64,000 nucleotides of DNA from Dendrobates tinctorius. Taxonomy: Eukaryota. Shown one piece after another: positions 1-64,000 of the stretch; within the stretch, counting starts at the first letter, position 1, and each line of letters starts with the position of its first letter. The position numbers were made by a program, and so were the translations under genes. Under the pieces are notes generated by a model, which saw only the letters and a list, made by a program, of their open reading frames with translations, did no database searches and had not been told where the DNA came from. The stretch covers positions 17,856,001-17,920,000 of the forward strand of contig NW_027361700.1 of NCBI RefSeq assembly GCF_039654945.1, read 5' to 3'.

Positions 1-13377: not shown

Positions 13378-13790
13378 TGAAGGGCACTGAGCTGTAATAC
13401 CAGGCACAGCCACTACACAATGTATGGTGCTGTGCTGGGGAAATAATGAAGGCTGATGTGGCACTCAGAAGCACTGCTGGTACCTGTCTGTGGCCGCTGG
13501 GAGTTGGATAGGACAAAGAAAATTCCATTCATTATACTAAAAAAGAGAAACATAAATAGAGACCTGGACTCACCCAATGTATGCAAATGTTGGGACGTCA
13601 TTAAACAGGATTCTAAACTGCTTCATTCATTTCTACTCCTTCCACGAGGGAAGAATGCGTGAGAAAGTTTGAGTAAACTTCACCCAATTCAGCCAAAATA
13701 ACAAGCAGCTCCCATACAGATTGTTCAAAAGGTTGGATTATACTAAATCTATTGTAATATAGCATTCACAATTGAGGGCTGAGGTTGGGA

Positions 13791-13857
13791 AGGGGGCACC
13801 CGGATTTGAACCAGGGACCTCTCGATCTCTCCCTCTCTACCTCTGAGCTATACCCCC
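13791..13857 (-). pseudogene. tRNA-Cys pseudogene lacking the anticodon arm
   Basis: Acceptor stem, D stem and T arm intact (one D-loop change); 11 nt including the anticodon are replaced by 6 nt (AGGGAG). Confidence 0.88.
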
Positions 13858-13989
13858 TTGATCACCAGGTCTCTTTTTTCCCTTATAAATTTTTTTGGAA
13901 CATTGAGAAAAAATGTGTAGAACACTCCATGGTAATCACTGTTGTGGGGGATCTGTGGAAGACACGTGTGGGGCCCTCAGCAGCAGATC

Positions 13990-15790
13990 TTGCTGTTGTA
14001 GTGAGGCAGATAATATTGTGTGGGGGGCATCTGGGGCAGACTCTGATGTGGGGGCACACTGTGTTCCCACTATTGTGAGGCAGATAATATTGTGTGGGGT
14101 GCCTGTGCACTCACTGTTGTGAGGCAGATAATATTGTGTGGGGCGCCTGTGCACTCACTGTTGTGAGGCAGATAATATTGTGTGGGGCGCCTGTGCACTC
14201 ACTGTTGTGAGGCAGATAATATTGTGTGGGGCGCCTGTGCACTCACTGTTGTGAGGCAGATAATATTGTGTGGGAGGCCTGTGTACACACTGTTGTGAGG
14301 CAGATAATATTGTGTGGGGCGTCTGTGCACTCACTGTTGTGATGAGGAAGATAGGATTGTGGGGGGGCGTCTGTGTACACACTGTTGTGATGAGGAAGAT
14401 AGGATTGTGGGGGGGCATCTGTGTACACACTGTTGTGATGAGGAAGATAGGATTGTGGGGGGGCGTCTGTGTACACACTGTTGTGATGAGGAAGATAGGA
14501 TTGTGGGGGGGCATCTGTGTACACACTGTTGTGATGAGGAAGATAGGATTGTGGGGGGGCGTCTGTGTACACACTGTTGTGATGAGGAAGATAGGATTGT
14601 GGGGGGGCGTCTGTGTACACACTGTTGTGATGAGGAAGATAGGATTGTGGGGGGGGCGTCTGTGTACACACTGTTGTGAGGCAGATAATATTGTGGTGGT
14701 CGTCTGTGTACACTGTTGTGATGAGGCAGATAACATTGTGGGGGTCGTCTGTACACACTATTGTGAGGCAGATAATATTGTGGGGGGCGTCTGTGTACAC
14801 TGTTGTGATGAGGCAGATAACATTGTGGGGGTCGTCTGTACACACTATTGTGAGGCAGAAAATATTGTGGGGGGCGTCTGTGCGAACACTGTAGTGAGGC
14901 AGAAAGGATTGTGGGGGCGTCTGTGCACACACTGTTGTTGTGAGGCAGATAATATTGTGGGGAGCGTCTGTGCGAACACTGTAGTGAGGCAGAAAGGATT
15001 GTGGGGGCGTCTGTGCACACACTGTTGTTGTGAGGCAGATAATATTGTGGGGAGCGTCTGTGCGAACACTGTAGTGAGGCAGAAAGGATTGTGGGGGCGT
15101 CTGTGCACACACTGTTGTTGTGAGGTAGATAATATTGTGGGGGCGTCTGTACACACTGTTGTGAGGCAGATAATATTGTGGTGGTCGTCTGTGTACACTG
15201 TTGTGATGAGGCAGATAACATTGTGGGGGTCGTCCGTACACACTATTGTGAGGCAGATAATATTGTGGGGGCGTCTGTGTACACTGTTGTGATGAGGCAG
15301 ATAACATTGTGGGGGTCGTCTGTACACACTATTGTGAGGCAGAAAATATTGTGGGGGGCGTCTGTGCGAACACTGTAGTGAGGCAGAAAGGATTGTGGGG
15401 GCGTCTGTGCACACACTGTTGTTGTGAGGCAGATAATATTGTGGGGAGCGTCTGTGCGAACACTGTAGTGAGGCAGAAAGGATTGTGGGGGCGTCTGTGC
15501 ACACACTGTTGTTGTGAGGCAGATAATATTGTGGGGAGCGTCTGTGCACACACTGTTGTTGTGAGGAAGATAATATTGTGGGGAGCGTCTGTGCACACTG
15601 TTGTGATGAGGCAGATAGGATTGTTGGGGCGTCTGTGTAAAAACTGTTGTGATGAGGCAGATAGGATTGTTGGGGCGTCTGTGTAAAAACTGTTGTGATG
15701 AGGCAGATAGGATTGTTGGGGCGTCTGTGTAAAAACTGTTGTGATGAGGCAGATAGGATTGTGGGGGGCGTCTGTGAAACACACTGTAGG
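13990..15790. repeat. Compound minisatellite, ~42-48 bp units
   Basis: About 40 tandem variants of ACTGTTGTG(ATG)AGGCAGATAATATTGTGGGGGCGTCTGTG(C/T)ACAC, in homogeneous blocks and multi-unit higher-order repeats. Confidence 0.95.
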
Positions 15791-15956
15791 ATTGCCATGA
15801 ATGTCTGAGGCAGACTGTGATATTAAGTCAAATAGTGTATAGTCTGCATCTGCAGCAGACACTTGTGGTGGAGCAGATAATATTTTGGGAGGCAAAAAAA
15901 AGTAAAAGAAGGTAGCAAAGATACTACAATGTGTGATCAGCAACACTAACCATTAA

Positions 15957-17799
15957 CCCCTTAATGACCGTCAATACGTCTTTTAACTGACCTGAGATAT
16001 AAGAGAATAGCATTCCCATACAGGTGACAATCCAGCAGCTGTCAACTGTACACTATACCTGACAACTTGCTGCATCAGCCACAATCAGTGTTGTCACATC
16101 CATATCTCTTTAACCCCTTAGATGCTGCTGTCAATAATGACTACATCATATAAATGGTTAACAGAGTGTGGCTTCTCCCTCTTTATTCCCATCGACACCG
16201 AGATCATGATTGTGTGGTCCTCATGCTTGCCATGGCAATTCACGAGCAAATAGCAGCCTTAGGCTGTGTGCCCACGATGCGATTTTTAAGCATTTTTGCT
16301 GCGATTTTCGGCGCAAAAACGTTTAAAAAACTCGTACAGAGCGCCCCCCATGCATTCCTATGGCATTCCGCACATGCTGTGCTAATGCTGCACTTTTTTC
16401 CGCGGCGGAATCGCATCGAGGAAAAAAATCGCAGCATGCTCATTCTTTTTTGCGGAATCGCAAAGAATTTCCGCGATTCCGCACTCATAGGAATGCATCA
16501 GAACCGCTTACTTCCCACATGTGGCTATGCCCACCATGTGCGAAGTTAAGCGTCTCATGTGCGGTTGGTACCCACGGTGTGGAGAGGAGACTGTCCTCCA
16601 GGCCCTGGGTACCATACCCCTGTAAAAAAAAGAATAAAAAAAATCGGGGTATATTTACCTTCCGACGTCCCGCGCTGCCATCCCGGGCCTCAGCATTCCC
16701 AGTAATGCCTTGCGGCAAGGTCCTGTGATGACGTAGTCTCGCGTTACTCTAGCGGTCTCGTAAGATCGCTATAGCAACGCGAGACCAACGTCATCACAGG
16801 TCTCGCAAGGCATTGCTGGGAACGGGAGCGTCGCTGAGATTGTGCGGGACGTCGGAAGGTAAATATACCCCAATTTTTTATTTTTTTATCATTTTTAACA
16901 TTCTATCTTTTACTATTGACGCCGCATAGGCGGCCTCAATAGTAAAAAGCTGTTAACACTTGTCAAACACTATGTTTGACAAGTGTGACCAACCTGTCAA
17001 TCACTTTCCAAGCGATGCTTCAAATCGCTTGGAAAGTGCTTGAATATCGCACGCGAAAATCGCAAACATAATCGCTGTAAAATCGCGCGATTTCTGGGAA
17101 GGAGTCCAGTTTTGAGTGTCCGGATTAAAACGCAACGTGGGCACATAGCCTTAGAGTCTCCTGGCTCTAGCGACCTGTTCAGAAGTTAGTGACATTTAGG
17201 TGGTAAAATACATTTTTTCATTCCTGTCATGTCACTTTGTATTAATTCCTGAAAAGCACTTGAAGGGTTAATAAAGTACCTGACAGCAGTTTTCAGTATG
17301 TCGGGGGTGCCGTTTTTAAAATGGTATCACTTTTGTGGGTTTTCCAATATATAGGACCCCTAAAGTCACTTCAAATCTCGATAGGTCCCTCAAAAAAATA
17401 ATTTTGTAAATTTCCATGAAAAAATGAAAACTTACTACTACATTTTTAAACCTCCTAAAATGCTAACAAAATAAAATAACATTTTACAAATGGTGCTGAT
17501 GTACGGCCGGCATGTGGGAAATGTTATTTATTAATGTTTTGCTATAATGTGACTAACTGAATTAAAGGGATAATCAAAGTTTGAAAATTACTAATTTTTT
17601 TTTCATTTTTCAAATTTCTGATATTTTTTTTATAAATAAACACAAAACATATCAACCTAAATTTACCATTATAATAAAGTATAATGTGTCACGAAGAAAC
17701 ATTCTCAAAATGACTGGAATTTGTCTAAGTGTTCCAGAGTTATTACCACATAAAGTGACACTGGTCAGATTTTTTAAATTTGGCTCTGTCACTAAGGGG
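15957..17799. mobile_element. Non-autonomous piggyBac-like element containing a nested MITE
   Basis: TTAA|CCCCTTAATGAC ... GTCACTAAGGGG|TTAA. Confidence 0.8.
16262..17150. mobile_element. Harbinger-like MITE (GGCT..GTGC(C/A)CAC family; relatives at 28269-28966, 41674-41992, 55915-56290)
   Basis: TTA TSD on both sides; TIR GGCTGTGTGCCCACG / CGTGGGCACATAGCC; subterminal TGCGGA/TCCGCA repeats. Confidence 0.82.
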
Positions 17800-17970
17800 T
17801 TAAGAGAGTTTTGCCTTCTAATAAAAATGGTCCCAAAACAAAACAGTTACTCACCCTCCCTGAGTCCAGCGCTGTCTCTCCACCACCCAACCTTATGCGG
17901 TAAGACTATGTACAAATTTCTTGTAAAGGAGGTTGTCTCAATGACCATTAAATATTCTCTAACATTTCTA

Positions 17971-18337
17971 AAGGTACTGTCACACTTAGCGATGTACCAG
18001 CGATCCCGACCATCGCTAAGTGGTCGCTAGTGAGCTGCCACACAGGCAGATCTCACCAGCGACATCGCTGGGACGGGGGTCGCTACTTACCTGTCACACC
18101 AGGCGATCCTGCGTCCTCCCGCCCGGCTCCACGCTCGTCGCTCGTCTCTCCACAGGAAGCGCCGCAGGAAGCTGACGACGAGAAACGGTCCAGGACGTTC
18201 TCGCGCGATCAGCGATAACCAGCGGGGGAGCGGGTTGTAGGTAAGTATCAGACACAGCGATATCGCTAGCAATATCGCTATAACGTCACAAGTTATAGCG
18301 ATATTGCTAGCGATATCGCTTAGTGTGACAGTACCTT
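17971..18337. mobile_element. CpG-rich TA-TSD MITE, copy 2
   Basis: TA|AAGGTACTGTCACAC ... GTGTGACAGTACCTT|TA. Confidence 0.8.
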
Positions 18338-18485
18338 TAGTGAGTAAAACTGTATTATTGTATCAAGCATTACAATTACTCTGGGAAACAAACCAATCAC
18401 TACTGCAAGTGAACAAACTAGTCAGAGCTAACATCCAGCGTGAACACCCTTTTAATTAATCCAGACCACAATAGCAGTAACCAGC

Positions 18486-18643
18486 CTAATGAAAAGAGAA
18501 AGGGCTGATTTCACCAAAACAAGATGGCTTGCTGCGGAGTGTAGGAGTATTCCTCCGATATCCAAATCGTCCATTGTAACCAATTGGAGGGCGGACACTA
18601 GACAGGAAGCTGCTGTGACCGCTGATCAATGTCCGGCAGTGTC
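18486..18643 (-). CDS. SPMAP1: SPMAP1/C17orf98 exon 3 (terminal)
   Basis: (G)HCRTLISGHSSFLSSVRPPIGYNGRFGYRRNTPTLRSKPSCFGEISPFSFH*; the conserved NGRFGYRRNTP.LR motif; cag acceptor in phase 1; ATTAAA at 18451-18456. Confidence 0.93.
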
Positions 18644-19685
18644 CTGACAGTACAAATGGAGATAAGAATGAGAAGTGAAGAGACAGGTAATGGCAAGGTC
18701 ATTGTGTAATTTACAGATGGTAATAAAAAGGGTGAGAAAAAAAAAAATCAACTGAACAACATTACATATGGCCATATACGAAACAGACCAGAGCTATTTA
18801 TTACCACTACAAAAGTATTTAGTAACTGCCTAAATTTTACTTTCACAAAATGTCTTAAAAATTAAACTTCACTCATCTGCAACCAAGGATCTATTCATAC
18901 TGTGCTTTTTTCCAGCATTATTTTTTCTCATGAAAAATGCAGGGCTGGTAGGTAAAATGCTTCATACATTATGTGTGTTTTTGGTGCAGTTTTTTTTTTC
19001 CAAGTGTTTTTGAAACATTCATTTGAATGCAGCATAAAGAGTGGAAAGAGCTCACTTGCAGCATTTAAAAAAAATATCTCACACATGCTCAAAAACGCAA
19101 GAAGAATAATGCACTGTGAGAATGAGATTTTGGAAATCTCATCTACTTTACAAGTGAAAACATTGAGTTTTTCAGCATGGAATTACAATTTTTTTTTACC
19201 ATTTCATCCCATTAGGAATTTTTTTGTCATTTCTCATTACATCATATGATAAAATGAACGGTGGCAATCAAAACTACAATTTGTCCCACAAAAAGCAAGA
19301 CCTCACACGGCTATGTTGATGGAAAAAAAACAGTGCTGAATTGCCTTAGATAAGCTATAAAAACACAATGGCACCAATTGATCAAAGCTTTTACACCAAA
19401 AAAAAAAAGGATTTTTGGGTTGCTTACCGTAAAATCTGTTTCTTGAAGCCTTCATTGGGGGACACAGAAACCATGGGTGTATGCTGCCGCCACTAGGAGG
19501 CTGACACTATGCACAAAAAAAGGTTAGCTCCTCCTCCGCAGTATATACCCCACCGACCGGCACTAATTTCCTCAGTTAGTGAGAAGGCAGTAGGAGAAGT
19601 AACAACACAGAATGAAAACAGAACAAACAACTCAACTGGAATCAACAACAACATAAGAACAGGAGTTGCAGAACATGGGATGGTG

Positions 19686-19786
19686 CTGTGTCCCCCAATG
19701 AAGGCTTCGAGAAACAGATTTTACGGTAAGCAACCCAACAATCCTGTTTTCTCTATCGCTTCATTGGGGGACACAGAAACCATGGG
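19686..19786 (-). other. DIRS internal complementary region (ICR)
   Basis: Joined reverse complements of the two element ends: CTGTGTCCCCCAATGAAGGC...CAACAATCCTG TTTT CTCTATCGCTTCATTGGGGGACACAG. Confidence 0.9.
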
Positions 19787-22700
19787 ACGTCCCAAAGCAG
19801 TCCCTGGGGAGGGAGAAGCAAACTTCCATTAGGTCTGAGGACTCACCACCGACGCCTTCAGGATCCTTCTGCCTAGGCTGGCGTCTGCCGAAGCGTAGGT
19901 GTGGACCTTGTAAAATTTGGCAAACGTGTGGATCGAAGACCAGGTTGCCGCTTTGCAGAGCTGCTGCGCGGAAGCTCTGTGGCGCACCGCCCAGGAGGCA
20001 CCCACTGCCCGGGTAGAGTGAGCTCTATTTCCAGGAGGGGGCACTTGATGCTTGACCCGGTAGGCCTCCAAAATAGCTGATCTGATCCAGCGAGCAATGG
20101 TAGCCTTGGAGGCCGGCTGACCTTTCCGCGCACCATCTGGAATGATGAAAAGAGAGTCTGTCTTCCGCAAGGGAGACGTCCTAGCTAGGTAAACCTTCAT
20201 TGCCCTGACCAGGTCTAGCTTGTTCAAGGAGCGCTCCAGAGGGTGGAGTGGACCTGGACAAAAAGATGGGAGAACAATGTCCTCATTTAGGTGGAAAGTG
20301 GACACCACCTTAGGAAGAAAGGAAGGCGGGGGCCGCAGGACCACCTTGTCCTGATGGAGCACCAAGAAAGGGGGGGCGACAAGAAAGGGCCGCCAATTCC
20401 GACACACGCCGGATGGAGGTGATGGCCACTAGAAAGGCTACTTTCCAGGAGAGAAGGGATAGGAAGACTTCTCTGAGAGGTTCAAAGGGTGACCGTTGAA
20501 GAGCCTCCAGAACCAGATTGAGATCCCAAGAATCCACGGGAACGCAGTACGGGGGTGCCGTATGAGCCACTCCCTGAAGAAAGGTTTTGACCTGCGGACG
20601 GGAGGCCAACGCCTTCTGAAAAAGGATGGAAAGCGCCGAGACCTGACCCTTCAAAGAGCTGAGGGCAAGGCCCGCATCTAGGCCTGCCTGGAGGAACGCC
20701 AGAATAGAAGGGAGAGAAAAGGACATGGGCAGAACGTCATTGGCCTCGCACCAAGTGAAATAGGCCTTCCACGTACGATAATAAATTCTGGAAGACAATG
20801 GTTTTCTAGCCCGGATCATGGTGTGAATAACCCGATCCGAAAAACCTGACCGCTTCAGAACCGTGGTTTCAACAGCCACGCCGTTAAATTGAGCGACAAA
20901 GAATTGGGGTGGCAGATTGGACCCTGAGACAGCAGATCTGCTCTGTCTGGAAGCTTCCAGGGGGCGTCCACGAGAAGGTTGACGATGTCCGCGAACCAAG
21001 CCCTTCTGGGCCAATCCGGAGCGATGAGGATGACTGGTACCTTGATTTTCTTCAACAGTTTGGGAAGAAGAGGAAGGGGAGGAAACAGACAGGGGAGCTT
21101 GAACTGAGACCAGGGAATAGTCAGAGCATCGGCACCCACTGCGAGAGGATTTTGGGCCCTGGATACGAACTGTGGGACCTTCCTGTTCAGGCGAGACACC
21201 AGAAGATCTACGTCCGGAGTCCCCCAACGATGGCAAAGCTGATGGAAGACGTCCGGATGTAAGGACCGCTCTCTCGCCGCGAGACCCTCGCGGCTGAGAA
21301 AATTGGCGGCCCAGTTGTCCACGCCGGGAATGTGCACTGCGGATATCGCTGGGACCGATACCTCTGTCCAGTGAAGAATCTTGGACACTTCCGCTAGAGC
21401 CGAGGAGCTCCGTGTCCCCCCTTGGTGGTTGACATATGCCACCGCTGTGGCATTGTCTGTCTGAATCCAGACCGGCAGACCCCTGAGAAGCATTTCCCAG
21501 TGAATGAGAGACAGATAAATCGCCCGAATCTCGAGGACGTTGATCGTCAGAGTTGTCTCTTGAGTCGACCACCGACCCTGAACAGTCTGATTGCGAAACA
21601 CTGCACCCCAGCCGAGAAGGCTGGCGTCCGTGGTCACTATCTGCCAGTGAATCGGAAGGAATGACTGGCCCAGGGAAATGAGAGGTGACGTCAACCACTA
21701 ATTGAGGGACCGTTTGACCCGAGGCGAGAGGTGAATTGGGCGATCCAGGGAGAGAACGGACCTGTTCCACCGAGATAGGATGGCCTGTTGAAGCAGTCTC
21801 GTGTGGAATTGAGCAAAGGGAATCGCTTCGGTCGTCGCTACCATCTTTCCCAAGACTTTCATAGCTGACCAGAAGGATGGAAGCTTTGTACTCTGCAGCG
21901 ATCGTACATCTCGCCGCAGGGAGATCATTTTCTCTTCCGGAAGAAAGACCCTCGATTGACGGGTATCGAACAATAAGCCTAGAAACACAAGACGTTGGGT
22001 CGGAACGAGGCATGACTTTCTTTTGTTTACGAGCCACCCGAAACTGGACAGGGTGTCGAGAACGATGGTAAGGCTTTGGAGAGAGTCTGGTGAAAATACG
22101 GAGCTTTGATCAGAATGTCGTCGAGGTAGGGGAAAAGAACGAGACCTCTGATCCTCAACAGGGCCATCAACGCCACCATGATCTTCGTAAACACTCTGGG
22201 CGCGGTGGCGAGACCGAACGGCAGGGCGACAAACTGGTAGTGGTCCTGATGAATCGCGAAACGCAGGAATTTCTGATGCCCGTGAAAGATGGGGACATGC
22301 AGATAGGCATCTTGAATATCTATTGAGCACATGAATTCCTGCGCCTACATGGAAGCGATTACTGAACGAAGGGACTCCATCCTGAAGTGTCGCAGGCGGA
22401 CCCTCTTGTTCAGTAGTTTGAGGTCCAGAATGGGCCGAACAGTGCCGCCTTTTTTCGGTACTACAAACAGGTTTGAGTAGAACCCTGTGAATCGTTCTGT
22501 TTCGGGAACGGGCACAATCACCCCGGTACTGAGAAGAGAGGCGATGGATGCAAAGAAGCCCGGAACTAAGGTGGGGTCTTTTGGAGGTCGGGACTCGAAG
22601 AAGCGATCCCGGGGCCGAGAAATGAACTCTATTTTGTATCCTGAGGATACAACCTCCCTGACCCAAGCGTCTTCCACCGAGGCAAGCCAGACATCTCTGA

Positions 22701-25295
22701 AGAAAAGTAGTCGGCCGCCCACTTGGGAAAGCGCCCCGGAACTTTGCTGATAGTCATGCCGATGTGGACCTTCCAGTTCTGGACCTGGAGGATCTGCCCT
22801 GGGAGGAGTGAGATCACCAGGGTGGAGTGGGCCTAAAGGAGACCTTCTTCCTATCCTGGCGTGCTTGCAGCCTTTATTGGTTGGAAAAAGGTTCTGCCGT
22901 CGCGACGCGGCGGAAAGACCGAAAGGGCCGAAACTGGCGCCTTGGAGGGGGCCTACGAGGCTTGGACTGAGGGAGAAGAGAGCTTGTGCCCCCAGTGGCG
23001 TCTTTGATAATCTGGTCCAGCTGGGATCCGAAGAGACGTGCACCCTGAAAAGGCAGATTGGTAAGGGACTTTTTTGAAGACAAATCCGCCTGCCAGGCCT
23101 TGAGCCAAATTGTTAGCCGGATTGCAACTAAGTTGCAGGACGCTTGAGCTGCGCAAGAGGCGGCATCTAAGGAGGCGGAGACCAAATATTCCCCTGCAGG
23201 GGAGATCTGGTTGGCTAGCTCTGCCAGTCGCTCTGGTTGGGCTCCATCAAGAATGCCTTGGCGGAGATCCTCCGCCCAAGTAGATATGGCCTTGGCTACC
23301 CAAGTGGAAGCAAAGCTTGGGCTTAGCACCGTCGCAGCCGCTTCGAATGCTGACTTTGCTAAGGATTCTATGATCCTGTTGTTAGAATCCTTCAGACGCC
23401 ACGCCTGAAATCGGAAGGACCGTGTTGTTAGATAGTCTAGACACGGGAGCGTCTACAGAGGGGGAAGCCGATCAGTTGTCGGTGAGCTCCTGAGAAAATG
23501 GATATAGCATGCCAAAACGCTTCCCTCTTTGAAAGCGCCTGGTGGGATTTTCTCTTTCCCTGTTGAGGAGCTTGCCAAACTCAGAGTGAGAGGCGAAGAC
23601 TCTGGAAGGTGTTTCTGCCCTTCTGAATGAAACCTCCTGATCTGAGGGTTTCGCAGGGGAGTCTGTAATCTCAAAAGTATGATTAATTGCTGCAATGAGG
23701 TTCTGTACCGTAACCTTTATGTCCGCGTCATGGTCCGATTCCAGCTCTAAAATCTCTTCGGATGGCGCATCCGAGAACTGACTCGGGTGAGGAGGCACAG
23801 GAAGGAGACTGCTGGGAAGGACTATGTGGTGAGATGGGGCGAGGAGAGGATTCCGGCCGGAGATCCTGCCTGGGCCTTTTGCGGCTCATGCTAGCTGTCT
23901 CAGATGGAGCCTCTTGTGACCTGCTGGATCCTGCAGAAGTGTCCAGGGGCAACTTATCAAGAACGGCCACTAGGGATTGAGACACCTTAGTAAGATCCGC
24001 CACCGATTGAGATAGAGAAGAAGCCCAGTCAGGAATGGGGGATTCACTCTCACGTGGAGCAATAGGTGGCTCCTGGGCAGCGGGCTGGATGGGATTGCTG
24101 CAATCAAGGCAGAGGGGAGTGGCCTGACCTGAGGGAAATTTGCGTTTGCAAGAAGAACATGCAAAAAACTTGACTAAAGTGCAAGTGGAAGAAGGGGGAC
24201 GGGCCCGATCAGGCTTAGAGTTAGACATAATGAGGGATCAGTCACTGAAGGAGTGCCGGAAGGTTAGGGGACAGGAGGCAGAGGAGGGTATCAGTCTGCA
24301 GAGCAGAGCCTACTCACGGTCCGGTGTCCTGTGGCTGCTTCCAGCAAACACTTGCTGTGTCCCCCAATGCTGCACAGCTCGTCTGGATCTGCGGGGCCCC
24401 CGATGCTGACAGGCTGAGAAAATGGCGTCAGCCTGAGAAGATCCGGGTAGAAAAGCGCGCGCTTCCTGAGGAGACAGGGGAAAGGAGAGGGCGGGGCTGA
24501 CCGCAGTAAGGAGGCGGAAGATGGCGCCGCCCGCTGCCTATAGGCAGGCTAGGGGGCTGAGCGCTGCCTCCGGGACGCAGACACCAAGGAAGAGAGCGGT
24601 GGGCGGGCCTAGAACGGGCGGGAGAGAAGCCCATCTAAGGCAGAAAGCGGGGGGCGTGGCCGCGACTCCGAGGTAGGCCCAAACTGAAGCCGGGGTCTGT
24701 AGTAGATGCGGCGGCCGCCGGAGAGCGCAGGGCGGCGCGGAGACAGCGCCGCTGCCGCGGCGATCGCCCCCATAATGGAGACATGACCGCAGCCCGGCTG
24801 CTAATCAGCACTAGGATAAGTGCAGCCGGGGAGGAGGAGAGGAAGGGGCTGCTGAAGGGAGCAGACACCTGGGGGAAAATGGAGCCATGACTGTAGCCCG
24901 GCTGCTAACAAGCCCTGAGATAAGTGCAGCCGGGGAAGGAGGAGGTGGGATACTTGAGGGAGATGCCACTCAGGGGTCTTATACTTACCCTGTAATCCTG
25001 CCGCTCTTCAGTGTCTTCTGAGCATGTACCTGTGGAGGAAGATGTACCTCTATCATCCAGCCGAAGGATGTCCGCGTCTCTTCCAGCCGACAGGCTCTGG
25101 CGGGCGAGTGGGTGGGAGACGGGGGCGAGGACCCGCTGGATCGCCTGACACGCATCCGTGCTTGGGGCTCTTGGTCCTGCCGTGGAGAGCTATGAGGATA
25201 CGCCGTACTCATAGCGTCTTTGTGGTACTACAGATGTGACTGTTCACTCTGTATCCCTCCGGAAACTTGAAAAGAAAACGATGCACACTGAGGTA

Positions 25296-26906
25296 CAGTG
25301 GGGAAAAAAAGTATTTAGTCAGTCAGCAATAGTGCAAGTTCCACCACTTAAAAAGATGAGAGGCGTCTGTAATTTACATCATAGGTAGACCTCAACTATG
25401 GGAGACAAACTGAGAAAAAAAATACCAGAAAATCACATTGTCTGTTTTTTTTTCATTTTATTTGCATATTATGGTGGAAAATAAGTATTTGGTCAGAAAC
25501 AAAATTTCATCTCAATACTTTGTGATATATCCTTTGTTGGCAATGACAGAGGTCAAACGTTTTCTGTAAGTCTTCACAAGGTTGCCACACACTGTTGTTG
25601 GTATGTTGGCCCATTCCTCCATGCAGATCTCCTCTAGAGCAGTGATGTTTTTGGCTTTTCGCTTGGCAACACGGACTTTCAACTCCCTCCAAAGGTTTTC
25701 TATAGGGTTGAGATCTGGAGACTGGCTAGGCCACTCCAGGACCTTGAAATGCTTCTTACGAAGCCACTCCTTCGTTGCCCTGGCGGTGTGCTTTGGATCA
25801 TTGTCATGTTGAAAGACCCAGCCACGTTTCATCTTCAGTGCCCGCCCTTGCTGATGGAAGGAGGTTTGCACTCAAAATCTCACGATACATGGCCCCATTC
25901 ATTCTTTCATGTACCCGGATCAGTCGTCCTGGCCCCTTTGCAGAGAAACAGCCCCAAAGCATGATGTTTCCACCACCATGCTTTACAGTAGGTATGGTGT
26001 TTGATGGATGCAACTCAGTATTCTTTTTCCTCCAAACACGACAAGTTGTGTTTCTACCAAACAGTTCCAGTTTGGTTTCATCAGACCATAGGACATTCTC
26101 CCAAAACTCCTCTGGATCATCCAAATGCTCTCTAGCAAACTTCAGATGGGCCCGGACATGGACAGGCTTAAGCAGTGGGACACGTCTGGCACTGCAGGAT
26201 CTGAGTCCATGGTGGCGTAGTGTGTTACTTATGGTAGGCCTTGTTACATTGGTCCCAGCTCTCTGCAGTTCATTCACTAGGTCCCCCCGTGTGGTTCTGG
26301 GATTTTTGCTCACCGTTCTTGTGATCATTCTGACCCCACAGGGTGGGATTTTGCGTGGAGCACCAGATCGAGGGAGATTATCAGTGGTCTTGTATGTCTT
26401 CCATTTTCTAATTATTGCTCCCACAGTTGATTTCTTCACTCCAAGCTGGTTGGCTATTGCAGATTCAGTCTTCCCAGCCTGGTGCAGGGCTACAATTTTG
26501 TTTCTGGTGTCCTTTGACAGCTCTTTGGTCTTCACCATAGTGGAGTTTGGAGTCAGACTGTTTGAGGGTGTGCACAGGTGTCTTTTTATACTGATAACAA
26601 GTTTAAACAGGTGCCATTACTACAGGTAATGAGTGGAGGAAAGAGGAGACTCTTAAAGAAGAAGTTACAGGTCTGTGAGAGCCAGAAATCTTGATTGCTT
26701 GTTTCTGACCAAATACTTATTTTCCACCATAATATGCAAATAAAATGAAAAAAAAAACAGACAATGTGATTTTCTGGATTTTTTTTTCTCAGTTTGTCTC
26801 CCATAGTTGAGGTCTACCTATGATGTAAATTACAGACGCCTCTCATCTTTTTAAGTGGTGGAACTTGCACTATTGCTGACTGACTAAATACTTTTTTGCC
26901 CCACTG
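25296..26906 (-). mobile_element. Full-length Tc1 (DD34E) transposon with long TIRs, nested in the DIRS leader; one frameshift
   Basis: TA TSD; CAGTGGGG..CCCCACTG termini with ~210-bp TIRs; transposase 26538-25512 (WSDE, QHDND, NPIE; 34 residues between D and E) broken by a 4-bp GCCC duplication at ~25840-25847. Confidence 0.95.
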
Positions 26907-28268
26907 TAGATATGGGTCTAATGAAAGACCCGTGTCCATCTCCTACTGACACTAAGTTAAACTGAGGAAATTAGTGCCGGTCGGTGGGGTGTATACTGCG
27001 GAGGAGGAGCTAACCTTTTTTTGTGCATAGTGTCAGCCTCCTAGTGGCAGCAGCATACACCCATGGTTTCTGTGTCCCCCAATGAAGCAATAGAGAAATA
27101 TGGTATAATAACTTTGAGTTGCAACAAAATGTTGTGACTTTTGGCATCTTCACGACAGTTTCTCTCAGCTCTGATGAAATGGACAGAGGTGCAGTATGAC
27201 GCCACTTGTCAAACACTCCAGATTCATGAGGAGAACGTATGACTCTACCACACCCCATCATCAAAACTGGTGAGAAAATCACAGGTCTTGATGAATCGGG
27301 GCCAAGGACACATATCCTGGACCTGCGTCGCTCTAGCAATGTTTGTGGCATGTATCTCGGCCATTATGTAATATTATTATCAGCGGATGTAGATTGGCTG
27401 CAGCCTTCACACTTCTGTCAGGCGTAACTGTGAATGTTGCAGCCCATTAATGGTCGCTGATAGCAAGCAAAGTTCATTATCCTTCTGAAATAAACATGCC
27501 CACCTATAGAAAGCCTGTCATTACATACCTGGTATATAGTATGTATAAGTATAGTATTATATTGAATGGTAACATGATTTTTTAAATGTCATTGTCTGAA
27601 ATGTCCTCTGCATCATAAAGAAAAAAAGTAGAATTATAAAATAGTGCACCATACTTGCAAACAGTCATGACGGCAATCCCGTCTCTCAGGGGTCCTGCAG
27701 TCCCACCTGGATTGATTGATGCCCCTCTGGTGAGAGTATGTCATTACAAGTCAGCTGTAGCCACATCTGACACATGTCCAGTGCACAGATAAAGCCAAGG
27801 CACTATATATGCACGTGCCAGACCAGAGGCAACCATAACATTGGTGCAACCTATGCAGTCTTACAAGGTCCCAGACTGCATTATGATGATGATATTGGAC
27901 TGCAAAGGTCCCACATTATGTTCTTGTAAAAAGGGGCCCTCTGCTGTCTGTGTCCACTCCTGCACCCAATGCTGCTGAAGCTGGCGTGTAATGATGCATC
28001 CTGGCCTGGATGTATATCAAGTCAGGTGGGGAATGGGACTTCACGACTCCTCGAAGACAGAGACTGCCCACATAACTATTGACAGGGAGTTTGAACTACT
28101 TTTTTTTCTTTACGCTAGAAAGGAAATTTTAGAAAACATTTTATCTAGCTTTTGAAATCTTCAGACACACTAAAAGAAGGTTGTCCAAGATAACACATTT
28201 CAGCAGGAGCAACTGACCATCTATTGTGTATGTAGATGTTCTGGCTCTCACCTAACAGCAGATGTTTA

Positions 28269-28966
28269 GGCTTTGTACCCACGTTGCATCTTTTATGCGT
28301 TTCCACCGTGTTTTTGCCGCTGCGGAAACGCTTAAAAACGCATTCCCATGCAATCCTATGGGATCCCGCACTTGCTGTGCCAATGCTGCGGATTTTTCCA
28401 CTGCGGAATCGCATAGCGGTAAAATCCGCAGCATGTCCATTATTTCTGCGGAATCGCGGCGATTACGCCGCCATAGGATTGCATTGAAACGCTCACTTTA
28501 CGCATGTGGCTATGCCCTCCATGCGTGAAGTGAGCACTTCATGTGCAGAGGTCATTCGCGCAATGCATCCCTGGGAACGGAAGTTGCCACCAGCGCCAAT
28601 GAGGACCCGGACGACTCCTTGGGCCGACTAGAGGGTAAGTATATACCTATTTTTTATTTTTTTTATTATTTTAAACATTCTATCTTTTACTATTGATGCT
28701 GCATAGGCAGCATCAATAGTAAAATGTTGGTCACACTTGTCAAGCACTATGCTTGACAAGTGTGACCAACCAGTCGATCACTATTCCAAGCGATGCTTCA
28801 AATCGCTTGGAAAATCGCTAGCATTCTGCAAACTAAAAACGCTTACAAAACGCTTGCGTTTTGCGGGAAAATGCATGCAAATTTCGCATGCGTTTTACCG
28901 GCGGCGGGGAGTTGCGGAAATGCTGCAGACAATTCTGCAGCATTTCTGCAACGTGGGCACATAGCC
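28269..28966. mobile_element. Harbinger-like MITE (same family as 16262-17150)
   Basis: GGCTTTGTACCCACG / CGTGGGCACATAGCC termini, TTA/TAA flanks, shared internal sequence. Confidence 0.8.
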
Positions 28967-29291
28967 TAAGGGGGTAAACAAACTGGGCATTGGATTTCAA
29001 CATGTACAATCTTGTTCTTACTGGGAAGAGGGGAGTAGCCACCAGAGGTACCTGACATTGTCTTTTTTTCCTCACCCGATAAACAATAAATTTGTTTGAA
29101 TGGGGAGGTCAGAAGGAATAGCTCCTGGGCAAACGAGCCATCAGCAGTATGCACCATGCACTAAACACCCTTCGCGAGCCTATGGCTATTTTCTTATAGC
29201 CCTAGAGCTGGAGATACCTTTTGGATGCCCTACTGATCTATCTCATCAACTCTGGAAAGTTGTGACCCTACTTTTTCAGAGCCCCCTCCTA

Positions 29292-29447
<156 letters not shown>

Positions 29448-29994
29448 TCAATTTTATCTCTAGGATATGCTATTACTTTATGATCAGTGTGGCTGACCTC
29501 TGGGACCCCCAATGATCATAAAGCTGAAGATGCCACATTGCTGATTTAGCATTGCATCCATTTCTAAGTTTTCCCTGCACAGCCAGAGCCTGACTCCTTG
29601 CAGGAATACCTAAGTGGAGACGCAGTGCTTTCCGTTGGATGGTGCTGTGATGCATTTTCCTGCATATGAGATGGTGGAGATACTGCAGTGTTGGAAAAAC
29701 ACTAAGGACAAGTTCACAACAGCGCATAAAAATTAGTCTATTTTTCATCCAGAAATTTTTTTTAATTTTTTCCTCCATATGGTGAGCCATATATCTCCCT
29801 TGTGTCTGTTTTGCCATCCATTTTCTACATTCACAATTAAAGACATAAAGGCCCAATATTTTTTTTTTTTTTATGTACGATAATCATGGCAAGGAATCTG
29901 TTACAAAACTATGTCATAAAGATGGTGCCCATATTGCATCAGGTTCTTTTAGCGCATTGAAGTCTACGAGCGAATTTCTTCCAAAAAACTGATC

Positions 29995-30651
29995 AGCGCA
30001 GCCGTCTACCAGGAAATTTTAGAGCACTTCATGCTTCCCTCTGCCAACAAGCTTTTTGGAGATGGAAATTTCATTCTCCAGCAGGACTTGGCACCTGTCC
30101 ACACTGCCAAAAGTACCAATACCTGGTTTACAAACAACAGCATCACTTTGCTTGATTGGCCAGCAAACTCACCTGACCTTAACCCCATAGAGAATCTATA
30201 GGGTATTGTAAAGAGGAAGATGAGAGACACCAGACCCCACAGTGCAGACGAGCTGAAGGCTGCTATCAAAGCAACCTGGGCTTCCATAACACCTCAGCAG
30301 TGCTACAGGCTGATCGCCTCCATGCCACGCCGCATTGATGCAGTAATTGATGCAAAAGGAGCCCCAACCAAGTATTGAGTGCATTTACTGAATATACATT
30401 TCAGTAGGCCAACATTTCAGATTTTAAAATCATTTTTCAGTCTGGTGTTATAAAGTATTCTAATTTACTGAGATAATGACTTTTGGATTTTCATTGGCTG
30501 TAAGCCATAATCAGCAACATTAACAGAAATAAACACTTGAAATAGATCTCTGTTTGTAATGAATCTATATAGCATGAGTTTCACTTTTTGCATTGAAGAA
30601 CTGAAATAAATTAACTTTTTGATGATATTCCAATTTTGTGAGATGCACCTG
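29995..30651 (+). mobile_element. 3' fragment of a second Tc1-family element
   Basis: [44 protein letters not shown]; ends GCACCTG|TA. Confidence 0.88.
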
Positions 30652-31687
30652 TATATAAAATGACGATGATGAGGTCACAGGAGTTCATGCAGTCAGTGAG
30701 CACAGACTCAGTGATGTCACCGCTCGTCACTGAGCCTGTGCGCGCTGCTTCCCATTCATTCCCTAGTTGTTTACAGCCTGAGCGGTTGCATTAGAACAGC
30801 TCCAGTTGTAAACTGATGATCCCCAGACATGGATTGCGCCGTGGGAATGACTGTACGTCGGACAGGTATTGTATATTGGGCCTTTTTATTTTTATTACAG
30901 GAGATCGAGGGATTCGAGGTGGAATTAGCAGTGTAATAAAGATGGAAAAAATGTGTGGTGTATTATTATATTAAAAGACTTTATTCTTACTGTGTGTGTT
31001 TATTTAACCCTTTTCTAACTATAGGATTAGTAATGGATAGGTGTCTTATTGATACCTTTCCATTACTAAGCCGGGCTTAATGTCTTTACCATAGGAAGGT
31101 TACATTAACTCCTTATTACCCCACTTGCCACCGCTACAGGGCAAGTGGGAAGAACCCGACAAAGCTCCAGAATAGGCGTATCTAATAGATGCGCCTTTTC
31201 TGGGCAGCTGCGGGATGCTGTTTTTAGGCTGGAAGGGGCCATATTCATGGCCCCTTACCAGCCTGAGAATAGCAGCCCGCACCTGTTAGTTTTGCCGGGT
31301 TGGTTCAAGATATAAGGGGGACCCCACGTCGTTTTTTTCATTCATTCTTCCCTGCTCGCGCTGTTGCCAACAGAGCAGGGAGAATGGCAGTCACGTTCAG
31401 CACCACATGCAGAGGAACAGCGCTTACTGTAGTGCTACTTCCCCTGCGGCTGTCCGTGTGGTACTGATGCGGCACACGGGCGACACACGGGCGCCAACCG
31501 TACAACACACACGGACACGGATATCTCCGGTACCGTGTTTTCCGGTACCAGAAATATCTGGACGAAACAGCCCTAACTTGTATTTTACATAGGTATTACA
31601 TGTATGTAAACCCTCTTCACAAGTACCCAACCCTGGAATTAATGGTGGTTTGACGACCGCTGCTATGCCTTTTTACAGAGGTCACTA

Positions 31688-31948
31688 ATGAGTTTTATTA
31701 CCAAGCTACAACTTGTGTATTTTGGACACATCATGCGAATAGGGCAATCAGTGGAGAAGGACATCATGGTTGGAAGAATGGAAAGAAAAAGACTAAGAGG
31801 AAGACCAGCCAGCAGATGGCTTGATACAATCAAGACTAAGGTGGCGAAGACCCCGGTGGACCTATCTAGGCTTGCAAAAGATACATTTTCCTATAGAGTG
31901 CTCATTCATCAAGTCGCCATAGCTCGAGAACGAACCGAAGGCCATTAA
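31688..31948 (+). mobile_element. RTE-clade LINE 3' fragment
   Basis: YFGHIMR...EKDIMVGRMERKRLRGRPASRWLDTI is the typical RTE C-terminal motif. Confidence 0.75.
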
Positions 31949-31998
31949 ACAATATTAATCGTTATTCAGCAATGCCTTTTTAACAGAATATTTAAGTA

Positions 31999-32858
31999 CC
32001 GTATTTTACGGATTATAAGACGCATTTTTTCCCCAAAAATTTTGGGGGAAAATGGGGGTGCATCTTATAATGCGGATATACCTTACCGGCCGCTGTGGAG
32101 CAGGGTCCCAGGGTCGCAGCTGGAGGAGGAAAGAGTGGCACTTTGCTGCAGGCTGGGATGAAGGGGGTGTTCCGATGTGCGCCGCTGCGGTAAAAATGGC
32201 TGCGGTGCTCTGTGGTGCGGGGAGGCTCCGCCGGCATTTTGTGAAAGCCCAGAGGCCCCCGCATATCCATTACTGCGATGCGGTGGCCTCCTGGAAAATG
32301 GCCACCAGGGGCGGTGCATGGTCAGATTGAGAACGCGGCAACAAGATCTCGTCCCAAGATCTCGGGAGATGAGATCTTAATCTGAGCATGCGCCGCCCCC
32401 GGTGGCCATTTTCCCGGAGGCCACCGCATCGCAGTAATGGATGTGCGGGGGGGGCTCTGGGTATATGGCCGCCGGAGGCGGCGCATGCATTGAGATCCCA
32501 GCAATGTCATCTCGGGTGCCACATCGCAGTAATGGATATGCGGGAGGCTCTGGGCTTTCACAAAATGCCGGCAGAGCCACCCACACCACAATGCACCGCA
32601 GGCATTTTCACCTGCAGCAGCGCACATCGGAACACCCATTCATCCCAGCCTGCGGCCTGTAGCAACGCTCCACTCTTGCCTCCTCCAGCAGCGACCCTGG
32701 GACTCTGCTTCACCGCAGCCACCACCCCCCGGTAAGCAATAAGACGCATGGATTATAAGGGGCACCACCATTTTATTTAAAAAAAAAAAAAGGGGGGGGG
32801 GTTCCTATTTTTTTTTTCCTCAAAATTTGGGGTGTGTCTTATAATCAGCAAAATACGG
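31999..32858. mobile_element. Tc2/pogo-like palindromic MITE (fragment also ~36636-36715)
   Basis: TA|CCGTATTTT ... AAAATACGG|TA; ~240-bp diverged GC-rich internal inverted arms with an internal duplication. Confidence 0.78.
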
Positions 32859-34408
32859 TAAATAGCATCCCCTGCTAGATAAAAATACAAAAAGGGTGTA
32901 AGCTGTATATTAAAGCTAATACCATGATGTATCTGACACTATCGGCTTTAGAACTGATTGTGGTCGATAAATTCTCTACATGCCTCTGTCTATTGTGACC
33001 GCAGAATGCAGATGGTCAACAAAGGGACAGGGCTCCGGTTTTAACAATATCGTCACCCCACAATCGCATGTCATTTTAGTTGGCATGGCAGCTGGAGGTC
33101 AAGCCATGACTTTGGAGTATGGTGCCCTGTTGAGCCCTACCTTAACCATGGTCTAACTGACCTAGCTAAAAAGACAGTACACCGCGCAGATACTATACTA
33201 GACAGAGTCTAAGTGACTCCTTCTGTCGCATTAGGGTTACGTTTCATTATAGAGAAGGGCTCCATCAAGGGGTTTATCTGAATCACATTTTTGGGGGGAT
33301 TTAGACAGAAACCTCAATGTAAGTGCTCAGTGTAGAGCACAGGATAAATGTGATCCAAGCTTTAAAACTCATCAAGAAATATTATGTACCATAAAACGCT
33401 ACCAATAAAAATGTCAACTCATCCTGCAGAAAACATCCGTGCCAAAATATTTGTTTTCGACAAATGTTCCAGTTTCTCCAATTACACATTGTGAAAATGG
33501 CAAATTTTGAGCTAATGCAAAATTTTACATCCAATGTGAAGCACCTATGGGTTTAAAATATTCAACCCACCCCCCCCCCCCCGATTTTTTAAAGAGTATA
33601 GTATCAACTCTTCCATTCTAAGCTAGGCCATGTGCCCCAACAGTAGGTCTTAACCACTTATGGGATATCGGATACTTGGGAGAAATTAACTAAATTTTGG
33701 GGTCCATTCTTCTCTTACACACTGTGAAAAAGAAACATTTGGGGCTAAAACAATATTTTAGTGGAAAAAAATGTAATTCTTCATTTTTTTCATTCCACTT
33801 TGCGTCCTTTTCACCACGAGGGTTATCACATTTCCTGACAGCAGTTTTGAATTATTTGAGGGGTGCAGTTTTTAAACTGTCACTGTTGGGGGGGGGTTCT
33901 ACTATATAGGCCCCTCAAAGTCACATCAAAATGAAATGGGTCATTAAAACAAATGGGGTTTGTAAGTTTCCTTAAAAAAAAAATCATAATAAAAAAAGGG
34001 TGTTAACAAAATGATGTTCTTGCAAAGTAGACAGATGTTATTAAGTAGTTTCTCTGGTCCGGGTACCGGTGTGTAATATGGAGGCTCCCTGACTTTGATG
34101 CAGGCTCGCACGAACGCCAAGCCCACACATGATGGCTGGAGGGGGCCACAGGCTTTGGAGAGGGTCCTGCCAAACGTTAATAAGTGCCAAGGATGAGGGA
34201 CCTCCCCTGAGGATCACAGCTGCCCACAGTCTCCTCACTATAGGGAGGTGGGGTTACACTTTAATGGCAGGGTCTCTGTAATTCCCAGGTGGTCAGAGAC
34301 CATGCTCTGTCATGTGCATTAAGCAGTGTGCTGCTGCTCTCTGGTATCTGCCAGTATAGCTAGCGTCTACAGATCTCTGCACATGAGCAAGAGAGGAGCT
34401 CCATCTTA

Positions 34409-34960
<552 letters not shown>

Positions 34961-37900
34961 TCAGTGTGAGCGTGCGAGTTATCACACAATTGAGCTAAAG
35001 TTACATAATTAGTCCCAAAATCCATCTCTCGGGTGCGGAAATTGCTTCTGATTTTTACCTCTTTCACACTGAATCCTCACCGCCAGATGTTTGGATTTCT
35101 CCATGGTGTAGAGTTAGGTCTTTGTGAATCCACACTAAGGATTTGTGAACTCGGCCTCATATGCAGGCGGATTCCACCTGAAACCAGCAAAGAAATGACC
35201 GTACGCACAGCAACGGAAAAGGCTGTCTTGTCTTTTCAGCTATCTGCACACATTGCAGTTTTTGATGCGTTTCCGCAACGATTTTGGACGCACGGAATTG
35301 CATCAAATCCGCAGTGTAGTACAGTACCAACGACAGTCAATGGGAATTTGAGAATTGTTGTGCACATGTTGCGGAAAAATCCACGCAGATTCGTTGCATT
35401 TTTTTTCCACAGCATGTCAATTCTTTGTGCGGAAACGCAGCGTTTCTGCACCCATTGACTATACATTGAATGTGGCTCCTCTGGCGTCTGAAGGCGTAGT
35501 GTGGACACACCCCAGGAACTTGTTTTACAATCCTAATTCTTGCTTTGGCTTAAAGGGGTTTTGTCACGGGGTTACAGCGACAGAAAGGAGCTAAAAGACT
35601 GCAGCATCTGATTTCTCCAACTTCTGCACCGATTAGAAGCACTTCAAATTCATATTAAAGTGTACATTTCGTTTGGCAGTGAAGGGGTTAATTTGCTCTG
35701 CTGATGTTGCATGGCTAGGATAGTTGGTGGTTATTTGAGTAGGTGTTTGGTTATCTGTGACTGCTGCTTGGTTTTGTGTGATAATTCCCTTTCTTCTACT
35801 TTGGTTTTACCCCATCCTCCACTCCCCCCAGTGCATACCTGTTATACAGGAGTGTATACCTCTGTCCCACCCACCTCTTCAGCTATCCATAATAGACCTA
35901 GCCCTGTCATGGCTGATTAACCCCTATCAGCAAATAATATGCTGGAGCAAAATTTGCAGGTTTATAACACTGAAGCTAATAACCTCAGTGAAACACATCT
36001 CCCCTCCAGCACATTACCAGTGACCCCTTACACGGGTCAGTAACAGTGGGCGCTGGTTCATTTTTTGGCCGTGGGGCGTCTGCGTTGCCGTTCAGTCTCA
36101 TTTGAGGAAGAGGAGGAAAAGTAAAGGATAGTGACATCCTTTCCTTCACTATCAGTGGCGGAGGCAAGGAAGGCTTATGCCTCCTCTGCTGAATACCATG
36201 ATTGGGACGAGTGGGACATATTTTCATTTGAGCAGTGTTTATGTGTACCAAATTGTATTCAGGCATGTGTGAGTGATTGGTGTAAACTTTTTTTATTTAA
36301 AAGATAAAAAATACAATAAAATAAAAATCAATCTCATTAAATGGACATTAGTAAAAAAAAATAAATACTGAACGCCTCCAACTATTTGACACTAACCCTG
36401 ACTATATTCATTTACAATACTGTAGTAGTCTAATCAACTAATCTAAATTATTTTTTGTTTCTTCACACAGAAAAAAACAACCAGATGCCAATCAGTGATG
36501 GGCATCACTGATCAACGCTCAATGGCTGTAGGATGCTATTGTTTTGGGTTTTTTTACCCTTTGCTAGGAGACACTAACCCTGACTAAATTCAGTAAAAAA
36601 TACTGTTGTTGACACTGTCCTATCAACTAATCTCCCATATTTTTCAGATTATAAAACGCACTTTTTTTCCTCCAAATCCGGGAGGAAAATGGGGGTGCGT
36701 TTTATAATCTGAAGTGAGCGTATGGGTGTGTGTGGTGGGGCTGGGTTGCGGCAGGACTGGGGAAATGCTACGGGCCCTGGATTCTCCCAAGACGTGGGCA
36801 CGGGTGAGCAGAGTTCTCTTTCCAGTAGATTTCACTGTAGGCTTCGATAAAATGGCTGCTGCAAGGAACTCTACTGGAAAGGGAACTCTAATCACTGGCG
36901 TGGTGCTGCATTAAAGCTAGGACGTATTCCTATTTTCCAGATCGGTAAGTCTATATGGTCGTATGAATAAGATGGTTGCTCACTTTTAACCACTTGGCTT
37001 CTTTGAAAACCTTGAGATGCTAAAAATACTGACCATATGTGCAGCCAGTAGTTTTTACATAGAAATGCAGCTAACCATTCTTTTTGAGTGTTTATAGTCA
37101 GCGCCTTTTTATCAAGTGGTTTTTGATGCGGAATGTGCCTGAAAAAGATGGTGTGCACACTTACCCTTCTAGGGAATAGATATTAATGAAAATAAATGTG
37201 AGGTGGACTGCCCTGTCTTCCCTAGCAGTGTAAAAACAGACTGATGACAGTGGAAATATTACCTGTTTATTAGTAGCAGTAATTAATAATACAAAGTAGT
37301 TTTCAGTTCCTAACTGGACCCTTCATCAGGCTGTGTACCCACGTTGTTATCTACACCATGGGTCCACTTGGGTGTCTTGACAGCACCAGGGAAAGCTGAA
37401 GCAATCTTTGATCCACTCTGAAAGTGAGCAGCTATCATATTCATTATCTATTTCTGAAGAGCCTATGATTTTCCAGTTACTTCATACCCTTCTTATGTAG
37501 TCACTAGAGTTGGTACAAATCGATATAACAGGACCTGGTCCATCGGCTCCATGAATAATCTGTAACTCCTGCTCAAAAGCCCGGAGAACTGCCGCTTGCC
37601 TCCAGGGATCCGCACCTCTTCTTTTGGGCAGCTGGCTAGTCAGTGACGTAAAATGTGCACCAGGCCAGCTAATCAAAAGAGATGACAAGAGGCAGTTTTT
37701 TGGGCATCTGTCCAGCAGCCAGAATATTGACTTGGCTGATGGATCAGGCTGCTTCACCCCCTTTTGCATCACACAACCTTCTCCACTCAGATCAGTGTTT
37801 AATTCGCCCCCTACTGCAAAATGGACGCCAGTCATGGGCACTGCAGTGGAAAATCTAAACCAAGCCTCCCCTAAATTGCCTGATGTGGGATTGGGAAAAG

Positions 37901-38391
37901 GAGGAGTTTTAGACATAGGCTGGAATCACTGTAGAGTATGGCATCAGATGCGATATGCTACGTACATTCTGCTACAAGCCAGGGCCGGGTGCCATGCTAC
38001 TGTGCTCCAATCCTCTTAATAAGAGAATCGCAGCACAGGTGGAAAGATGATGAAAGGCATTTCTCCATCTCCGCCCTGACTCGGCGAACATCAGACTGCA
38101 CTGGGATGACATCAGAGTGGTCTGTTTCACTTTCACCCTTGGATGCGTGAGCAAAGTCTCACTACCAATTGCAGCATGCTGCTATCATTCTCTCGTTCCG
38201 AATCGGCAAGCGAAATCACATATGTGAGCTGCCCCACAGTATAGCACTGGGCCGAGTGCTATCCAATAGACCATCGAATTACGGTATCACCCAGCCTCTC
38301 CATTGCCCTGCAGCAGTCATCTTAGAAGCATATGGAACGCAATTCCAAGCTGAGAAAAGGAGGAAACCAGAAGGGGCCAGGTAGGAGGACT

Positions 38392-38646
38392 ATAATATTA
38401 ATCTTTATTTTTATATAGCGCTAACATATTCCGCAGCGCTTTACAGTTTGCACACATTTTCATCACTGTCCCCATTGGGGCTCACAATCTAAATTCCCTA
38501 TCAGTATGTCTTTGGAGTGTGGGAGGAAACCGGAGTACCCGGAGGAAACCCACTCAAACACGGGGAGAACATACAAACTCCTTGCAGATGTTGTCCTTGG
38601 TGGGATTCGAACCCACTGTGCTAACCACTGAGCCACCGTGCTGCCC
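38392..38646 (-). mobile_element. V-SINE (tRNA-derived head, V domain, L2-like tail)
   Basis: GGGCAGCACGGTGGCTCAGTGG (A box), GGTTCGAATCC (B box), V core GAGTTTGTATGTTCTCCCCGTG..GGGTTTCCTCCGGGTACTCCGGTTTCCTCCCAC, then an L2-type 3' end. Confidence 0.85.
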
Positions 38647-40788
38647 TAACTGACTATAGACATAGGACGTTAGTCCAGCACATCCATAAAATCTAGGCAT
38701 TACAAGCCGATACACAGAGCCATTGTATCACATACAGAATTAGTGACTATGGATGACAAATGTAGTCTCACTTTTTAGTTCCAGGGTGGGAAAAGCGCTT
38801 TGATGTATTGATGAGCTATTCTATTTCAGACCAGTGGCGGTCCAACTCCCAGCAATCCAGATATAATCAGTGCACAGAGCTGGAACAACACAGTTATGTA
38901 CTGTTTCATAGCCATTTTCACATTCTGCAGCTCATATCCTTTAGAATAGCAGTGGCGATGCAGCATCGGAAAAGGGCACTGCACTATGTTGAGAGCTATT
39001 CCATTCCAACTCCATTACTATTAAGCCGAGGTCACACTTGCAAGACACTCGCATCAATACCCGGCACTGCCGCCGGCACTCTGGATCGGAGCGCTCAGCT
39101 ACATAGAAATACATGCAGCCGCACGCTCCAGTCCCGAGTTTCTAGCATTGCACTCGGCCTTAGCCTACTACTTCTTAAAAATAGTTCCTCAGTGGGGACC
39201 AGGCCCCCAAGTTCTGAATATATAAGGCTGTGTGCACACGCTGCGGATTCATCCGTGTGGATTTTGCAAAGTAAACCGCTGCGGAATCCGCAGAAAGAAT
39301 TGACATGCAATTCTTTCGGCGGATTTGAAACCACACGGAAAATTCCGCAGCATCTGCACAGCGGTTTTTGATTTCCATAGGTTAGAATGCTACTGTACAC
39401 CGCAGCAAAAACTACCTCACTTGCTATGAACGCCAACCACAGGGCAGCATTCACAGCAAGCCAGCAGTGACAAACAGGTTTCCAGGAGACCTCTAGTTGT
39501 CATGCCACTCCATCAGTGACCCGCAATCACTTGACGGGGGTCACCGATGGCTGGAAGCACGAGTTAAATACCGCTGTCAGAGTTGACAGTGGCATTTAAC
39601 GGATTAATAGCCGCAGGTGGATCGCGATTCCACTCGCAGCTGTTACGGACACGTCAGCTGTTCAAAACGTGTCAGGAAAGACGTGGGCTCACCGGCAGAG
39701 CCCACATCAAAGGGAGAGAAGAGACTTGCCCTGTACTAGTACCACGCAGGTTGTAAAGGGAAATATGTAGGCATACTTAATATTAGGATGTATTTAATAG
39801 CAAAATACACCATGCGTGAGGGAACAAGTGCATTTATTATTGGCCTGTACCGTAGCATACGATGTAATAGTTTTCAGATTAGGGTACGTGCCCACAACCT
39901 GGAGTTGCTGCGGGTTTGAGGCTGCATACTTATGCAGCGTCAAAGCCGCAGCAGCCAGATGTTACAGCATAGTGGATGGAATTTAAAGAAATCCCATTTC
40001 CACTATGCGTCCAGATGCCCAGCGGAGACCGACATGTGGCGTGTCTTCCCAGCCCGCAGCATGGCAATTTCTTTTACGAAGACACTAGTCTCCACAAGAG
40101 AAATTACATCAATAGAATGTATTAAAACAAAGTGAGGCCGTACACATTTACCTGTGCTCAATAGAAAGCAGCGATATGGAAGCAGCAAAACATGCGCTGC
40201 TAGTTCCTGATGATGGGCACCTGACCTTAATGGGCCCACTTAAACACAGGATACCTATGAAACATTGTGGTCTGCATTTAAGCATCTATTTAATACATCC
40301 ATCGATATGTGATCCACCCTGGCAAGTTATTTGGTATTTAACATTGTCTGGATGTTAGTGTTTTGGTCCCGTAATAGGGGCAGACAGGTTAAGCCGTTGT
40401 GTAGCAGGATTTCCCTTTGCATATTGTGTAGCGTGCCAACCTCCGCAGCAAGGCAGGGACAACAGATCTTAGGGTCCTTGAGCATCCTTTTTGCCATGGG
40501 GTATTTCCAGACACATCTAATGGCCTACTGTAGTTTCTCTTTTTTTGAAGCTATAATAAAAGTGATGTTATCATGACCATTTGTATACAGAGTATATTCG
40601 GTGAACTTGAATTATTTGTCTTGTACTTTTTGAATCTATACTCTGATCTCATAGTGAAGGTAGCAACAATGGCATTTGATCACAGGTATGGACCCCAAGT
40701 AGTCCTAACGTGTGCTATGCAGAACCTCACGTACTGGCATTAACACAACTTAGCATTTGTAAGATGCAAGTCATTTGTACAAAGCAAA

Positions 40789-40921
40789 GATTGTAACATC
40801 ACGGATTGAAGCAGTACAGCACATGTAGCTGTCCCTTCACCCAAACGTAATGTATTCATCTCCTCTTCCACGACAACTCATTATGCCACTGTGAGGACAC
40901 AACAAGTGCTTTAAGAAGAGG
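40789..40921 (-). ncRNA. SNORA21: SNORA21 H/ACA snoRNA copy located downstream of the RPL23 poly(A) signal
   Basis: 133 nt, two hairpins, H box AGATGA, ACA+3 nt; shares AAAGCACT, TTTGGGTGAAG and TGCTTCAATC with vertebrate SNORA21; 3 differences from the intron-4 copy. Confidence 0.85.
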
Positions 40922-41673
40922 CAACAGAAACTGTGCATTTCCTTTCTAATAGGCAATTATCCCCCTCAGGTAACAAGTGAGGGTCTCATTCATTGTTTGC
41001 TAGTACATATTTTCCTAGCAGTATGCTAATAATACAAAAAGGGTTTTACAAGGGGAGGAAATAATGAAGAACCAAAAAACACAAATTAGCTATGTCTGAA
41101 AGAAATTAAGTATATAGGAAGAGAGGTCCACAAGTAGCTGTCAGACAAATGGTCTTGTTTGGGTAACCTAGTCTTTGTACAACGGGCCTCCTATGACACA
41201 AGTGGTGTTGTTCTTCCAGAAGTATCCAACATTGCAGGGCTGTAACTTTCTTTTTTTGTCCACAAACTTATGAGGATTTGTTTTTTGCGGGACAAGTTGT
41301 ACTTTTGAATTACACCATTCATTTTACCATGGCAACAACAGACTTGTCTTTTATTTTAGTGGTGGCAAAAGAATAGTTGTGTAGCCATTTTCCTCAAGAC
41401 CCATAACATTTTACATTTTTTGGTCAATGGAGCGGTTTGATACCAACTCACCATCAGCAGAGCTGTTGTAACCCCCCAGCCTACTACCGCCTCACCATTA
41501 CCCCATAACACTAAGCCCACAAGAACAGGGTTCTCCCTCCTTTGTACCAGTCTGTTATTGTTAGTTTGTTCATTGTAAAATATATATTAGTATGCAAACC
41601 CTTTTCATGTCCAGCACCATGAAATCAATGGTACCCCAAAAATAGCAATTTAGCCTAACAACTCATTGCCTAA

Positions 41674-41992
41674 GGCTATGTGCACACACTTCGGTTTTTG
41701 CTGCGGATCCACTGCGGTTTTGGCCGCAACAGTTCTGCAGACCGTGTACAGTAGCATGCAAGTCTATGAGATTTACATTCTGCTGTGCACATGCTGCGGA
41801 TTTTTAACTGCGGAAAAGCTGCGGTTTTGAATCCGCAGAAAGAAATGTGACTTCTTTTCTGCGGATTCTGCTGCGGTTTACCATCTCCTCCATTGTAGAG
41901 GTGATAAACTGCAGGGCAAAACCGCAGGTCATTTTACCTGCGGTTCCGCAGATAAAAATCCGCTGACCAATCCGCAGCGTGTGCACATAGCC
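41674..41992. mobile_element. Harbinger-like MITE
   Basis: TAA|GGCTATGTGCACAC ... GTGTGCACATAGCC|TAA. Confidence 0.8.
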
Positions 41993-42096
41993 TAATAGTT
42001 CTTACAATCACTACAAAAGCCCAATTAGCCTCCACATTTCTCAAATTCCTCCCTTATCAAATAAGAACACTCTTTGGTACAACCAGATTTTGATAT

Positions 42097-42102
42097 TTTA
42101 TT
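42097..42102 (-). terminator. RPL23 poly(A) signal AATAAA
   Basis: AATAAA 16 nt after the stop codon. Confidence 0.8.
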
Positions 42103-42118
42103 GTACAAAGGTATTGGG

Positions 42119-42268
<150 letters not shown>

Positions 42269-42391
42269 TTAAAACAGTATAAAAAACAAGACATGTAATG
42301 TTTTGTTCAATCTATAGCACACACAAAAAAAATTCTATGTATTGTATTATGACACTATCACCTACACAAGTGGGTATTTGTACAAGGCAAA

Positions 42392-42525
42392 GATTGTAAC
42401 ATCACGGATTGAAGTAGTACAGCACATGTAGCTGCCCCTTCACCCAAACGTAATGTATTCATCTCCTCTTCCACGACAACTCATTATGCCACTGTGAGGA
42501 CACAACAAGTGCTTTAAAGAAGAGG
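42392..42525 (-). ncRNA. SNORA21: SNORA21 in RPL23 intron 4
   Basis: H box AGATGA and ACA box, sense to the host; RPL23 is the known host of SNORA21. Confidence 0.92.
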
Positions 42526-44723
42526 CAACAGAAATTATGCATTTCCCTTCTAATAGGTGATTATCTCCCTAGGCAACAAGTGTAGGTGAATCAGCTAGAT
42601 GAGAATGGCAGCTGCTGCCAAGAATTATACAAGACAAATGCTAAAAAAGAAAATGGAAAGATGGTGAAAAAAAAAAAATATAATAGTAGTTGTTGAATGG
42701 CAAAAGGGACCTACCAACTATTTTGGTGCCTAAATTATAAAGTTCATAATAAATACATTTTGACATGTCATAAGGTTTGATTACTGGTGGTCTGGAGTAA
42801 GAGACTACTACCAATCAAAAATCACGAGGGCAAAAACTCAGGTACAGCTCTCCTCCGACACCAACGACTGGCTCTACAGACTTTCCATACTGCCCTTCTT
42901 CAGGGTGGGAGGAGAGCACTAATTATCTAAGCTTTTCTGCTCCTTCCTTTAAAAAAGATTGTCTCAGTTTCCACTTTAGAAGCGCACATATTCCCTTCCT
43001 CCTGGCTTCTTGCTTGATAGATCGTATCAATGACATCTGAGCACCTCTGTGCTCCCAATTCTGCTAGTAGTGACAGCTTGACCTCTGCAGCATCAGAGAA
43101 GTACAGGGCCACTAAAGCTGGAACAGCTCCATAGCAAAGAGTTTACATGCATGCACTCATCGCCTACAAAACCGATCTGATCAGAGACTGCAGTGGTGAC
43201 AAGCAACTTCGGCAACAAGCATCACACAACAGAATGAAAAACCCCTCTGTTCTTGTGAGCACAGAATTTTTCAATTTTCTTCAATAGCATATTTCAAATT
43301 TATCTATTTGAAATGAAGAAATGTCTTTAGGGCGCAGTCAGACGGCCGTATTGCTCGGGTGTGGATCGCGTCGCAATCCTCGGATTGACCGGAGGCTCTT
43401 CTGACCGGAGAATGACAGCGAGTTTTTCTATGCAGCCGTCATGCTCCGATCAGGAGGGCAGACAGCCAGTCAGAGTATTGCGACGCGATCCTCAGGCAAG
43501 CAATACAACTATCTGACTGTGCCTTTATGCAAAGACATGCAGACCCTATTTGGTAAAAGTTTCTTTTTAAAATGACAAGTTATATGTTAAGGTATGGTCA
43601 CCATGGGATTGAGAAGTCATCTTAATCCACTAACAGGCAATGGGGCTGTGGAACAATGTTCCTTTCAATGTAATCAATTTAATCTCAGAATCAGTTTATT
43701 TAGGAATAATGGGAACTGGACCATGCAAATAGTTTTACATCCCAGGAGCTATCTATTCTGGTGGTCATACCCAGAATATAAAGTCCAAAAGAGGAACTAC
43801 TATACTGACCATGGAAACAGAAATCTAAATTTATTCATCTCTATTTTGCATACACTGAATTTCGTTCCAAACTATCATTAAACACAATAAAAGGATCCTT
43901 ATCAATGCAATATTTTGCCTTATGCAAAGTGTGGGCAAATGTCCTCCTTTTTAATTTAAATGTGCTGTTCTTTTTAATATTGTAAATGTACAATGCAATG
44001 TCATGAACATGGGATACTAAAAGCAAAGACATGCATGAACCAGGAAGTTGTATCCTATTGACAATTTACAGATGAATTATGTAGTTTCACTGCCTTCAGT
44101 AGCCTTTAAGCAAATTTGGAAGTAGTTAGGTTATCTGAAGCTAGACAATACACTAGGCACTAAATTTGTACAATACATGGCTAAAAGTAACTTATTGCGT
44201 GACAAATAAGTTGAATGTAAAAGGTTTAATGATGCAACTTATCAGACTCCAAAAACGAATTTAGATGAAACAATCCATGCTCGAACAAACGTTAATGACA
44301 GTATTATTAGAGAGCCTGCAAAACAGAGGTTAAGGACCCCCAATCCATACATGGGTTCAGGAACTTGTAAACACGGCATAAAATTCTAATATGGGGATAA
44401 CCCTTTGAAGCAGTCAACGGAGATTTTCCTGTGTAGCTACTTTTACACTGTGTTGCCAGTAAGCATATGCTCAGAAATAAGAGATAGCTAAAGTTTTGTT
44501 TCATAGAACTGCAGAGTTTCGTGTAGGCTGATTGTTTAGTGCTCTAATGGATGAGAAAATTGGAAACTACCATCTAAAAGCCTATCAACTCTATCAAACA
44601 TTTCCTATAGGAGGTCATTGAATCATATCAAAATATAACTGACTGACCTAAATTTACAGATTCCAAGTAAACTCCTTATAATAAAGGAAACCACTACCAA
44701 TTGTCAAGAGCTTTCTATAATCA

Positions 44724-45047
<324 letters not shown>

Positions 45048-45565
45048 TCACTTTTTTTTGTCAGTATGCAGATTTTTTCATTTCAATGGGGGGTTGGTAA
45101 ACGACATATACAACTATGTAGAATAAAGTTTCAAATCAGGAATATAGCGATTTATAGGTACAATTGGGTAGGTAAGCCATGAAGCATGGAAACCAAAACA
45201 GAATCCATCAGCTCTTCAGTACCGGGTGTTATATGGACTAGGTTTTTCGATAAGAATACAATTAGATCAGGAAACCGTTGTCACCTCGGACTAAAAACTG
45301 GGGAAGTGCCTCATGGAGTCTTTGGTCCATGCAATCATAAGACTCCTGCCGTCCCATGGACATCCAGGATCAGGAATTGATGTCATACCAAATTATCAAT
45401 AAGGATATACAGCATATGCAATTCTGGTCTTAAAAAGCATTTTGGAAAAGCATGGCAAAGTCACAGTGATCACTTTGAAATATTACTGAATGAAAACCTT
45501 GTTCTATTCACGTGTAACCAAAAAACGCAAAGACAAAAAAAACAAATGTAAACAACTTGACCTTA

Positions 45566-45820
<255 letters not shown>

Positions 45821-45839
45821 CTAATAAAAAAAAAAAAAA

Positions 45840-46146
<307 letters not shown>

Positions 46147-46780
46147 TCACATTTAATCATCTATCCCCTAGTACATCTTTATTTTTATTACTCTGTAGTG
46201 GCAGACCTCACAGGGGCTATTTCACTATGAATCTTGAGAAGCACATCACCCCTCTGCATCTCTGATTACCGATTTGCCGGAGGCAGCGTGATCCTGATAA
46301 AGGCTCAAACCAATGGTATGGTTGTGCTGTTGGTCCGAACTAAGCGCACTCTTCTAATTTGCAAGCAGATGCGGCTTTGCCTCCGCAGCATAGGACAAGT
46401 GTAGGGGGACTGAGGCTGGTCAGATACAGCGAGCTTCAGATGAGCACATGCTGTGAAGCATAGCGCATGCTTGTGCTTTGCACTCTTTCACATGAACTTT
46501 AAAATTAAAAGATTGCTCCGTTATTGAAAACTGATTTTTTTTTTTTAAAAGAGGTAAATTGCACAGTTGCTTGGTTTTACAAGCACTTAGTAATTTCACA
46601 CATTCAGGAATCTGAAACAACCCATTTAAGGTTACACAACTCAAAACTACAAATGGGGGCTGATTAAAGGGTCATTCCCAAGATAGTAGTTATCACCTAT
46701 CCCTAGGATAGGGGAAAAAAACTTAGTGATTGCATGTGGAATGCCCTGACTTCCATGACCCACAAGGATCTAGACGAGTA

Positions 46781-47133
46781 AGGGTACCGTTAGACTTAGC
46801 GATGCACCAGCGATCCCGACCAGCGATATGACGCGGTCAGGATCGCTGGTGCATCGCTAAGTGGTCGCTAGTGAGCTGCCACACAGGCAGATCTCACCAG
46901 CGGTTGGTACTTACCTGTCAGACGCGGTGATCCTGACGTCCTCATCCCGCGTCGCTCGTCGGCGCCACAGGAAGCGCCCGACGAGAAATGGTCCAGGACG
47001 ATCTCGTGCGATCAGCGATAACCAGCGGGTGAGCCGGTCGGAGGAATCACATGTAGCGATATCGCTAGCAATATCACTGCTATGTCACAAAATCGGTGAC
47101 TTTACAGCGATATTGCAGTGTGTAACGGGCGCT
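46781..47133. mobile_element. CpG-rich TA-TSD MITE, copy 3, in RPL23 intron 1
   Basis: TA|AGGGTACCGTTAGAC ... GTGTAACGGGCGCT|TA. Confidence 0.8.
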
Positions 47134-47766
47134 TAAGGGGCTCCCTGAACACAGGCTCTGAAAAGCCTCATCTTAAAACATTGTGGAGGTGCACACACTT
47201 GACCACCACTCCATTCATTGTTGAAGGAACTTCTAGAGGTAACCTAGTACAGCTCACATCCAAGCAAGGGCCCTGATCTTGGGATCGCTGAGGGATCAAG
47301 CCCTGGCAATAAATAAAATCTATCGTGTGTGTAGGGGACAACCTTTTAATGTATGGCGCGGTAGGAAGTGGCGGGGTTGCGCTCCCATCTCCACAGACAC
47401 TACATATTACATAGGACAGCACATTCTGGCTACAGGATAAAACACCCGGTAAGGATGGGAGAATGGCCGGGTGACCATAGCCTGGCAAGATATGGGCACT
47501 TACCACATATGACATGTTACCAGCATGGCGGAAGCATACTGCACGCTGCATACCTCCAACACATACACTGGGGCCTCAAACATGGCTCTGCAGGCCTCCG
47601 TCCTCTGCTCCACTACTACAGCCTCAATGTCGGACCAGCCGTTCCGAACTCTCAACCCATAGTCACAGCCACAGCAAATAAAGAGGAGCGACGAAAGGAA
47701 GCGGTCAGACACGACTCGTGCTAAGAGGATGGCGGCGGATTACACCGCGGCGCTCGCGAACCTTAC

Positions 47767-47779
47767 CTCTCTTAGACAT
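47767..47779 (-). CDS. RPL23: RPL23 exon 1 coding part (MSKR)
   Basis: ATG TCT AAG AGA G|gtaagg. Confidence 0.96.
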
Positions 47780-47789
47780 CTTGGTTCCC

Positions 47790-47900
47790 GGAAAGAGAAA
47801 GCAGCGCGCAAAGGATGCCGGGATATAGCTGCAGCCACAGAGCGAGCAGGGTGGGTGTGTCACGTGACGCGTGGTTGGCGGCGCTCCTATTACGTATTGC
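47790..47900 (-). promoter_or_regulatory. RPL23 TCT/5'TOP initiator and promoter
   Basis: CTTTCTCTTTCC at 47801-47790 just upstream of the ATG; palindromic E-box GTCACGTGAC (~47859-47868); YY1-like GCCGCCAT at the start of intron 1 (~47729). Confidence 0.85.
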
Positions 47901-50876
47901 CAATCTTCCTGTTAGTGAGACATAGTGACAAGGCTTCCACGGTTCTTAGCGTAAAGAAAGTAGAGTTTAGACGTTATGAAATGGAGTGAACTCATGACCG
48001 AAGCTGGTAGAGATTTCACTGAAGTAAATGAGGGTGTTACTTAATAAAGGCAACCTTGTGGTTTGTTGCAGTGTAATATAAGGGGATTTTTTGGAATTTT
48101 ACAATCTGGGCAAAGCAACTAAGGCCACGTTCACACATTCAGTATTCAGTGAGTATTTTACCTCAGTATCTGTATGCCAAATCCAGGAGTGGGTGATAAA
48201 TCCAGAAGTGGTGACGTGTTTCTATTATACTTTTCCTCTGACTGTTCCACTCCTGGTTTTGGCTTACAAATACTGAGGTAAAATACTGACCAAATACTGA
48301 ACGTGTGAACGTGGCCCAGGAGTTGTGACAAACTTTTGCAACTTTCATTTTGATGCCACAGCTCATTCTGACTCAGGAGCATCTGACTCCACCACATAAG
48401 TTACGTAACCTCATCAAGACCAGTGGGAAAAATCACCAGTCTTGAACAATCGGTCCCTGGGGTTTTTAAGGTTTTTTGGAACCATAACTGAGCAAAAACG
48501 TTCCAAAACCTCTCCACGTCTCAAAACTCCAAAAAAACGTTGCGCTTCCACTCAGAAAACTCAGCAAAAACACTCGGTGTGAACATAGCCTTCAAAGGAT
48601 TTTTAAGCGTTTTTTTCCCCACACAGTGTTTTGCCCACCTTCTGACTTGGCATTGTCAAGTTTGGAGCAGATTCCATGATGAATTCACGCCAAATAAGTG
48701 ACGTCACTATTTTTTCTTTCCATTACAAGGATTTCAAAACCTCAAAAAAAAATCACTTTATAAACAGCAAAGTGGATTTTCCATCTAATTGAGTATTGAG
48801 AGAGTATATGAAGAATTTTTAAATGATTTTGAAACAATTAGCTCCCAAATCTTGCTAAGAAAAACACAAAAAAGCTTCATTTTGTTAACGTTCTTTTCAC
48901 TTTGCATTCATTTTAATGGAAAATGCACTTTTCTATCCATTCAAAGATTTTTTTTAGTTTTTTTTTCCCCCATGGGGTTTTGAAAAACTTGCCACAGAAA
49001 AAATGACCTGCCACTTTTTTTAGGTAAACGTTTCATGGAAACTACTTCACACTGACAGTCATAACACTTCTGAAAAAAAAATCTGTCAAATTGCTCTTCA
49101 AGGAAAAAAAAAAAGAAAAGGAGCATTTCTTGATGAGGATTTCTCTTGAAAAAAATTGCCAAATTTTTCCTCCTCTTAAAATCAGTGTGCCTTCCCCTTG
49201 AATTACCAGTACAGCAGTGATAGCGTCCCGTCCATCATTCCTGTGACCAATGCAGCAATTCACAGGTCAGACATCATCACTGCAGTATCTGATTCTAGGG
49301 ATAAATAATGTTGATCTCTTTATTTTTTTTAGCATTCCTTTCTCTTTGCTCTTTTTTAAAAAAAAAAAATAAAAGCTCGGAGAATCCTTTAGGCTTCACT
49401 GTTTTGTCAATATTTTACATCAGCATTTGTAAGCCAAAATCAGGAGTGGAACAGTCAGAAAAAGTATGATAGAAACACTGCTCCGCGTCTGCATTTTTCA
49501 CCCACTCCTGGTTTGGGCTTATAAATACTGATGTAAAATACTGACCGTGTGAATATGGCCTAAGGCTAGTTTCACACTAGTGTTCGGGAGGACTGCGTAC
49601 TTCCTCCTTTCGTCCTGTGTTAAGCCTCGCCCACTGCTGCACCTCTCCAATTCAGCTCCGCCTTTTGTCGGCATGCGTCCTGCATACCTATCTTTAGCAT
49701 TGGGTACTCAGGCCATGCGAATGTATGTGGATGCCTGCGCATGCGTCGTTTTGACACTGCACCGACCACAACAAAATGCAACATTTTGTGTTCGGCGCAG
49801 TTCGGTTTGACGCTGTCATGGCTGCCTAACTTTACATCTCCCCGGTTTTAATCTGGTGTTGTCAGTGACAGACTGGGAGTGAAATTCAACCATGGCATTT
49901 GAAAACACATCAGTCGATACTGTTCCTCCCCGATTCTCCGTCTCAGCTGCACCCTGAGGACGCTGATGCTGTTAATAGGATAGCAGACAAATCAGCCCAC
50001 AACTGGACCAGCCCGTCTGGCATTTGCCAGAATTGCCAGATGACCAGTCTGGCCCTGGGTGTTGTCCTTGTCAATCCACATGAAAGATTTAATTGCTAAA
50101 GACAGACTGTCAGTGTGTTCTGACTTCTCATTGCTCCTTAAAGAGGGTTGTTCACTGATAAGATATCGTTTACATCTTCCTAAGATTGGTCATCAATATC
50201 AGATTAGTGGGGGTCTGACTTCAGGGACTCTCACCGATCAGCTTTTATCAGCTTTGCAGAGCAGCTTCATAGGCTCAATGTTCAGAGCCAGAACATTATC
50301 TTTCCATACACCGTTCAGTAGCAGTTCATGAGTACTTCAGCTCAGGTAATACCGAAGTGAATTCATAGTGTGTCTGTAGGACTCTAAATGGCCAAAATTG
50401 TGCCTCCGACACAACTAAAACTTACTGTCCACAGTGACAAACTTGTATCTCTATCAGCGGATAAAACAACTCACAGTTCCTTTTCTTTAGAAGAATCATA
50501 CTCCTTTGTGGCCACCTTAGCCACCAGATCTTTCTCTTGCATCATGGTGTTCAGTCAGACACCTCAGACCTTGCTCCAGATTCCCTGAGTCAGGCTGGCA
50601 TCTGTCCACTCCCTGGGCAAATATTTACTTGAAGGTTATAAAGACTCTTTATGAGCTCAGGAGTGATGAGTATCATCATATGCCACAGGTCCTCTTTGCC
50701 AGACTAAGGCCTGTTTCACACATCCGTTTGACACCATCAGTCAAAATCCGCTGATTTGCAAAAAAAAACGGATCCGCCATTTATCTTGGCGGAGGATCCA
50801 TAGAATCATAGAATCGTAGAGTTGGAAGGGACCTCCTAGGCCATCTGGTCCAACCCCCTGCTCAAAGCAGGATTCA

Positions 50877-53798
50877 CTAAATCATCCCAGTCAGATGTCT
50901 GTCCAGCCTCTGTTTGAAGACTTCCATTGAAGGAGAACTCACCACTTCTCGTGGCAGCCTGTTCCACTCATTGATCACTCTAACTGTCAAAAAGTTTTTT
51001 CTAATATCTAATCTGTGTCTTCTCCCATTCAGTTTCATCCCATTGCTTCTAGTCTTTCCTTGTGCAAATGAGAATAAAGTTGATCCTTCTACAATGTGAC
51101 AGCCCTTTAGATATTTGTAGACAGCTATTAAGTCTCCTCTCAGTCTTCTCTTTTGCAAACTAAACATTCCCAAATCCTGCAACCTTTCCTCATAAGACAG
51201 GGTTTGCAGACCGGTCACCATTCTGGTCGCTCTTTTCTGAACTTGCTCCAGTTTGTTGATGTCTTTTTTAAAATGTGGTGCCCAAAACTGGACACAATAT
51301 TCCAGATGAGGTCTGACCAAAGAGGAGTAGAGGGAAATAATGACTTCACGTGATCTAGACTGTATGCTTCTGTTAATACATCCTAGAATTGCATTTGCCT
51401 TTTTTGCTGCTGCATCACACTGTTGACTCATATTCAGTCTGTGATCTATTAGTATACCCAAGTCTTTTTCACATGTGCTGTCACTTAGCCCTATTCCTCC
51501 CATTCTATATATGCTTTTTTCATTTTTATTGCCCAGATGTAGTACCTTGCATTTCTCCCTGTTAAAAACCATTCTGTTAGTTGCTGCCCACTTCTCCAGT
51601 TTATTTAAATCTTTTTGAATCCTCTCTCTCTCTTCTCTAGTATTAGCTATCCCTCCTAGCTTTGTGTCATCAGCAAATTTAATCAGTTTACCCTCAATTC
51701 CTTCATCTAAATCATTGATAAAGATGTTGAACAATACAGGGCCCAGGACAGAGCCCTGTGGTACCCCACTTGAGACATTCTTCCAACTGGATGTGCAGCC
51801 ATTTACGACCACTCTTTGGGTCCGATCACTAAGCCAGTTATGAATCCACCTAACAGTTGCCTTGTCCATTCCATACTTAGTCATTTTTTCAATAAGGATA
51901 GTATGAGAGACTTTGTCAAATGCTTTGCTGAAGTCAAGATATACTATATCTACAGCATTTACTTGATCCACCCAATCAGTTATACCGTCATAGAAGGAAA
52001 TTAAGTTAGTCTGACATGACTTATTAGTTACAAACCCATGCTGACTCTGTTTGATCACTTCATTCTTATCCAGGTATTGACATACATGTTGTCTAATAAT
52101 TTGTTCAAAGATCTTTCCTGGTATAGAAGTCAGACTCACCGGCCTATAGTTGCCTGGGTCCACCTTCTTCCCCTTTTTGAAGATAGGAACAACATTTGCT
52201 CTTCTCCAGTCTTCTGGCACTTCTCCTTTTCTCCAAGAATTTTCAAAGATTATGGAGAGGGGTTCAAAAATTTCTTCTGCTATCTCCTTCAGTACTCTGG
52301 GGTGTAATTCATCTGGACCTGGAGACTTGAATTCATTTAGGTTAGCTAAGTGTTTCCTCACTATCTTTCTGTTTATAGATATCCTGGATTCTTCTATTCC
52401 CTTAATAGGACAGTGAATAACAGTTGGTGTTACATTTCCTTTCTGAGAGAAAACAGATGCAAAATAGGAATTTAAAAGTTCAGCCTTCTCAACATCCTGT
52501 CTTACCATTTCATCATTTTCATCCTGTAAAAATCCTATAGCATCTTTGACTTTTCTTTTACTTTTGACATATCCCCAAAATCCTTTATTATTGCTTTTGA
52601 CATCTCTTGCAAGCCTCAATTCATTTTCAGCTTTAGATAATCTGATTTGTGCCCTGCAGGTTCTGCAGACAGCATTATATTCTTCTTTAGATATGCCTCC
52701 CTCTTTCCATTTTATAAACATTTTTTTCTTCCTTTTTAGCATGTGCTTAAGTTCTGTGTTCACCCATCCTGGTTTCCTTAAATGCTTCCTATTCTTCCCT
52801 CTTTTCGGAATTGTTAACAACTGTGCTTTGAGAATTTCATTTTTCAAGATTTCCCATCCTTCCTGGACATTTTTGTCTTTAAGGATATCAAGCCATTGGA
52901 TCCCTCCAATTCTCTTTCTGAATCCCTTAAAATCTGCCTTTCTGAAATCTAACCTTGACGTCTGAGTCTTCACAGGTCTTCCACCTCTAGTTATCCAAAA
53001 TTCTAAAATAGCATGGTCGCTACCTCCTAGGGTTCCAGCCACTTTTACCTCCTCAACCATTTCCTCCCTGTTTATAAGGATTAGATCCAAGGTAGCAGTT
53101 CCCCTTGTTTTCTCCCCTACCTTTTGGAAGATAAAGTTGTCAGCAAGAGAGGATAAGAATTTCCTTGACCTGTTAGTTTTGCCTGAGAGAGATTCCCAAC
53201 AAATGTCTGGATAGTTGAAATCTCCCATGACAACTATGTCATATTTTTTGGAGAACTTGGCCATTTGATGCATAAAGAGTTCATCCATATCTTCAGCTTG
53301 CACAGGCGGCCTGTAGTAAATGCCTACAATGGTGTCCTTTCCATTGTTCTGTCCTTGTATTCTTACCCAAACAGTTTCCACAGAACTCCCAGTCTCTGAA
53401 GCTTCAATCTCTGTGCAGATATACGCGTTTCTAACATACAATGCAACACCCCCTCCTCGTTTATCAAGTCTGTTTCTTGCAAATAAGTTGTATCCTTCTA
53501 GTCTTGTATTCCAATCATGTGTATTGTCCCACCAAGTTTCAGTGATTCCAATGACATCATATTTCTTTTCCTGTGTTAGTAGTTCCAATTCTCCTTGTTT
53601 GTTGCCCATGCTTTGTGCATTAGTATAGAAACATTTTAGTTTGTGATTGGTTTCTCTTTCTCCAATATTTTTATTAATTAGATTCTTTCGTCCTTGTTCT
53701 TCCTTTCCACTTCTAATAGCAGAGTTCTCAATAGCATTTGTCAGGTGAATGGCTTTTTCTGGTCTTTTGCTTCCCTTCCCATGTTGTTCTAGTTTAAA
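50877..53798 (-). CDS. CR1 ORF2p (APE endonuclease + reverse transcriptase); start uncertain, first ATG at 53609 lies inside the APE domain
   Basis: LKCFYTNAQS, ITETW, GDFN, SDH, YLDFSKAFD, GVPQGSVLGP, FADD; the frame is open from 53870 to 50877. Confidence 0.92.
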   Translation of the reverse strand, partial: FKLEQHGKGSKRPEKAIHLTNAIENSAIRSGKEEQGRKNLINKNIGERETNHKLKCFYTNAQSMGNKQGELELLTQEKKYDVIGITETWWDNTHDWNTRLEGYNLFARNRLDKRGGGVALYVRNAYICTEIEASETGSSVETVWVRIQGQNNGKDTIVGIYYRPPVQAEDMDELFMHQMAKFSKKYDIVVMGDFNYPDICWESLSGKTNRSRKFLSSLADNFIFQKVGEKTRGTATLDLILINREEMVEEVKVAGTLGGSDHAILEFWITRGGRPVKTQTSRLDFRKADFKGFRKRIGGIQWLDILKDKNVQEGWEILKNEILKAQLLTIPKRGKNRKHLRKPGWVNTELKHMLKRKKKMFIKWKEGGISKEEYNAVCRTCRAQIRLSKAENELRLARDVKSNNKGFWGYVKSKRKVKDAIGFLQDENDEMVRQDVEKAELLNSYFASVFSQKGNVTPTVIHCPIKGIEESRISINRKIVRKHLANLNEFKSPGPDELHPRVLKEIAEEIFEPLSIIFENSWRKGEVPEDWRRANVVPIFKKGKKVDPGNYRPVSLTSIPGKIFEQIIRQHVCQYLDKNEVIKQSQHGFVTNKSCQTNLISFYDGITDWVDQVNAVDIVYLDFSKAFDKVSHTILIEKMTKYGMDKATVRWIHNWLSDRTQRVVVNGCTSSWKNVSSGVPQGSVLGPVLFNIFINDLDEGIEGKLIKFADDTKLGGIANTREERERIQKDLNKLEKWAATNRMVFNREKCKVLHLGNKNEKSIYRMGGIGLSDSTCEKDLGILIDHRLNMSQQCDAAAKKANAILGCINRSIQSRSREVIISLYSSLVRPHLEYCVQFWAPHFKKDINKLEQVQKRATRMVTGLQTLSYEERLQDLGMFSLQKRRLRGDLIAVYKYLKGCHIVEGSTLFSFAQGKTRSNGMKLNGRRHRLDIRKNFLTVRVINEWNRLPREVVSSPSMEVFKQRLDRHLTGMI

Positions 53799-54751
53799 GC
53801 TCTCCTTACAAGTGTAGCAAGGCGACTTCCAAATACATGCTTTCCAGTCTTCGTAAGGTGCACCCCATCTCTAGCAAGTAGTCCATCGTATAAGTAGTTC
53901 ACTCCGTGATCCAGAAATCCAAATCGTTGCTGACGGCACCATCGACGTAGCCAGTTGTTCACCTGCAGAATCTTATTCCACCTCCTTGTTCCATGGCCAT
54001 CCACTGGGAGGATGGAAGAGAAGACCACCTGCGCTCCCAGTTCTTTCACTTTCTTGCCTAAGTCTTCAAAGTCTCTGCAGATGGTTTCCAGGTCGTTTCT
54101 TGCGGTGTCATTTGTCCCCACATGTAGTAGCAGGAATGGGTAGTCATCTGTAGGTCTGAAGAGTCCTGAGATCCTGTCAGACACATCTTTAATTTTTGCA
54201 CCTGGAAGACAGCACATTTCTCTTGAAGTTATATCCGGTCTGCAGATAGCGGCCTCTGTTCCTCTCAACAGGGAATCCCCCATGAACACCACTCTCCGTT
54301 TCTTCTTCACAACATTTCTCTTTCTCCATCCAGGAGGACTCTGAAGGCGTACAAGGTTGCTGTTTGTTGGCAAAGTCTTATCCTGATGTATTTCTTCATC
54401 GTTTTCCTGCGTGAGAGCCTGGTACTGGTTTCTGAGCAGTATGGGTGCTGACTGCCTCCTGATCCTCCTGCTTCTCTGGGTCACATGTCTCCATTCCTCT
54501 GTTTCTTCAGGTGCACTTCGAATTTCTTCTCTTTCTGTAACATGAAGAGATAATTCTGCTCTGTCCAAGAACTCTTCACCTTCCTTAATGATCTTCAACG
54601 TAGCTAACCTCTCTTCGAGATTTTGCAACTTTTCCTCCAACAGGGACACAAGCTTGCATTTGTGGCATGTGAAGTTTGGCTTTTCCACTGGTAAATCTGT
54701 GAACATGTAGCAAGAAATGCAGCTCACCAAATGGCTAATGGCCTCTTCCAT
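53789..54751 (-). CDS. CR1 ORF1p (zinc finger, coiled coil, SGNH esterase domain)
   Basis: CxxC..CxxC, heptad repeat, GDSLLRG, HVGTND, DGVHL; ends RALN*. Confidence 0.93.
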   Translation of the reverse strand: MEEAISHLVSCISCYMFTDLPVEKPNFTCHKCKLVSLLEEKLQNLEERLATLKIIKEGEEFLDRAELSLHVTEREEIRSAPEETEEWRHVTQRSRRIRRQSAPILLRNQYQALTQENDEEIHQDKTLPTNSNLVRLQSPPGWRKRNVVKKKRRVVFMGDSLLRGTEAAICRPDITSREMCCLPGAKIKDVSDRISGLFRPTDDYPFLLLHVGTNDTARNDLETICRDFEDLGKKVKELGAQVVFSSILPVDGHGTRRWNKILQVNNWLRRWCRQQRFGFLDHGVNYLYDGLLARDGVHLTKTGKHVFGSRLATLVRRALN

Positions 54752-54809
54752 CTTGAGATTTCTTAAAAACGATGAAAGATGAGCCAAAATTCGCGCGCCA
54801 ATAGGCGCG

Positions 54810-55197
54810 TGGTTTTTCCGATTTCCTCTTTTCAGCTGCAACGGCCAAAACCCAGTGATCGTTGCGCTCGCGGAGACTCTTCACTTATCCCAGAAGGCAC
54901 TGGGAATATGCAAATGATCTCATCAAGACTCTTCCCCTGGTTTTCCGATTTCCTCTTTTCAGCTGCAGCGACCAAAACCCAGTGATCGTTGAGCTCGCGG
55001 AGACTCTTCACTTATCCCAGAAGGCACTGGGAATATGCAAATGATCTCCTCAAGACTCTTCCCCTGGTTTTCCGATTTCCTCTTTTCAGCTGCAACGGCC
55101 AAAACCCAGTGATCGTTGAGCTCGCGGAGACTCTTCACTTATCCCAGAAGGCACTGGGAATATGCAAATGATCTCCTCAAGACTCTTCCCCTGGTTT
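54810..55197 (-). repeat. Three tandem 127-bp monomers in the CR1 5'UTR
   Basis: Near-identical units with period 127; each contains ATGCAAAT (54908, 55035, 55162). Confidence 0.92.
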
Positions 55198-55914
55198 GAT
55201 CCGTTTTTTTCCCCATTGACTTTCATTATCGGCGGATTTTGACTGAGGATCGTCCGCTGCATCCGTATTTCTGCGGATCCGCCAAAATGTTGGCGTCCGC
55301 TGAGATCACCGAACGGACAATGCAACGTTTTTTTGGTGTCCTGATCCGTATTTTTCTCTTTTGCTACATGTTTAACCCTAAATCCAATCTGGCTGCTGGA
55401 TAAAATCTCTCTCTCTCTCTCCGTTCGTTTACACTGAGTTGCCCGTTCACGCTCCACGATCCCGTGACGTAATCCCGCGAGATGCCCGTTCACGCTCCAT
55501 GATCCCGCGAGATACCCATTCCTGCTCCATGATCCCGCGACATGCCTGTTCACGCTCCACGATCCCGCTCCATGATCCCGAGATATCCCGTTCACGCTCC
55601 ATGATCCCGCGATATGCCCTCTCTTTCGGATACCGCTACATCGCCAGTATTTTTTTTTCGTTTTCGTTTTCAGGCGCGGTTCCTTTAAAATTACCGTATC
55701 GGCGGATCCCAGTGCATCAACGGTCTGGTGGCTCCCGTTGGTGTTTCATGGGCCACGGATCCGTTTTCCGCCATTTTGGTGGATTTCGACTGACCTGAAA
55801 AACTGAAGTGTGAAACAGGCCTAAACAGGAGGCCAAAATCTGATGGGACAAGGAATCAGATCCAGCCCTTATACAAGTCCAATACAATACAACACCAAAA
55901 CAATAACACTATTA

Positions 55915-56290
55915 GGCTATGTGCCCACGTAGCAATTCTCATGCAGAATAAATCTGAGCAGAATCGCACACTCTGCTCCCGGGAAAACGCATGCGTTTTT
56001 TTACACGCTTTTATAAGCGTTTGTCAAGCGTTTTAGCATGCGTTTTCCTAAGCGTTTTTGCCCATATAATTGATGGTATGCGGAATCGCGGGCGATTCCG
56101 CAATATTAATGAACATGCTGCGTTTTTAACCGCTAAGCGTTTCCACAGCGGATAAAAACGCACCATTGGCACAACATGTGTGTTTTCCATTACAAAACCA
56201 TTGGATGCTTTTTTTAAGCATTTCTGCAGCAGAAACGCTTGTCTAAAAGCGCTGCAGAAACGCTTAAAAACGCTACGTGGGCACACAGCC
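55915..56290. mobile_element. Harbinger-like MITE
   Basis: TTA|GGCTATGTGCCCACGTAGC ... GCTACGTGGGCACACAGCC|TTA. Confidence 0.8.
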
Positions 56291-56398
56291 TTAATGCTCT
56301 CATCTCTAATACTTCATACGTCCATATAATATTGGTACCGGGAAAAAAAATGGTACCAGTGTCACCAGTGTGCCATCAATGAGCCATCAGTGTGTCAT

Positions 56399-59286
56399 TG
56401 TCACAAATGTGGTTAGTGGAACCACTGTGCCATGGACCGTGGAAAGCCTGGAGGTGCGTGACTAAGCGATCACCTGACTGTTCACTAGAGCCCCTGATAG
56501 TGAGGTTAAACTTGGCTCCCGATGAACACCAGGTCCCAATCCAGGACATACCAACGGTTGTGCAGCAGCTGGACCCAGAAGGATAGACTGGGTGTAGCAA
56601 CAGGCAGAGCTTGCAACAGAGTGCAGCTGACCAAGTTCGTATCTGAGTGCAGCAGACAGACTTTGTGTCAGAGTGCAGCAAGCGGGAATTGCACTAGAGT
56701 GCAGCAGGCAGGATTTGCACTTAGAGAGCAGCCGTCCGTCACTCCGTTACCCACGACGACGTCAGTACTGCTTGAGCCAACTCCGTCCCGTCCAGCCGCT
56801 TACCGCCTGTCAAGTTCTACACTACCTGTTATCCTTGTTTGTGCACCTGTTCCGCTGGGCCAGCTTCCTCGTGTCCGGGGTATAACTGGAGGTAGCACCT
56901 GTGTCCCTCGGACACTCCATTCTGATCCTGTTTGAGGGGTCTTACTATGGGTGTCTGGGGTTCGCATAGTCACGCCCCCTTCGGAGCCTCCCGGACCGTG
57001 GTCCCGTGGTTCCACAAAATTAGCAATAAACAAATGTGTACTTCAACATCTGTGCCACCGCTTCTATTCGTTACACTAACAGTATCCCCCTTTACGTCCC
57101 CTCCTTTTCAGGCCATCTAGGAAGTTCCGGAGAACAATCGGAGCGTGAATATTCTCCTTAGGCTCCCAAGATCTTTCTTCGGGACCAAAGCCTTTCCAGT
57201 CAACCAGGAAGAAGATCTTGCCTCTCACAATCTTCATGGCCAAGATGTTCTCCACTTCAAAAACATCATCTGAGGCAGTTGGCACGGGTTTGGTACTGGG
57301 ATCCTTGAAGAAGGGGCTCAGGATGACCAGCTTCAGCAGAGATACATGGAAAGCATTCTTCGTAATGAAGAAGGTAACTTTAGTTTATAGGAGTCCTCAT
57401 TGATCAGCTTCAGCACCTCGAAAGGCCCGATAAAACGAGGACCCAACTTGTAAGAGGGAATCTTCAGCCGGACATACCTGGACAAGAGCCACACCTTGTC
57501 ACCAGAGTGTAAGCATGGAGGATCCAGGCGTCTTTTATCTGCATGTCTTTTCATACGGGTGGAGGATGCTTCTCAAGTGGCTTTGGTATCCTTCCACAAC
57601 TTTGCAAAATCCTTGGAAAGGACAACTGCCGCAGGGACATCAGAAGGAACCGTTACCGGGAGGGGAACCTCGGGTTGCCGACCGAACACAATGTAGATTA
57701 GAGACTCTCCCAACATAATTGTTGTACAAGATCTCAGCCCAGGGAAGTAATTTCACCCAGTCATTATGATGGTCATTGACGAAGCGTCGCAGGTAGTTTA
57801 CCCAGGACCTGGTTGACATGCTCCACTTGTCCATTGGACTGAGGGTGATAGGCCGAGGAGAAATCCAAGACTATATCCAGATGTTTACAGAGTACTCACC
57901 AGAATCTTAAAATGAACTGCGAACCTCGATTGGATACGATGTGACGAGGAAATCCGTGCAGGGGGAAAATATGCTTGATGAAGCTGTCAGCTAATTCAGG
58001 AGCGGAAGGAAGAGCAGACAACGGGGTAAAATGCACCATTTTGTAGAAGTGATCCACGACTACTCAGATGACGATGCAACCCTCGGAAACTGGCAAATCT
58101 GTAATGAAGTCCATTGCTTTGTGCTGCCATGGACCAGAAGGTACAGGTAACGGCAGGAAATCGTCTAGGAACTTTATTGTGGGCACAGATCGAACCAGCA
58201 GCCACATAAGCATAGATCTCCCTCCTCATGGATGGCCATCAGTAGCGACGAGAGAGCAATTGTAATGTCTTTCTTTGTCCCGCGTGACCAGCCACTTTAG
58301 ACGAGTGGCCCCAAGAGCAAAAACCTGCTCCTTCTCAGTTTCACCCACAAGGGTCTTTCCTGGGGGAATTTGCGACAGGCTGACTGGGGCAACAGTAACC
58401 ATCTTGGAGGGTTTGATGATAAATTGAGGGTCCTCCTCTTGGTCCTCAGACAGAAATGAGTGAGAGAGGGCATCAGCTCTGACATTCTTGTCACGGATCA
58501 GAAATGTAAAAGGAAGTTAAAGCGGGCAAAAAACCAAAACCATCTAGCTTTCCGAGGATTAAGCCTCTGGGCGGGCTGGAGATACGCCAAGTTCTTATGG
58601 TCTGTGTAAATAACTATTGGACAGACTGCGCCCTCCAGCAGGTATCGCCACTCCTCCAAAGCTATCTTAATGGTGAGCAACTCCCAGTCCCTGATGGAGT
58701 AGTTATGCTCTGGAGCGGAGAACGCCTTGGAGAAGAAACCACAGAACACACGGCAACCCGAGCAGGACTTCTGAGTAAGCACCGCTCCAGTCCCTAACGA
58801 GGATGCATCCACCTCAAGGAAGAATTGTTTGTTCAGATCCGGACGATGCAGAATGGGTACGGTGGAGAAGAACTGTTTAAGAGAGTGGAAGGCCTCTTCA
58901 ACCTCAGAGGACCAGTTCTTTGGATCGGCTCCCTTTCGGGTGATAGCAGAGATGGAAGTAGTCAGAGTGGAGAAGTGATGAATAAATTGCTGATAATAAT
59001 TAGCAAAGCCAAGGAATCTTTGGATTGCTTTGACTCCAACGGGCAGCGGCCACTTAAGGATGGAAGAGACTTTCTCAGAATCCATCCTGAGTCGGGTATC
59101 TGAGTCAATGTAACCCAAGAAGGGAAGAGAGGACTGTTCAAAAACACATTTCTCATACTTAACGTAGAGTCGATTTTCCCTACGACGCTAAAGAACTTGC
59201 CGAACTGCTCGTCCGTGGGAGGCCAGATCCGGGTAAAATATCAGAATATCGTCCAGGTACACCACAACACATGAATAAAGCAGGTC
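56399..59286 (-). mobile_element. Degenerate Ty3/Gypsy chromovirus (3' half: RT end, RNase H, integrase, chromodomain, PPT, LTR remnants)
   Basis: VVYLDDIL, LEVDAS..YTDHKNL, KLGPRFIGPF, chromodomain FEVENIL..FLVDWKGFGPEERSWEP; polypurine tract at ~57085-57105; many stops and frameshifts. Confidence 0.9.
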
Positions 59287-62200
59287 TGTTGTGAGTTCAT
59301 TTTCCCCTTCACTACTGAGGCCCGAGGAACTCCCTCTTCTGGTAAAGAAAGGTAGTGAGCCTGATTACACAGGTCAACGAAAAAAAATTTTTTTTCTGGT
59401 GTCCAAAATATTTTAATGAATTTGGGGTATTTTTGGGGTGCTGATTCTGAATATGTCATCAGTTTTGCCAGATTGGCTCAAGTTTTTGAGATTTTTGGTA
59501 TCTTATTTATAGCACTTGTTGGTAAATGCGACGCATCATCTCATTAATTTCTTTGGATTAGTACTTGAACTGAGCAGTTCTCAATATAGTTTTGTGTTAA
59601 TTAGTGTTCTAAAAGTTTGTTCATAGCTTGATTTTTGCACTAACTTTATGTTGTTGTCTGTTTTCCAGTGAAAAGCATGAACTCATCATGAAGAAGTTGT
59701 CTTAACGATCCAGACTCATTCTGTTACATTTGTGGTGAATATACACTGCCAAAACATAGAAGAAACATAACACACTTCGTAAAAAAAGTGTATTTTGCCT
59801 ATTTTGGGGTTATGCTTGGGGACCAAGACAAGTTTTGGGCACCACACATAGTGTGCAAAGCATGTATCGAATTATTACGAAAATGGAGCAAAGGACAAAG
59901 AAAAAGCTTCAAATTTGGTGTTCCAATGGTGTGGAGAGAGCCAAAAAATCATCATGATGACTGTTATTTCTGTGCAGTGCAAGTGCAAGGATTCAATAAG
60001 CATAAGAAACGAAAATGGGAGTAACATGGAATCTGCAAGAAGGCCTGTCCCTCATTGTGAAGATGTGCCTGTACCTGTGTTTACCATAAATAACAGTCAT
60101 CATGATGATTTTTTGGCTCTCTCCACACCATTGGAACACCAAATTTGAAGCTTTTTCTTTGTCCTTTGCTCCATTTTCGTAATAATTCGATACATGCTTT
60201 GCACACTATGTGTGGTGCCCAAAACTTGTCTTGGTCCCCAAGCATAACCCCAAAATAGGCAAAATACACTTTTTTTACGAAGTGTGTTATGTTTCTTCTA
60301 TGTTTTGGCAGTGTATATTCACCACAAATGTAACAGAATGAGTCTGGATCGTTAAGACAACTTCTTCATGATGAGTTCATGCTTTTCACTGGAAAACAGA
60401 CAACAACATAAAGTTAGTGCAAAAATCAAGCTATGAACAAACTTTTAGAACACTAATTAACACAAAACTATATTGAGAACTGCTCAGTTCAAGTACTAAT
60501 CCAAAGAAATTAATGAGATGATGCGTCGCATTTACCAACAAGTGCTATAAATAAGATACCAAAAATCTCAAAAACTTGAGCCAATCTGGCAAAACTGATG
60601 ACATATTCAGAATCAGCACCCCAAAAATACCCTAAATTCGATGAAATATCTTTGGCACCAAAAATGCTGTTGACCAGTGTTATCAAACACCTGAGGCTGA
60701 TGATGATGACTGGCTGAATGGAGTTACTGACTGGATATAAGGCTGCCGACGCCCTTCTGCCCTGCGGGTGATTTCTCTGTGGGATCCTTGGAGACCAGTC
60801 TGAATTCCTGCTCCTCTAAAGCTAAGTTTGCTGCTCGGCTTTTTGCATTTGTGCTTTGACTTTGTTTTGCTTTGTTTTTCTGGATTTCTGCCATTCCCTT
60901 CTGGGGTGTGCTGAATTCCTTTAGCTCTGTCTTCTGAAAATACCTAAGTGCTGATTTAGTTTTTGAAGCCTACCTGCTTCAGGGTCTTTTTCATATCAGC
61001 TTGTTGGCTTATGTCTTTGATAGGGTTTTGGCAGATTGCAGACAGCAGCCTTCCTGTCCTTTCCTATCTAGGTAGTTTTGGGCCCCGTCTTTGCTCAGTC
61101 TATCTTTCTGTCTGTGTTAGTGTTTTCATCTTGCTTCACCGTCATTATATGTTGGGGGCTGCCTTTTGCTTTGGGGTCTGCTCTGGGGCAGTTTAGATTT
61201 GCCCTTTCTTTCTTTAGGCCTAGTTAATTCTCTGGCTGTGATCGAGGGGTCTAGGGCATCGTAGGAACCCCCCACGGCTACTGCTAGTTGTGTTGATAGG
61301 TTCAGGGGTCTGCAATCTGATAGTTGCCAACTTCTCTGGTTTTCTGGACTTAGCTTGTATTTCTGCTTTTGCCTCCTACGGTGACTCATTCATAACAGAA
61401 TCACCCGCCATACCGCAGATCCTAGGGTACTCAATAGCAGGAAAGAATTGTAAAAAAAAAAAAGTGTGTATATTTTTTCCTCTATATCTCTGAGGCCGTA
61501 AATTATTTTTTGCCTTGAAGCCTAACTCGTCAGGGAGCTCCGCGCAGCAGGTTAAAATTGTCATCTCTTTGCTGCATGGCGATCCCCAGGATTGGGCGTT
61601 TTCTTTGAAACCAGATGATCCTATTCTGACTAATGTGAACGCATTTTTTCAGGCCTTGGGGTTGTTGTATGACGAACCTAATGCCATTGATCAGGCTGAA
61701 AAGACCCTGCTGGCATTGAACCAGGGTCGTGATTCTGCAGAATTGTACTGTCAAAAATTCCGAAAGTGGGCAGTACTTACTACCTGGAATGATTATGCCT
61801 TGGCTGCTCTCTTTCGGAAGGGGTTGTCAGAAGCCGTAAAAGATACTATGGTGGGATTTCCTGTTTCCTCTGGTCTTGACGATTCTATGTCATTAGCCAT
61901 TCAGGTTGATCGGCGTTTGCGCGAACGCAATGCTGCACGAGAGGTGTTGCCACCTGTTGATCAAATGTCTGAACCTATGCAATGTGATAGAGTTTTTTCC
62001 AGAGAGCAGCGTCAGGAGTTCAGAAGGCGTAATAAGTTGTGTTTTTTCTGTGGAGATGCCTCGCATATTATTTCTGTCTGTCCTAAACGAGAGAAACGCT
62101 TTGCACACACGTTTTCTGTTGGGGGTGTTCAACCTAAGTTTCTTCTGGCTATTACTCTGATCTGCTCCCTGTCCACATTTTCTGCCAAGGCTTTTGTGGA

Positions 62201-64000
62201 TTCGGGAGCAGCCCTAAACCTAATGGACTTGGATTTTGCTAAACGTTGTCGATTTCCGATGACACCTCTGCAGACGCCTATCCCTTTGAGGGGGATTGAT
62301 GCTACCCCTTTGGCTAAAAATAAACCTCAGTTTTGGACCCAGGTGGTAATGCGGGTCGCCCCAGACCATCAAGAAAATTGCAGATTTTTGGTGTTGCATA
62401 ATCTGCACAATACTATTGTTCTGGGGTTTCCCTGGTTACAAATTCATAATCCAGTTTTGGATTGGAAATCTGTGTCTGTGGTGAGTTGGGGTTGTCGGTG
62501 TGCCTTTAGTGAGGCTCCGGTGTTTTCCACCTCTCCTCAGTCGCATGATGTTCCTGATTATTTGGCGGACTTTTATGATGTATTTAGTGAGAATGAGTCT
62601 GCGTCTCTGCCTCCTCATAGGAGTTATGACTGTGCAATTGAACTGAGCCCGGGGTGTAAATTTACCAAGGGTCGGCTCTTCAATTTATCTGTACCCGAGC
62701 ACGAGGCTATGCGATCCTATATTAAGGAGGCGTTGGAGAAGGGTCATATTAGACCATCCTCGTCACCCTTAGGTGCCGTTTTTTTTTTTGCAGCCAAAAA
62801 GGATGGATCATTAAGACCTTGTATTGATTATTGTGCCCTCAACAAAATTACTGTTAAATATCAGAATCCGTTACCCCTGATTTCTGATCTATTCTCCAGA
62901 GTTAAAGGTGCTTGCTGGTTTACCAAGCTTGACCTCAGGGGGGCGTATAATCTTATTCGCATTAAGCATGGGGACGAATGGAAGACGGCGTTTAATACTC
63001 CGGAGGGACACTTTTAGTACCTGGTGATGCCTTTTGGGCTCACTAATGCCCCTTCTGTCTTCCAGTGCTTCATGAACGATATTTTCCGAGATTTTGTCGA
63101 TAAATTTTTGATTATCTATCTGGATGATATTTTGATCTTCTCCAAGGATTGGGATTCTCATGTGGAACATATTCGGACTGTGTTCCGGATCTTGAGGGAG
63201 AATTCCCTGTATGTCAAAGGATCTAAATGCCTTTTTGGAGTACAGAGGATTTCTTTTTTGGGATTTATTTTGTCCCCGTCAACTATTGAAATGGACCCGG
63301 CCAAGGTACAGGCCATTTACGATTGGGTTCAGCCCACTTCTTTGAAGGCCCTCCAGATGTTTTTGGGTTTTGCTAATTTTTATCGGAAATTTATAGCAAA
63401 ATTTTCTAGTATTGCCAAGCCATTGACTGATCTGACTAAGAAGGGTACTGATGTGTTAAATTGGTCTCCGGAGGCTGTTTCTTCCTTTCAGGAGCTGAAG
63501 CGAAGATTCACCTCCGCCCCGGTTTTGCGGCAACCTGATGTCTCACTTCCATTCCAGGTAGAGGTGGATGCTTCTGAGATTGGTGCAGGAGCTGTTTTGT
63601 CCCAAAAAGATCCTGTAACATCTAAAATGAATCCCTGTGCTTTCTTTTCCCGAAAGTTCTCTCCATCTGAACGTAACTATGATGTGGGGAATAGGGAACT
63701 GTTGGCCATGAAATGGGCATTTGAGGAGTGGAGACATTGGTTGGAGGGATCTAAGCATCAAGTCGTGGTCCTCACTGACCACAAGAATTTGATTTACCTA
63801 GAGTCGGTTAAGCGCTTGAACCCTAGACAGGCTAGGTGGGCCTTGTTTTTTACACGTTTTGATTTTGTGGTTTCTTTTCTTCCTGGAACGAAGAATGTCA
63901 AGGCAGACGCCCTCTCTAGGAGCTTCTTTGCTGATTCTCCTGTGGTGACCAAGCCTGCTACCATCTTAGGCGAAGGGGTAGTTCTTTCTGCCATCTCGCC
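59287..64000 (+). mobile_element. Second Ty3/Gypsy (Sushi-like) element inserted in the RT of the first; 5' LTR ~59287-61397, gag-pol runs off the window
   Basis: TGTTG..TAACA LTR; gag with CCHC (CFFCGDASHIISVC), protease FVDSGA, RT LRPCIDY..KLDLRGAY..YLDD, RNase H VDAS; one nonsense codon at 63015-63017. Confidence 0.9.
59368..60679. mobile_element. Foldback non-autonomous Chapaev3-like (CMC superfamily) DNA transposon inside the Gypsy LTR
   Basis: TTA TSD; CAC(A/T)GGTCAAC termini; both arms carry the transposase N-terminus C.NDPDSFCYICG..AYFG..GDQDK.WAPH..C..C..WREP..H..DCY; 552-bp inverted arms. Confidence 0.82.

What the first reader, a model, noticed from the sequence alone, without database searches (positions are those of the whole stretch)
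53600..53875. Candidate programmed -1 ribosomal frameshift (U_UUA_AAC) fusing CR1 ORF1 to ORF2
Seen: ORF1 ends GCT TTA AAC TAG, so the heptamer T TTA AAC (plus-strand 53792-53798) sits in X_XXY_YYZ register directly before the stop. ORF2 is in the -1 frame and is open from 53870 across the junction. It has no ATG until 53609, which is after the first conserved APE motif (LKCFYTNAQS|M), so initiating there would truncate the endonuclease. The only ATG between the ORF1 stop and 53609 that follows closely (53782) is out of ORF2 frame. Established: UUUAAAC is the coronavirus slippery sequence, whereas L1-type ORF2 is made by termination-reinitiation. Inference: this LINE makes a gag-pol-like ORF1-ORF2 fusion (...RALKLEQHG... 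or ...RAFKLEQHG...). I see no strong 3' pseudoknot; the adjacent stop may provide the pause. I cannot say whether this has already been reported for CR1.
Basis: partly seen in the sequence, partly recalled or inferred. Interest (0 to 1): 0.8.

Follow-up and report, generated by a model that had tools for sequence, protein, structure and literature searches.

The report
Conserved -1 frameshift site in CR1 LINEs
An intact CR1 jumping gene in a poison-frog genome joins its two genes through a classic slippery sequence (U_UUA_AAC plus stop) that frogs, turtles, lizards, snakes, crocodilians and birds keep letter for letter, which suggests its reverse transcriptase is made by ribosomal frameshifting as a fusion protein, as retroviruses make Gag-Pol.

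Summary
A full-length CR1 LINE lies on the minus strand. ORF1 ends GCT TTA AAC TAG, so the heptamer T_TTA_AAC (53798-53792) sits in X_XXY_YYZ register directly before the stop. ORF2 (endonuclease and reverse transcriptase) is in the -1 frame, and its first in-frame ATG (53609) falls after the catalytic Asn motif.

Comparison with other species supports the interpretation:
- In 17 representative CR1 lineages (42-82% nucleotide identity), the last two ORF1 codons are TTA AAC in 16. TTA makes up only 6.9% of Leu codons elsewhere in these genes.
- The preceding base is T in 15 lineages, even where the amino acid differs, and G in 2 (G_UUA_AAC, the form I recall from equine arteritis virus).
- The stop follows directly but varies (TAG, TGA, TAA).
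- ORF2 is in the -1 frame and usually has no usable AUG.
- A peptide (G-E-G-D) starting 5 codons after the slip site is conserved with synonymous variation.

I found no conserved downstream RNA structure. No frameshift product has been shown.

Best reading (about 0.75): a conserved programmed -1 frameshift makes an ORF1-ORF2 fusion. I found no report of this for CR1 in the searchable literature; the 1997 CR1 papers could not be read. First-stage readers flagged the same heptamer in at least seven other copies in this genome.

The parts
54814..55197 (-). 5' UTR of the CR1 element: three copies of a 127-bp monomer, ending about 60 nt before the ORF1 ATG
   Evidence: Tandem Repeats Finder reports period 127, 3.0 copies, 97% matches.
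53789..54751 (-). ORF1 (320 aa plus stop): a Cys-rich knuckle, a coiled-coil region and a GDSL/SGNH esterase domain. It ends ...R-R-A-L-N-stop.
   Evidence: Pfam Lipase_GDSL_2 at E=3e-7, 31.4 bits, just under the 32.9 cut-off. It is 98% identical to a 320-aa Dendrobates tinctorius protein. The C-terminal L-N is at least 90% conserved in a 32-protein alignment.
53792..53798 (-). Slippery heptamer U_UUA_AAC in X_XXY_YYZ register of ORF1 (P-site UUA Leu, A-site AAC Asn)
   Evidence: Sequence. In 17 lineage representatives TTA is kept in 16, AAC in 16 and the leading T in 15. The exact NNTTTAAAC is present in 64 of 73 copies whose ORF1 tail aligns to its end. No variant at 10% or more and no indel at 53789-53800 in contigs of four runs from two organisms.
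53789..53791 (-). ORF1 stop codon (TAG) immediately 3' of the heptamer. Its position is conserved but its identity is not (TAG, TGA or TAA in other lineages).
53770..53780 (-). Purine/G-rich tract GGGAAGGGAAG, 9-19 nt after the stop. In the ORF2 frame it encodes G-K-G-S, which corresponds to G-E-G-D in most other lineages.
   Evidence: The tract recurs in all lineages. In the -1 frame, codon positions 1 and 2 are nearly fixed (entropy 0.23) while position 3 varies (0.90).
50877..53792 (-). ORF2 as entered by a -1 shift: a 54-codon linker, an apurinic-type endonuclease and a reverse transcriptase, 971 codons to the stop
   Evidence: Pfam Exo_endo_phos 2e-16, Exo_endo_phos_2 1e-10, RVT_1 8e-35. 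The frame is open for 971 codons from the slip site.
53607..53630 (-). First endonuclease motif F-Y-T-N-A-Q-S (catalytic Asn codon 53621-53619), followed by the first in-frame ATG of ORF2 (53609-53607)
50799..50876 (-). 3' UTR of CR1 type: an inverted repeat, then two copies of the octamer GATTCTAT at the 3' end
   Evidence: Sequence read.

Best explanation
The junction is a conserved programmed -1 ribosomal frameshift signal.

Proposed mechanism (all inferred):
- Most ribosomes translating ORF1 read ...GCU UUA AAC and terminate at the adjacent stop, producing the esterase-type ORF1 protein.
- A minority slip back one base, with tRNA-Leu on UUA in the P site and tRNA-Asn on AAC in the A site. 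The tRNAs re-pair on UUU and AAA.
- These ribosomes continue with CUA (Leu) in the ORF2 frame and produce an ORF1-ORF2 fusion (...RRALN-LEQHG...) that carries the endonuclease and reverse transcriptase.
- This would set a low ORF2:ORF1 ratio, as Gag-Pol frameshifting does in retroviruses.
- No 3' hairpin is detectable, so the adjacent stop codon or the G-rich tract may be the only local stimulators, and efficiency is probably low.

Shown here: the anatomy, the frames, nucleotide-level conservation across tetrapod CR1 lineages, and the lack of a conserved AUG.
Not shown: the slippage itself, the fusion product and its efficiency.
For: 1. The heptamer is in the correct register with ORF2 in the -1 frame.

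2. The same arrangement occurs in many lineages:
- Chelydra (TAG), Zootoca (TGA), ostrich (TAG), alligator (TAA) and a snake (TAG);
- two unnamed Logan contigs (TGA);
- about 60 bird-like copies from a metagenome.

3. Synonymous sites are constrained in 14 representatives (42-81% nucleotide identity):
- Other conserved Leu columns use 4-6 different codons, and TTA is 6.9% of Leu codons. The penultimate codon is TTA in 13 of 14.
- The last codon is AAC in 13 of 14, against 56% of Asn codons elsewhere.
- The preceding third position is T in 14 of 14, even where the amino acid is Ser or Leu.
- The one exception is a copy changed in both slippery codons (GCT TTG AAT).

4. The stop codon varies in identity but always follows the heptamer directly.

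5. Entry into the ORF2 frame is confined to a short window:
- Several bird families have -1-frame stops only 9-12 nt upstream of the last base of the heptamer.
- In frog, turtle, snake, two of the three unnamed Logan/ENA contigs checked (L087, L090) and most bird copies there is no in-frame ATG before the endonuclease Asn motif.

6. The peptide L-x3-G-E-G-D directly after the slip site is conserved with third-position variation in the -1 frame. This indicates that the ORF2 frame is translated from within about 4 codons of the heptamer.

7. U_UUA_AAC is listed among the most shift-prone heptamers for mammalian ribosomes (PMC5009743).
Against: - There is no direct evidence for a frameshift product.
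- No significant or conserved RNA structure lies downstream. The z-scores of 120-nt folds in 10 lineages range from +2.2 to -1.3, and RNAalifold finds 0 pairs across 12 lineages. These tools cannot see pseudoknots, long-range pairing or protein stimulators.
- Two intact elements of one lineage (L090, L091) have G_UUA_AAC, so heptamer position 1 is not universal.
- Strict adjacency of the stop also fits termination-coupled reinitiation. Human L1 ORF2 is known to be translated without needing an AUG.
- Part of the conservation could reflect a requirement for the ORF1p C-terminus (A-L-N).
Confidence: 0.75

Rival explanations
1. ORF2 is made by termination-reinitiation without an AUG, as in human L1. 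Ribosomes finish ORF1 at the stop, stay on the RNA and restart nearby in the ORF2 frame. The sequence around the stop would be conserved because it retains the ribosome, and its resemblance to a slippery heptamer would be coincidental.
For: - The stop is always directly at the junction, and ORF2 coding constraint begins within a few codons of it.
- There is no strong 3' frameshift stimulator.
- A few lineages have an ORF2-frame ATG 5-8 nt after the stop (ostrich L004, L026).
- Reinitiation is the documented mechanism in L1 and SART1 (PMC3708506; PMC2699510).
Against: - The conserved motif is exactly a canonical heptamer in exactly the right register. Only about 64 of 16,384 7-mers fit XXXYYYZ (my arithmetic, not a tool result).
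- TTA is used instead of the synonymous CTA, and the T before it persists through amino-acid changes. Tandem tRNA re-pairing predicts both; reinitiation predicts neither.
- An ORF2-frame ATG within 40 nt of the stop occurs in only 2 of 17 lineages.
- No UGGGA motif (calicivirus type) sits at a fixed upstream position.
Confidence: 0.15
2. The terminal GCT TTA AAC is conserved for a reason unrelated to ORF2 translation, such as an RNA or DNA element or a codon-level constraint on the ORF1p tail. ORF2 would then start by internal or non-AUG initiation in the linker.
For: - The ORF1p tail R-R-A-L-N is conserved at the protein level.
- A conserved G-rich tract follows the stop.
- No frameshift stimulator was found.
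Against: - Protein-level constraint does not explain fixed synonymous sites.
- No start codon, cognate or near-cognate, is conserved at one position in the linker.
- -1-frame stops lie 9-12 nt upstream of the last base of the heptamer, and coding constraint starts 5 codons downstream. Only about 25 nt, centred on the heptamer, remain for frame entry.
Confidence: 0.07
3. The heptamer is a chance occurrence in a short ORF overlap and has no function.
For: - TTTAAAC is common: 10 copies in the window against 12.7 expected.
- By my own rough arithmetic (not a tool result), any XXXYYYZ heptamer in register within a 26-codon overlap has a chance of roughly 10% in a single copy.
Against: It is conserved across lineages whose synonymous sites are otherwise saturated. 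The per-lineage chance of NNT TTA AAC, given the amino acids, is about 0.226 x 0.069 x 0.556, or roughly 0.009.
Confidence: 0.02

Closest known systems
Retroviral gag-pol / pro-pol -1 frameshift sites (Rous sarcoma virus A_AAU_UUA followed directly by the gag UAG; U_UUA_AAC in deltaretroviruses and coronaviruses)
   Same: - A canonical X_XXY_YYZ heptamer at the very end of the upstream ORF, with the polymerase ORF in the -1 frame.
- The product would be a structural-protein/polymerase fusion made in small amounts.
- U_UUA_AAC is among the most shift-prone heptamers (PMC5009743). RSV frameshifts 'near the end of gag' at about 5% (same review).
- The RSV sequence detail and the deltaretrovirus usage are from my memory and were not checked here.
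   Different: - The element is a non-LTR retrotransposon with an esterase-type ORF1, not a Gag.
- No stem-loop or pseudoknot is detectable downstream, whereas the retroviral and coronaviral sites depend on one.
- No protease is present to cleave a fusion.
Equine arteritis virus ORF1a/1b slip site G_UUA_AAC
   Same: Two intact CR1 elements (L090, L091) carry exactly G_UUA_AAC plus a stop, with ORF2 in the -1 frame.
   Different: The viral site works with a pseudoknot. That G_UUA_AAC is the EAV sequence comes from my memory; the review passage I read names the virus only in a truncated sentence.
Human L1 ORF2 translation (unconventional, AUG-independent termination-reinitiation) and Bombyx SART1 (UAAUG stop-start coupling)
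   Same: A bicistronic LINE RNA on which ORF2 must be reached by ribosomes that have translated ORF1, and ORF2 is made in low amounts.
   Different: - L1 has an inter-ORF spacer and no frame relationship is required. SART1 has an overlapping UAAUG.
- CR1 has neither a conserved AUG nor a spacer, but does have a conserved slippery heptamer.
- Reinitiation gives separate proteins, whereas a frameshift gives a fusion.
Luteovirus/dianthovirus frameshift sites with an adjacent stop (BYDV G_GGU_UUU UAG)
   Same: The slip site is directly followed by the upstream ORF's stop codon (from memory).
   Different: These viruses use a nearby bulged stem-loop paired to a distant 3' element (PMC5009743). Nothing comparable was found here, and long-range pairing could not be tested.

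Membership tests
CR1-clade LINE (non-LTR retrotransposon) | ORF2 with an N-terminal apurinic-type endonuclease and a reverse transcriptase | tested here: met
   Pfam Exo_endo_phos 2e-16 and RVT_1 8e-35.
CR1-clade LINE (non-LTR retrotransposon) | Esterase-type (SGNH/GDSL) ORF1 with an N-terminal Cys-rich motif | tested here: met
   Lipase_GDSL_2 at E=3e-7, 31.4 bits against a 32.9 cut-off. There are 125 homologues in frogs, turtles, squamates, crocodilians and birds, many named SGNH esterase. PMC13343379 states that esterase ORF1 is the only type in CR1 and L2.
CR1-clade LINE (non-LTR retrotransposon) | 3' UTR ending in a hairpin-forming inverted repeat plus an 8-nt microsatellite (ATTCTRTG type) | tested here: met
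   The sequence at 50876-50799 ends in two copies of GATTCTAT after an inverted repeat. That this is the CR1 hallmark rests on my knowledge of the family.
Canonical eukaryotic -1 programmed ribosomal frameshift signal | X_XXY_YYZ heptamer in the zero-frame register of the upstream ORF | tested here: met
   GC[T TTA AAC] TAG at 53798-53792.
Canonical eukaryotic -1 programmed ribosomal frameshift signal | The downstream ORF is in the -1 frame, is open across the site, and has no independent start of its own | tested here: met
   Among other copies with both ORFs detectable, 41 of 60 are in the -1 frame. I attribute the rest to indels in decayed copies but did not check them individually.
Canonical eukaryotic -1 programmed ribosomal frameshift signal | Phylogenetic conservation of the heptamer beyond what the encoded amino acids require | tested here: met
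   TTA in 16 of 17, AAC in 16 of 17 and leading T in 15 of 17 representatives. Other conserved Leu columns use 4-6 codons.
Canonical eukaryotic -1 programmed ribosomal frameshift signal | A stimulatory RNA structure (stem-loop or pseudoknot) 5-9 nt downstream | tested here: inconclusive
   No significant fold in 10 lineages, no consensus pairs and no Rfam frameshift element. Pseudoknots, long-range pairing, G-rich or rRNA interactions and trans-acting factors cannot be assessed with these tools.
Canonical eukaryotic -1 programmed ribosomal frameshift signal | A demonstrated transframe protein product | not testable with these tools
   This needs a reporter assay, mass spectrometry or ribosome profiling. 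The runs found are contigs, and none is on record as RNA.
Termination-reinitiation of SART1 / calicivirus type | An overlapping or closely adjacent stop and AUG in the downstream frame | tested here: not met
   An ORF2-frame ATG within 40 nt of the stop occurs in only 2 of 17 lineages and not in the window copy.
Termination-reinitiation of SART1 / calicivirus type | A conserved upstream 18S-complementary motif (UGGGA) at a fixed distance | tested here: not met
   It is absent within 120 nt upstream in 7 of 17 lineages, including the window copy, and its positions vary in the others.

The most novel reading that the evidence does not exclude
CR1-group LINEs as a whole may express their reverse transcriptase only as an ORF1-ORF2 fusion made by translational recoding, a Gag-Pol-like strategy in non-LTR retrotransposons. 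Tetrapod CR1 would use a structure-independent -1 frameshift at (U/G)_UUA_AAC, stimulated by the adjacent stop codon and perhaps the G-rich tract. Related fish elements would use read-through of a single in-frame UGA-C stop. The frameshift signal would then have been kept since before frogs and amniotes diverged.
Probability: 0.45. Interest if true: 0.85.

Novelty: new member of a known kind. Interest (0 to 1): 0.72.

Why it matters
How LINEs translate ORF2 from a bicistronic RNA is a long-standing open question. A 2013 paper still calls the mechanism 'not clear' (PMC3708506). CR1 is the dominant retrotransposon of birds, crocodilians, turtles, snakes and many amphibians.

A conserved canonical frameshift signal would have four consequences:
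- It would give CR1 a defined ORF2 expression mechanism that a simple reporter can test.
- It predicts an esterase-endonuclease-RT fusion protein, which changes how the CR1 ribonucleoprotein and cis-preference should be modelled.
- It extends -1 frameshifting from retroviruses and LTR elements to a major non-LTR family.
- It offers a vertebrate example of a slip site that may work without a nearby RNA structure.

It also matters for annotation. CR1 ORF2 should not be called from its first ATG.

Tried and rejected
- Downstream structure: single-sequence folds of 120 nt in 10 lineages and RNAalifold on 12 lineages found nothing significant or shared. A 7-bp hairpin about 30 nt downstream in some bird families (L010, L026) is not kept in the main bird family, by eye in the sequences. 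A G-quadruplex seems unlikely as a general stimulator, because the frog copy has only two GGG tracts.
- Rfam: no frameshift-element family. The only hit was a chance lncRNA match at E=0.9.
- Transcriptional slippage: rejected. The site has no homopolymer longer than 3, and contigs from four runs show no indel at the junction. These are contigs and none is on record as RNA, so they say nothing about expression.
- Calicivirus or SART1-type reinitiation signals: not present.
- Non-AUG start at the CUG created by AAC+UGA: rejected as a general mechanism, because lineages with TAG or TAA have CUA there.
- Literature: nine full-text searches and targeted reading found no report of CR1 frameshifting (PMC5009743, PMC13343379, PMC4120745, PMC4316615, PMC4255032, PMC3708506, PMC1947958, PMC11835228). 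Haas et al. 1997 and 2001 and Kojima et al. 2005 were not held, and the Kajikawa 1997 turtle CR1 paper was not available to me either. Prior mention in those papers cannot be excluded.
- Ranitomeya copy L001 and alligator copy L005: both are decayed. L001 has a deletion before the heptamer and reads GCG TTA AAC. In L005, ORF2 switches frame after a G-run. I used them only for the heptamer itself.
Only per-column counts over natural copies were used.


Full report
**What is in the window**

A full-length CR1 LINE lies on the minus strand between about 55197 and 50799.
- The 5' UTR consists of three 127-bp monomers (54814-55197).
- ORF1 runs from the ATG at 54751 to the TAG at 53791-53789. It has a Cys-rich N-terminus and a GDSL/SGNH esterase domain (Pfam E=3e-7).
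- ORF2 carries an apurinic-type endonuclease and a reverse transcriptase (2e-16 and 8e-35) and ends at 50877.
- The 3' UTR ends in an inverted repeat followed by two GATTCTAT octamers, which is the usual CR1 tail.
- The best ORF1 match is a 320-aa Dendrobates tinctorius protein at 98% identity, so the window is very probably from that frog or a close relative.

**Checking the observation**

- ORF1 ends GCT TTA AAC TAG. The heptamer T_TTA_AAC occupies 53798-53792 in X_XXY_YYZ register.
- The ORF2 frame is -1 relative to ORF1. It is closed by a TAG at 53873-53871, open from 53870, and runs 971 codons from the last base of the heptamer.
- Its first in-frame ATG is at 53609, immediately after F-Y-T-N-A-Q-S. 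The Pfam endonuclease match begins at the next residue, at profile position 14 of 225. A protein started there would lack the first motif with its conserved Asn.
- The ATG at 53782 is in the ORF1 frame.
- One correction applies. With standard tandem slippage both slippery codons are decoded in the zero frame, so the junction would read ...RRALN|LEQHG....
- The heptamer on its own is unremarkable: 10 in the window against 12.7 expected. A single copy proves little.

**Comparative evidence**

I fetched DNA around ORF1 homologues found by protein similarity, not by the heptamer. I also fetched 80 host-derived CR1 copies from JGI metagenome contigs, almost all from one sample, whose ORF1s are closest to avian ones.

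| Source | Locus | ORF1 end | ORF2 frame |
|---|---|---|---|
| Chelydra (turtle) | L002 | GCT TTA AAC TAG | -1 |
| Zootoca (lizard) | L003 | GCT TTA AAC TGA | -1 |
| Ostrich | L004 | GCT TTA AAC TAG | -1 |
| Alligator | L005 | GCT TTA AAC TAA | decayed copy, see below |
| Erythrolamprus (snake) | L088 | GCT TTA AAC TAG | -1 |
| Unnamed Logan contig | L092 | GCT TTA AAC TGA | -1 |
| Unnamed Logan contig | L087 | CTT TTA AAC TGA | -1 |

- In L087 the ORF1 is only 34% identical to the frog's.
- Of 73 copies whose ORF1 tail aligns to its end, 64 have the exact NNTTTAAAC followed directly by a stop. The nine exceptions differ by one or two bases, as expected of decaying copies.
- Of 60 copies in which both ORFs were detectable, 41 have ORF2 in the -1 frame. 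I attribute the rest to indels in decayed copies but did not check each one.
- In the alligator copy, the stretch just after the heptamer reads L-S-P-L-E-D-G-G-D in the -1 frame. The frame then switches after a G-run, which I read as an indel in that old copy.

**Synonymous-site test**

I used 14 representatives with pairwise nucleotide identity of 42-81% over the last 149 ORF1 codons.
- Conserved Leu columns elsewhere use 4-6 different codons, and third-position conservation in conserved degenerate columns is 0.36-0.86.
- The last three codons show third-position T in 14 of 14 (GCT twelve times, but also TCT and CTT where the amino acid differs), TTA in 13 of 14 and AAC in 13 of 14.
- The single exception (L062, GCT TTG AAT) is changed in both slippery codons.
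- Elsewhere in the same sequences TTA is 6.9% of Leu codons, T is 22.6% of third positions and AAC is 55.6% of Asn codons. The chance of this nonamer per independent lineage, given the amino acids, is about 0.009.
- TTA is used rather than the synonymous CTA, and the preceding T persists through amino-acid changes. Re-pairing of a P-site tRNA-Leu on UUU requires both. A constraint on the ORF1 protein tail would require neither.
- Three further lineages were added afterwards. L092 has the standard form. L090 and L091, from two different metagenomes and 82% identical to each other, both carry an intact ORF1 and a -1-frame ORF2 that stays open to the end of the contig. They read GAG TTA AAC TGA, that is G_UUA_AAC.
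- Position 1 is therefore T in 15 of 17 representatives and G in 2. As I recall, G_UUA_AAC is the natural slip site of equine arteritis virus, so this is a tolerated variant rather than a loss.

**Where the ORF2 frame can be entered**

- In the main bird family a -1-frame TGA lies 12 nt upstream of the last base of the heptamer. In another family TGA and TAG lie 9 nt upstream.
- Downstream, no in-frame ATG occurs before the endonuclease Asn motif in frog, turtle, snake, L087, L090 and most bird copies. ATGs in lizard, ostrich, L091, L092 and some others sit at non-homologous positions.
- Five to eight codons after the slip site, the peptide G-E-G-D (G-K-G-S in the frog) is conserved. Entropy is 0.23 at codon positions 1 and 2 and 0.90 at position 3 in the -1 frame, with GAA/GAG, GGA/GGG/GGT and GAC/GAT alternating.
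- This pattern suggests protein-level selection in the ORF2 frame that starts almost at the heptamer. The frame switch is thereby confined to roughly 25 nt centred on the heptamer.

**Stimulators**

- The 120 nt downstream fold no better than shuffled controls in ten lineages (z from +2.2 to -1.3).
- RNAalifold finds no shared pair from the heptamer to +80 in twelve lineages.
- Rfam has nothing.
- The only conserved neighbours are the stop codon, whose position is fixed while its identity varies, and the G-rich tract. The tract may simply be the G-E-G-D codons.
- A frameshift here would therefore probably be inefficient, which fits a LINE that needs very little ORF2p. Alternatively it may depend on something these tools cannot see, such as a pseudoknot, long-range pairing or trans factors.

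**Within-genome variation**

Contigs of four public runs from two organisms cover the junction, 488 pieces in one run. They show no variant at 10% or more and no indel at 53789-53800, while flanking sites vary. None of the runs is on record as RNA, so this says nothing about expression. First-stage readers independently flagged the same heptamer in at least seven other copies on other pieces of this genome.

**Rival explanations**

- AUG-independent termination-reinitiation, as in human L1, remains the main alternative (0.15). It explains the fixed stop position and the lack of structure. It does not explain why the conserved letters form a canonical heptamer in the correct register, nor the TTA/T preferences.
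- The hallmarks of SART1 or calicivirus-type coupling are absent.
- Conservation for an unrelated reason combined with internal initiation (0.07) and pure chance (0.02) fit poorly.

**What is known**

- The 2016 recoding review lists U_UUA_AAC among the most shift-prone heptamers. For non-LTR elements it discusses only the Drosophila telomeric HeT-A and TART (PMC5009743).
- A 2026 survey of CR1-group elements, the 2014 ORF1 study and the 2015 amniote CR1 paper do not mention a frameshift or an overlap.
- A 2013 paper states that the mechanism of ORF2 translation in non-LTRs is unclear.
- For ciliate LINEs, +1 frameshifting or read-through has been suggested from consensus sequences (PMC5405496).
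- The original chicken and turtle CR1 descriptions (1997) were not available to me, so an early remark on the -1 overlap cannot be ruled out.

**Verdict**

I file it as a new member of a known kind: a canonical -1 frameshift signal in a class of element where none is established. It has clear consequences for LINE biology and a simple decisive experiment.

Noticed in passing
L006:4001-8873 (Paramormyrops kingsleyae) and L089:288-1272: In a fish CR1-group element, ORF1 (esterase type, 28% identical to the frog's) and an ORF2 open for more than 1000 codons are in the same frame. A single UGA separates them (TGC TGA CTA). A second, divergent fish-like element has UGA CAA, followed in frame by a homologous peptide (TRAK.R..Q..RLN). 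This looks like stop-codon read-through in a UGA-C context, which would also yield an ORF1-ORF2 fusion.
   Followed up: partly
L090:1629-1640 and L091:1265-1276: Two intact CR1 elements from different ENA metagenomes carry GAG TTA AAC TGA (G_UUA_AAC) instead of U_UUA_AAC. ORF2 is again in the -1 frame, and the peptide after the site is L-S-E-E-G-E-G-G in L090 and L-S-E-M-G-M-G-G in L091.
   Followed up: partly
window:54814-55197: The CR1 5' UTR is built of three 127-bp tandem monomers (97% matches), reminiscent of the monomeric promoters of mouse L1. Further 30-bp and 42-bp repeats lie just upstream at 55472-55610.
   Followed up: no
window:53770-53780 and homologous positions in L002-L092: A G-rich tract (GGGGGAAGGGGA in birds, GGGAAGGGAAG in the frog) 9-19 nt after the ORF1 stop recurs in all lineages and encodes G-E-G-D in the ORF2 frame. 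Whether it acts as RNA, for example as a frameshift stimulator, or only as peptide is open.
   Followed up: partly
L087 (Logan SRR28408689): The N-terminal half of this ORF1 resembles lizard CR1 ORF1s, but its esterase half resembles a bichir (Erpetoichthys) protein. This is consistent with the reticulate, modular ORF1 evolution described by Metcalfe and Casane. The slippery site is nevertheless retained.
   Followed up: no
one search hit list: Many CR1 ORF1 esterases are annotated in public databases as parts of host genes (sarcosine dehydrogenase, steryl-sulfatase, NUBP1, 'replicase polyprotein 1a' in Varanus), and one as a Klebsiella pneumoniae SGNH hydrolase. These are probably gene-model chimeras and contamination.
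   Followed up: no
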